From the NCBI RefSeq assembly GCF_964204645.1, contig NC_134030.1, forward strand, positions 8,705,122 through 8,769,121: 64,000 bases of DNA. Direction: 5' to 3'. The stretch is from Tubulanus polymorphus. Lineage: Eukaryota > Animalia > Nemertea. The translations under genes were made by a program, and so were the position numbers. Below, in pieces: positions 1 to 64,000 of this stretch (positions within the stretch are counted from its first letter, which is position 1; every line of letters starts with the position of its first letter). Below the pieces are notes generated by a model. That model saw only the letters and a list, made by a program, of their open reading frames with translations, was not told the DNA's origin and did not search any database.

Positions 1-1473
1 ATAGAAATTCCTCTTATCAGGAAGGATAGTGGGGATAATGTTAAAACTGATGGTGTCGCAATAGTTCTATCAAAATCTGATACAGAGGAAGATCATTTCA
101 GTGAGGAAGTCGAAAGACGCGACTCTGGAATTGAAACTGGTCAGAGTGTTATAGATTCTACAAATGAATCGTTAAAACGAAGGTCTTTGCCAGGTCAAGA
201 CAGCATGGATACGGTTGCCAGTGAATTCATGGAAGAAATTGTGCAACCTTACAGCAGTGAAGAGGATCTAGCTATGGTTGAACAATGTCCTCTTTCAAAA
301 GAAGGTGTAGAAACGGTTTCTCAAGAGGTTCCATGTAATGAAATGAATGTAAGTCCACCTAATAAAGAACATGGAACTGAAGGAAACATCATTGCTGAAC
401 ACTACAAAAATGAAGAAAGTTTGACTGAGTCTCCAGGAAAAAGTTCTCTGCAAGCCCAAGAAATGACTGATTTGTCTCAAATTGGATTATCTTTGGAAGA
501 CATTATCAGAGCTGATTATTCGGATGGTTGTATCCCTTCTGCAGCCACAGAACTACAAAGTTCAATTCAGAGCTCAGACATTCCAAGTGATGCAAAGCCC
601 ACAGAGAAAAAAGCAAAGTCCAGGAAACTTGAGAATATAACTGTTACTATAAATTTATCTGATGAATCTGAATCAGATGATGAAAATGAAGCAGAACAGG
701 AATTCTTGTATTCAAAAGAACCAAGATTCTGTGAATCTGTTGTCATGACTGTTACCACAATCCGTCGAAAAATTTATGTTCGTCCAATCTCGCATCGAAG
801 ACGCATTCTCACCAAACAGCAAAGTTTAGCGCAGTTACATCACCAGCGATCATTGGACAATCTCGAACATGTTTACATGCATGAGTATTCAGTTCCACCT
901 TTCAGCCTACATCACAAACCCATGCAACGCCGCCAAACTCTACCTGACCAACATTCATCCACTCCAGCATCAACGAGACCCACATTGTTCAGGCATGCCA
1001 CCATTTCCGAAATGTACCCAGCAGCCACAAATTCGCGACATTCAACTCAACGCAAAGTTCTCTTAGATGTGCAGTATATTGAACTTTCTGGTCAAGATGC
1101 TCGACCAATGTTCGACGAAACGGTCGACATATCAACATTTGATCCATGTCGACAATTGAATAGTTCGGAGATTTGTTACGATACACATCACACCTATGAC
1201 GGTGCAGCGATAGATGGTGTCTTTAGTAGCATTGATCACTCGATAAGCAAAGTTGTTTATCGTAGGGCGGTGTTTGAGGATGCAAGAGCTCTCAGGCAGC
1301 ATTCGCCTCAGTTTTCCTGTGCAGAGATAAAAGATGAGTTAAACTCATCCGTGTCACGACGAGGATTAATTCGTCAGCATACAATGAACGGAATACCATC
1401 TGATTCTGATACGACTGGTATCGAAAACCGGAATGATATTGTTATGATGCGACGGCATACTTTAACGAATTAA
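1..1473 (+). CDS. Terminal coding segment (5'-partial) of an uncharacterised, acidic, Ser-rich, probably disordered protein
   Basis: Frame 1 is open from base 1 (IEIPLIRKDSGDN...RRDSGIET...) to TAA at 1471-1473, at least 490 codons. An AT-rich UTR-like stretch follows, with ATTAAA at 3363 and a GT-rich tract after it. No recognisable domain. Confidence 0.7.
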   Translation: MEIPLIRKDSGDNVKTDGVAIVLSKSDTEEDHFSEEVERRDSGIETGQSVIDSTNESLKRRSLPGQDSMDTVASEFMEEIVQPYSSEEDLAMVEQCPLSKEGVETVSQEVPCNEMNVSPPNKEHGTEGNIIAEHYKNEESLTESPGKSSLQAQEMTDLSQIGLSLEDIIRADYSDGCIPSAATELQSSIQSSDIPSDAKPTEKKAKSRKLENITVTINLSDESESDDENEAEQEFLYSKEPRFCESVVMTVTTIRRKIYVRPISHRRRILTKQQSLAQLHHQRSLDNLEHVYMHEYSVPPFSLHHKPMQRRQTLPDQHSSTPASTRPTLFRHATISEMYPAATNSRHSTQRKVLLDVQYIELSGQDARPMFDETVDISTFDPCRQLNSSEICYDTHHTYDGAAIDGVFSSIDHSISKVVYRRAVFEDARALRQHSPQFSCAEIKDELNSSVSRRGLIRQHTMNGIPSDSDTTGIENRNDIVMMRRHTLTN

Positions 1474-4400
1474 CTCAATTCAATAAGAACTAGAAAGAGA
1501 ACTGGAGAATGTTCTATGTTCTAAGGTGTTCTATGTGGTACATACATATACACGCGTTTGTAGCGAAAATTTTCATGTCCATGTGTTGGATATCTGTGGA
1601 TATAACTTCAGTCATGAACATCGATTTGATAGACATGCTGAAGCCTTTGTGTATCTTCACATTGTAGCTAAATGTGAATTCAGATGTGTAAATAAGTATG
1701 AGTATATGAAGATGTGATAAATTCTAATGTGTGATTTATGAATGGCTTCTGTGATATTGGATTATTTTATACGAACACTGTGCGTGGTGGATTTAGATAT
1801 TCGTGAAAGTTGCTTTATGACGCGACCTCTGGAGAATCTGGATGTGTAACTTGTGATGGCTCAGGATACTGAAAAAGATTGTGTAAACAGTGTTGGCGAA
1901 CTGTACATAGCGCTTAGTTCAGATACCGCGTATTCAAAGGGATTATATTTATGCCGTGGAGGACTATCTGTTTCAATTTTATATTCTTTAGTGTATTCGG
2001 CGACTAAGAAACAAAACTGTGATATAACTGCAATAATTGAATGGATTTTAGCGGTGCTCAGATATAATTGCTTTGTTTTTATCGAAATCTTTGAATATTC
2101 AACTTCAGGAATAAAGGGGCATGTACAAATCATTAGATGGATTTTTATCTGTTGAAGAAAGTATTTTTCCGGTGGGATGATTGTAATATTAATTTGCATT
2201 AAGATACATATTTGAATACATGTATTTGATAAATCTAGACTTCAGTAGCAGATATAGAATTCGGACTAGAATTCTATTGACTCAATTTGTTTTTTTCTCA
2301 AAACCTATTTTAAATCTTAATCAGCAAAGATCTGAATGTAGTAGCACACAGTCTATGAAACTGGCCCCTGGAATTTAGATGAATCATGTGCAGTTTCGTT
2401 TATTGTTTTGAAAATTTTTGATGAAGCAGTGTGTAAAAAGTCACGCGCTCATGATAGATTTTGTATTTCATTTGTTATGTTGTTTTGTTATGGATATAAT
2501 GTAACATAGCAGGTGTTTTTAATGGTCATAGATTTGTGTTGAATATTGATTGTTAAGATAAAATCATGAACAGGTTTTTTTCTGACAAAAAAAATCTATT
2601 TTTTTACGCACCCAGTGTTCCGTTTGATATCGAATGTTCCACATTAAATGTGTTTCATTTCTTTTTCAAACTTTGCAAATGCATAGCTGAAATTGTACAT
2701 ACGATAGAGTACGTTTCCTAAAAAGCCAAGTCGAATATTGTCATGAAAGCTTGTATTCCAATGCAGCTACATAATGTTATTAGGTTAACTTATGTATCGT
2801 ATGGTATGAATTTACTTTTATTGACCCAGAGGTGTTATAACGATGTAAAATATCTAGTTTTCGAAATAATTGCTGTAATTTTTTATACAGCTGTTATTTC
2901 AAACAGGGTTCAGAATTATTGATCTGCACCGAATAGATCTCCACTAACCACCACACTCCAATCTCTATTCTTCTTGAGCCGCTAAAACTGTTCGTTTTAT
3001 AATGAAAATCTATCACTGACCATGGCTGAAAGACAAATACCTTCCATGGGAGATTTATTCAGGTTTTTTGCAGCCTTTATACGTAACTTTAGATGGTCAC
3101 CAGATAAATACAAGCCGATAAATGTATTTATGTACAGCGTAGTATACAAGAACATTCGTCAGAATGACGATTCCGTTTACGTGTTACATGTTACCAAAGT
3201 TAACACTTTAATCATTCTGATGTTATAAATGGATCGAATAGATGAACCCTATACTCATCAAACATCTATGTTTTCATTCTGTCTGTATTGTAAGTTAATG
3301 TTGAAAAATTGCCCTCCTATTGTAGTCACAATATCATTGTAAACACATGTACTCACACATTCATTAAATACCTAATTATATTGTCGTGTATGTTATTTAC
3401 AAATAGTTATGTCAGTCCAGGGGCTGTTGCTTAAAAAAAACTTACTATTTTAGATCTGCCATTTGATTTATTATGAAGAAAATTGGTAAAGTTTGAATAT
3501 CCATGGGTTATTTTTGCCAGCTGAAATGTTTAAGTCGTTTTGTTCACTTAAAAGAAATGTTTGCGTATACATTATATATTTCTACCCGCTATGCATTGGT
3601 AAGAAGTGGTTTTATGAATTTGAACTGATATACCCGGTAGTAATGATTAAGCAATAATTCTATCGAATATCGAATATCCGGCCTGAAGTTTCAGAAACTG
3701 TTTGTGTATCACTCAGGGTGCAATCTGAAGCACTTGTCCTATTGCCCGGGACAGGTATATTTTCATTAGGGCAAGTAGGTTTTCGGTATCACTTGTCCAA
3801 CGGGCTAGTGCAATTTTATGTCTCAAAGGTTTTATCTCACTCGATACAACGGAGGATTGTGCCACCAATTCGACTGCCTGTGTAGGGCATGTTGATTTTT
3901 GAGTGGGCAGGCGGAATTACAGAAATGCTTGCCCCACGGGCAAGTGGCTTTTATTCCTTAGATCAAACCCCTGAAATTGTATATAATAAAAGCAACTCTT
4001 CACCATATGCATTGATAAATAATCATGTATCCTGACTGCATTGTAAAATAAGTATCTGAAGATTATTTACATAATGTATGACTTAATTGAAATTCGACAA
4101 AGATTATTGTACGTACATGCCATATATACGAGTATTTAGTAATATCATTTTATACGAGGATTATTTGCCGGGTGTTTCAGAGTCTGCTGCTGCTGCTGCC
4201 GTATAAAGCATTTGATTATTTGTGATGAGAATCGATACAGCTGCCTGTTGAATATACCTTACGCATACGATACTGCTATACTATAGCGTACAGGGATTTT
4301 GTGGTATGGGCAAAGATAAGTGATTTCGGGCACGGATCAATATTCCAAGCCCAACCAGGTTGTGATGTGTAGATTCTATTCAATTGTCGCTTATAGAAAC

Positions 4401-5142
4401 ATATTACACTTATTTTAATAAATATGATAACACGAATACGTAGTCGTTCATATTATTGTTGTTAGTTCGTTCGATTTCTTATCCTTCATATGAATTTGCG
4501 AATTGTTCAAAACTCTACTTTGAAACAGGATCCTTCGGGGTACTCGTGGGCAGGAATCTCCTCGGGTAGGGCGAAATCGGCAATAACCGGAGTACGAGCG
4601 CCGAAGACGAGTCGATCGTGAGGGAGGTTTGGAGGTTCTCCCCAAGAAAATTTTGAATATCCCCTATGAATATTCCCTCACGATGCCCTTGGGTACTCGA
4701 TCACGGAGTGAAATATATAGTCGAACTTGGTTGCAACGAACTTCAGGGGACCAGAAAATGTGTTTTATTGATAGTTCTTCATATATATCCAGTGTCGACT
4801 TATTGAAATTGTCCTATTTGGGACGAAATTCGAGAGTTTGCATATTACTTGTGTGCATTTTAAAGTACATCCACATCTCCATCCCTCCACTTTGTCAAGC
4901 ACAACAAACACGTGGTTTTCTTGGAAGAATATGACAGTAGTTTCAGCTCGAGTCGGTTCCGATCGATTCATATTTCGTGACACTATGTATGAAATAGATA
5001 ACATCGAATTTGGATGTCACCCAAGTCGGACGAATTTCCACGGTCCCAAGATGTCTGACTTGAACGGAGTGTCGATTGTAGCTCTTCGGGTATTCATGTT
5101 ATTTACGAACCATTAAACAAAATATATAGATATATATAATGA

Positions 5143-5941
<799 letters not shown>

Positions 5942-8498
5942 AACAATGTTAAACAAAGTATGGTGTGTAGTTTGATAGGTGTACATGTAGTCGTTTCCTA
6001 GACAGTTCTGCTACGTGTCTATTTGATTTTAGTTGAATGATACTGATTCTTCAGATATCCAAGGTGCTCGATGTATATGACAAAAAGTTCATCTGTCTGA
6101 TTCTGATCAAAAATAAGATAAAGCCATTCGTTCTGAATCGATTCAATGAAATAATGAATTTAGTTGTAAATGACAGTTATTGTTATACTTTGAATATACA
6201 AAGCCGAAGACAGTGACACTGTGTTAAACTGTATAATATTGTCCCCGCATCACGTGGAAAAGATATGACTCAAATTGTGATTTTGAAGGCAGTATGAATA
6301 AGTGAAAAATGTTATATATATACATGTATGTAATAATGTGCTAAATCATGTCAAAATAAATTTATTTCAATTGTGAATAAATAAGCAATCACGAAGTTCT
6401 CCCTAAGTTTTATCTCCAAAGTAGAAACGAATATTTGATTGGACGGTATATCTTCAGAGGAGATGGCTACTGTCAAGCGAGTTCTCGTATTTTTCCAGCT
6501 GATACTATGATTCTGCATCTGCTACATGTAAACATGGTTCGTGGTCGTGGGCACAAAAAGTGCGGGAAAAGTAGCGCTTTTAGTGAATTACGCCTATGAT
6601 GGACATCGTAACAAGATTTGTGAAACCATCACCATTGGATGACCTGGAACAGACTGAACTCGTTCACGAAATCTGATCTTTTAAACCAAAATCAAAAGTT
6701 GCATAAAACATCTTTTCTATTTAAAGTGGCTTTAAATTCGTTATTAATTGAGCGAACAATTTCTCTTCATTAGATAAAGCATTGGCGTTGATGGAATTAA
6801 CGAATGAAACAATATCTATCTCCACAACAATTTTTCCACAATGAAATTCGTCTTGCAAGAGTAAATTTGTATAGGGGTTTACTATTTTTGGTGGGGGAGG
6901 GCAACGGGTATTTGTATTCGGCACATCAATTAATTGCTCTCAATAATATGGAAGGAAAGAAGTGGAAATTTATTGAATGTTTTTGGTGAATGGTCATTTA
7001 ATCAATGTTAATGAATAGTTCATTCTGTATATAAATAGATTAATTAAGCAAATGAGTTTTTGCTGAAAAAAATTGAATACAGAATACCGTTACCTAAAAA
7101 AATATGGAAACATCATTTAGAATTTAGGTCGGATTCTTGCAAGTATCATACATTATTAGCACTAAACACCTCAGTGGTCTGTATTGTTGGTAATAAGGAA
7201 ATTATGTTCTGGCGGTAAATATTTACTAATTTTAGTTCACAGAAATTCCGCTATAGTTATTCACCACCTAATACAGCCGCGCGATTCTACTCTGGCACGG
7301 GAGGAATTCAGATACTTTTTCAGTCAAATTTAATCACAACTCAACTGTAGTTTGACACAAATGGATAATCGTATAAATTTTAAAGCTTTATTTAACAGGA
7401 ATCTGCTTATGTGATCGATTTTCAAGCCACTTTAAAGAGGACTCTTTGCTCGGCGAATGTATAAGCATCTGGTGAAGCAGCAGACTCACGTGCCACACGA
7501 TAAATTTAAAGGAAATAAGATTTTATTCCAAAGGATTTTCAGATCATAAACTATATAACAAACAATCATTTCACAAAGACAATAGTCTGCACTTACGTCG
7601 TATGTAATGGGACAAATAAATTGACCATGTCCAAAGGACATGTTTACTGCTTAGAAATGATGTGTGCTTGGCCTTTTAATTAGATCATCTCTTGAGTACT
7701 CTTGACTCTTACAAAATGTTGTGACAAGTATTCAGATAACTTGTAAATCAAAAAGTACCTTTTCAGCACTTTTTGATATTTTCATGACAAATTTTTCCAA
7801 AAAATATCCCAGCAGCAGATTCATTAGTCCTTGCAATTTTGTGGGAAATCCTGCAAACATTCCATTGTTTCTGTAAAACAATTCGGTCCAATCAAAATAA
7901 CATCGAAAATTAATGTATTTGAAGTGTGTTGCCAGGACTATATAGATAGATAGATAGCATGTTTTGATAGAATCAATTTTTTTGTAAACTGATTTTATTT
8001 TGCTTTGAAATCAACCATTATACAATCTTATTTCATTGATATCTTGAAGTCTATGCAACTACATTAAACAATATACAAATCACCTCATAACTACACATTT
8101 ACGTCATTTGCTATACTACAGTCCTGAATGACTGAATATGTGAAGTAATTTAAATGCTTTAAGTATTTGTAACTATTTTTAAATGATAATGAGTCAATAA
8201 TACACTAGGTACGACAGGTATTAATTCTCTATATCAATCAGTAGCGAATATTAAAATACCGATAATTAGAGATAATAGCACAGATTTAACAGTAATGATT
8301 TTGTGTTTTCTGTACGTAATATAAAGGCAAAGATTGGATCGCTCTACTAAGATTCAGTTGACGATTTAATCGTCACTCTCATTTTCATTGAAAGCTTGAT
8401 TCGGGATCATGTATCACCAGAGTTTTGAGATAGATAGAATATTTGCTTAATGGCCAGTATCTCAGTTTTTCGAAAGTCAGAGAGAAAAGCTACGTTCT

Positions 8499-9749
8499 TC
8501 AACTGTTTTGTAAGTTTAGATAAAACAACAGATCCTCGATGTTGTTATCATCCTGTTTCAAAATATTCTCGACCTCTTCACGTTGTTTTTCGCGTACTGA
8601 TTTCTGTTTAACTGGTACCTGATGTTGCTGATGCTGTTTCCGTTGCTGATGGTGCGACGACGATGACGACTGTTGCCGCGTATGCCCGCGCTGTAAAATC
8701 GGCACGTCGCCCGATTCACCGATTTCGCAATCGTCGACGTCATTTTTCTCATCTTCGCGAAGCACGGGAACGACGTCGTACAAAATCTCGGCATTCTCCT
8801 GTAGACGATACGCCAGCAATTTCTCGTTGACGTGCACGCTGCATCCGTCGGCCATGATATGACCGACGACTCGCGCAATATTGCGCGCGTCGTCGATACC
8901 GCTGTGCGGTTTACCGATGAATGCCATTCCCAAATTCTCGAGCATCGCGCGTAAATTCGCCTTGGCGAATCCGTAAAAATTACGATACGTCTTACGCACA
9001 TTGACCCACTTGCGCGCCCACCGCGGAAACTTTATCTCCGATATTTGACATTGTTTCTGCATGAATCGACTCATATCCCACGGCCCGTCGGTGACGATCG
9101 CGTACGTCGATGCGCCGTCGTTCGAGCACAGCGAAAGCCATGATTCCATTCGCTGAAGAACGTCGGGGAAAGCGTCGGCGCTGTCGATCACCTCCTGGGT
9201 AATACCCGTCAACTCTGTGCAGAACGGTGACAATTTCGAGTTCTTCTGCGGCCTGCAATATTCGTGAAACTCCGATTCGACTTTTAACGTGTTAGTGTTC
9301 AGCAAAATGGCCGGAAACTCGATTATCTCATGCGGAAAGTTTGTGCCGTTACTTTCCTCACAGGTCGCCTCGAAATCGATGATTACGAGATAATCGTATG
9401 GCGTTTCACGTTTAGTTACGTTCGCGATGCGCGCTTTAACGAGTTTCTGTTTTTTGTACAAATTCTTCAGACGCTTTTTCAGAACTTCTTTCACGCCACG
9501 CGTGTCCATGTGATACTTAGCAAGCTGTTCCCGTAGCTCCAGTTTCGTCATTCTGTTCACTTCGCCGTTCGTCAGCGATATCTGTTTGTAAACGGGATCG
9601 CTGAACGGGCCATCGTAAGAATGCCTCTGATCATCTTTATTGACTGTCCGCTGTGGATTCGGTTTATGTCGGGGTTTCCAGTTATGCACAGTTGCCGCAT
9701 CGGGACCTTCCCCGCAGACATCCAACTGCAATAAGCCTCCTTCTGCCAT
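8499..9749 (-). CDS. ERI1: 3'-5' exoribonuclease 1 (SAP domain + DEDDh exonuclease), single coding exon, 416 aa
   Basis: SAP-like MTKLELREQLAKYHMDTRGVKEVLKKRL. Exonuclease motifs IIDFEATC, EIIEFPA, TDGPWD and HSGIDDARNIA. The probable ATG (9749) lies just after a 5'UTR acceptor (ttgcag, about 9768). Minus-strand AATAAA at about 7522. Confidence 0.93.
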   Translation of the reverse strand: MAEGGLLQLDVCGEGPDAATVHNWKPRHKPNPQRTVNKDDQRHSYDGPFSDPVYKQISLTNGEVNRMTKLELREQLAKYHMDTRGVKEVLKKRLKNLYKKQKLVKARIANVTKRETPYDYLVIIDFEATCEESNGTNFPHEIIEFPAILLNTNTLKVESEFHEYCRPQKNSKLSPFCTELTGITQEVIDSADAFPDVLQRMESWLSLCSNDGASTYAIVTDGPWDMSRFMQKQCQISEIKFPRWARKWVNVRKTYRNFYGFAKANLRAMLENLGMAFIGKPHSGIDDARNIARVVGHIMADGCSVHVNEKLLAYRLQENAEILYDVVPVLREDEKNDVDDCEIGESGDVPILQRGHTRQQSSSSSHHQQRKQHQQHQVPVKQKSVREKQREEVENILKQDDNNIEDLLFYLNLQNS

Positions 9750-9930
9750 AATAACAAACACGAAAATCTGCAATCGAGAAACAATACATATCAAAACTCT
9801 CATCTCATAAAAAACCCAAAAATTTGAAATAAATTGAATTAAACTTTAACCATCTTAAGGTTAATAGAGCTTTAAAAAAAACAAATCAGAACAACATTCT
9901 TCACGATATGTGGAAAATACATCTGATAGG

Positions 9931-10890
9931 TATGGAAGCCCTGAAACGACATTACAAATTATGTTTTACAAATTACGAGTTTAAGGTTAACGATTTACCA
10001 TAATGAGCTCCCTGCATTTCATATTTCGCGCCAGGTCAAGGCCTTAAACAATTACGTTTTACGAATTACGTTTCATGACTTAGGCCTACGTTTTACGCAT
10101 TACGTTTTACGAACGTTTTCCATTGACTTATTGGCTATTGCTTCAAGAGTTTTTCGGAAAAACACAGGCTTTGCAATGAAGTCGAATCATGACGAAGAAT
10201 GAATCTGACTGAATTTATTTTGCATTTTGAAATATATACATGTATATATCAATAGTAAAATTGACAGAGTTTCGTATGCATTTTTTATTACAATATAGAG
10301 TAATAATGAGACTAAGGAAGTCAAAAAGTGACTTATGATAATTTCAAATGATTAAAAATATAGAGATTCAGCCTGCATATGCCCGGATTAATTTCTTAAT
10401 AAATTAATAAAACACTGACACAGTCCTGTTTGGCAAGGGCACGATGATTAAGATGATACAAAACTGAAAATTATTCGGGGTTCATGGAGATAAAAAGGAA
10501 TTTGACTCCATATCGGTGCGGATACAATTGTTCAATTGTAACCAATGATCAGAACAAGTCTTAGCTTTTAATAATGAAAATATATATTTATATTTGAAAG
10601 CAAAGCGTTTGGGCTGCAATGTCATCGATCATTAGTTCATTCATCGTTATTAGTTCGGCAAAAAATTACAACCGATCACACTACAGTGCTGCCTTCTCTG
10701 CCTGCTGCCCAAAGTTATTCACGACACAGAGAGTGCACCACAACCTTGACCATTTGTGATAAATTGAACCGAAATGTAGTGGTAAATCGTTGCCCAAAAT
10801 ATAAGTCGTAAAAAGTAACTCGTAAGATGTAATTCGTAAAAAACGTAATTCGTAAAACGTAATTCGTTATGTCGTTTCAGGGCTTCCATA
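9931..10890. mobile_element. Non-autonomous DNA transposon with 22-bp TIRs and a 6-bp TSD (IS3EU-like termini)
   Basis: TATGGAAGCCCTGAAACGACAT at 9931 and its exact reverse complement ending at 10890. GATAGG flanks both ends (9925-9930, 10891-10896). Subterminal ttacg/ttttacg repeats; no ORF. Confidence 0.85.
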
Positions 10891-13800
10891 GATAGGGTTC
10901 TTAGTCTTTATCAAATCTATATCTTCGAAATAACACTTTCTCGTACAAACAATCAATTCTATATCTTCGAAATAACACTTTCTCGTACAAACATACCGCT
11001 AAAATATCTTAATTTTTCACAAAACCATCATTACGGAAGTAGAATTGTTACTCCACCTCTTCATACCCGAAGCCTTGCCGAAACCGAATGGTTATAATAA
11101 AACACGGATCTGGACTTACAATCGGTACAACGGATTGACACTAAGAGTCAACGAGCCTAGGGTTCCCTGTCCCAGATTCCGCTTCCAAAGTTCTCGGTTC
11201 AGCGTGTGACTTTTAGATTATTTTTTCACTCTTAAATTGAATTAAACTTTAAAGCGGAAACTGGATCTAATAAAAACGCCTAACTGATGGGACAGACTTG
11301 GGAAAGACCAGTACTTCAGATCATCTGGATATTCGCAATATTTTCCTCTCCTCATGGACCAAACATGATCTTTGCTAGAAATTGAGTATAAAATCCATCA
11401 CGACAAACCCTTTTTACTGCTATTTTATATTTATTGTCCACTACAGACAGCCTGACAAGACGGTGACAAACGTATTTTGTGACATTGCAAATTGTGTGAC
11501 AACAGAATGATACTGATATCTCTAACTTAACTCGAATTACAAAGACCAAGTCTTGACCAGACAGTAGGCCTAAATCCAATCTCAATTCCAATTGCATGCT
11601 CGCTAGTGTAGTTATTCATAAATTCCAGCGCTTTAAACCTCATCACTGTATCAGAATCTAGGAGTTTCGCCGTTATTTGGAATCTCATTTCATGACGATT
11701 AGTGCTGGATTCGTTTAATCTCTTTGATTCGTGATTGACGATACTTTCTGAAATTAAATCAATATAGATGTACTAACAATTAAATCTGGATTGACTTTTC
11801 AATTCATGTTTCATCCGTTTTTTAAACTGACCATGATACAACAACAATTCATTCTGTGCACGTTGAGCTCAATTTAATACGTATAACTTCTAATTCTTAA
11901 GAAATCCTGAGTTGTATCTCAGAGAATCTTCATCAGAACACAATCAATGACCTACAATAGACAATCAACAGAATATTTGTAAATAAGTATTCATTTACTG
12001 TTCACAAGTTTTAAAAGACTGAAGTGAAGTTACCTGTCGTATAATATTTTCACCCCAATGAAATTGACTGCTAATGTCCAGTGTCACGTTCAGAATAATA
12101 AATTAATCATCTTAAGTGAACAAACAAATTGCCAGTGTCGTGGCCTCTGCTGCATGGCTGGTTCAGTTCAGTATGTCAGTGACAGTAGAGATTGGTTTAT
12201 CCATCTCAAGTTCATTGTTGTCGATTGACGACGGTTCCTTCAAGCAGGGTAGATTTAGACGGCGATGTAACGGAGACATCCTGAATTGCATATCGATATT
12301 TTCGAAGCCACACGTAGTACAGGTGCCCGCAGAAAAGTTACCAGAACCTGATAGTTTTTGTCGGGTTTCTTTCTTCATTGGTGTAAAAACCGACTTTAAA
12401 GCGGTCCATGGAACGTAAATCGAGACACTTCGAGGCCAAATTCGGTTTTCGTATCTAGTCGACTATAGTGGTCGGAACTAATAACCGAATGCGCTTGATT
12501 TTCGAACTTTTCCGGAATCTAGTTCCGACTTACGGACATTCGGTTGGTTTCGTTTAGTTCGACTATAGTCGACTAACTCAGATAACCGAAGGTGGCCCTG
12601 GGTTCGTGAAAATGATTCACAGGCCGGCCGTGAAAAGCAGTTAATTTTATAGCGGGGCAGTGAAATGGGGGTGTTACTAAAAACCATGCGCTACTAAAAC
12701 GAAGACCTATGCACTTTGGGGTATTAGAACTATGCATGACTAAAAAGAAGTCCGAAGATACTCGAAATCATCACTTGGGGCGCTCTGTACCACCTCTGCC
12801 GGTTTGCTTAAATAAACGAATGACAAATTTCAAAATCAATCATATTTATTCTCATACAACAATTATACAAAATGCCAGGTTTGTGCTCGAGGAATTATAA
12901 TGTAAGCTCCTCAAACACGGACTTTCAAAAACAACTAGTCCAACCACCATAGGCGTATTAACTATAAACGAGAGTTTATATACGCCCATGGCCCAACCAT
13001 AGACTCTAAAACAGAAACGTCTATGGCCTACAACCATGGACTCTTGAACCGTGAGTCCATGGCTCCCCGCACCAAAACCAGAGATAAACCTGGCCAAATA
13101 CTCTGGAAAGCCTAGGATTAAGTAATCAATCTGATTTACATTCTTACATCATTTCATTTTCACATATCATTTATTTCTATTACTATGTATGAAATTGTAC
13201 TAACTTAAAACAAAGTTACATGTAAGGTTTTTAGAAGTCTTTATCTATGATACATTTCCACTACAGCTGATTAATACAATTTGCATCGATAGGAAAATAA
13301 CAAAAATACACAAAGAATTATAAACTTTGATCCATAAAAAAACCGAAAATTGGACTAGTCTAAGATTATGAATTTGACAATTCATGAGGTCAAAATAACC
13401 GACACTTTGTTATATTTCATGAAATATGAATCTATCATGTCAACTTTTCAAATGACATCGATTGAGGACATCTCATTTAGCAAGAAAAAGCTCAACTTTA
13501 TTCAATAGGACCTGTATAAATCAATTTTTTATGAACAATTGACATGAACACGTCATTTTATCTCCACAACAACAATTATACCTAAATGACAGGTATTCAT
13601 GTACTGGAGAAAGTGCCTCAGTCATTTACAAAAACGTAACCTGTATTTCAAAAAAGTCTCCAACATAAAAACATTATAACCGGAGATAAAACCACAAATT
13701 CAATCTGGAAAGCTAAAGATTAGATTAAATAAACAGTCTTTGATTTAATTTTCATTAACATTATTTTACAAGATAGCTAGTTTTGCCACCTTTGCCTTGT

Positions 13801-16800
13801 CTTTAAGAGGTTTGAAGACATTATCAAATTGGTTATTTTCTCAAATGTTACATTTAATGCAAAGTATTTTGGAGGTATTCTCTTCTATGCATTCAGCAAG
13901 AGTATATAAATCGAGTGTATAAATATTGTTCAACTGCCGATTTGAATAGAGCTAGGGCAATTACTAATAGCTAATGGCTTTGCTACAATGGAGTTAAGAT
14001 TCAATAACTATCTTTTTGAGGTGCTTCTTGTGCAGACATTCAGAACCCATATAGACATTGTTAAACCATGGTTTTAGAGTCCATAGCTAGCATTATCTAC
14101 TGATTAATACTGTTCATATATCCTCATTTATCAAGAAACTGCTCCTCTATTTTGATACTCAATTTTCCATAAGGGCCTTAATGAAAATAGTATTTTATGA
14201 GCACCACAGTATGAATGACGAAACATGTATATCATTTTATTCTTACACAACAATTATACCCCACTAAATGAGTTATTTATAAAACAGTTCAACATAAAAC
14301 CTACAAATTCACTCACTCGTGAAAGCGTAAGGTAAACTAATTAATCTTAGTTATTACAAGAAAACTAAAAACATTGCCAACAATCTCGATGCAAGGGATG
14401 ATTGTGTCTCAATCTGGACTTCTCATGTAGGGCAAGTTGATTTTTGAGGGGGCAAGTGATATTACATATGCTCGGTCAAGTGGCTGGCATTTATTTCTTA
14501 AATCAAACCCTGCAAAATATTATAAAGGTTTTTTCTTCGTGATAATTTAAGATAAATCGAGTATCTTCATATAAATATGGCTTGACTGACGAAGCTACGG
14601 CAACTTCTTAATTTTTATTATTCAACTTGATAGTAGATATCAATACAACTCTATATAAAGATCAGAAATTCTTCTGATATTACAGGCTCCACACAGATGT
14701 GGTTAAACTGATAATCAAAACAAAGCTAGGACAATTGACCAATTAGCACTATATCCTTGAGTTAGCCTATCAAGAAACTGCTCCTTCTATTCTATGCTCC
14801 TGCTAATCAAATCAGTACTTTATGAACCACTGAAAAGTACCAAGAAATTAACAACTAAAAAGTTTCAACATGAATGATGAAAATGTACATCGTTTTATTA
14901 ACACAACAATAATATCTCAAACGAGAAATCATCATGCAAGTTCCTAATTTCCAAACATGCGTTATGTGTTACAATAACAGTCTCCAACATAGAGCATTAA
15001 AACTGGAGATGGAACATACAGATTCACTCTTGAAATCTAAGTATCAACTAATCATAACTTTCACTAGAAAACTAGAATTTTGCCTACTTTGCCCAGATGT
15101 CCAAGCACCTTGGCATTAAATACTAAGTATTCTGATGTTTTTTTCTGGCAGCTTCGAAAACATCAACATAATCAAACAATCGGTAACTAATCAATAACAT
15201 CAATAACTTAAGTTTATAACTGTTTTACATTCTTTCTAAAAAGTAAAATGTATGTACCAGATTTTAGATAGTAAGTCTACCCCCGTATAACAATCAACGG
15301 TCACAGCAGTGATTGAGCGCGGCTAGTTCATTGGACGGTCGATCTTTCATCACAGTTATTCAAAGCATTCTATCATATCAGTTATTTTCTTAAAGTGTGT
15401 TCGATTTAGTTAAGGTTTATGGTTATTTGTTTTGTTCATTACAATAACTGAGTCCGATAGAATGCTTAAAACAACAACAGAAAAGATCTCGGGTTCTCGC
15501 TATACTTAGGGAAGGTTGTTCGATAAGTGAATAACCTTGTTGATAAATGTTTGAAAAATGCCTTTTCATGTAAATAGAGTATTAATTTGTTGTTTGTTTC
15601 TATTGTTGTTAGTATTTTTATCTATTTTTTGATATTATCTATTTATGTATGTACTTGTATTTTATATTATTTACTACTTATTATTTATTGGGTTTTTTAA
15701 ATTTATTTTTTCATTAATTTATGTACTTGTAGTTTATATTATGTATTATTTATACTCCTCTATTTACAACTGCAGGCATTTTTTCACTGTAAAGTTTCTG
15801 GGCCCATTTTAGAAAAGCACTACCGATTCACTGCCACTCCTTAATAATCATTATACACCCAATTTGAAGCTAAGTGATTATTCACGAGAGCCATCTCGTG
15901 ATATGGATTTACCAATTACAATAAAAGAAGTTCAAACAGCTATAAACAATGTTAAAACGTTCAAAATTAGTCCTAGCTATCACTTAATGCCTTGTTATTC
16001 CTAGCTTTACCTCTCAAATGTAAATAATGGTCTCCTTTCAAATAAAGCTTTTTATTTCAAATACGTAGCTATGATCATCAAACAGATTGATGGAGGCTCA
16101 AAGTTAAAACTCGATGTGAAAATCGACATATACGATTCAATTGTGAAATCAGTTACATGGGCCTTCGAAAATATATATCCATCAAATTAATACATCTACA
16201 ATTCAGCAAATACTTAATATTTGTACATCAACACTGGCCTAATGTTATGTTCTATATTTCCTAACTATGTGATACCTACACGGAAAAGTAGCCATAGTTG
16301 ACTATGTTTAACTATGGCAAAGTTTAAAGATTAAACTCACAATATCATGTTGAAACTATATCTCAGTTTAGGAGTTAACTCAACAGACCTGCGAGCCCAA
16401 ACAAGGCGCTTGACGCGACCATTTACCCCTATTGACTAACCTAACTTGACTTCTCTATCAACCAAGGATCGAATACCAATATTGTGAATTAATGGAGCTT
16501 AGTTTTTATTAGACTCTCACATTGCATTAAACATTATAAAATAATTTCCTTTACAACACTATATCAGACTGGTTTGAAAAAGGGTGATAAGTAAAAAAAT
16601 CAATACTTTACGACAAAAATCCGCTATTGTCTTTGCCGCTCCTGGATCTCAGTGTTTATAAGATGCGCTATTGTTTATGCTGCTCCTAATAAGATACACT
16701 ATTGTCTTTGCTGCTTTCAAAACAGTGCTTATCCTGAATCAGTGTTTATCAGATAATCCATTAGCTTTGTTGCTCGAATCAGTGTTTATAAGATTCACTA

Positions 16801-16974
16801 TAGTCTCTGCTGCTCCTGATAAAATATTTTATAGAAATCAACCACCGTTTGTAGAAGAATCTATCGTTGAGTGATTAATCCGTTGCTGGCTCCTTAACTT
16901 CTAATCTGGGCTTCTGCAGTTTTCAACAGCAAATGGGTCAATCAGTATTCATCTACTTGTAGATTTTCTGATGA

Positions 16975-18345
16975 GTTGTTGATCTCAAGCTGGGTTTTTT
17001 CTCATAGTTGATATTTAGCTGCAATAATTAAAAGAAGATATCCTGTTATGACAAAATATTTCAATAAGAATTAATCGTAATAATTCCATGTATATCAAGT
17101 TACCTTTTATGATTGCCTGGTTCGTTATCGGTGTGGATCATCTAAAGTTGGTGGGTTAATGAGTTCAATTCTGTTGGCCTCATCTGTGCGCTGTTCAAGT
17201 TGGTCGATTTTGGACGAGTAGCTGATCTCGAGCTGGGTTTCTTCTTATAGTTGAAATTTAGCTGCAATGATTAAAAGAAGATATCCTGTAATGACCAAAT
17301 ATTTCAATAAGAATTAATCGTAATAATTTCATGTATATCAAGTTACCTTTTATGATTGCTGGGATCGTTATCGGTGTGGATCATCTGAAGTTGGTGGGTT
17401 AATGAGTTCGATTCTGTTGGCGTCATCTGTTCGCTGTTCCAGTTGGTCGATTTTGAACGAGTAGCTGATCTCAAGCTGGGTTTCTTCTTATAGTTGAAAT
17501 TTAGCTGCAATGATTAAAAGAAGATATCCTGTAATGACCAAATATTTCAATAAGAATTAATCGTAATAATTTCATGTATATCAAGTTACCTTTTATGATT
17601 GCTTGGTTCGTTATCGGTGTGGATCATCTAAAGTTTGTGCGTTAATGAGTTCGATTCTGTTGGCCCCATCTGCGCGCTGTTCAAGTTGGTCGATTTTAGA
17701 CGAGTAGCTGATCTCAAGCTGGGTTTCTTCTTATAGTTGAAATTTAGCTGCAATGATTAAAAGAAGATATCCTGTAATGACCAAATATTTCAATAAGAAT
17801 TAATCGTAATAATTTCATGTATATCAAGTTACCTTTTATGATTGCTGGGTTCGTTATCGGTGTGGATCATCTTAAGTTGGTGGGTTAATGAGTTCCATTC
17901 TGTTGGCCTCATCTGTGCGCTGTTCAAATTGGTCGATTTTGCACGAGTAGTTGATCTCAAGCTGGGTTTTTTAACATAGTTGAAATTTAGCTGCAATGAT
18001 TAAAAGAAGATATCCTGTAATGACAAAATATTTCAATACGAATTAATCGTTATAATTGCATGTATATCAAGTTACCTTTTATGATTGCTGGTTTCGTTAT
18101 CGGCGATTATCTTATTAGTTGGTTGGTAAATGAGTTCAATTCTGTTCGCTGTGCGCTGTTCAAGTTGGTCGATTTGGACGAGTAGTTGATCTCAAGTTTG
18201 GTTCTTCTTGATAGCGGAAATTTAGCTGCAATGAAAGATATCCTGTAATGACAAAATATTTCATTTAGAATTTATCATAATAATTTCCATAAAAATATAC
18301 TTACATTTCAAGATTGCTGGGTTCAGTATTGGTGACGATCTTCTG
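16975..18345 (-). repeat. Tandem repeat, 243-bp unit, about 5.5 copies; each unit resembles a 158-nt exon plus an 85-nt intron on the minus strand
   Basis: GATCTC(A/G)AG recurs at 16981, 17224, 17467, 17710, 17953 and 18188. Each unit carries ttttaatcattgcAG and AAG|GTAACT on the minus strand. Confidence 0.9.
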
Positions 18346-19617
18346 AGTTGGTTTGATTCTTCTGCGGGCGATTGGTAGATTTCGTTTGATTGATTTGAGT
18401 TGGTGTCCCTTACAAACCCACCACACCTGCCTGGAGCGAAACAGGCGGTTTTTTTTCAAAATCGGAAATCGAAGTACAGATATAGTTGTGTGATCGGCGG
18501 TCGAGTTTACATAATTTTCTTTCTTTAAATCAAAGCACGTAATTGCGAAATTCGGTTCAGGTTCATTCAAACAATCTTCCATCCAGTCAGAAAGCGACTG
18601 ATTGGGGTTAACTTTTTTTTCTGCCTATTTTAATACATCGAGATTCTGGATATCTATTGGATTATTACGAGATTTTGGATTTGCTTTAGTTTATTAGTCA
18701 CGGACAGTTCATGCACCCCGAGATAACTAATTCACACCATGCACGAGGAAAGCGGTCTATTTGAGTCATTGGGGAAAACCCACTAATACCATGCATTCAC
18801 GATTAATCACCATTCATGCTGTTATCACAATCCCGTCAATAGACAGATTTTCAAAAAACTCCTTGATTCAACTGAGGGGAGACAGGCTTTTTTAATTACT
18901 TGGAGCACCGATCCTCTGAAATTCTGCCAAAAACCTCATGCTAATTACCACTCATAATTTGGAAAAAACAAATGGTTTTCTTTAATTTTGATACTGAATT
19001 AAACGCCGTACATCATCATGTAAATTTAGGAAAGTTCATATTAGAATTCTACTCTTATCCCATTTTTGATTTTGGTCAAAGAATACGGCGGTATCAAATC
19101 ATGCGTACAGGGTCAGTCTGTCCATGAGGATGTGATTAGTCAGACAAGTCATGATTAGGCATTGATGCAATTCACTAAGTGAAAAAGTGCCCTTGCCACT
19201 TTTTCCGCATTAAGTGTTAAATTCTACTTAAGCCTACAAAAATCACGTCATCATTGATGCCGGTCCTCTGATAGAAGAAAAATAAACTCATAAGAAAAAC
19301 CATTCAGTAAATGATAATAATAATATTGAGTTTATTTATAAAAATGCAATAAAAGTGGTAATTTTTAATTTGCCTCGCACAAATTCATACGCTCGCTGCT
19401 GTAATGTGGTCACAATTCTCTGGTGAAATTAATCCCTTTAGTTCCTAATCTATCTTTGTTTCTTGGTGAAATAATGTACGTTCGATATTGACCCTCGCCA
19501 TCAATAACTCTCGCCTTTCTTTCCCGCCACCTGAAATAAAAAAAGAAAGTATTTTTCAGCGGTTAATTATTGATGTCGAAAAGTCTGTAAAACATTCTTT
19601 GAATTTAGAAAATTATA

Positions 19618-19768
19618 CAACGGAACCTCGTTGCAACGAACTTCAGGGCACCAGAAAATCTGTTAGTTATAACTCGTTATCAAGTATGGAAATAATTGAT
19701 ATTGTCTTATCTGGAATGGAATTCTAGTTTTGTATTAACTGATAAATTGTTAAAACGAGGCTCCGCTG
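19618..19768. mobile_element. Tc1/mariner (Tigger/pogo-like) MITE
   Basis: Imperfect TIRs CAACGGAACCTCGTT / AACGAGGCTCCGCTG, flanked by TA on both sides. A related copy lies at about 4717-4840. Confidence 0.6.
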
Positions 19769-20357
19769 TAAACAAGAGTTCTACAGATGGTGAATTATCT
19801 CAGAATTCATTGTCTCAATTCAGGTTGAAATTCCAAATAAATCCATGACTGAAATATCTAAACATACGTGAAATAAACAATCACCAAATTTTAATTGTGG
19901 GTTTTTATCTTATCATCTGTTCACCACGTTTGAGTGTGGTTATCGTACCATTATGTTACCCACGGATTTTAATTTGGCTTTGAAATTCTTATTTATAACC
20001 TTTCATTTGATCCTTGCCTTTCGAAAATACGAATCTGCCGCTTATAAAGCTCACAGATCGAAAGAAAGTTTCTAGAAAACGTCTTATTTCTTCAAAAATG
20101 TCTCCAAGAACAGGTTATTCCAAAATCTCTGAACTGGTTGAATAAATTCAAATCTGATCAACCATATTTTCTTGTACCTTTGACGGTCTGAATGACCCAC
20201 ATTCTGAGATGACAAAATCATCATTGAAACACACGCACTTATCTAAACCGGATTGATCCGATCCAAATCGATTAAGTCTGTGTCTAGTCAAACTCAAACA
20301 AGACATGTATGAAATCGGGTTCTGTATACATACAATAAGTTCGGATGTTTCATATAG

Positions 20358-20760
20358 CCACAGGCTAGTCTGAATAATAGGGACGATGGGGTAGTGGTAC
20401 CTCAGCCTCGCGTAACTGGGTTGGGGGATCCTTAGCAGGGAAGTGTCGGACGACTTCTCGTTTCTAGCTCCTCATGCCTGTGTGACAGCAGGTCTGATCC
20501 GGTATTCATACAAAAAGTTTGGATGTTTCCTAAAGTCACAGGCTAGTCTGAATAATACCGGTAATAGGGATGATGGGGTATGGGTTCCTCGGTCTCGCGT
20601 CACTGCAACTTTGGGGGATCCTTAGCAGGGTTTTCCGGTAAGTATTGGATGACTTCTAGTTTCTTGCTCATGCCTGTGCGACAGCAATCTGGGGTTACAG
20701 CAAAACAAGAGGTGGACTTCATACATTCAACGCAAAAAAAATGTTGGATATTTCCAAAAA
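20358..20760. repeat. Local tandem duplication, about 180-bp unit, two copies
   Basis: CACAGGCTAGTCTGAATAATA...GGGGGATCCTTAGCAGGG occurs at about 20360 and about 20537. Confidence 0.7.
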
Positions 20761-22766
20761 ATATGAATTCTTTATTTCTCATTCTTTTGACAATTTCGTA
20801 GCTTCATTCTCAAGAATTTTCGACAAATGCCATCCATCATTCTGAAAGGACAATATAATTTTGTTATTATATTTACATAATCACATTAAGTTAACTCTAA
20901 TGTCGGGACAGTAAGTAGTAAAATTGCATCAGGAGAATTTTAGAATGAAATGAATTTCCTCTTTATGTATTTTTGATCAAATGTATGACCTGAAAACCTG
21001 GCGTAGTACCCTATCAAATTCAAGTACACGTCGAACCGGTTTCATTTCGAGAATTTGATATACGCATCGTAAGTCACTGAAACATTCACAGCAAATTCAG
21101 AATCCCAGCCGGCTTAATTAATGCGTTTTTTGTGTTATCAACACTTACACATAATCTTAGTCGATATTGCATTCATAACCAGCAAGATTCGAATTTATAG
21201 AGATGATCTTATGAACTCACCTGCATTAGCTTTATGCGAGATATACACCGATGAATCGTATCTGCCTCATATTCTGCTGCTGCAACTGTCATCAGCAATT
21301 TCTTGAATGAACTAATAAGTGTTACCCTAAAGAATGAAGTTATAGCTTCATGAAAATGTATCCAATTGTTACGCTAATTGAAAACTCAAGTTTTAATTTT
21401 TCATATTATTCCCCATAAAACCTAGCGAAAAAACACCATTAAATCGTCAAGCATTCGCTAAAGAAAATTTTCAGGGGAGTTTTATATACGCATCGTAAGT
21501 CACTGAAACATTCACAGAAACTTCAGAATCCCAGCCGGCTTAATTAATGCGGTTTATTGTTTGCTACAACACAAAAATTTATAAGCACTTACCCATAATA
21601 GCTTCATATCTCAAGTAAATCTTGTATGTTTTAATTCACAAGTGACATGTCTCATCATGATCCGGTCATCGCCAGCGCAGTGTTCCAGTTTATCAGTGAG
21701 ACACAGTCACAGTTATTTTCAAATCTCGGTCTAAATCCATTTCTACAAATAAAAGTAAGTATCTAAAAATAAGTTTTGGACAGAGCAGACCATGTAGAAA
21801 GTAGAATAAAGATTTAAATCTATTCACCAATAAGTTAATATCAATAAAACTTAGAAGGGGACTGCTCTCAAAAAAACAGAGCCTTAGAAAAGGTACTGCA
21901 CTATTTTCCAAATTCCAGATTTTCAAGTAGGGATTTGGAATTTCTCGACTATTCCATGATTTGTAAGTAAAATGTCACACTCACTGCATACTTCGCTATA
22001 GGATTTTCTGTGAATAGTCAAATATGAATGGTAAAATATTGACACAGACATTAGAAGAATATAAGTTATACCATGGCCCGTGAATCATTTATACATCCTT
22101 TACTTAATAGACCAATTCTGACGATGCAAATTCATCCATTTATCAAAGCAAATTCAGAATCGCATAAAATTGTATTCAATAGTGAAAAATTACAATTTTT
22201 GGAACTAAAATTTGTATTTCCGAGTAGTACTTACCCTTTCCTATGGTTTTTGCCAATATTTTCTAAATTTGGATTTATCGCCAATGGTTTTTCTATACGA
22301 CCCGGCCCTGCGGTATTGCATTTAGCCACCGGCGAAATCCGCCATCTTTTTTCGTCATAGCAGACCAAAAAAAAAAAAACAGCTATGCGGGGCAGGTGGG
22401 CGGGATTACCACCATAGGAAAGGGTAAGTACTACTCGGAAATACAAATTTTAGTTCCAAAAATTGTAATATTTCCGTCGAGTACTGTACCCTTTCCTATG
22501 GTTTTTGCTAGACTAGCCTAGCACAAGGATGGTGGGAAGGTAGATAGAAAAACCACCGCTCAAACGCAAGGTAAGAGGGAAAAAGAGAGCACTTACCCAA
22601 GCACGGAATGGAGCACTGTAGCACAGGGAAGACCGGTTGGCCACAGTGAGTCCGTCCAGCTCAGGGGCCCCCCCCAGAATTTTGCGAAATTAATACTTGC
22701 AGATATGAGCCCAAACTATGTACAAGGATACACCCCCTGTGATCCTGATAATGCTACATAAATATT

Positions 22767-25694
22767 CTACACTAAAGGGTCCGATCGGAAAGAACGGACA
22801 CCTTGAGCCATGACAACAGGACCCAGTGAAGCTAATGAGCCTAACTGGCCTGAAACATCCCGTAAATAAAATGACGTGAATGTCGACGGTGAATTCCAAA
22901 AGGCGGCCCGACAGACTTCCTCCAACGGAGCACCCGAAAAGGCTGCGCAGGAAGTAGCCATAGACCTCACTTGATGAGAAACGACTCCCTCCGAGGAAAG
23001 ATTCTCCTTCAATAAAATGTCCTTGATCATTGAAGAGACCCATCGGGCTACTGTGTCCCGCGAAATATCACCCTTTAGGTGATCCAGCAGCGGAATAAAT
23101 AACCGCTCCCGTGAACCCCTCCGTGAAGCAGAGCGATCTAAATAGAAACACAACGCCCGCACAGGACATAAAGTCCTGTCCGGGATGCCCGGTTCCACTC
23201 GATGTTTTAGGGCTTCAATTCGCCATTGACGCCCAACCGAGCCTTGTCGTTGGTTCTTTGCCAAAAATTCCAAAGCAGGCCGCAGCGAAACAAATTCATT
23301 CGCTGGCCCAAAGACAATGTGACCTGGTCGGACTGAAAGCGCATGAATCTCAGAGCGACGGGCCGAGCAAGCCAAGAACAGCAAAAATACAGTCTTTTTT
23401 GACAAATTTGCAAAAGACGCTGCCGAAAGAGGTTCAAATGGAGCCTCCATTAACTTCTTCAAAATTACAGACAGATCCCATGGTGGAACTGTCCTTGTTA
23501 CCCGAGGCCGGGAAATAGAAAACCCAGCAACCAGCTGGGATATCCGATGATCCCCTGCTACATTTGGCCATCCAGAAGCACGCAATGTATGAGAAATCGC
23601 GGAGCGGTAACCTTTAATAGTTATGACCTGTAAACCTTTTGCTACAAATAGGTGCAGTAAAAAATCTGCCAATTGAGCTACAGAGGGTGAGCATGGATCA
23701 ATTTCCCCTGCAGCACACCAATCCGCAAAATGACTCCACTTGGCATCGTAAATGGTACTTGTTGATGGCCGCTTAGATCCTGCGATAAAGGAGGCAGCCT
23801 GTTCTGAAAAGCCTGAAGCTGACAAGGATCGCTGGACAATGGCCAGGCGAGCAGATTTAACCACTGGCTGTTTGGATGATGCCGAAAGATCCCCTGAGAC
23901 AGAAGCGATGGGAAATTCGGAAGAATCCTGGGGTTGTCGCACAGTAGGTTGAGAAGTGGTAGGAACCATTTCTGAGCCGGCCAACATGGTGCTACCAGAA
24001 CTATGTTGCAATTGACTGATCTCTCTATTTGATCCAGTAAGCGCGGCAGGACTGGTGTGGGCGGGAACGCATACGCATGCATCCCCGACCAGTCCAGAGA
24101 GAAGGTATCGACCCCCCACGCTTCCGCGTCTGGAAACGGGGACACAAACAGAGGACACCTCCGATTGAACCGGGTGGCAAACAGATCCAGCAGCGGATTG
24201 CCAAAAATGCCCCGAACCCGATCGGCTACTTCTTGGTGGAGAACCCATTCTGTCGCAATAGCCTGACCTCGACGAGACAGAGCATCGGCCATCACGTTCC
24301 TTTTCCCTGCTAAATGTGCCACAGTCAGGGACACGCCCTTTGTCTGGCACCAAAGAAGAATTTTGGCCGACAGACCTGTGAGGGTTTCTGAGTGAGTGCC
24401 CCCTTGGTTCTGAAGGTAAGCCCTCACTGTTGAATTGTCTGTGGCTAACCAAACGTGGTGGCCCTCCACTCTCCTGTGAAAGAACTTCAGGGCCTTCCAC
24501 ACGGCCAGCATTTCTAGGAAATTTATGTGGTTGGTGGCCTCGTAGCGAGACCATTTCCCGGCTTTGACTCGGTTCTCCAGATGTGCCCCCCAACCTTGGT
24601 GACTGGCATCCGTGAATACACGAACTGGAGCCTCTAACGGGGCTAGTGACACCCCGAGCCGAAGATTCGTAGTGGCCGCCCACCACTGAAGATCCGGACT
24701 TAGATCGGTTGGAGATACGGGAATCAAGGCCTCCCAGTTGCCCTTCGACTGAGACCAGAAGACCTTCCAATATTGTTGCAAGCGCCTGCTTCTGAGGCGG
24801 CCTAAGGGCACCACCAGACCCATGGAGCTGATGGAGCCTAGAAGCCGTGACCAGTAACGAGCTGTTCTCGGGGTTGTGGACACTCCCGCTACAGCTTCTT
24901 GAAGTTTGGCCACTCGAACCATAGACGGAAAGACTTTGCCGATTCGGAGATCGAAGTCCATGCCGAGATAAGTGAACTGTTGGGCCGGCGACAACTGAGA
25001 TTTTTCCCTGTTTACGCGGAACCCTAGCTGATGGACTAAGTCCAAGACTGAGGTCATTGCCTCCCGACATTCCTGAGCCGAATTCGCGACTATTAACCAG
25101 TCGTCGAGGTAAACGAACAGTCGAACACCCCTTGACTGAAGTACCTTCTGAACTGACTTGACCAACTTGGTGAAAACCCACGGGGCCGTACTGAGGCCAA
25201 ATGGAAGAGACCTGAATTGGAACTGGCGGCCTTTCCACTTTATCCTGAGAAATCGCCGAGATTTTGGGTGAATTGGAACCTGAAAGTAAGCATCTTTCAG
25301 GTCCAATGAAGCCGCCCATTGACCCGGACGGAGCCCTTGAATCACGTCCTTGGGCTTGGTCATCCGGAACCTTGGAATGTCTAGGTGCCGATTGAGGGAT
25401 GACAGATCTATCACTGTCCGTTGACCCCCTGTGGCCTTTGGTACCATGAATATTCGAGAAAACCAGCCGGGAGAAGTTTCGTTGCAAACTGGTTCTATCG
25501 CTCCCTTCTCTGCCAGTTCCTTGAGAGCCGGAGAGATTAAGGCCTCCTGACTTGGTTTTGGCCGCATGTCGGGAGGTGACCTCATCAGGCGCGGTCGCCT
25601 TAGGAAACGGAGACGGTAGCCCCGAGAGACGACCCGGGAGGGCCAACCGTCTCCAAAGAGGTCGGACCAGTGGGTTGCTGCCTGCTGCAGACAA
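22767..25694 (-). CDS. DIRS ORF3, tyrosine recombinase (C-terminal ~350 aa); the N-terminal part overlaps pol in another frame
   Basis: YR catalytic motifs SARRSEI (R), LCPVRAL, HQVR (HxxR), AFW and TFTSFY (Y). The true start is uncertain. Confidence 0.92.
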   Translation of the reverse strand: MSAAGSNPLVRPLWRRLALPGRLSGLPSPFPKATAPDEVTSRHAAKTKSGGLNLSGSQGTGREGSDRTSLQRNFSRLVFSNIHGTKGHRGSTDSDRSVIPQSAPRHSKVPDDQAQGRDSRAPSGSMGGFIGPERCLLSGSNSPKISAISQDKVERPPVPIQVSSIWPQYGPVGFHQVGQVSSEGTSVKGCSTVRLPRRLVNSREFGSGMSGGNDLSLGLSPSARVPRKQGKISVVAGPTVHLSRHGLRSPNRQSLSVYGSSGQTSRSCSGSVHNPENSSLLVTASRLHQLHGSGGALRPPQKQALATILEGLLVSVEGQLGGLDSRISNRSKSGSSVVGGHYESSARGVTSPVRGSSSCIHGCQSPRLGGTSGEPSQSREMVSLRGHQPHKFPRNAGRVEGPEVLSQESGGPPRLVSHRQFNSEGLPSEPRGHSLRNPHRSVGQNSSLVPDKGRVPDCGTFSREKERDGRCSVSSRSGYCDRMGSPPRSSRSGSGHFWQSAAGSVCHPVQSEVSSVCVPVSRRGSVGGRYLLSGLVGDACVCVPAHTSPAALTGSNREISQLQHSSGSTMLAGSEMVPTTSQPTVRQPQDSSEFPIASVSGDLSASSKQPVVKSARLAIVQRSLSASGFSEQAASFIAGSKRPSTSTIYDAKWSHFADWCAAGEIDPCSPSVAQLADFLLHLFVAKGLQVITIKGYRSAISHTLRASGWPNVAGDHRISQLVAGFSISRPRVTRTVPPWDLSVILKKLMEAPFEPLSAASFANLSKKTVFLLFLACSARRSEIHALSVRPGHIVFGPANEFVSLRPALEFLAKNQRQGSVGRQWRIEALKHRVEPGIPDRTLCPVRALCFYLDRSASRRGSRERLFIPLLDHLKGDISRDTVARWVSSMIKDILLKENLSSEGVVSHQVRSMATSCAAFSGAPLEEVCRAAFWNSPSTFTSFYLRDVSGQLGSLASLGPVVMAQGVRSFRSDPLV

Positions 25695-25849
25695 CCTCCC
25701 ACTGGTCCCAAGAATTCATTTCGAGTTTTTCCGAAAGGAAGAGCCCCTTTTTGGAGCCTTCCCCTTGCCTCGATACGAACCGGAACTGTTACGACCGGAC
25801 GAGGCTTGACACGATTGTTGAAGTTGCGCGCTAGTTCTCCAACCGGCAT
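23678..25849 (-). CDS. DIRS ORF2, reverse transcriptase + RNase H + Dam-like adenine methyltransferase domain
   Basis: RT motifs [19 protein letters not shown] and YLDD. RNase H motifs FTDAS, HINFLEM, TDNSTV and [11 protein letters not shown]-like DLFATRFN...YAFPP...[11 protein letters not shown]. Confidence 0.95.
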   Translation of the reverse strand: MPVGELARNFNNRVKPRPVVTVPVRIEARGRLQKGALPFGKTRNEFLGPVGGCLQQAATHWSDLFGDGWPSRVVSRGYRLRFLRRPRLMRSPPDMRPKPSQEALISPALKELAEKGAIEPVCNETSPGWFSRIFMVPKATGGQRTVIDLSSLNRHLDIPRFRMTKPKDVIQGLRPGQWAASLDLKDAYFQVPIHPKSRRFLRIKWKGRQFQFRSLPFGLSTAPWVFTKLVKSVQKVLQSRGVRLFVYLDDWLIVANSAQECREAMTSVLDLVHQLGFRVNREKSQLSPAQQFTYLGMDFDLRIGKVFPSMVRVAKLQEAVAGVSTTPRTARYWSRLLGSISSMGLVVPLGRLRSRRLQQYWKVFWSQSKGNWEALIPVSPTDLSPDLQWWAATTNLRLGVSLAPLEAPVRVFTDASHQGWGAHLENRVKAGKWSRYEATNHINFLEMLAVWKALKFFHRRVEGHHVWLATDNSTVRAYLQNQGGTHSETLTGLSAKILLWCQTKGVSLTVAHLAGKRNVMADALSRRGQAIATEWVLHQEVADRVRGIFGNPLLDLFATRFNRRCPLFVSPFPDAEAWGVDTFSLDWSGMHAYAFPPTPVLPRLLDQIERSVNCNIVLVAPCWPAQKWFLPLLNLLCDNPRILPNFPSLLSQGIFRHHPNSQWLNLLAWPLSSDPCQLQAFQNRLPPLSQDLSGHQQVPFTMPSGVILRIGVLQGKLIHAHPL

Positions 25850-27965
25850 CCGAAGCCGCCTGAGAAAGCGCTGAAGTTTGAGATGGTCCTGTTTGCGTCC
25901 GTGCCGAACCTTGCGCCGCCGGCGTCGGACCAGAACGCTTTTTCCACGGAGTTCGGGGGTTGGACTTGGCCTGAACCTCCCGAATCTTCCTCAGCTCTGC
26001 GGAAACCGGAGCGCACCAACCGGAGAAGAGACGTGAAGACGTCCCCAATGGGGCTCTCAGCAAAGCATTGGACACCATATCCGGTAGACGAGTTTTGGCA
26101 CTGGAGTCCATCACTGACTGACGGGAGGCTAACACCAGATTAGCCTGACCCCGAACCGACAACGGAATTACATGCGAAACAGACCGAGCCAAAGATTGGA
26201 TAATCCGGTCCATTCCCTCCAGTTTTAGGGCAACTGACTCTGGGTCGGAGCCCGCATGAACGGCGGCGTGAGTCTCGCGAAGCTCACCCGTCAACACCTT
26301 AAGTGCCATATCTTGAAACGAACCAACCCTGGTAAGATTGTCCAGGATTGACGTCATGGCCACCAAACCGGACTTAGGCAAACGAATACCCGACTGTGCT
26401 GTAACAGTATCCGGGCTGATCAAAGTATAATCAGCATCCAGGCAGTTATGACTGTGATCCACAGCACCTGGAGTTGCGTAATACGCCGAGCGAAATGCGC
26501 CTATAGGTGGATCGGTTGAACTAAAATATTTCCCAGATTTCATACCCCGTTCTGGAGGGGGAAATGAAAAAGTTCCAGGCCGACATTCACCCCATAATTG
26601 CGTATCCAATCGAGCCCATTCTCTTGAAACCGCTGACGATTCCCGTAAAACGTTAAGATCGGAGTCCGGAGGGCGATAAGCTTCCATTGACTCACCGACC
26701 AGAGGAGCTGCTGTGGGCTTAGCGCGAGTTGCCCCGTGCTTGACAAAGAACTCACTTATCATCGCTCTAAATGGCATGTCCCCCGCTGGTTCGGATAAAA
26801 CTGAACGGGACGGAGATACATTGCGAGCCAGGGAAGCCCCCATCGTCTGGGGCAACCCACAATTGCTTGCGACAGGAACGACCCCAGAAGGAATTGCCGC
26901 CTCTGGGACCGGATCCTCATTGAAATCAGACCCTACCGCAGCATCCAGGAATTCAGAGTCAGAATTCCGAAAAACTGAGTGGGCTGGCGAACTTCTAACC
27001 GGACAATCAGGAATAGGCTTACCTGTTGTAGAAGTTGCAGCGACTTGTTGCGACGAAGATAACAAGTTTAAAATTTTCTCCTCAAATACATGGAAATCCT
27101 TCTGAGTCAGGTATTTTCCAGTATCCCGACGATCATGCCGACTTCGGTGACGGTCCCTCGAACGGGATCGTGACCTACTAGAAGAATCGCTTACATCGCT
27201 AACCGACGTCGACGAACGATGAGAAGACCGACGGCGAAACTTCCGACAATAACGATCGTAGTCCCTCTCGCGATCAAACCTTGATCTGCGAGAAGGAGAT
27301 CTTGCTCGTTTATTACGCTCCCGGCGTCTAAATCTAGTGGGAGAGCGAGCTCTATCCCCGGAGCGACGATCAGAATCAGACGATGAACGTACCGGATGTT
27401 TTGTACCGGACGACGTCTGGACCGGACCGGTGGCCGAACCGGACCGAACCGGACCGATGCCCGACCCGGACCGGACCGGTACCGACCGAACCGGTGCGGG
27501 CCGTTCGCGACTACCGCGGCGCGCGCTCGGTTCCGAACATGTAGTCTGAACCGGCCGAACCGGCCGAACCGGTGAACGACCAGAGACCGGTGAATGACCG
27601 GAGACCGGTGCCGGTGAACCAGCGTTCTTCCCCGGTGAACGGAGTTGGGAAGCCGATCGTACCTGAACGACCGGCGACCGCTCCGCTTTACGATAAGAAA
27701 CAGGATTAGAAACGTCGGTTGGCACATCGCCCGAAACCGACGAATCCCTGCTAACTCGACGACGATCTCTTAGTTTAAGAGCCTTATCGGCCCGAAGCCA
27801 AAGGTCCTCGGACCACACGACGCAAATATTGCAAGGATTGCTCCTTGCACATATTTGACCGGATTTGCGCCTGCACGACGCACATGAATCGTGGTTGTCC
27901 CAGGCGCCAAACAAATGCCCGCATCCCTCCCCGCCACGATGCTGACCCTTAGGAGGGGGTGGCAT
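25716..27965 (-). CDS. DIRS ORF1, gag-like protein
   Basis: N-terminal Cys/His cluster (CGH...HDSCASC...C..CNIC), an Arg/Ser-rich middle with PVR repeats, and a helical C-terminal region. First ATG at 27965. Confidence 0.88.
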   Translation of the reverse strand: MPPPPKGQHRGGEGCGHLFGAWDNHDSCASCRRKSGQICARSNPCNICVVWSEDLWLRADKALKLRDRRRVSRDSSVSGDVPTDVSNPVSYRKAERSPVVQVRSASQLRSPGKNAGSPAPVSGHSPVSGRSPVRPVRPVQTTCSEPSARRGSRERPAPVRSVPVRSGSGIGPVRSGSATGPVQTSSGTKHPVRSSSDSDRRSGDRARSPTRFRRRERNKRARSPSRRSRFDRERDYDRYCRKFRRRSSHRSSTSVSDVSDSSSRSRSRSRDRHRSRHDRRDTGKYLTQKDFHVFEEKILNLLSSSQQVAATSTTGKPIPDCPVRSSPAHSVFRNSDSEFLDAAVGSDFNEDPVPEAAIPSGVVPVASNCGLPQTMGASLARNVSPSRSVLSEPAGDMPFRAMISEFFVKHGATRAKPTAAPLVGESMEAYRPPDSDLNVLRESSAVSREWARLDTQLWGECRPGTFSFPPPERGMKSGKYFSSTDPPIGAFRSAYYATPGAVDHSHNCLDADYTLISPDTVTAQSGIRLPKSGLVAMTSILDNLTRVGSFQDMALKVLTGELRETHAAVHAGSDPESVALKLEGMDRIIQSLARSVSHVIPLSVRGQANLVLASRQSVMDSSAKTRLPDMVSNALLRAPLGTSSRLFSGWCAPVSAELRKIREVQAKSNPRTPWKKRSGPTPAAQGSARTQTGPSQTSALSQAASDAGWRTSAQLQQSCQASSGRNSSGSYRGKGKAPKRGSSFRKNSK

Positions 27966-28496
27966 AATTATCCTGTTACAAATCAAAACAATTCAATTCA
28001 ATTCAATCAAATTATATTTGTAAATAAAATTCTTACGGAAAAAAAGAAATCAGGGATAACCCCCAAACCGAACGGACTCACCGTTACGAGAGTGAAAAAC
28101 TCCCTAATATCCTAATTCCTAGATTTTTACGGCGAAAAAATCCAACGCGTTCTACTGCGAGAACGCCAAGAAAAAAGATGGCGGATTTCGCCGGTGGCTA
28201 AATGCAATACCGCAGGGCCGGGTCGTATAGAAAAACCATTGGCGATAAATCCAAATTTAGAAAATATTGGCAAAAACCATAGGAAAGGGTACAGTACTCG
28301 ACGGAAATAGTGAAATTTACAAATCACGCTACATGTAGATGTACTATATATGCCACAGAAAATTACTTAAGCCTAGAAGCACCAATAGAAATTAAATCTA
28401 ACTCGATAAATTGATAGATAAAGAGGCATTCCACATTCTTCTCTTCTCCAACAACTGGGTCTATTATCCTATGCATTGCTCGTCTCTGTTGTTACC

Positions 28497-29456
28497 ATGA
28501 ATTCAACTCATGTTAAACTTCATCGACCGTTCAGCAGTTTCTACCTGCTGATGTCCGTGGAACACCAAACACCGGGCAACACTCGTACGGTTTCAGCCAC
28601 TACCATGCTCATCATTTTTTTAGCGGGCATCTTCGGAAATTCAGCCACTTTCATGATAATGACGAGTCGCCGATTCAGATATCTATCGTACGCGAACTAT
28701 CTCATCACTCTTTCAGTGTGCGATTTTATATCTTGTATTTACTTAACATTGATGCCGATGCTACAATTCGTTCTCCTGCACGTCAGCCACGGCCCGATAT
28801 TCATCATGAAGTCGCATCTCAGCTGCAGCTTCTACGAAATTCTGCTTGCATCCGCTGCTTTCACTAGTTCGTGGTTGATAGTAGCGATATCCCTAGAACG
28901 TACGGCAGTCGTGCTCTTCCCGTTCACGTCTCGTCTGGTGTGCACGCCTAAATTCGCGCGATGCGTCATCTTGTTTATTTTCACTTTGAACACAGCTCTC
29001 TTACCGATTCACCCGACGATAAAGATTCACTTTCTCGATAAACAAGGATGCTTTTACGAAAGAGTCACGAGGTCATACCTCGCGTTCATCATATTCATCA
29101 CAGTTCATTATTTTCTACCATTAATTCTCATCGTCTCGTTCAATTCTATTACAACCGTTCAATTATTCAGAGCAACGAAAGTGGCTTCGACTGATAATAA
29201 AACAAGCAAAACTAAACGTACGACGGTCATGCTCGTTACAGTTTCGCTCACGTTCGCTGCACTGACAGTTCCATCTACGGTCAATCCAATGTTACCAATC
29301 GATCAGAAGTTAAAAGATATCCTTTCAAACGTATTCACTCAGATGCTGTCTTGCAACTATTCAATCAATTTCTACATTTACCTTTTACTCGGTAAAGAAA
29401 TCCGTGCATATTTTGTGGAGAAAATTTGCAAACCGAAAAAATTAAGTCAGTTCTAA
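28497..29456 (+). CDS. Intronless rhodopsin-class GPCR, paralog 1
   Basis: Hydrophobic segments consistent with 7TM. GN in TM1, LSVCD in TM2, ISLERT in place of DRY, NFYIY in place of NPxxY, and an N-terminal NST sequon. Confidence 0.92.
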   Translation: MNSTHVKLHRPFSSFYLLMSVEHQTPGNTRTVSATTMLIIFLAGIFGNSATFMIMTSRRFRYLSYANYLITLSVCDFISCIYLTLMPMLQFVLLHVSHGPIFIMKSHLSCSFYEILLASAAFTSSWLIVAISLERTAVVLFPFTSRLVCTPKFARCVILFIFTLNTALLPIHPTIKIHFLDKQGCFYERVTRSYLAFIIFITVHYFLPLILIVSFNSITTVQLFRATKVASTDNKTSKTKRTTVMLVTVSLTFAALTVPSTVNPMLPIDQKLKDILSNVFTQMLSCNYSINFYIYLLLGKEIRAYFVEKICKPKKLSQF

Positions 29457-29637
29457 TTAACCAATTTTTTTGATGCAACGTTTACTTTTATTGCTGCATA
29501 AACCGATGTCCTAAATTCAGTGATGTTAATTAACATTAGGAACCCTTCATAGAACTGTTGAACGAGAGATGACCTATATGAACACCATTTAATTGACAAA
29601 TACCAGTCGATTATTTCAGTCACAAGAATCATTTTAC

Positions 29638-29696
29638 CTTGATCATATCCGTCATGGTTGTAGCTTGGCCATCTTTCTAACCTCCTCTGTTTCCAC
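29638..29696 (-). pseudogene. Degenerate copy of hnRNP exon 10
   Basis: Aligns to 46982-47041 with 7 substitutions and a 1-nt deletion. A TAC>TAG change creates a stop. AG/GT boundaries are retained. Confidence 0.85.
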
Positions 29697-32600
29697 CTAT
29701 TAAAAAAATGTAGATAATTCCAAATTAAAAATCTAGAAAATATATTGTGAAATTATAGTACACTTATCATGAAAATGCATTCAATTGTTGCACCTTATAA
29801 AAGAATAATTTCAACTTGCTCATATCCCCCCAAAAAACCTAAGTACACTATTAAATCATTACGAACTCGTTCAGTGGTAAATGAACAACTTTTACCTCTA
29901 TTGGTATGTATACCAATGACCTAAATTTATTTGAATACAACGGAGTAATCAAATTATTTTATTGATATAACGAATCAAAACGTTTCATGTAGAGCTAGTG
30001 TGACAGACTGTAGGATGAATTGAGGCCTCATATTGAAAATATAGTATCGATTGAAGGCACAATTTCAACTGTTTCATATTCCCCAAAAAACCTAGCGAAG
30101 TACACTATCAAAATGTTAAGCACTCGCTAAAGAAAATTTTCAGAGGATTTTTATATACGCATCGTAAGTCACTGAAACATTCACAGAATATTCAGAATCC
30201 CAGCCGGCTTAATTAATGCGGTTTATTTGCTTGCTACAACCACAACCTCTTATCTCGGCATTTTATCATCACAAATTGATAAGCACTTACCTATAATAGG
30301 TTTACATCCCAAGAAAACATAGAACATCTCAATTCACAAGTGACACATCTGATCATTACCAAAGGTTGGATGCTTCAGTCATCTCCAGAGCTGTATAACT
30401 GTTCATTGGTGAGACAAGTCAGAGTTATTGTCAAAGACGATGTCTACAAATCAAATGAAGTATGTATTTCAAAGTTAGTTTTGAAATATTTCGATCCTTT
30501 GCAACCCAGAGCCAACCAAATAGTAGAATGGAGTTTTTTCTTAGAAGTTAATCGTCTTTTAGTTGAATTTAAAAAGAGAAATGCTCAATTAACGCTTTTG
30601 GACCATTCAGTAAGGATACACTTGAAACTGAAGAACTAGGTGAAATATATCTTAAAATTAGCTCTGGGTCTGGGGTCAGGAAATGCACTAAAGCTGAAAG
30701 GAAAATGATTTTAGCATCACATATGTATCGGTAAATGTCAATGATCTCAATTTGGTTTGCTAAGACCTTATTGTTTCGAGGATTATTTCATGATATTACT
30801 TTAGGTTAAATCAGTGCGTATTATTTCGTTCCCATCGTGATCAACTTATTGTTATGTAACTCAAGTTAGGAGACGTCTTTACGAAGTGTCGTGACAAGGT
30901 TTCAATTTAAAAAAAAAAAACCAAATTGAACGTTTAATGTATATCTTAAATGATCGGAAATCTTTCCACTATTTTAAGACAAGAACTATGAATATTGGCT
31001 TCCATTTCAAGCTATTTCAATTCTAATGATTATCGCTAAATCTAAATCAGAGATTCGAGAGATCTGGAAAATAACCTCAACAAATATATGATGAAAAATA
31101 ATGCAATTTTCTCCATGTATACATAACAAATTTTCCGATCTGCCCGAGAGATTCTTATCATTTCTAATTCTCTTAAATAATATTCAACACCCAAGATGAT
31201 CGAATGAGATTACTAGAAAAAAAACATTTCTTCCTCAACCACTGCTTCAACTACGAGAATATTCATTTCATTGATAAGAAAAAAAAATGTAAAAATTCAA
31301 TAACTAGACTATTATCATTTTTTTTATACTTTACCTTTGTTTTTACCGACATTGACTTTTGGAGCGCATCTGCAATGGTAACGATAACCTCACATCCGGA
31401 AAATGAATTTCGACTTTCAGCTCGATTCAATTGTATTTTTTAGAAAAGATGGATTTTTTTCACACGAAATATTTCAAAGTATCTTTTCCCTTAATCCGAT
31501 CCTGCTTGATCTCAAATTTTCCTTCCACCATATCCATTCTCAAATGAATTCAATTTTCACTGTCTACGTTTAAAATACTGAAATCTAGGAACTAATATAG
31601 CAAGCGAAATGATGCACACATTCAACCACTTAACTAACTCCATATTCAAGCATAATCGGCTTTCCAGTATTCATTCATTCACTTTGATTCATTAAAACTG
31701 TGCATGATTGAATGGTAGTACCTTTCAACCAACCCGTACCATTGCTTTTGAATTAAGTTTTCGGAAGAATGCCACAGTTCACAAAAGCTAGCTCGAGTTG
31801 AAATAAACATTTTTCTTCAACGTTTCAGTAATCCTTCATTTTGATTTCGACTACTGTGTCAGCAGACTCATTATATGCCTGTATCAGACGGTAATGTACT
31901 TACTTGTTTAAAAAAATCTGATTCAATATATTTCAGTAACCAGAAATTTGAATAACTTTGTTCTTTCCGAAATGATTCCGTACAATAACCCTTTCATCCA
32001 TGAACCGATTATCGCGAATATTAGAATAGCAGGTGTTTTCAGCCAAAATATCATGGTAGAAAGAACAATGACTCCAGCATGATAAATGCACATTTCACAT
32101 TTCATTTAAATCTGCACAATTAAGCTAAGCATAGCTTTCCTGCGGTGTTAACCAACATGATGATTTTATCTTCCTGCCACGAAACGTAAAACCTTTAAGC
32201 TCGTTTAAATATCTATACAAAAACTGAAATCAATTTTTCTTTTTTTTAAGATATAATGGACTATATACAACTTTATTACTACGAAGTAAATTCATGATTT
32301 ATCGCTGACACAATACTTCCACTTACAATGAATAAAGTATGACAGTGCCTCGCTATAAGAGACTTTAGTAATGCCCTACCATGCAGCGTTCTCAAATATT
32401 GATCAGTGAACGTTCAAGAGATTTACAACACAACAGCATTACGAATATAATAAGGTTTAAGGAATTCGTTTTCTTTTTTTTTTCAAACTCTCCGACGAAT
32501 AATTCCGAGTAAAATCGTACACATTATATATATATAGAAAAATAATAAAAATTTACATAAAATGCACATTAGGTTTTTCTACACAACTACCAGGTAAATC

Positions 32601-33460
32601 ATCTAATCTTCAGTTTCACGAATGCTTCGAGCTAGAGCTCGTAAAATCATAAAACCTTTCTTCGAAAAAATGTTCATTTAATTGCGCGCGCATTTTTGTT
32701 TCATTTTAAACCCTTCGGCTGCATTGACAATTTTCTACGACGAACGTATTTTAAAACAATTTTTTTCTGTACACTAACTGCGGAGGCCGCCGCGAAGTTT
32801 CTTTCCTACACAAAAATGGCTCAAGAGCCTAAGAGTTTAAGTTCGGTCCATCCAGAACGTTTCTGGTACGTAGGTAACGGATATTTTTTTCAAAGGGCTT
32901 ATATTTATAATCAACGAAATCCGAGCGTTTTCCGATGAGGTCGACGAGTCCTGTGCTTATTTAAATCTGTGTTCATTGTCGATTGACATCGTTATTCTGA
33001 CGGGAGACGAAGTGATCGATACTTATGTGTACAAATTAGCCTATATAGCAATAGAAAGAAACAATGAAAATATAACAACAATTCATATAGAAAACACATT
33101 AATATTCACTTGGGGCACCAAAACGGTACGAACAGAGCATATAGACCATCGACAAGCAGTCTTCTTCTATCAGGCTGCGCTGTAGAACTAAAAGCCAAAT
33201 GACCGATTAAGCAATTTCTCATCGCCTTTCAATGACACATCTGACCATGTTTATCTAACAAAAGAGTGCGTTCTGGTTGCATTCAACATTTATTCTTCAC
33301 TTGTATTAAATTGTTTAAGATGCGGAGATAAACCCTGGCGGAAAGGTGCTTTAAAAATTACTGCTACGACCGAGTTGAAAAATAAACTATATATACCGGT
33401 CTCTTACTGGCAGAAATAATTCACTAACAAGAAACCTGCAATATGTGAAATTTAGGATGA

Positions 33461-33883
33461 CAGGGTCCCTACAGATCAGTCATTCCAGAATTAAGGAGTT
33501 TTAAAGGAAAACGAAATTTCCGGAAGTGTCTGCATGACTTTTCACATCACTGTAAACTCCTCCTAAATCGGTACTGTTCATTTCATTAAACCGGCAAATA
33601 AGTGGTTCTTTAAGCAAATTTTATCTTTAACACTATCCAAACTCAGTTTCTAATTCGGTAACCACCAAGTAAGGTGAAACAAATCCTAGTCCCAACAGTA
33701 CTACATAGGCGTAGTTATCTGTACATATATCTTATGTAGACATTCCTATGGTTGCATATTCCTCAAAATTGAAGCTTTAAAGAAATTTTGGACATTTTGC
33801 TAAATAAAGGAGTTTCAAGCACCTTTAAACGTATTTCCTAGTTTAGAAAGTTACTAAGGAATCGAGGAGTTGTAGGGACCCTG
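33461..33883. mobile_element. Non-autonomous TIR element with CAGGG termini (hAT-like); fragments recur in hnRNP and CBX introns
   Basis: CAGGGTCCCTACA ... TGTAGGGACCCTG. Related sequence at about 46140-46440, 48300-48460, 49300-49800 and 53980-54150. No clean TSD seen. Confidence 0.6.
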
Positions 33884-34430
33884 GATTTGAGCAGTTATAT
33901 CGTTAGTCAGAAAAACAAGTGCATTCAATGCAGTGCCATTAACTTGAATTAAAAAATATATCAATCTATATTTCATCAGCTTAACTCTGGAATCTATAAT
34001 CATTACATCTGGACCAAGTTCACTGAACATTTTACTGAACACACTGAATTTTAGAAAAGTCGCGGATGTGATATCTACTTAAGACCAATCATGTACTACA
34101 CGGACAACTTAAGAAATCCACGCTAACAGGACCTTGCACCCTTAGGCAATGGTCCCGATCCATTTTTTGTCAGTTTGAAATGCATTATGCAATTAAGCAG
34201 GAATGAACGACAAGAATAAACCAAGGATTCCGTCTCAATTTCATCACAGTATCATTGACCAGATTGAGATTACTAGAATGGTGTTCTTACATCATATGAT
34301 CATCACTACTACTACAACTTTGTCCAATATGGAACAAATTCAACAAAGTGACCCATAAACTCTAACTCTGTTAATTGAAACACCATCACATAATATTCAT
34401 CTCGTACTGGCTTGCGAAACACTTACCTTC

Positions 34431-37400
34431 TTATCGCCGGCCATATCCACCTCCTCCACCACCCTGCGAGCTATAGCCTCCTAAAAACGTTTAAGAAAAA
34501 ACAATTATACCTTTAAACCAGTGGGAGTGATATATCAATGTTGTTCACGTTTACTTAAAATAAGTGTTTGATCTACCGTACATACATTGACGTTCTAGCA
34601 GCTTGCGACATTGTTATTGTAAAAGCACTCACCTCCGTAGGGTCCACCGCTTTGACGCTGCGAGAAGTCTCGCCCTCCTTTCATCGGGCCACCTCCATAA
34701 CTATCCTGTTGGTAGCCGGAGCCCATATTGCTAGCGTTACCTCCTTGTTGCCAGTCATTACCACCTGAAAATATAACAATTCGTTATGTCACCCATATAT
34801 AGGTTGCTCAAATCGCTAGATCGTAATGAACGATATTCCTGCAAAGATTATTTACAATCAATCGAAAAAGAAAGCCGAAAAAAATGCTAACAAACAAGTT
34901 AAAAAAATATCTAGATGATTCTCAAAAGAATGTATATGTATATGTATTTTCTATACTATCCTGACTTGACAATTGACTCCAGCAAAGATATATAATACCG
35001 GATGGATATTGAGTGTAACTGGACGCTCAATAAGTAAACGCTGACTGTCATACAATACAAGCACAAAACGCTGCATTCGCTTCATTCACCGGCACTGGTA
35101 CTACAAATAAATTTAATCATTTCAACACAATTCGTTGTTCGTATCATACGGCATGATTTCATCAAATTTATGAGTGAACGTTCGATTCAAATCGTCCTAA
35201 TCAGTTTAGACGCGGTAAAATGTGATATTCAATTCATTGGTACTGTACTTGATTTCACAATAGACCTTAGTTGATTTTGACGAAGCGTTCGCGAAATTAA
35301 ATCAAAATTTTTCATTATGGACGATCTACGGCTCATAAACCCACGTTTGGGCGGAATCATGAACTCGACTGGTGTGTTCATGGAGCGACCTTTCGCCAGT
35401 TACGTTCTACTCATGTCGCTTGAAGACCAGACACCAGGCAACGAACGCCGGTCTTCGATTGCCGTTATGCTGGTCGTATTCGTCGCGGGCGTCTTCGGGA
35501 ATTCGGCCACTTTCATGATAATGACCAGTCGCCGATTCAGGCATTTATCGTACGCGAATTACCTCATCGTTTTATCGGCATGCGATTTCCTGATTTGTAA
35601 CTATTATACGTCGATGCCTCTGGTGCAATTCATTCTCTTGCACATCAGCAGCGCGCCGATAATGATAATGAAATCCGTGATGAGCTGCCGATTCTACGAA
35701 TTTGTGCTCAATTTCTTCGGTTTCACCAGCTCGTGGCTACTAGTAGCCATAACGCTTGAACGCGCTGCAGTCGTGCTCTTCCCGTTCACGGCTCGTCTGG
35801 TGTGCACGCCGAAATTCGCGCGTTGCGTCATCTTGTTCATCGTCGCGTTGAACGCCGTTTTCTTGCCGATTCACCCGTCGAAAAAGCTATTCTTCCACGA
35901 CGAACACGGATGCTTTTACGAGGTCGTCGAGAACATTTTCCCGTTGTTCGTTACGATGATCGTCAGCACCTATTTCCTTCCCATATTTCTGATCGTAACG
36001 CTCAATTCGATCATTACCGTTCAGCTATTAAGAGGTTCGAAAGTGGCTTCGACCGAAATAAACAAATCGGCCAAGGCGAAACGGACGACGGTGATGCTCG
36101 TCACCGTTTCGCTCACGTTCGCAGTGTTGACTATACCGTCTACGATGATTCCGTACTTGCCGTTTAGTCTGAAGCTTAAACTTTATCTTTTAAGCATATT
36201 CACTCAGTTGCTATCGTGCAACTATTCCGTTAACTTTTACATCTATCTATTACTCGGCAAGGAAATCCGCGCCTACTTCGTGGGAAAGATTTGCGCGTCG
36301 AAAGCGGAGTAGGAAATTTCGAAAGGGGCGGGAGTAGATAAAGCGGGTCAGTTTATTATAACACATCGCAGGTACTACTACTGAAAACTCGATAACTTTC
36401 ATCATCCTTCGACAACAGACGCAATAGATGTAGAATGACTACCCGTGGTTTTACACAGGAATTAATCCTATAACTGTTGGTATTTTGGTACTAAAAGGTT
36501 TATCAACATTAATTCAGTACCTATTTACTGCAAATACTACTGCAACTACCTTATACCCGAAAAAGATACTTTAACGATTGTGTGGCATATCGATGTCAAT
36601 ATTTTTTTAGTATATTTGGTATATAGGGAGTGATGTAAAAATTTGTACAATATGTCTTACAATATTTTTTGTTATCACCATGAACGCAGTTTCCTCACCA
36701 ATTCACCCCTCGGAAAAGGAGTGATCCTACGGTCACTGAAATATGCTTTTTTTGATTGTCCGAAAAATATGTACCTTGTCTACATAAATTTCCTCGTAGA
36801 AAATTATTTTCTCATCCCCATAATACATTCAATTCAATTCTATCATTATTCTGCTATTCAGGACTTCAAAAATTGTTTCTACCGACAGTAAAACGGACAA
36901 GGCAAAATTACAATTTTTGGAACTAAAATTTGTATTTCCGAGTAGTACTTACCCTTTCCTATGGTTTTTGCCAATATTTTCTAAATTTGGATTTATCGCC
37001 AATGGTTTTTCTATACGACCCGGCCCTGCGGTATTGCATTTAGCCACCGGCGAAATCCGCCATCTTTTTTCGTCATAGCAGACCAAAAAAAAACAGCTAT
37101 GCGGGGCAGGTGGGCGGGATTCCCACCATAGGAAAGGGTAAGTACTACTCGGAAATACAAATTTTAGTTCCAAAAATTGTAATATTTCCATCGAGTACTG
37201 TACCCTTTCCTATGGTTTTTGCTAGACTAGCCTAGCACAAGGATGGTGGGAAAGGTAGATAGAAAAACCACCGCTCAAACGCAAGGTAAGAGGGAAAAAG
37301 AGAGCACTTACCCAAGCACGGAATGGAGCACTGTAGCACAGGGAAGACCGGTTGGCCACAGTGAGTCCGTCCAGCTCAGGGGCCCCCCCCAGAATTTTGC

Positions 37401-40400
37401 GAAATTAATACTTGCAGATATGAGCCCAAACTATGTACAAGGATACACCCCCTGTGATCCTGATAATGCTACATAAATATTCTACACTAAAGGGTCCGAT
37501 CGGAAAGAACGGACACCTTGAGCCATGACAACAGGACCCAGTGAAGCTAATGAGCCTAACTGGCCTGAAACATCCCGTAAATAAAATGACGTGAATGTCG
37601 ACGGTGAATTCCAAAAGGCGGCCCGACAGACTTCCTCCAACGGAGCACCCGAAAAGGCTGCGCAGGAAGTAGCCATAGACCTCACTTGATGAGAAACGAC
37701 TCCCTCCGAGGAAAGATTCTCCTTCAATAAAATGTCCTTGATCATTGAAGAGACCCATCGGGCTACTGTGTCCCGCGAAATATCACCCTTTAGGTGATCC
37801 AGCAGCGGAATAAATAACCGCTCCCGTGAACCCCTCCGTGAAGCAGAGCGATCTAAATAGAAACACAACGCCCGCACAGGACATAAAGTCCTGTCCGGGA
37901 TGCCCGGTTCCACTCGATGTTTTAGGGCTTTAATTCGCCATTGACGCCCAACCGAGCCTGGTCGTTGGTTCTTTGCCAAAAATTCCAAAGCAGGCCGCAG
38001 CGAAACAAATTCATTCGCTGGCCCAAAGACAATGTGACCTGGTCGGACTGAAAGCGCATGAATCTCAGAGCGACGGGCCGAGCAAGCCAAGAACAGCAAA
38101 AATACAGTCTTTTTTGACAAATTTGCAAAAGACGCTGCCGAAAGAGGTTCAAATGGAGCCTCCATTAACTTCTTCAAAATTACAGACAGATCCCATGGTG
38201 GAACTGTCCTTGTTACCCGAGGCCGGGAAATAGAAAACCCAGCAACCAGCTGGGATATCCGATGATCCCCTGCTACATTTGGCCATCCAGAAGCACGCAA
38301 TGTATGAGAAATCGCGGAGCGGTAACCTTTAATAGTTATGACCTGTAAACCTTTTGCTACAAATAGGTGCAGTAAAAAATCTGCCAATTGAGCTACAGAG
38401 GGTGAGCATGGATCAATTTCCCCTGCAGCACACCAATCCGCAAAATGACTCCACTTGGCATCGTAAATGGTACTTGTTGATGGCCGCTTAGATCCTGCGA
38501 TAAAGGAGGCAGCCTGTTCTGAAAAGCCTGAAGCTGACAAGGATCGCTGGACAATGGCCAGGCGAGCAGATTTAACCACTGGCTGTTTGGATGATGCCGA
38601 AAGATCCCCTGAGACAGAAGCGATGGGAAATTCGGAAGAATCCTGGGGTTGTCGCACAGTAGGTTGAGAAGTGGTAGGAACCATTTCTGAGCCGGCCAAC
38701 ATGGTGCTACCAGAACTATGTTGCAATTGACTGATCTCTCTATTTGATCCAGTAAGCGCGGCAGGACTGGTGTGGGCGGGAACGCATACGCATGCATCCC
38801 CGACCAGTCCAGAGAGAAGGCATCGACCCCCCACGCTTCCGCGTCTGGAAACGGGGACACAAACAGAGGACACCTCCGATTGAACCGGGTGGCAAACAGA
38901 TCCAGCAGCGGATTGCCAAAAATGCCCCGAACCCGATCGGCTACTTCTTGGTGGAGAACCCATTCTGTCGCAATAGCCTGACCTCGACGAGACAGAGCAT
39001 CGGCCATCACGTTCCTTTTCCCTGCTAAATGTGCCACAGTCAGGGACACGCCCTTTGTCTGGCACCAAAGAAGAATTTTGGCCGACAGACCTGTGAGGGT
39101 TTCTGAGTGAGTGCCCCCTTGGTTCTGGAGGTAAGCCCTCACTGTTGAATTGTCTGTGGCTAGCCAAACGTGGTGGCCCTCCACTCTCCTGTGAAAGAAC
39201 TTCAGGGCCTTCCACACGGCCAGCATTTCTAGGAAATTTATGTGGTTGGTGGCCTCGTAGCGAGACCATTTCCCGGCTTTGACTCGGTTCTCCAGATGTG
39301 CCCCCCAACCTTGGTGACTGGCATCCGTGAATACACGAACTGGAGCCTCTAACGGGGCTAGTGACACCCCGAGCCGAAGATTCGTAGTGGCCGCCCACCA
39401 CTGAAGATCCGGACTTAGATCGGTTGGAGGTACGGGAATCAAGGCCTCCCAGTTGCCCTTCGACTGAGACCAGAAGACCTTCCAATATTGTTGCAAGCGC
39501 CTGCTTCTGAGGCGGCCTAAGGGCACCACCAGACCCATGGAGCTGATGGAGCCTAGAAGCCGTGACCAGTAACGAGCTGTTCTCGGGGTTGTGGACACTC
39601 CCGCTACAGCTTCTTGAAGTTTGGCCACTCGAACCATAGACGGAAAGACTTTGCCGATTCGGAGATCGAAGTCCATGCCGAGATAAGTGAACTGTTGGGC
39701 CGGCGTCAACTGAGATTTTTCCCTGTTTACGCGGAACCCTAGCTGATGGACTACGTCCAAGACTGAGGTCATTGCCTCCCGACATTCCTGAGCCGAATTC
39801 GCGACTATTAACCAGTCGTCGAGGTAAACGAACAGTCGAACACCCCTTGACTGAAGTACCTTCTGAACTGACTTGACCAACTTGGTGAAAACCCACGGGG
39901 CCGTACTGAGGCCAAATGGAAGAGACCTGAATTGGAACTGGCGGCCTTTCCACTTTATCCTGAGAAATCGCCGAGATTTTGGGTGAATTGGAACCTGAAA
40001 GTAAGCATCTTTCAGGTCCAATGAAGCCGCCCATTGACCCGGACGGAGCCCTTGAATCACGTCCTTGGGCTTGGTCATCCGGAACCTTGGAATGTCTAGG
40101 TGCCGATTGAGGGATGACAGATCTATCACTGTCCGTTGACCCCCTGTGGCCTTTGGTACCATGAATATTCGAGAAAACCAGCCGGGAGAAGTTTCGTTGC
40201 AAACTGGTTCTATCGCTCCCTTCTCTGCCAGTTCCTTGAGAGCCGGAGAGATTAAGGCCTCCTGACCTGGTTTTGGCCGCATGTCGGGAGGTGACCTCAT
40301 CAGGCGCGGTCGCCTTAGGAAACGGAGACGGTAGCCCCGAGAGACGACCCGGGAGGGCCAACCGTCTCCAAAGAGGTCGGACCAGTGGGTTGCTGCCTGC

Positions 40401-43400
40401 TGCAGACAACCTCCCACTGGTCCCAAGAATTCATTTCGAGTTTTTCCGAAAGGAAGAGCCCCTTTTTGGAGCCTTCCCCTTGCCTCGATACGAACCGGAA
40501 CTGTTACGACCGGACGAGGCTTGACACGATTGTTGAAGTTGCGCGCTAGTTCTCCAACCGGCATCCGAAGCCGCCTGAGAAAGCGCTGAAGTTTGAGATG
40601 GTCCTGTTTGCGTCCGTGCCGAACCTTGCGCCGCCGGCGTCGGACCAGAACGCTTTTTCCACGGAGTTCGGGGGTTGGACTTGGCCTGAACCTCCCGAAT
40701 CTTCCTCAGCTCTGCGGAAACCGGAGCGCACCAACCGGAGAAGAGACGTGAAGACGTCCCCAATGGGGCTCTCAGCAAAGCATTGGACACCATATCCGGT
40801 AGACGAGTTTTGGCACTGGAGTCCATCACTGACTGACGGGAGGCTAACACCAGATTAGCCTGACCCCGAACCGACAACGGAATTACATGCGAAACAGACC
40901 GAGCCAAAGATTGGATAATCCGGTCCATTCCCTCCAGTTTTAGGGCAACTGACTCTGGGTCGGAGCCCGCATGAACGGCGGCGTGAGTCTCGCGAAGCTC
41001 ACCCGTCAACACCTTAAGTGCCATATCTTGAAACGAACCAACCCTGGTAAGATTGTCCAGGATTGACGTCATGGCCACCAAACCGGACTTAGGCAAACGA
41101 ATACCCGACTGTGCTGTAACAGTATCCGGGCTGATCAAAGTATAATCAGCATCCAGGCAGTTATGACTGTGATCCACAGCACCTGGAGTTGCGTAATACG
41201 CCGAGCGAAATGCGCCTATAGGTGGATCGGTTGAACTAAAATATTTCCCAGATTTCATACCCCGTTCTGGAGGGGGAAATGAAAAAGTTCCAGGCCGACA
41301 TTCACCCCATAATTGCGTATCCAATCGAGCCCATTCTCTTGAAACCGCTGACGATTCCCGTAAAACGTTAAGATCGGAGTCCGGAGGGCGATAAGCTTCC
41401 ATTGACTCACCGACCAGAGGAGCTGCTGTGGGCTTAGCGCGAGTTGCCCCGTGCTTGACAAAGAACTCACTTATCATCGCTCTAAATGGCATGTCCCCCG
41501 CTGGTTCGGATAAAACTGAACGGGACGGAGATACATTGCGAGCCAGGGAAGCCCCCATCGTCTGGGGCAACCCACAATTGCTTGCGACAGGAACGACCCC
41601 AGAAGGAATTGCCGCCTCTGGGACCGGATCCTCATTGAAATCAGACCCTACCGCAGCATCCAGGAATTCAGAGTCAGAATTCCGAAAAACTGAGTGGGCT
41701 GGCGAACTTCTAACCGGACAATCAGGAATAGGCTTACCTGTTGTAGAAGTTGCAGCGACTTGTTGCGACGAAGATAACAAGTTTAAAATTTTCTCCTCAA
41801 ATACATGGAAATCCTTCTGAGTCAGGTATTTTCCAGTATCCCGACGATCATGCCGACTTCGGTGACGGTCCCTCGAACGGGATCGTGACCTACTAGAAGA
41901 ATCGCTTTCATCGCTAACCGACGTCGACGAACGATGAGAAGACCGACGGCGAAACTTCCGACAATAACGATCGTAGTCCCTCTCGCGATCAAACCTTGAT
42001 CTGCGAGAAGGAGATCTTGCTCGTTTATTACGCTCCCGGCGTCTAAATCTAGTGGGAGAGCGAGCTCTATCCCCGGAGCGACGATCAGAATCAGACGATG
42101 AACGTACCGGATGTTTTGTACCGGACGACGTCTGGACCGGACCGGTGGCCGAACCGGACCGAACCGGACCGATGCCCGACCCGGACCGGACCGGTACCGA
42201 CCGAACCGGTGCGGGCCGTTCGCGACTACCGCGGCGCGCGCTCGGTTCCGAACATGTAGTCTGAACCGGCCGAACCGGCCGAACCGGTGAACGACCAGAG
42301 ACCGGTGAATGACCGGAGACCGGTGCCGGTGAACCAGCGTTCTTCCCCGGTGAACGGAGTTGGGAAGCCGATCGTACCTGAACGACCGGCGACCGCTCCG
42401 CTTTACGATAAGAAACAGGATTAGAAACGTCGGTTGGCACATCGGCCGAAACCGACGAATCCCTGCTAACTCGACGACGATCTCTTAGTTTAAGAGCCTT
42501 ATCGGCCCGAAGCCAAAGGTCCTCGGACCACACGACGCAAATATTGCAAGGATTGCTCCTTGCACATATTTGACCGGATTTGCGCCTGCACGACGCACAT
42601 GAATCGTGGTTGTCCCAGGCGCCAAACAAATGCCCGCATCCCTCCCCGCCACGATGCTGACCCTTAGGAGGGGGTGGCATAATTATCCTGTTACAAATCA
42701 AAACAATTCAATTCAATTCAATCAAATTATATTTGTAAATAAAATTCTTACGGAAAAAAAGAAATCAGGGATAACCCCCAAACCGAACGGACTCACCGTT
42801 ACGAGAGTGAAAACTCCCTAATATCCTAATTCCCAGATTTTTACGGCGAAAAAATCCAACGCGTTCTACTGCGAGAACGCCAAGAAAAAAGATGGCGGAT
42901 TTCGCCGGTGGCTAAATGCAATACCGCAGGGCCGGGTCGTATAGAAAAACCATTGGCGATAAATCCAAATTTAGAAAATATTGGCAAAAACCATAGGAAA
43001 GGGTACAGTACTCGATGGAAATATGTATGATGTTCATGCTTGAACCAGTAGCACCCACATGTTGACTATTCGGCATTAGTTTGTAAATCTAAAATTTTGT
43101 ATTCACTCAATTATTGTCATGCAATGATTCCTTCAGGTTTTACATATACTTCTTACTCGGTAAAGATGTATGGATTTCTTAAGAAAATTTAAAAATCTGC
43201 TACACTTGTATGACAAATATTCTATGAATGACCAACCCTTTGGTCAGCAAATAGTATGGTAATTGCCACAAAAAATCAATGTCATTTTTATTCAACGATT
43301 CATAAGTTCATCCAAAAGAAATGCGTACTCCCACAGCAGGGATTCGAACCTGATGGCACAGGATTGCCACCATATGAAACCCTGCCACACTAATCCTGGG

Positions 43401-46400
43401 GCTGGTTCCTCAGTTGAGAAAATGGTCTTAAATCTTAAGACTGGTCTTAAGTTGTTAGATTGGTTATAGAACTAAGATGGTCTTAGATTGGTCTTAAGTC
43501 TAAGCCATGACCATGGAACTGGGCCCAGGTGCACAATGTTTGGCTTCTTCCCTCGTTATTGATTCCATACACAGTTGGATTTTGATCGACATCAACACAC
43601 CAATAATTTCCCCATGATTTCTAAAAAATCCTGCTCAAAATGATTATTACGCTGCCAGATTATTTTATGAACAGTTTATAATGGATGGCAACAAATTGAC
43701 AATGACGCTATAGGACATATATTCATAGGGTTCATAGTACTTTTTACCTATCTTTTAATTAAAATGGCAAATGTGCCACGTTTATCATTTATGACGACCG
43801 AAACCCTCAATCCTAATCCACAACATAAATTATCAACTCAACATCAGTTGTCTACATGCATGTGAAAAATGGATTTGAAATGGAGGGCAGATTATCATGG
43901 ACGATATGTCTATAATACTGAACGTGTAGTATTATTTACAATTCTGACACAATGAAACGAATTCATCCTTTTTCAAAGCAAATTTAGAATCGCACTCTCA
44001 CATTGTATGAAAGAATATATAAAGTATTTTAAGTGAAATTTACCAATCACAATAGATGTATTATGTTACGAAAAATTCTTTAGCCACGAAGAGTCACCGA
44101 AAAAAAATCGAATTTAACTTATAAATTAATAGATAAAGAGGGATTTCACATTCTATTCACCTACAACAACTGTAACATTGCTTATCTTTTGTTGACATGA
44201 ATTCAACACAAGTTAAACTATATCGACCATTCAGCAGTTTCTACCTGCTGATGTCTGTGGAACATCAGTCACCGGGCAACAATCGTACCATTTCAATTGT
44301 TATTAAGCTCATCATATTCATCGCGGGAGTCTTCGGAAATTCAGCCACTTTCATGATAATGACAAGTCGTCGATTCAGATATTTATCATACGCCAACTAT
44401 CTCATCACTCTTTCGCTGTGTGATTTCATATCTCTCCTCTACTTGACATTGATGCCGACGCTACAATTCGTTCTTCTGCACGTCAGCCGCGGTCCGACAT
44501 TCATCATGAAGTCGCGTCTCAGCTGTAGCTTCTACGAAATCATGCTCGCAACCACAGGTTTCAGTAGTTCGTGGTTGATAGTAGCGATATCCCTAGAACG
44601 TACGGCAGTCGTGCTCTTCCCGTTCACGTCTCGTCTGGTGTGCACACCTAAATTCGCGCGTTGCGTCATCGCGTTCATTTTCGCTACGAACGCCGCTTTC
44701 TTACCGATTCACCCGACGATAAAGATTCACTTTCTCGATAAACAAGGATGCTTTTACGAAAGCATCGCCAGGTCGTACTACGTTATGATCACGCTTCATT
44801 ATTTTCTACCGTTAATTCTCATCGTCTCGTTCAATTCTATTACAACCGTTCAGTTATTTAGAGCTACGAAAGTGGCTTCGACCGATAACAAAACCGGCAA
44901 GACGAAACGTACGACAGTGATGCTCGTTACAGTTTCGCTCACGTTCGCCGCGTTGACTATCCCGAATGTCGTAAATCCATTGTTACCGATCGATCAGAAG
45001 TTAAAAGATATTCTAACAAACGCGTTCACACAGATGATGGCGTGCAACTTTTCCATTAATTTCTACATATACCTTTTACTCGGTAAAGAAATCCGTACAT
45101 ATTTTGTGGAGAAAACTTGCGCATCGAAAAAAATGAATCAGTTCTAACCAACGACCATTAATAATAATTTTGCATAATACTTTTACATTTTACTTCATAT
45201 GAGTAACATTGGCCCTACCGGCTTTTAAAAAATTCCCTCAACCCACTGAGCGCCACGCAGGGCGTTATTAGTGGGTTAGACCGGAGAAGAACCCTCGACC
45301 AAGAAACTGTCGCCAGCAGGGTTTGAACCCATAAACCCTGGATTGACGAGACCAGTGATCGGCGGCTTAACCCACTCAACCACTGCGCCTTTCACTTGAT
45401 GCCAACGGCCTCAATATAAACAGTACGAACGCCGTGGCTCGTGCGACTAGAATATAACCACTGAACAGAGAGATGGGTGGATGCTGACAAAATCAAACAC
45501 TTAAAACACGTTGCATACGAAACCTATGATTTCAAGCAGTTGATACAACATCTCCCATGTGTAATCATTTCCGTCAGGAAATATACAACATCATTTTCAG
45601 AATTCTGAACACATCTACCAGATGGGTTATGAACCAACAGCTCATATATCAACCTAAGAATGAACCACAAACTGACCTTGGTTATTGTATCCTCCGCTGC
45701 CGGTACTCTGTCCATAACTGGTGTTGTTCTGATAGCCGCCACTGCCTTGGTTGTAGTTGTTACCGCCGACGGCATAACCACCGCCGCCACCACTGCTACC
45801 CTGGTTGTATCCACCTCCGCCTTGATATCCGCCTCCTGTACCGCCCTGGTTATAGTTTCCACCCGTTCCGTATCCGCTGCTCGAATTAACCGGTGGAGCA
45901 TTGTACGGAGCACCTACGATACGACGAATACATGCTTTAATACTTATTTCGCAATATCAAAACGATGATAATGTCAAGCCATTATCAACCGCACAATCAA
46001 TGTCAAAATAAGACTTCTCGCCAAAATCAGATGAAGTGAGGATGTGTAAGGGTTGGCCTCGTACTCGCCAGTGGTTAAGGATAAATCACTTCCAAAGCCA
46101 CTTTATCACTTTATCAATCATTGTAAGGAATGAAAACAGTCTAACCGATCAGTTATTCCGGGATATAAGGAGTTTCAAAAGAAGATTTTGAATTTAGGGG
46201 AAGCGTCTGCATCACTTTCATATCCCACCTAAACTTGATTTCTTAGTTTGTAACTGTCTAATTGGGCTCAAAATCCCAGTTGTGACTAATGATTTAGGCA
46301 ATTTACTGTAAAAATACAAACCAGACAAAATTTTCTAACCGCTATTTCTCAAAATTGAAGGAGTTTTGAGCATTTTAATATCAAAGTGCACCAAGCACCT

Positions 46401-49400
46401 TGAAAAGCACTTTCTATTAAGGAGTTTTTAAAGGATCAAAAAGTACAACACTTATAGACTACTACAAATACTTACGATCAGCTACGACATCTCTGTTGTA
46501 ACCTCCATCACGCGGTAGGTTGTCGCGGCTACCGCCGCTTGATTGGCTGTAGCCCATATCGCGATTCTGGCTATAACCGCTGTGGTCGCGCGGTTGATAA
46601 TTGTCGTAACTGGACTGCGGCGGATCGTTGTAGCTCGCGCGTGACCCGTAACCGTTGCTGCTGCCGCGGCTCGCGTTGTCGTTATAGTTCCCTCCGCCTT
46701 GAGGAGCTCCTCCATAACCTCCGCTGCTTCCACCATAATTACCGCCCTGGTTGCCCTGATTGTAATTACTAGCCGGTGGACCGCCATATCCTCCTACAAT
46801 TCATACGATATATGTTTTAACAACGCTAGCAAAATCTTCACTATTAGTCCAAAGCGTTAACAAGCCTCAGCCATAGCAATTCACAACAAATTCAAAATTA
46901 TCAAAGGCGTTGCCTTGCATACTGCCATATATGCCTGTGTTTTAGATAATTCATAAAATCGAAAGGTCCAAAATTCATTACCTTGATCATATCTGTCATT
47001 GTTGTAGCTTGGCCCATCATTGTAGCCACCTCTGTTACCACCTGTAAAGAATGATGTAGAAAGTTTCATGTAAAGGCGACACGTATAATACCAGAACACT
47101 TTAAGTAAAGCCACATAGTAATCAATTCGAACCTGGTGGGCTTTGATTGTAATTATCATATCCACGGTCTCCACCACGGGGTGGACCATCGCCTAAAACG
47201 ATGCAAAAATTCGATCAACAATAATTCAAAAGGTTGTTCAGATATCTCATCATATCCATAAATACAAACTCACCTCCGTAGCCTCCTGCACCACCTCCAT
47301 AGTTACTGGGTGGTGGAGGTCCACCACCACGACCTCCCTGGTAACCACCACGACCCGCTGAAATTAGTAAGAAACCGGACTTGCAAAATGAAGGCAAAAC
47401 TTAAGAAATCACAAGGAATTCACCGACTGGACATGTTTTTGACTGACCTGGTGGACCAAAATCTCTACCACCACGCTCATAACTGCCAGAACCTCCACTT
47501 CCACCACGACCACCTCGTTCATAACCACCATCCGGACCACCTCGGTTTCCTGGAACAAAATACGAACAATCATTACCTCGTCTAGCGCTGCGTAGACAGG
47601 CAAACAAGCAACATTAAACTACCTTGTCCACCATATCCTCCTTGATTGTTGTAACCATCTCCACGGCGCTCATAGTTACGGGGGCCATCAAAGTTACCGC
47701 CGTAATCACCGCCACCACGTCCGCCCATCGGTGGCCCTCCGCGACTACCTCCACCACGTCCACCAACACCACCTCGTCCTCCTCCTCTGATACCACCTGA
47801 AAATATCATATGCAATATATTTCGTCTTACAAATAGTGCATAAACAGGATTCAAAAAGTTGTGCTGCAAACTGCACAAATTTAGGGTATCAGGATAATTG
47901 CCCCCCCAAATTAAATCTTTTTAATCTTAAATTAACACAGATATTTACTTCATATTCATTAGACAAAGTGAACTTATTCTAGCAAATTACTCTAGGACTG
48001 CTTTAAAGTTTTTGATTGGCTAAAGTAACACTAAAACTAATTCCAATAAATCAGCGAATGTTAACTAATGCACTAATAAGTGGACTTATTTAGTTTCCTT
48101 TAATTTGGTAAGTGAATTATAATTAATTACACAAGGACTGATTTCAATTTTATGATCTGCACACAACATCAGTAATTTTATATCTTATAAATCTATATTC
48201 AATAATATACAAATGAATTTCTAAGTTAAGTATTTAGGTGGTGTTAATCCAAATCAAAAAGGATTTCATTCGTGGGGCAATTGTCCTAGAGCCCAAATTT
48301 AGGCGTAGTCTATAAAACTGAAAAATTTCTATTGCTGATTAGCCAAAATTAAAGGAGTTTAGCTCAAATGAAAGACACGCACCGAGTTTCAAGCACCTTC
48401 TAAATCAAAAGTTTTCCATTTTGAAGTATTTAAGGAATCAAGGAGTTGTAGGGACCCTGATATAGCTGAACTCGGTAAAAAAAACTTATGTCAACAAATA
48501 ACTATACCTCGTCCACCCGAAGGACCATCCATATGTCCACCAGGTCCAGCACCACCTCCTCCGCCTGAACCACCTCGTCTTTCGAACTGTTCTCTAGCCT
48601 GTACCAACTCCTGTTTACTCAAACCCTTTTTAGCTTCACATCTTTTACCCAAAACATCGAAGTGTTTCAGAACTGAAAATGGAAAAAACTTCTTTGAACA
48701 CACAGTTTAAAGGAAATGAAAATCTTCACTCGACTGAATGTCACACAGTACTGAATAGAGTCCTATCAGCTCGAATCATTTTGGACTAACAAAATTCATC
48801 CAGTTCTGAGAAATCTGGATTAAAGGTAATTTTCTTGTATATCAATGAACAAATGGACTGCAGATATTGTCCCGATTATACCAAAATCTGGATTAAGCAG
48901 GTCTGACTGTATCACTAACATTATTGTAACCATATAAACTAAAAACATAGATGATTATTATTAATTGATCATGACGGCACCGAAAGAAATTGAAGAGGTA
49001 TTACGTAAGCGTCATGTATCGAGATTATGCTCTCTTCACTTACTGAAAACCTTATCTACAGCATCTGATGAATCCATCGTAATGAAAGCAAAACCACGAC
49101 GTTTTCCTGTATTCTTATCGATGACGAGATCGACCTTTTCGACCTTTCCATGCGCTGAGAAAACATCAATGAGATGAGACTCTTGCACTTCGTCTTTCAG
49201 TCCGCCGATAAAAATCTTATTCGTACAGAAATGTGCTTCCGGATTTCCACTCTCCTGAAAAATGGACAAACCAAAAATTGGTCAGGCGTACTGCACATAT
49301 AGACAGGACCCCTACAAATTCATGGTTCCTACAGAACCATCGATATGAAATTGAGGGGTATTTGAAGGGCTTTTGAGGGTATGATCACCAAATTTGAGGG

Positions 49401-51347
49401 TTATTTTTCACGACGAAAACCTAATCGATACATAAAACAGAACCAGTAGAATACGTGGCATACTTATCAGCCCATACCAAGTAAAAAATACATTTAGGCA
49501 CCTATGAATTATAACCTTATTAAATTCAACTATTTTCATTAGTCAATCCCGATATAAGGAGTTATCTAGGATAAAATTCTGCATCACTTTCAATCTCAAT
49601 TACTGTAGACTCCTCCGAAATCATTACTGTTAATCAATTGGTGGTGTTGTGACCTAAGTTTTACTCCTATGCACTAGGGCCTACATAAACTAGCAACACA
49701 AAAATTCCCCATTGCCTATTTCTCAAAATATTAGGAGTTATGGTAATCTCGCTCAAATTCATTTAAGGAGTTTCAAGCACCCTTTAAACATTTTCGATTA
49801 AGAAGACATTTTTGAGGAAGCAGAAAATGTCAGACATTCCCTGCTTCAAATTTTGGTATATCAGCGTTAAAACTTTCCATCCAATACATTCGCACTGATA
49901 TTCTTCTAAGGTTAAAAGCTCACCTCTCGCGGAACAGCTCGTTTTGATTCCACTGTTCGGCCATCAATTGTATGAGGCTTAGTTCGCTGTATTTCATCAA
50001 CTGCATCAGCCTTGGCAAAGGTGACAAAGCCAAAACCTTTAGATCTACAATAAGCAATATTATACCAGTCAACAAACTCTGATGATCTCAATGATGAATA
50101 ATGGAAAACAAAATGAATGAGCACAACATCAGTTTTGGCTTATAACGGGGCAAAAACTTTTTCTTCATAATTACATGTGGGCCTAATATCTTAATTTTTT
50201 TAAATCATTTTATCTAATGCAAGCTGTATGATATATATTCAAGGAAAAATTCAAGAAGCAATGGTAGCTCGAACATCAGTTTTCAGATATGCCAAATGTA
50301 ACTTTCACAGAATAATACAGGGATGCTGAATCTGAATGTAATTTTGTAATACTTCATTACTGAAGTAATGAGATTTTTTTTTCAGAATTCTGGGTTTCAT
50401 TAGAAGTTATTCCATGGAATGACCAATTTACGCAAAATATCCTTTGAATAATATCATGTTAGGTTTTTAAGCAGTTATCTCAATAACAAGATATCCATTG
50501 AATTAGATTTAAAGGATAATGGTTTTATTTTGTTATCTATATTACTTAATTACAAGGTATCAATTTAATTATACATTTATGCCAAATATTACCTAGGTTT
50601 TCAATTTTGTTTATTATAACAGCTTATTGAAACCGGGAGCAAAATATTGTGTCCAGGGATTGATAGGGAAACAAAAAATGTTCTGAAATTATAACTCTCG
50701 CAGCAACGTACTTTCGGGTATTGTTGTCACGAATTACAACGACATCCAATATCTCTCCGTATTTGCCATAGTACTTCTTCAGCACATCTTCATTTGTGTC
50801 ATAACTCAGGCCACCAATAAAAAGCTTTCGCAACGCTTCACATTCCATCTAAAAAAATACACAGGAAATAAGTTCCAAGATTCTTTCTTCAATTTGGCAA
50901 TTATTTATGATATTTTTTAACAAAATTGATTGGAACATTGTTATTTAACAGAACAACTGATCCCCTTTGTCTCGATTCAGATTCATATTCATGTTCAATT
51001 CTTTATTACAACTTAGAAGTTTTACAGTAAAACATACAAGTACATAATGCAATACAGGAAAAAAAAGGACAATTAATTTTACAGAGTAGAAAATTACAAT
51101 TTAAAATTTAAAAGAAACATATAGCATATAGCAGCCACGACGAGTGCCCACAATAAAAAAAATCGGTAGTTAGTACGACTACGAATTTGCAACCCATAAA
51201 AATGCGAAAAGCAACATCAAAAGCCCCATTTTTAGGTTCAAACACATTCTATATCATAGATAGAAACAAAATACAACTTAATCGACTTAACAGACAGTGA
51301 TCTTAGCGTAAAAAAGAGGTTTGATTCGGGAAACTTACATCAGCCAT
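34431..51347 (-). CDS. HNRNPA1: hnRNP A/B family protein (A1/A2B1/A3 co-ortholog): two RRMs, a long Gly/Tyr/Asn-rich domain and an M9-like PY-NLS; 619 aa if all exons are used
   Basis: Coding exons: 51339-51347, 50712-50848, 49924-50044, 49044-49254, 48508-48672, 47623-47796, 47448-47549, 47274-47357, 47133-47192, 46982-47041, 46476-46793, 45677-45913, 34633-34764, 34431-34480. All are GT-AG, total 1860 nt, in frame. RNP motifs [15 protein letters not shown] and [21 protein letters not shown]...RQSGGPY; the protein ends YGRR*. Confidence 0.92.
35317..36312 (+). CDS. Intronless rhodopsin-class GPCR, paralog 2 (antisense, inside an hnRNP intron)
   Basis: 331-aa ORF with GNSATF, LSACD, ITLERA and NFYIY. 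Clearly paralogous to GPCR1 and GPCR3 but more divergent. Confidence 0.92.
   Translation: MDDLRLINPRLGGIMNSTGVFMERPFASYVLLMSLEDQTPGNERRSSIAVMLVVFVAGVFGNSATFMIMTSRRFRHLSYANYLIVLSACDFLICNYYTSMPLVQFILLHISSAPIMIMKSVMSCRFYEFVLNFFGFTSSWLLVAITLERAAVVLFPFTARLVCTPKFARCVILFIVALNAVFLPIHPSKKLFFHDEHGCFYEVVENIFPLFVTMIVSTYFLPIFLIVTLNSIITVQLLRGSKVASTEINKSAKAKRTTVMLVTVSLTFAVLTIPSTMIPYLPFSLKLKLYLLSIFTQLLSCNYSVNFYIYLLLGKEIRAYFVGKICASKAE
37482..40409 (-). CDS. DIRS copy 2 ORF3, tyrosine recombinase
   Basis: Same motifs as copy 1; frame intact. Confidence 0.92.
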   Translation of the reverse strand: MSAAGSNPLVRPLWRRLALPGRLSGLPSPFPKATAPDEVTSRHAAKTRSGGLNLSGSQGTGREGSDRTSLQRNFSRLVFSNIHGTKGHRGSTDSDRSVIPQSAPRHSKVPDDQAQGRDSRAPSGSMGGFIGPERCLLSGSNSPKISAISQDKVERPPVPIQVSSIWPQYGPVGFHQVGQVSSEGTSVKGCSTVRLPRRLVNSREFGSGMSGGNDLSLGRSPSARVPRKQGKISVDAGPTVHLSRHGLRSPNRQSLSVYGSSGQTSRSCSGSVHNPENSSLLVTASRLHQLHGSGGALRPPQKQALATILEGLLVSVEGQLGGLDSRTSNRSKSGSSVVGGHYESSARGVTSPVRGSSSCIHGCQSPRLGGTSGEPSQSREMVSLRGHQPHKFPRNAGRVEGPEVLSQESGGPPRLASHRQFNSEGLPPEPRGHSLRNPHRSVGQNSSLVPDKGRVPDCGTFSREKERDGRCSVSSRSGYCDRMGSPPRSSRSGSGHFWQSAAGSVCHPVQSEVSSVCVPVSRRGSVGGRCLLSGLVGDACVCVPAHTSPAALTGSNREISQLQHSSGSTMLAGSEMVPTTSQPTVRQPQDSSEFPIASVSGDLSASSKQPVVKSARLAIVQRSLSASGFSEQAASFIAGSKRPSTSTIYDAKWSHFADWCAAGEIDPCSPSVAQLADFLLHLFVAKGLQVITIKGYRSAISHTLRASGWPNVAGDHRISQLVAGFSISRPRVTRTVPPWDLSVILKKLMEAPFEPLSAASFANLSKKTVFLLFLACSARRSEIHALSVRPGHIVFGPANEFVSLRPALEFLAKNQRPGSVGRQWRIKALKHRVEPGIPDRTLCPVRALCFYLDRSASRRGSRERLFIPLLDHLKGDISRDTVARWVSSMIKDILLKENLSSEGVVSHQVRSMATSCAAFSGAPLEEVCRAAFWNSPSTFTSFYLRDVSGQLGSLASLGPVVMAQGVRSFRSDPLV
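38393..40564 (-). CDS. DIRS copy 2 ORF2, RT-RNaseH-methyltransferase-like
   Basis: YLDD, FTDAS and DLFA...YAFPP; frame intact. Confidence 0.95.
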   Translation of the reverse strand: MPVGELARNFNNRVKPRPVVTVPVRIEARGRLQKGALPFGKTRNEFLGPVGGCLQQAATHWSDLFGDGWPSRVVSRGYRLRFLRRPRLMRSPPDMRPKPGQEALISPALKELAEKGAIEPVCNETSPGWFSRIFMVPKATGGQRTVIDLSSLNRHLDIPRFRMTKPKDVIQGLRPGQWAASLDLKDAYFQVPIHPKSRRFLRIKWKGRQFQFRSLPFGLSTAPWVFTKLVKSVQKVLQSRGVRLFVYLDDWLIVANSAQECREAMTSVLDVVHQLGFRVNREKSQLTPAQQFTYLGMDFDLRIGKVFPSMVRVAKLQEAVAGVSTTPRTARYWSRLLGSISSMGLVVPLGRLRSRRLQQYWKVFWSQSKGNWEALIPVPPTDLSPDLQWWAATTNLRLGVSLAPLEAPVRVFTDASHQGWGAHLENRVKAGKWSRYEATNHINFLEMLAVWKALKFFHRRVEGHHVWLATDNSTVRAYLQNQGGTHSETLTGLSAKILLWCQTKGVSLTVAHLAGKRNVMADALSRRGQAIATEWVLHQEVADRVRGIFGNPLLDLFATRFNRRCPLFVSPFPDAEAWGVDAFSLDWSGMHAYAFPPTPVLPRLLDQIERSVNCNIVLVAPCWPAQKWFLPLLNLLCDNPRILPNFPSLLSQGIFRHHPNSQWLNLLAWPLSSDPCQLQAFQNRLPPLSQDLSGHQQVPFTMPSGVILRIGVLQGKLIHAHPL
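40431..42680 (-). CDS. DIRS copy 2 ORF1, gag-like
   Basis: Two amino-acid differences from copy 1; frame intact. Confidence 0.88.
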   Translation of the reverse strand: MPPPPKGQHRGGEGCGHLFGAWDNHDSCASCRRKSGQICARSNPCNICVVWSEDLWLRADKALKLRDRRRVSRDSSVSADVPTDVSNPVSYRKAERSPVVQVRSASQLRSPGKNAGSPAPVSGHSPVSGRSPVRPVRPVQTTCSEPSARRGSRERPAPVRSVPVRSGSGIGPVRSGSATGPVQTSSGTKHPVRSSSDSDRRSGDRARSPTRFRRRERNKRARSPSRRSRFDRERDYDRYCRKFRRRSSHRSSTSVSDESDSSSRSRSRSRDRHRSRHDRRDTGKYLTQKDFHVFEEKILNLLSSSQQVAATSTTGKPIPDCPVRSSPAHSVFRNSDSEFLDAAVGSDFNEDPVPEAAIPSGVVPVASNCGLPQTMGASLARNVSPSRSVLSEPAGDMPFRAMISEFFVKHGATRAKPTAAPLVGESMEAYRPPDSDLNVLRESSAVSREWARLDTQLWGECRPGTFSFPPPERGMKSGKYFSSTDPPIGAFRSAYYATPGAVDHSHNCLDADYTLISPDTVTAQSGIRLPKSGLVAMTSILDNLTRVGSFQDMALKVLTGELRETHAAVHAGSDPESVALKLEGMDRIIQSLARSVSHVIPLSVRGQANLVLASRQSVMDSSAKTRLPDMVSNALLRAPLGTSSRLFSGWCAPVSAELRKIREVQAKSNPRTPWKKRSGPTPAAQGSARTQTGPSQTSALSQAASDAGWRTSAQLQQSCQASSGRNSSGSYRGKGKAPKRGSSFRKNSK
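44197..45147 (+). CDS. Intronless rhodopsin-class GPCR, paralog 3 (antisense, inside an hnRNP intron)
   Basis: 316-aa ORF, closest to paralog 1. Its upstream flank (43940-44197) is homologous to 22115-22185 joined to 28310-28497. Confidence 0.92.
   Translation: MNSTQVKLYRPFSSFYLLMSVEHQSPGNNRTISIVIKLIIFIAGVFGNSATFMIMTSRRFRYLSYANYLITLSLCDFISLLYLTLMPTLQFVLLHVSRGPTFIMKSRLSCSFYEIMLATTGFSSSWLIVAISLERTAVVLFPFTSRLVCTPKFARCVIAFIFATNAAFLPIHPTIKIHFLDKQGCFYESIARSYYVMITLHYFLPLILIVSFNSITTVQLFRATKVASTDNKTGKTKRTTVMLVTVSLTFAALTIPNVVNPLLPIDQKLKDILTNAFTQMMACNFSINFYIYLLLGKEIRTYFVEKTCASKKMNQF
45210..45389 (-). mobile_element. tRNA-derived SINE-like element
   Basis: Minus-strand head GGCGCAGTGGTTGAGTGG (A box) ... 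GGTTCAAACCC (B box), followed by a non-tRNA body. The left boundary is approximate. Confidence 0.55.
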
Positions 51348-51680
51348 TGTTAATCTTTGAGTTGCGCGAATGTCGAGAGATGGCGTGGGCTCGGTCACGT
51401 GACGCAGAATCTTTCGGCAATTTCCGTAAAATTTAATTTTCAAAGTTAAAATTAATCGAGTCAGAATTTTTCTAATAAATATATACGTTGGAAATCATCT
51501 TTAAGAAATTATCGTATTGTTTTCTTTGTAAAACTATTCCTGGTCTTCGTTTTATCGTCGATGAATGATTCCCGCCGCGGTGAATGCGCATGCGTCTCCC
51601 CCGGTAGATTGGAAGAAAATTTTTCCTTTCACTGCGTCAAAAATCTCTTTTCTAGCCTAATTTTATTGACTAGGAAGGTA
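51348..51680. promoter_or_regulatory. Bidirectional promoter region shared by hnRNP (-) and HP1/CBX (+)
   Basis: CpG-rich patches with YY1-like AGATGGCG (51378), palindromic E-box GTCACGTGAC (51394), E2F-like TTCCCGCC (51569) and NRF1-like TGCGCATGCG (51585). The first plus-strand donor is at about 51678. Confidence 0.7.
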
Positions 51681-52657
51681 GGGTATCTAGCTATCTAGCA
51701 TGGTAAGACACTGATGATTATTTTGTCTATTTCTGTTTTCAGGTCGTCGTTCGGGTTGTTGAAAGGTGATCAGTGAAAGAAAATGTTTGCTGTTTGATTT
51801 GTCAACTTAGTCTGTATTTAAACCGCTTGATATTAAGGCGGTCAGTGTTTCACTATTTACCAAGCCTTTTTCTTCAGCCTTACATTCACCTCGGATATTA
51901 ATGAAATAACTTCAGATTTATTTGTAGTTTCGAAATCTGCTGTGGTAGTGTTGTTCTGATGTAAACTAATCAATTTATCTTTCTCTTATTTTCACTTGAA
52001 CTCGAAACATTCTCATTCATTTCATTCCCCTGAGCTGAGGAGAATCTAAGGAGAATCCACTGTATATGATCTAGCTGATAGAGTAAAGGCCAAATGCCCT
52101 GCGATTAAAACATTATCAAATCTGTCTACTACTACTACTACTACTACTACTACTAAAATAGACAAATATCGCATGTCATATCAACATTGCGATGACTGAA
52201 AGACCAACAGTGATCATAGGTCGTAATTACAAATTATTATTATATCCTCATCATCTATCCTCTATCGCTTTAAGCCCTTTTCAAAGAGGGAATCAATGGT
52301 ATTAACTTTCTCTTAACGTGTGATACTAGTATCAGCTTATTTTCATCACTCGTGACGGCAAAAATCTCTATAGGGCCTTATAGGACGGGACTACAGTTTA
52401 GGTAATGTGGCCTAACAATAGTGACACAGCAGACCCAAACTGAAAAGCTAGAAGTTGAACTGTTAACAAACTGTAGTGTAAATATAATTCAAACAATGAC
52501 AATTTGACAATGACAAGTTTTTCTGCAGTCATTAATCCTTATACTCTGAAAACTTAAACTAGGCCTGATTTTAGGAGGCCATGATTTTAGTTCTGGCCGT
52601 TCTGAGTAGAAGTCTTGATTTTCTGCTAATTTCGCAAAATCGTTTTCTTATCACTAG

Positions 52658-54551
<1,894 letters not shown>

Positions 54552-57500
54552 TTCAGCGTACGATCGTCATCGAGACTTTCGTCTGCATTTTTAATGCCGA
54601 TCGGATTTTTTAAAACGTAAAATACTGAATGAAAACAAGTGGTCGCGACTTGGATTATCTCGATACCGTTATTAATTGTTTTTAAACGTACATGTATTGA
54701 ACAGAACAGTGGCACGATTTGATGTAATAATGTAAATTTGTTGTACGACCCAAGTTAGCCGTTAGATATCTGCCGGTGTGTTTCGATATCGAAGGCTAGT
54801 GTACCGGTATATGTAATCTTTGGATTATAGGCCTACATCTGGTGCTTGTAGGATCCTCCAAATAAGTAATCTTTCACTCGTGTCTGAAAATGGAGGAAAA
54901 AAAGCTATGCTGCAGATCCCAACCAGATTTCGAAGATGTCAAGTTCACTACAATCTCATCGGCAAATGAATATTTTTTTTAATTAGATTACATTCAATCA
55001 TCTCATCATTGAGGAGATAATTTCAATTGACGAACACTTATCTTAGTATTTTTGTAGCTATATGGAAATTCCATTTTTTGTGTGTTGGCAATTATTATTC
55101 ATAAAATCATTGCAACTGTTTAATATATGTATGTCAGCTGTTGTATGGTATATGTAGTATTATGCCATCTATTGCATCAGTAGTTCGGAGCAGAGTCGAG
55201 TAACTAACTTACAGTTGCATATTATCGATGTTGTTCAACTAAAAGTCATGCTCGATATATTTTTGGATTGTCTTTTTGCCATTATTTCTATAAATTCTAA
55301 ATCAGCCAATTGAAAGATAATTGATGGTTGTATTACAGTGTGCAGGCCTGTGCTGAGGTGTGCGGGGGTTGGGCAGTAGTGAACGAACCCCCTAAAATTT
55401 TGATGTACCCTTCAAAAGTTGGTGTAAAAAAATTTTGACCAAGATTTTTTTTTTTTGAAATTTCGATCAAGATTTTCATGTTTCCATTAACAAGTAATCC
55501 ATTCACTAATGATTTATCCAGGTTTCACTGTGAAAAAGTACCCTTTTTCTTGAAATCGACCTGCCCCTCAAAAAATGCTCGGCGCAGGCCTGATAGTATT
55601 AGGAGATCATTTTATATTCTTTGTCATCACCTTGGCTGCTTAAGTTTCATAAGCAGATACTTCACTTACTAGATACAGTAGATACTGCTTGTCTCTGATC
55701 TAATGGGACAAATAAAGTTTGCTGCGGGGCAGTTGGAGCAATGATGGATCATCATCAACTCGTTTAGAATAGGTACAATTAAAAATAATTTCGGGAAATA
55801 TGCGATAATCAGTGACGTAGGCTCTGTGGCAGGCTTAGGCATGTATGTGGTATCGACCTATCTGATTCATTATGAAAGCTTGGTTATTATTGGGTCGCTT
55901 CCTATCATGACCCGTCGCTGCTTCAGGTCGCTGCTTCAGGCTACTACTTACGAATCGTTAACCTGATAGAGTCCTGGAGTAGGTGACATCGTGGTACCAC
56001 TGTACTGTTCCGCTGTCAGCATTTACTTTTTTATAGAAGAAACACGAGAGAGGTAATCGTGTATTGTAAATATTATAATTTTTTATCATGTTTTGTTTAA
56101 ATGTGTAACTATGTCACTGGGCTGGAAGAGGTCATTGATACTTGATTGATTATTCAGATGATATTTCCGATTTTGCAGAGTTCCTGTTACTATCCTGACC
56201 TCTGAACTAGTTCATCTTAGTAGTAGATATATCTGTAAATGTCTTCAGCATTTTAATTAAAATTCTTGTGTTCCAGCGCATAATTATGATGTACTACTTC
56301 GATATTCGTTTTTCATGCTGAACTGATTGCAAACTTAATTTAATATCTTGAAGATCACAGTGTTTTGTTAACTTTTGGAACAGCTCTAGTGTGTCATCAC
56401 ATAAAATGATTATCATCATGTACAAATAAATTCGTAAATATTGTTTCATCTGACTTGTGTGTTTTATTTAATTATTGGTTGCCGACGTGTATGTGAGGGA
56501 GGACCTTGATATTAGATCGTGTCATTTTTGCTGCAGTTCTTTGGTATATCTGAGTTTACCCTTTAATTAAGAAATTGATGGACCCTGTCCCACTTAACGT
56601 ATAAATGGATTTTTGTAAAAGCGTGATAGTGGATTCATCATTTGGTAGTGTAGTGCACTGATAATGGTTTCTGTTGTAAGCGGTGAAGCACATTAGTCTT
56701 TTTTAATGTCCATGCTTCAGTGGAAGATACGAGATAGCTATACCGACCTTCGATAGAGATGGAGCGGTACCGATTCCCATTGAAAAATTAGCCTCTATGG
56801 GGAGTTAGGATGATACTGCGAACATACGTTACATTGCCATGATGAATTTTGCTTTCCCTGTGACATCCTCCCCCGGCTGGGATTCGAACCTGATAGCATC
56901 GAGATTACCACGGTTCGTGCCCGTATCGCAAGATGTTTTGCGTACAGTAAATTCACCAATTCCCATGATCCGAAAATCAAGGAAAGCGAACATTTTTCTT
57001 TGACAAAAAAATCATTAATTTCCCCTTTTATACAGACAGTTTCCCTAACGTTCCCCTGTTCTTCTGAAATTCATCTACTTTCTGGCAAAAATAGAACACT
57101 TAAATGTCCATGTATTATCAGCCTATCTATTTTTTCTGCACTGCGTATGTACGGCTCCTACCGCAGCTTACTGTTCCAAATCCCCAATACCTATTCCTAT
57201 AGCACATTATATGCCTGATAAACCATAAATTGTCATATGTACTGATGTAAATCATCGAACATCGTATTTGTAAACAAAATCATGTCCCCCTCCGCACCGA
57301 TGGAAATGGAAGGGGAGTAATGACATTTATCTTATCCTCCACTATCAACTACCCCATGTATATACAGTCAGTCCCCGATATACAACCCACATCGGTTTTG
57401 GCGGTATGGAGAGTATTGCGGTATATCGGGGGTGTTTTATGCATTTGTATAGAGAGGTACATTGAGAAAACCTGGCGGTAGGCGGCGTCGGTGGCGGTAT

Positions 57501-59866
57501 AATGGAGGGCTCCCCTTTTGAAAAAAATTTAATACATATCCATAGAATCCTCCACTGGACTAATAAGCATTGCGTCAGTTTTGTTTATCGTTATTTCTAT
57601 GTATCGGTTTTCCACTTAAGATAACTGCCCTATTCTGACCCCATCCCCATATACATAATGGCAGACTACCTCTTAATACTCAGTGAAAGTTTTCTTGTCC
57701 GATCATACAATTGTCCTGCGTTTAACCGAAAAGAAACGAAAAGGTCAATCTTGCGTTGCGAATTTTAGCTTTATTGTAAATAGAAATAACTTTTGATTTT
57801 GTTAAATTAGGTACATTGCATACAAAAAGAGAACATATTAAAAAGTAATGGCACAAGTTAAAGCGTTACATCTTCCAATAGGTAATACATAGTATACAGT
57901 GTATATTTAGATGCAGAGACATACGTAGGAAACTTTGCGACATTTTATTGCATATAGTCTCACACAGAAAGCTGGGTTTTGAAAGACTCTCAGCATTAAA
58001 CCTGGTTTCCGCTGAGAATTCCAACCGATACAAAAGGGGCTCGATCAAATCGAGGTTGCAGGATGCCCAGGGGCGGATTTAGGGGGTGGGCTCGGGGGTG
58101 GACCACTGCACTCCTGCACTCCTGTGCTCTTTTCGTCAAGTCAAGAGATAGTAAAAGCCTGCAAATCTGACACTCATTCTCTCGGGATTTGCATCTTTTA
58201 GGACGTATTTCTTCAAAAATATATTAGAACACCGACGGTGGGACCTACCAGTGGCCTTATAGCTGCTTTATCCGAGAAATGCTCATTCTTTTCTTCTGGG
58301 ACCCGCCCCGGTGGTTCCCGCGTTCTCGGTCTGCGGGATAAGACATGTATAGAGTACGTATAATCTCTGAAGCTCACTTCAGCTCTTCATTGTCCGTCCT
58401 CTTTATGTATTATTTTCTGCTACAATGTAATACACAATAAATATATTGTCAATACCCTGCCAATACCCTGTTCCCTAACTTGACATCATTAATGTATTGG
58501 GCTATGAATACATTGTACTACCGATCCAATATATATATATATATATATACATGAATATTTAGATATATTGTAGTATGAAAAAAGAACGCATGAGCCATCG
58601 TATGACGCAATGTACAACCACGAAAGACACACTGAGATCATTTGACTCCTTACAATACTTGAACCTTCACTGGCGACGGCCCATCGAAAGGCCGAGGTCT
58701 CGGTCACTGACTGGTGAGGTCTCATCATAAACATGCATTTATACTACATTTTTTGGTAACAAAAACGAACTAGAGGTCCAGGGACACCGTAACCACTTGG
58801 TGAAATGCCTGACAATCTGACGACGTGTCTCAATATCTAAAGTGATGAACAAATACAGAGAAACCGAATAATCTTGTAACTCCACAATCATAGAACACGC
58901 CGTGAGCTCAGCTGATATGTTAAAGATGACTTCAAATGGAAAATGACAAAGGCAAAGCTATCACCAGTATGTCACATGAAACATCAGGAAAATTGATGGA
59001 AGCGACTTAAAAATTTTCTCTTGAAAAAAATGTGAAAAAGTGCGGATTTTAACGAACAGTGGCCGTCAGTCAACCATCTTGATTCTGATCGGGCCAGTTT
59101 TGACCATGTATCTAGGGTAGATAAACGTATATACACACCAAATATCGAGAAAATCCATCGAAGCACCTTCCAAACTTTACAACATAACTGGATTCTGTCT
59201 ACGGACATACGAATAGTGAACGCAATAGCGCGCTGAAACTTACAAGTGGGCTCAAAACTACTATACGGGCAACGCTGCTTTGTAAAATGACAAATTAGAT
59301 TCTTCTAAATGACATCAAACATTATGCGTTTACATTATTATTGCATCATCACGAATATTGGTGGGTATAAGAACTAAACAGTTACGTACTCAATGCATCA
59401 AATGCATGAAACCAATATGTAGTTGACCTTTAATAACTGTACTAGGTTTCTGACCAGTAAATTGGTTAAGAAGGGTAGGAGTGAGAAAATGGGACATCAC
59501 TATATTGTTTTATAGAATATACATCTTAACACATTTGTTCTGGGACATGACCCAATTGATAAAAGCACTCGTTATCATTATCATATATTCTGATTCACAA
59601 TTCTGGAAATTAACGTGGAGCAGGAAATAAAGCCCCACCCTAATTCCAAAAAGTATTGTATCCTATCTATAAAATCTGGATCAGAGAAGCCTTCTATCAC
59701 GACAAAGGAAAGGGGATAATTTCTAAATCATCATTTCAACAGCTGGTATAAGATTGATCGGACATGGCAGGCGGGCCCTCTATTCATATACACGAAGTTG
59801 CATCATAATTTCTTTACAGTATTAGCAGCCTTTTATACATATGTACACATGGCAGCCATTTTGGAT

Positions 59867-60724
59867 TCAAGACTTTTTACTTTTACTCAGAACAACTAAT
59901 ACTACAACTATTACGAGTATAAATATAAGCAGAAAGCCGGCGGCTAGAACTGCCGCTAAATATTTTCGTGGCTTCGATTGATTATAGTACTGCGCGTTTT
60001 TCTCTTGTTCTAGCTCGTCGAGAAATTTCACACCCGGTTTCTGTAAATCCAGATCCGACTGTAACGATGTAGTGTAGTTTCCGCAATTTTGACAACGTTC
60101 GGAATCCGTACTTATGATTGAAACTTTGCGTCGCGGTCGAGCTAAATAATCACTCGGTGGTTCGTTGCTCAAATAGTTCACGCGGCCGTAGTCCAACGAA
60201 AACGAGCGCGGTTTCTTCTTCATTATGCTGTACGGCGCGTGCGCTGTAGACGTACCACCGTCGTCCGGCGTGGTGGCATTTCTTGCGCCGTGATTTGATT
60301 TCGACGGCGAATAATCGTTTGGAACAAGTTTTTCGATTTCCGGATCTTTTTTGTGACTACAAGTACATAAATCATCCGCCCGAATTGTGTCATCAGAAGC
60401 GCATTCTTTGACCACTTCGAGCCGGCCACCGATAGGCGGACTCTGTTTTGGACTCGGTCGATGGCTTCCAACGTCCGAATTTTCGATCACGACCTCCAAA
60501 TTATCGCTTTCCGGTGAATCGCTAACATCCGGTAATGTCACCACCTCTTTTACCGTTTCCAAACGGCCAGCCATTAATGCACTCGAATTCGGACTCTGGC
60601 GAGGATTCGAAGCCTCGGCCACCACCAGCGCATCAGGCTGTTGGGCCTTCTTTGGACTTGGACTTGAAGCACTTTCATCCTTTACAGCCCCTAACTCCAA
60701 TATTGCCGCATCAATGCCCGCCAT
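59867..60724 (-). CDS. Uncharacterised tail-anchored membrane protein, 285 aa
   Basis: Ser/Pro-rich N-terminal region, one very hydrophobic C-terminal helix (YLAAVLAAGFLLIFILVIVVVLVVL) and a basic tail SKSKKS. A 5'UTR acceptor (ctgac...ccctatAG) lies at 60781-60782. Confidence 0.8.
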   Translation of the reverse strand: MAGIDAAILELGAVKDESASSPSPKKAQQPDALVVAEASNPRQSPNSSALMAGRLETVKEVVTLPDVSDSPESDNLEVVIENSDVGSHRPSPKQSPPIGGRLEVVKECASDDTIRADDLCTCSHKKDPEIEKLVPNDYSPSKSNHGARNATTPDDGGTSTAHAPYSIMKKKPRSFSLDYGRVNYLSNEPPSDYLARPRRKVSIISTDSERCQNCGNYTTSLQSDLDLQKPGVKFLDELEQEKNAQYYNQSKPRKYLAAVLAAGFLLIFILVIVVVLVVLSKSKKS

Positions 60725-63230
60725 TCGCGTTATATTCTATGAAATCAGATCATTTTTCCTAAATCTATTCCTCAAGAGGTCTATAGGGCCAACAGCAGTC
60801 AGAATATTGACTTATACATGTGACGTCAATATTTATCGGTCGATTTCGAGCGAATGCATGTATCTCTATATAAAATGAGAATATATCGTCGATTAACCGT
60901 TATTAAGATTCCACGATGTCTGTGGCACGGGGTGTAGATAGGTGTTGGTAAATATACAATGCATTTACTTCATACATCCACCGCCTCGTCGATATCGAAT
61001 ACCACCTTCGAGTTGTTATTTCTACGCGTGAATCAAAACAGCCCCGGTAGAGTTTTAATGCTCGGAGACAGAGCGTTAAATTATTTAGTTGTCGATCGTC
61101 AAAGAACAAAATGCGATGCGCTAGTCGAAGGTCTACCGTTAATAGGTAGGCCTTCGACTTTTACTGCCTGTCGTGTTCTATATACCGTATGTACTCATTA
61201 AATCCCGTGGCATAACAATATTTCGGCTCAATTTGTAACAAGGCCGAGGCTAATTTGTTACAACACATTACATATTATAATCCGGCCAACATCCGATGCG
61301 GTGGAACAAATAATCAGACGCTTTTTTAAAACGAACAGATACATATGTCCATTATTCCTTATATCATTAACACATTTTTTATATGAAACGAGATCGTCTC
61401 AACCTTAGAGTATGATATAGTTTTTATCACATTTTATATGCACGCTAATGATACACCAAAAATGCCGATTGTCACAAGGCAAATCAGATGGAAAACATTA
61501 ATCAATTGGAGTCGACTTAGATATGAAAAGGTCGTCCGCGTGTCATTGAGGGTCGATCTAGAAAAACAGAATGCTTCAGCGCCGGTATCTCCAGTATCGA
61601 ATGAGTCTGTACGACCATGTACAGCTTTATCTCGTTCCAAGTTTTCAGTATTGGTAGTTTGGTGGTAGGCGGCAGCAATGCTGCTGGTAAACGTATGAAG
61701 TGCACACACCACTCTCGAGGGCTCTCTTGTTAGTTCCTGGAAATACTGAAAATCAATGCCGTCGAATTATCATTTATGTATGAAAAATGAAAATTATTTC
61801 CGAGAAATTTCATGCGGTCTGTTATCATGAAATGTCACATGTTATCGCCGGGCAGTTTGTGTTTGCATTCAATGATTGAAATGTTGGAAAGAGACGTCAC
61901 ATCATTTTAGTCACATGCCCAGATTTGACATTATTACATACAGCTTTACAAGTGCAGTTACAGTCGATAACAGACGTATAATATGTGCCGTGCGCATATT
62001 ATATATACCATGGCTTATACGGTATATCTTGATCCTAAACCCAACAAAATATCTATAGTCGCGAATCCATGACCCTTTTATGAATTTCCAAAAAAGGCTA
62101 GACCCCAATGCCTATTTCATTCCGTGATATATCGAATCTTTATTCTTTACACCTCAAGGGTTAATGCGACAGCTGAATTCCGCTTTATTAGAATCATGAA
62201 AATAGCGAACATTAATAAACGAATCGCGCGGCTTGCGCGGAGACACTGAAAAACGTTACTGCTTACTATATACATATGTATTGTAAAATTGTTTGTACCG
62301 CATTTGAAATTATTTGGATGTATCAACAAGTTAGTGTTCTGTGCAATTTTTGTAAGCAAATCCAATGATTATAAACAGACGGTCAGCCCTTAATAAATAT
62401 ACGATGCAAAAGGAAAACACTAGACCGAATGCAATGAAGCATACACATTTTAATGAATATACATACCTTCAAACAGCTGCTTTGTTGTCGTGTAGCCAAT
62501 ACGTAATTCCAATATGTCTAGGATGTATATATGTGGTGTTTTAGGTGTTTAGGGAGGACCGTCGTTCGTGGTACGCGTATCCCTATCCAGCGCCCTATTG
62601 CCTCTACTACAACGGCGGCTGTTATACCAGCGCTCCACAACCGATTCATATAATCGTCGTTCTGAGCAAATAGCGTCGATTTTTTTCTCCGAAATGAGAG
62701 TCGGCGAACGTCGTCGTCGTCGTCATCTATTTATTCGTGCAGCTATATCGACCAGATGAAGAGCTTTCACCTCATGACTTACATTCAACCATTATTATAT
62801 TCGACTATTTTTCGACCACATATCCCTCTCGTAGCTCCTTTATACCACACGTCTATACGGAACAACGTTATGTGTGCGTGTTTAAAATATATATTTCTTG
62901 TTCGTTGTGCATGATGCAATAGTTAATATGTAAACCATATGAAAGATGCACAGGTGAATGAAATATATTCCAGTCTTTTCAGCAGTTGGTTCTTGTCGGA
63001 ATTGAATACTTTTTTCGAATATATTTAGGTCGGCCAATTGGCAATTCAATTCACACGAAAAAACTCGATCGAAACAGTGCGGGTAGCATGCTGTGATCGT
63101 GAAGAATGCGATGTTAAAATACTGTTCTATATTATGTTTATTTTTCGAGTGTGGCCAACTCCGACGATTGAATTCGCAATTAAAAAGTTACGGCCTAATA
63201 TGTTTTAAACATAACTAATGAGAGAAATTT

Positions 63231-63233
<3 letters not shown>

Positions 63234-63308
<75 letters not shown>
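63234..63308. repeat. (AT)n microsatellite
   Basis: About 37 perfect AT units. Confidence 0.98.
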
Positions 63309-63309
<1 letters not shown>

Positions 63310-64000
63310 TTAAAAACGCCCACTTAACGGGACTTACATATGAGACCTGCAAATCGGGCCCTAGTAGAAGGGCATGTTTTTGAGCTACCAATGAAAGTCA
63401 AATCGGTATAAAACCACCTGAAGAGACGATGTATCACTTCAGTTAGTCGATGTATTGCTTTCCCTTTATGAAAATGACTTTTCCTTTCAGACCGATTTTT
63501 TGGGCCTGTCCCCGTAATCCCTTTGGGTCTTTAACCCTTTCACACCTAAAATTTTTTATTAAAAAAAAAATATTAAATTTCCGTTAAATCATCATCAAGC
63601 TAACCATAACACCCCCGGCAGCTATCGAAATGAACAGATTACATATTCTATTGCAGTTTACAAAATTACTCGGCCAATTTAAAAGGAAAGATGGTATCAT
63701 TATCTTAGCCTTAGAGATCCTTAGACCAACGAAATGATTAATGATGAACTAGTTAATTTTGGGCTTGGGTAATCTAAATAAAATGCCGCTGACACATAAT
63801 GCAAGATTGCTGAGAATTCACAAATTGTTAGTAGAGGCTAAATTTGTCACGTAAGAAAATCATATCGTGACGTTGGCATACAATGGTGCGCGCCGATTGG
63901 CCGTTCCGTCACGCAAATGCTTTAAAGGTGCGGCCGGAACTGCATCCGAAAATCTGCATCCCAATTGTATCTCATTTTGGAGTTGTGTCATGCAGATATA

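Follow-up and report, generated by a model that had tools for sequence, protein, structure and literature searches.

The 64,000-nucleotide stretch of Tubulanus polymorphus DNA analysed here (the window) carries an hnRNP gene and an HP1 gene that point away from each other. This raises the questions of whether the pair is the counterpart of the HNRNPA-CBX pairs of vertebrates and whether the short region beside the hnRNP start codon is an ancestral form of the chromatin-opening element (UCOE) known from one of those pairs. Vertebrates have three to four copies of the pair, located next to their Hox clusters, and the anti-silencing element in widest biotechnological use was derived from a vertebrate locus of this pair. 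The host genome of the window reads as lophotrochozoan-like.

The minus-strand gene belongs to the hnRNP A/B subfamily (A1, A2B1, A3 type), with tandem RRM domains closest to those of A1/A2B1 and a glycine-rich C-terminus. Its start codon, which appears as CAT at 51345–51347 and is read on the minus strand, opens a first coding mini-exon of three codons (51339–51347; ATG GCT GAT, encoding MAD). This mini-exon has a GTAAGT donor at 51338 and joins in frame to the exon starting at 50848, after a tttttttag acceptor. First exons of two to four codons with a GT donor are also annotated in the hnRNP genes of Crassostrea, Patella, Lingula, Haliotis, and Lamellibrachia. The two tandem N-terminal RRM domains are encoded as RRM_1 halves on four consecutive minus-strand exons. 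Exon 2 (50712–50848; Pfam RRM_1, 1.6e-8, bounded by splice sites) holds the first half of RRM1 and exon 3 (49924–50044; SKGFGFVTF...KRAVPRE) the second half. Exon 4 (49044–49254; Pfam RRM_1, 2.9e-13) contains the linker between the domains and most of RRM2, and exon 5 (48508–48672, placed by translation and splice sites) contains the end of RRM2 and the start of the glycine-rich tail. Stop-free segments rich in G, Y, and N mark the C-terminal exons, also on the minus strand, over an approximate span of 45657–47920. In phmmer comparisons with the PDB, the best matches of exon 3 were hnRNP A2/B1 and A1 (2e-19), and exon 4 matched hnRNP A1 at 6e-28 versus 2e-17 for hnRNP D-like. For these exons, the A1/A2B1 values of 6e-28 and 2e-19 compare with 2e-17 and 1e-8 for hnRNP D-like and with 1e-6 or weaker for Musashi. 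We rejected hnRNP D/AB, Musashi, and DAZAP1 as identities because A1/A2B1 matched far better in these comparisons.

The plus-strand gene is a member of the HP1 family (CBX1/CBX3/CBX5), with a chromodomain, a basic hinge, and a chromoshadow domain. Its first coding exon (52683–52824, ATG at 52685) encodes an acidic N-terminus and the first half of the chromodomain (Pfam Chromo, 5.5e-7). This is followed by an exon that completes the chromodomain and encodes the lysine-rich hinge (53278–53431, recognized by Pfam) and by one with the first part of the chromoshadow domain (53766–53866; Pfam Chromo_shadow, 1.1e-5). The last coding exon (54404–54551; Pfam, 1.2e-13) supplies the rest of that domain, an acidic tail, and the TAA stop, and matched CBX1, CBX5, and CBX3 in the PDB at 1e-19. 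A 180-aa protein derived from the mRNA of a related species (P0239, contig L002) spans all four coding exons, with identities of 85, 73, 100, and 94 %, and fixes their junctions.

The two genes are immediate neighbours in 5'-5' orientation, as in the conserved HNRNPA-CBX microsyntenic pair. The distance from the hnRNP ATG (51347, minus strand) to the HP1 ATG (52685, plus strand) is 1,338 bp, and no tRNA, Rfam match, or sizeable open reading frame was found between them. The divergence reported in a first-pass annotation of this DNA is thereby confirmed by the sequence, the exons, and the domains. Searching the 268-Mb genome returned only one chromoshadow locus and only one hnRNP A-type RRM2 exon, and the locus displays in an unduplicated, single-copy state a gene pair that vertebrates have multiplied. 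We consider it likely that the locus corresponds, in single-copy and unduplicated form, to the vertebrate pairs HNRNPA1-CBX5 and HNRNPA2B1-CBX3, with two closely apposed core promoters.

The same annotation had listed YY1-like, E-box, E2F-like, and NRF1-like motifs between the genes, and all four are present. They form two modules, and the factors named are putative binders suggested by the motifs. Nearest to the hnRNP gene, 30–38 bp from its ATG, is a YY1-like element, GAGATGGCG (51377–51385, plus strand), which in the hnRNP sense is CGCCATCTC. Of the four motifs it is the weakest, and it is variable; ATGGC-type elements near the E-box also occur in Patella, Lingula, and Haliotis. A palindromic E-box of the USF or MiT-TFE type, GGTCACGTGACG (51393–51404), lies 49 bp from the hnRNP ATG, and an ETS/STAT-like 12-mer, AATTTCCGTAAA (51419–51430, plus strand), lies beyond it. 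On the HP1 side, at a distance of 222 bp from the hnRNP ATG, an E2F-like site, TTCCCGCC (51569–51576, plus strand), reads in the HP1 sense. Next to it is an NRF1-like palindrome, TGCGCATGCGTC (51585–51596), in the predicted vicinity of the HP1 transcription start. The E-box sequence GTCACGTGAC occurs once in the 64 kb and the NRF1-like GCGCATGCG once within the window, and an NRF1 gene is present in the same genome. There is no canonical TATA box between the modules, the only near-TATA sequence being TATATA at 51483–51488. A TATA-less region with E2F, NRF1, YY1, and MYC/USF motif classes has the motif composition of a bidirectional promoter. This is the only site in the 64-kb window with at least three of the four motif classes, and none of 5000 dinucleotide-preserving shuffles of 51340–51710 exceeded two classes, with motif definitions and distance zones that were fixed post hoc when the window had already been seen.

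We also compared the locus with those of other invertebrates, following the microsynteny and motif comparisons that had been suggested as checks. The head-to-head pair was found in six other species from three phyla, comprising three molluscs (Crassostrea, Patella, Haliotis), two annelids (Paralvinella, Lamellibrachia), and one brachiopod (Lingula). The distance between the ATGs is 1.86 kb in Patella, 1.86–1.87 kb in Lingula, 2.2 kb in Haliotis, 5.6 kb in Paralvinella, 6.4 kb in Crassostrea, and 9.6 kb in Lamellibrachia; no neighbour was found within 10 kb in Ixodes. These data support the idea that the pair arose before vertebrates and that the vertebrate HNRNPA-CBX pairs are its orthologues, as had been proposed. 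A pre-vertebrate origin is not new, because HNRNPA2B1-CBX3 already figures among the conserved ancestral microsyntenic pairs (CAMPs) of Irimia et al. (2012; PMC3514665). What is new is that lophotrochozoans of three phyla have kept both the adjacency and the promoter layout, that is, the side, orientation, and distance of motifs relative to the hnRNP start codon.

An E-box of the GTCACGTGA type (CACGTG) lies 29–107 bp from the hnRNP ATG in six of the seven species, and Paralvinella, which has no E-box near this ATG, has TGACGTCA there instead. In four of the seven species (five with a looser pattern), TTCCCGC occurs 194–289 bp from the hnRNP ATG and without exception reads in the HP1 sense. 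It has this orientation and distance in Patella, Haliotis, and Lamellibrachia, and in the oyster (Crassostrea) it is upstream of the HP1 mRNA start. Across species this E2F site usually has an NRF1-like palindrome beside it. A GCATGCG core of the NRF1-like type is present at 240–316 bp in three of the seven, with variants in Haliotis and the oyster; Patella too has an NRF1-like variant, and Lingula has no clear NRF1-like site. The E2F module adjoins the hnRNP gene in Lamellibrachia and Haliotis even though the exon with the HP1 ATG is kilobases away. Binomial P values for motif conservation range from 1e-4 to 3e-10 (about 3e-10 for the E-box against the locus background and about 1e-7 for the E2F site) and are optimistic, since CpG-rich motifs are commoner in promoters than in the background used.

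Motifs of the E-box, E2F, NRF1, and YY1 classes are generally enriched in bidirectional promoters (PMC4721113), their spacing here differs among species, and some species are without one of them. This pattern could mean that the cluster is due to chance or common to housekeeping promoters in general, and that the likeness among species is convergent. We regard this as extremely improbable because the side, order, and orientation of the motifs are identical in species from three phyla. In addition, AATTTCCGTAAA has an exact match at the same place beyond the E-box in Patella, the identical 12-mer TGCGCATGCGTC is found 279 bp from the hnRNP ATG of Paralvinella, and the three molluscs align across the entire E2F-CCGGAT-NRF1-like module, with the P values given above.

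HP1 transcription most likely starts at or just past the NRF1-like palindrome, at about 51586–51600. The transcript would begin with a non-coding exon of about 100 nt, predicted at 51586–51702 on the plus strand (start approximate) from a CATG/GTAAGA donor and by analogy with the oyster. The 980 bp that follow the donor at 51702 (51703–52682) would be spliced out, joining this exon to the ATG exon at 52683. This predicted intron is AT-rich and CpG-poor and ends in a ...tcgtccgcag acceptor; it contains a (TAC)9 repeat at 52129–52155. GT donors are found 45–110 nt past the module in all species compared. In the oyster, the first base of an HP1 mRNA contig (L004) maps to L003:9414, which falls on the NRF1-like element, 30 bp past TTCCCGCG. 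The contig is 100 % identical to L003 over its first two exons and 98–100 % identical overall. Oyster exon 1 (L003:9414–9479, 66 nt) is non-coding, and the ATG is in exon 2.

HP1 could instead start close to its ATG, at about 52.5–52.68 kb. The genes would still be orthologous neighbours, but their starts would be about 1.2 kb apart with no compact shared promoter, and the E2F/NRF1-like cluster would be part of the hnRNP promoter or an upstream element. It is consistent with this that the non-coding exon of Tubulanus is a prediction only and that no alignment with it is obtained for the 5' UTR of HP1 mRNA from the nearest relative, a comparison that is uninformative at 78 % coding identity. 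We think such a start unlikely, given that 52400–52680, just upstream of the HP1 ATG, is AT-rich, contains 0–3 CpG per 100 bp, and is devoid of E2F, NRF1, and E-box motifs. Furthermore, the oyster mRNA begins at the E2F/NRF1-like module 5.8 kb from the hnRNP gene, the E2F site reads in the HP1 sense in every case, and the predicted intron has a good GTAAGA donor and a cag acceptor rich in pyrimidines.

On the hnRNP side, the USF/MiT-type E-box and the YY1-like element lie less than 60 bp from the three-codon first exon. On the HP1 side, some 170–190 bp beyond, the sense-oriented E2F site is followed by the NRF1-like palindrome. By the usual definition, a bidirectional promoter has starts less than 1 kb apart. 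The conserved motif modules and the oyster mRNA start predict divergent starts about 150–250 bp apart, and both genes would fire from one nucleosome-sized region of 200–350 bp, a bidirectional promoter by start spacing. The compact promoter of about 300 bp proposed earlier is thus upheld by inference from the motif layout and the oyster mRNA, and the UCOE label attached to it is not.

In the oyster, the hnRNP-side and HP1-side modules are 5.8 kb apart, a natural 'experiment' in which the promoter halves have been pulled away from each other. Closeness of the modules is therefore not obligatory, and the two behave as separable promoters and not as one indivisible element. Shared regulation of the two genes is unproven; whether they have a shared promoter or are two neighbours is directly testable with short fragments.

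The region was correctly described as CpG-containing, with 22 CpG in 363 bp. The observed/expected ratio (o/e) is 1.66, with a local peak of 2.0–2.4, and at 38 % G+C the region does not qualify as a CpG island by composition. Its o/e is in the top 8 % of windows only, the value for the whole window being about 1.0. The flanking gene bodies are barely CpG-depleted (o/e 0.69–0.99), so that they offer no evident sign of methylated surroundings contrasting with an unmethylated island. Resistance of linked genes or transgenes to silencing, as seen with UCOEs, is a functional property (PMC2629730).

A true ancestral UCOE at this site would be methylation-free, chromatin-opening, and anti-silencing like the human A2UCOE. 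The locus is orthologous to the A2UCOE source locus, the two genes diverge, both promoters would lie within the element, and the local CpG peak occurs in a genome that has DNMT1. Both genes are housekeeping genes in vertebrates, and such expression is assumed here from orthology only. We nevertheless hold this to be very improbable given the composition of the region and its surroundings, and a UCOE is defined by function, which is beyond the reach of sequence. The separation in the oyster also argues for the halves as independent promoters. The UCOE candidate put forward in the first-pass annotation is therefore not supported. It is also distinctly unlikely that the two-module layout is an inherited bilaterian architecture, shared with the vertebrate CBX5-HNRNPA1 and CBX3-HNRNPA2B1 promoters and kept for more than 500 million years, of which the 360-bp invertebrate version, itself able to open chromatin and counter silencing, is a minimal natural UCOE. 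Practical hopes for a UCOE of 360 bp are speculative.

The Tubulanus locus is a well-preserved example of an arrangement that is already known, and the comparative detail is modestly new. As in Tubulanus, the human HNRNPA2B1-CBX3 pair, the source of the A2UCOE, has divergent hnRNP A-type and HP1-family genes, and its promoters are closely spaced, as is predicted for Tubulanus; its co-expression is very high (PMC3514665). By contrast, the A2UCOE is a methylation-free CpG island of at least 1.5 kb with anti-silencing shown by experiment (PMC4330381, PMC2629730), whereas the Tubulanus region, at about 360 bp and 38 % G+C, does not have the composition of a CpG island.

The human CBX5-HNRNPA1 pair likewise has the same families head-to-head and a TATA-less promoter bearing an E2F site, a USF/MYC E-box, and a YY1 site; the first exon of CBX5 is non-coding and is followed by a long first intron (PMC4721113, PMC3362940), as predicted for Tubulanus HP1. 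It differs in that its shared promoter is about 0.6 kb and inside a CpG island, and in that the human E-box is described upstream of the CBX5 start and not on the hnRNP side. Of the sites that the first-pass annotation named for this promoter, those for YY1, E2F, and USF/MYC are indeed described (PMC4721113). For NRF, that paper notes just a general enrichment of the motif in bidirectional promoters. No NRF1 site is specifically reported in the human promoter, whereas Tubulanus has an NRF1-like palindrome.

CAMPs such as HSPE1-HSPD1 are also non-paralogous 5'-5' neighbours across animal phyla with a short intergenic distance, and their retention has been explained by shared or interlocked promoters (PMC3514665). 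Unlike HSPE1 and HSPD1, the products of the HNRNPA-HP1 pair are not subunits of a single complex, and this pair tolerates, in the oyster, 5.8 kb between its promoter modules.

The minus-strand gene begins with an ATG at 51347, which is followed by two more codons and a consensus GTAAGT donor. Its second exon continues in frame ~490 bp downstream, immediately past a tttttttag acceptor. Two RRM domains lie across four consecutive exons (50848-50712, 50044-49924, 49254-49044 and 48672-48508), after which glycine/tyrosine/asparagine-rich stop-free segments run on the same strand down to ~45.66 kb. When the RRM exons were compared with solved structures, hnRNP A1 and A2/B1 were matched at 6e-28 and 2e-19, and matches to hnRNP D-like, Musashi and DAZAP1 were far weaker. 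From its sequence, the gene is identified as hnRNP A-type. A very short first coding exon (2-4 codons) with a GT donor directly after it occurs in all five loci examined base by base (Crassostrea, Patella, Lingula, Haliotis and Lamellibrachia), and this shared feature supports the ATG at 51347. The final glycine-rich exon is ~500 bp from the end of a GPCR gene (44197-45147, plus strand) in convergent orientation.

The HP1 ATG at 52685 on the plus strand starts an exon encoding an acidic N-terminus and half of the chromodomain; the remaining chromodomain, a lysine-rich hinge and the chromoshadow domain follow at 53278-53431, 53766-53866 and 54404-54551 (plus strand). Protein searches were run per exon. 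They found no full-length HP1 from T. polymorphus itself in the protein collections, and the nearest protein, at ~88 % identity, was P0239, a 180-residue HP1 of a related species encoded by metatranscriptome contig L002. Its identity to the four HP1 exons was 85, 73, 100 and 94 %, and alignment of the L002 mRNA exon by exon gave the same borders for the four coding exons. The nearest named HP1 proteins came from molluscs, annelids and a brachiopod (65-78 % identity), with arthropod and vertebrate proteins closer to 50-55 %, a pattern in keeping with a lophotrochozoan-like animal of a poorly sampled lineage; P0016, P0017 and P0022, which resemble mammalian CBX1, were left out of this comparison. 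In the 268-Mb assembly, the chromoshadow domain occurs at one locus only, and the hnRNP A-type RRM2 exon likewise occurs once, indicating that the window carries a single, unduplicated pair.

The two start codons diverge, with 1,338 bp between them. Thus, the head-to-head hnRNPA-HP1 pair described in the first-pass annotation holds, with both genes now identified by domains and structure matches. Screening 44-58 kb of the window against Rfam and for tRNAs gave no matches, so a hidden RNA gene was rejected as an explanation of the spacer.

Six other species' loci were retrieved via HP1 protein matches. In all six, HP1 has upstream of it, on the other strand, a two-RRM gene with exons matching the hnRNP exons of the window. 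The ATG-to-ATG distance is 6.4 kb in Crassostrea virginica (L003), 1.86 kb in Patella vulgata (L005), 1.86 and 1.87 kb in Lingula anatina (L006 and L007), 5.6 kb in Paralvinella palmiformis (L008), 9.6 kb in Lamellibrachia satsuma (L011) and 2.2 kb in Haliotis rubra (L012). No neighbour was found within 10 kb in Ixodes or Acanthosepion. The main objection foreseen in the first-pass annotation, that related invertebrates might lack the pairing, is answered by these six species. Its proposal of a pre-vertebrate origin is likewise upheld by these lophotrochozoan loci, and is already published: HNRNPA2B1-CBX3 is a conserved ancestral microsyntenic pair in at least four major animal lineages (Irimia et al., 2012; PMC3514665). 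Cbx and Hnrnpa are routine Hox-linked markers (PMC10927551). Orthology of the pair to the vertebrate HNRNPA-CBX pairs is secure.

The window also contains the last exons of AGPS (alkyldihydroxyacetonephosphate synthase) at 5143-5388 and 5600-5938 on the plus strand (PDB 4bby, 1.4e-23; Pfam FAD-oxidase_C). Human AGPS adjoins HNRNPA3-NFE2L2, near HOXD, and the presence of AGPS here may mean that a broader Hox-paralogon synteny is kept. In Lingula, HP1 is followed 6.6-7.2 kb downstream by a bZIP_Maf gene (L006:19678-20840; L007:18442-21273, 768 aa, NFE2L/CNC-like), recalling the vertebrate linkage of NFE2/NFE2L to CBX-HNRNPA; the closest bZIP_Maf match on the window's contig in T. polymorphus is 2.7 Mb off. 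Elsewhere in the window are a single-exon ERI1/3'hExo-like gene with SAP and RNase_T exonuclease domains (8502-9845, minus strand) and two near-identical ~5.9-kb retroelements (22.7-28.0 kb and 37.4-42.7 kb, minus strand). The latter have long intact ORFs, encoding reverse transcriptase and RNase H along with 982-aa and 758-aa ORFs that have no Pfam match, and look like DIRS-type elements. They are interleaved with three tandem single-exon rhodopsin-family GPCR genes (28422-29453, 35281-36309 and 44197-45147, plus strand), an alternation that suggests recent segmental duplication.

All four promoter motifs were located where the first-pass annotation had placed them: a weak YY1-like element GAGATGGCG (51377-85) and an E-box GGTCACGTGACG (51393-51404) on the hnRNP side, and an E2F site TTCCCGCC (51569-76) and an NRF1-like element TGCGCATGCGTC (51585-96) on the HP1 side. 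Both GTCACGTGAC and GCGCATGCG occur once in 64 kb, and both occurrences are here. This is the sole stretch of the window with at least three of the four motif classes together, and none of 5000 dinucleotide-preserving shuffles had more than two classes, figures that are generous because the motif definitions were picked after the fact. At G000:C3:7491174-7492411 and ~15 other places, the genome contains one multi-exon NRF1 gene together with numerous dispersed single-exon copies of the NRF1 DNA-binding domain, which may reflect either an expanded gene family or copies carried by transposons.

We then compared motif layout across the seven species. Six of seven have a CACGTG E-box, mostly (G)TCACGTGA(C), at a distance of 29-107 bp from the hnRNP ATG (binomial P ~3e-10 with a background of 0.16 per kb). 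Four of seven (the window, Patella, Haliotis and Lamellibrachia) have TTCCCGC, in the HP1 sense every time, at 194-289 bp from the same ATG, and Lingula has GCGCGAA and TTTGGCGGG at this position; the E2F-site layout has P ~1e-7. For both values the distance zones are post hoc and the background is poorer in such motifs than promoters are. An NRF1-like element follows 10-45 bp past the E2F site in the window, Patella, Haliotis and oyster, and in Paralvinella the identical 12-mer TGCGCATGCGTC is 279 bp away from the hnRNP ATG. Just past the E-box, a 12-mer, AATTTCCGTAAA, is common to the window and Patella, and the three molluscs align along the full module, from TTTCCCGCG through CCCGGAT to CGCWTGCG. 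Motif presence is incomplete, with some species lacking one or other motif. These data support conservation of the E-box, the E2F site and, partly as variants, the NRF1-like element; the YY1-like element is weak. Judging from these alignments, a modest novelty is that the E-box and the E2F/NRF1-like elements are each conserved on their own side in three lophotrochozoan phyla.

The hnRNP transcript must start to the right of 51347, probably inside the YY1-like/E-box cluster. Metagenome scans for an oyster hnRNP mRNA, whose 5' end could have been compared with the E-box positions, found none. For HP1, an oyster mRNA contig (L004) encodes exactly the C. virginica protein and is 98-100 % identical to the locus (100 % over the first two exons). 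The contig begins at L003:9414, which falls on the NRF1-like element, 30 bp past TTCCCGCG; a 66-nt non-coding exon 1 and a 490-bp intron precede exon 2, which contains the ATG. The order in the window is the same: past the E2F/NRF1-like elements comes a CATG|GTAAGA donor (51702/51703), and the cag acceptor, which is pyrimidine-rich and ends at 52682, lies two bases ahead of the ATG in the HP1 exon's CAATG. The 300 bp before this ATG are AT-rich, nearly CpG-free and motif-free. The E2F module of Lamellibrachia and Haliotis is next to the hnRNP gene with the HP1 ATG exon kilobases away, a layout explicable only by a non-coding HP1 first exon in those species. With the 5' UTR of L002, neither 51340-52682 nor the predicted exon 1 aligned significantly. 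Because of the oyster mRNA start, the matching element order and splice sites, the motif-free 300 bp and the Lamellibrachia and Haliotis layouts, we predict that HP1 transcription starts at ~51586-51600, and consider the overall model likely. These comparisons give good support to a compact promoter in which HP1 has a predicted non-coding first exon. The predicted exon 1 ends in an ATG at the donor, AGCATG|GTAAGA (51700-51702). Once spliced to exon 2 (52683 on), this ATG would begin an out-of-frame uORF of 28 codons that overlaps the HP1 start codon. Haliotis likewise has AAGCATG|GTAAGT (L012 ~8157); oyster and Patella are without such an ATG.

The spacing of the two modules is 150-250 bp in five of seven species, about one nucleosome-free region's worth, at which the promoter would count as bidirectional as usually defined. 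In oyster they are 5.8 kb apart (L003:3558-9413), with the E-boxes by hnRNP and the E2F/NRF1-like module by HP1. The retention of each module beside its own gene favours two core promoters that can be separated and that take side-specific inputs. The hnRNP side would receive input from USF/MiT-TFE or Myc-type bHLH-ZIP factors and the HP1 side from E2F and NRF1, which would fit proliferation-linked HP1 expression as well as the E2F binding reported at human CBX5 (PMC4721113).

The first-pass annotation also saw a CpG-containing, UCOE-like region here. The 363-bp region does contain 22 CpG (o/e 1.66), with a local o/e peak of 2.0-2.4 against a whole-window mean of ~1.0. However, the region has 38 % G+C and ranks no higher than the top 8 % of windows, and its composition rules out a vertebrate-type CpG island. 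A UCOE is a methylation-free CpG island across dual divergent housekeeping promoters that protects linked genes from silencing (PMC2629730, PMC4330381), and the region fails the compositional part of this definition. A DNMT1 orthologue (G000:C7:2920213-2922362, L010) was the only C5 DNA-methyltransferase match in the genome, where no DNMT3-like match was found at the sensitivity used, and the gene bodies flanking the region are barely CpG-depleted. That the region acts as a UCOE is improbable, and an anti-silencing function would be speculative.

A close known system is the human CBX5/HNRNPA1 pair, which has a 0.6-kb shared promoter that is TATA-less, is located in a CpG island and carries E2F, USF/MYC and YY1 sites (PMC4721113). 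Of the sites that the annotation had named for this promoter, YY1, E2F and USF/Myc are therefore documented, but NRF appears in that study only within a list of motifs enriched in bidirectional promoters generally.
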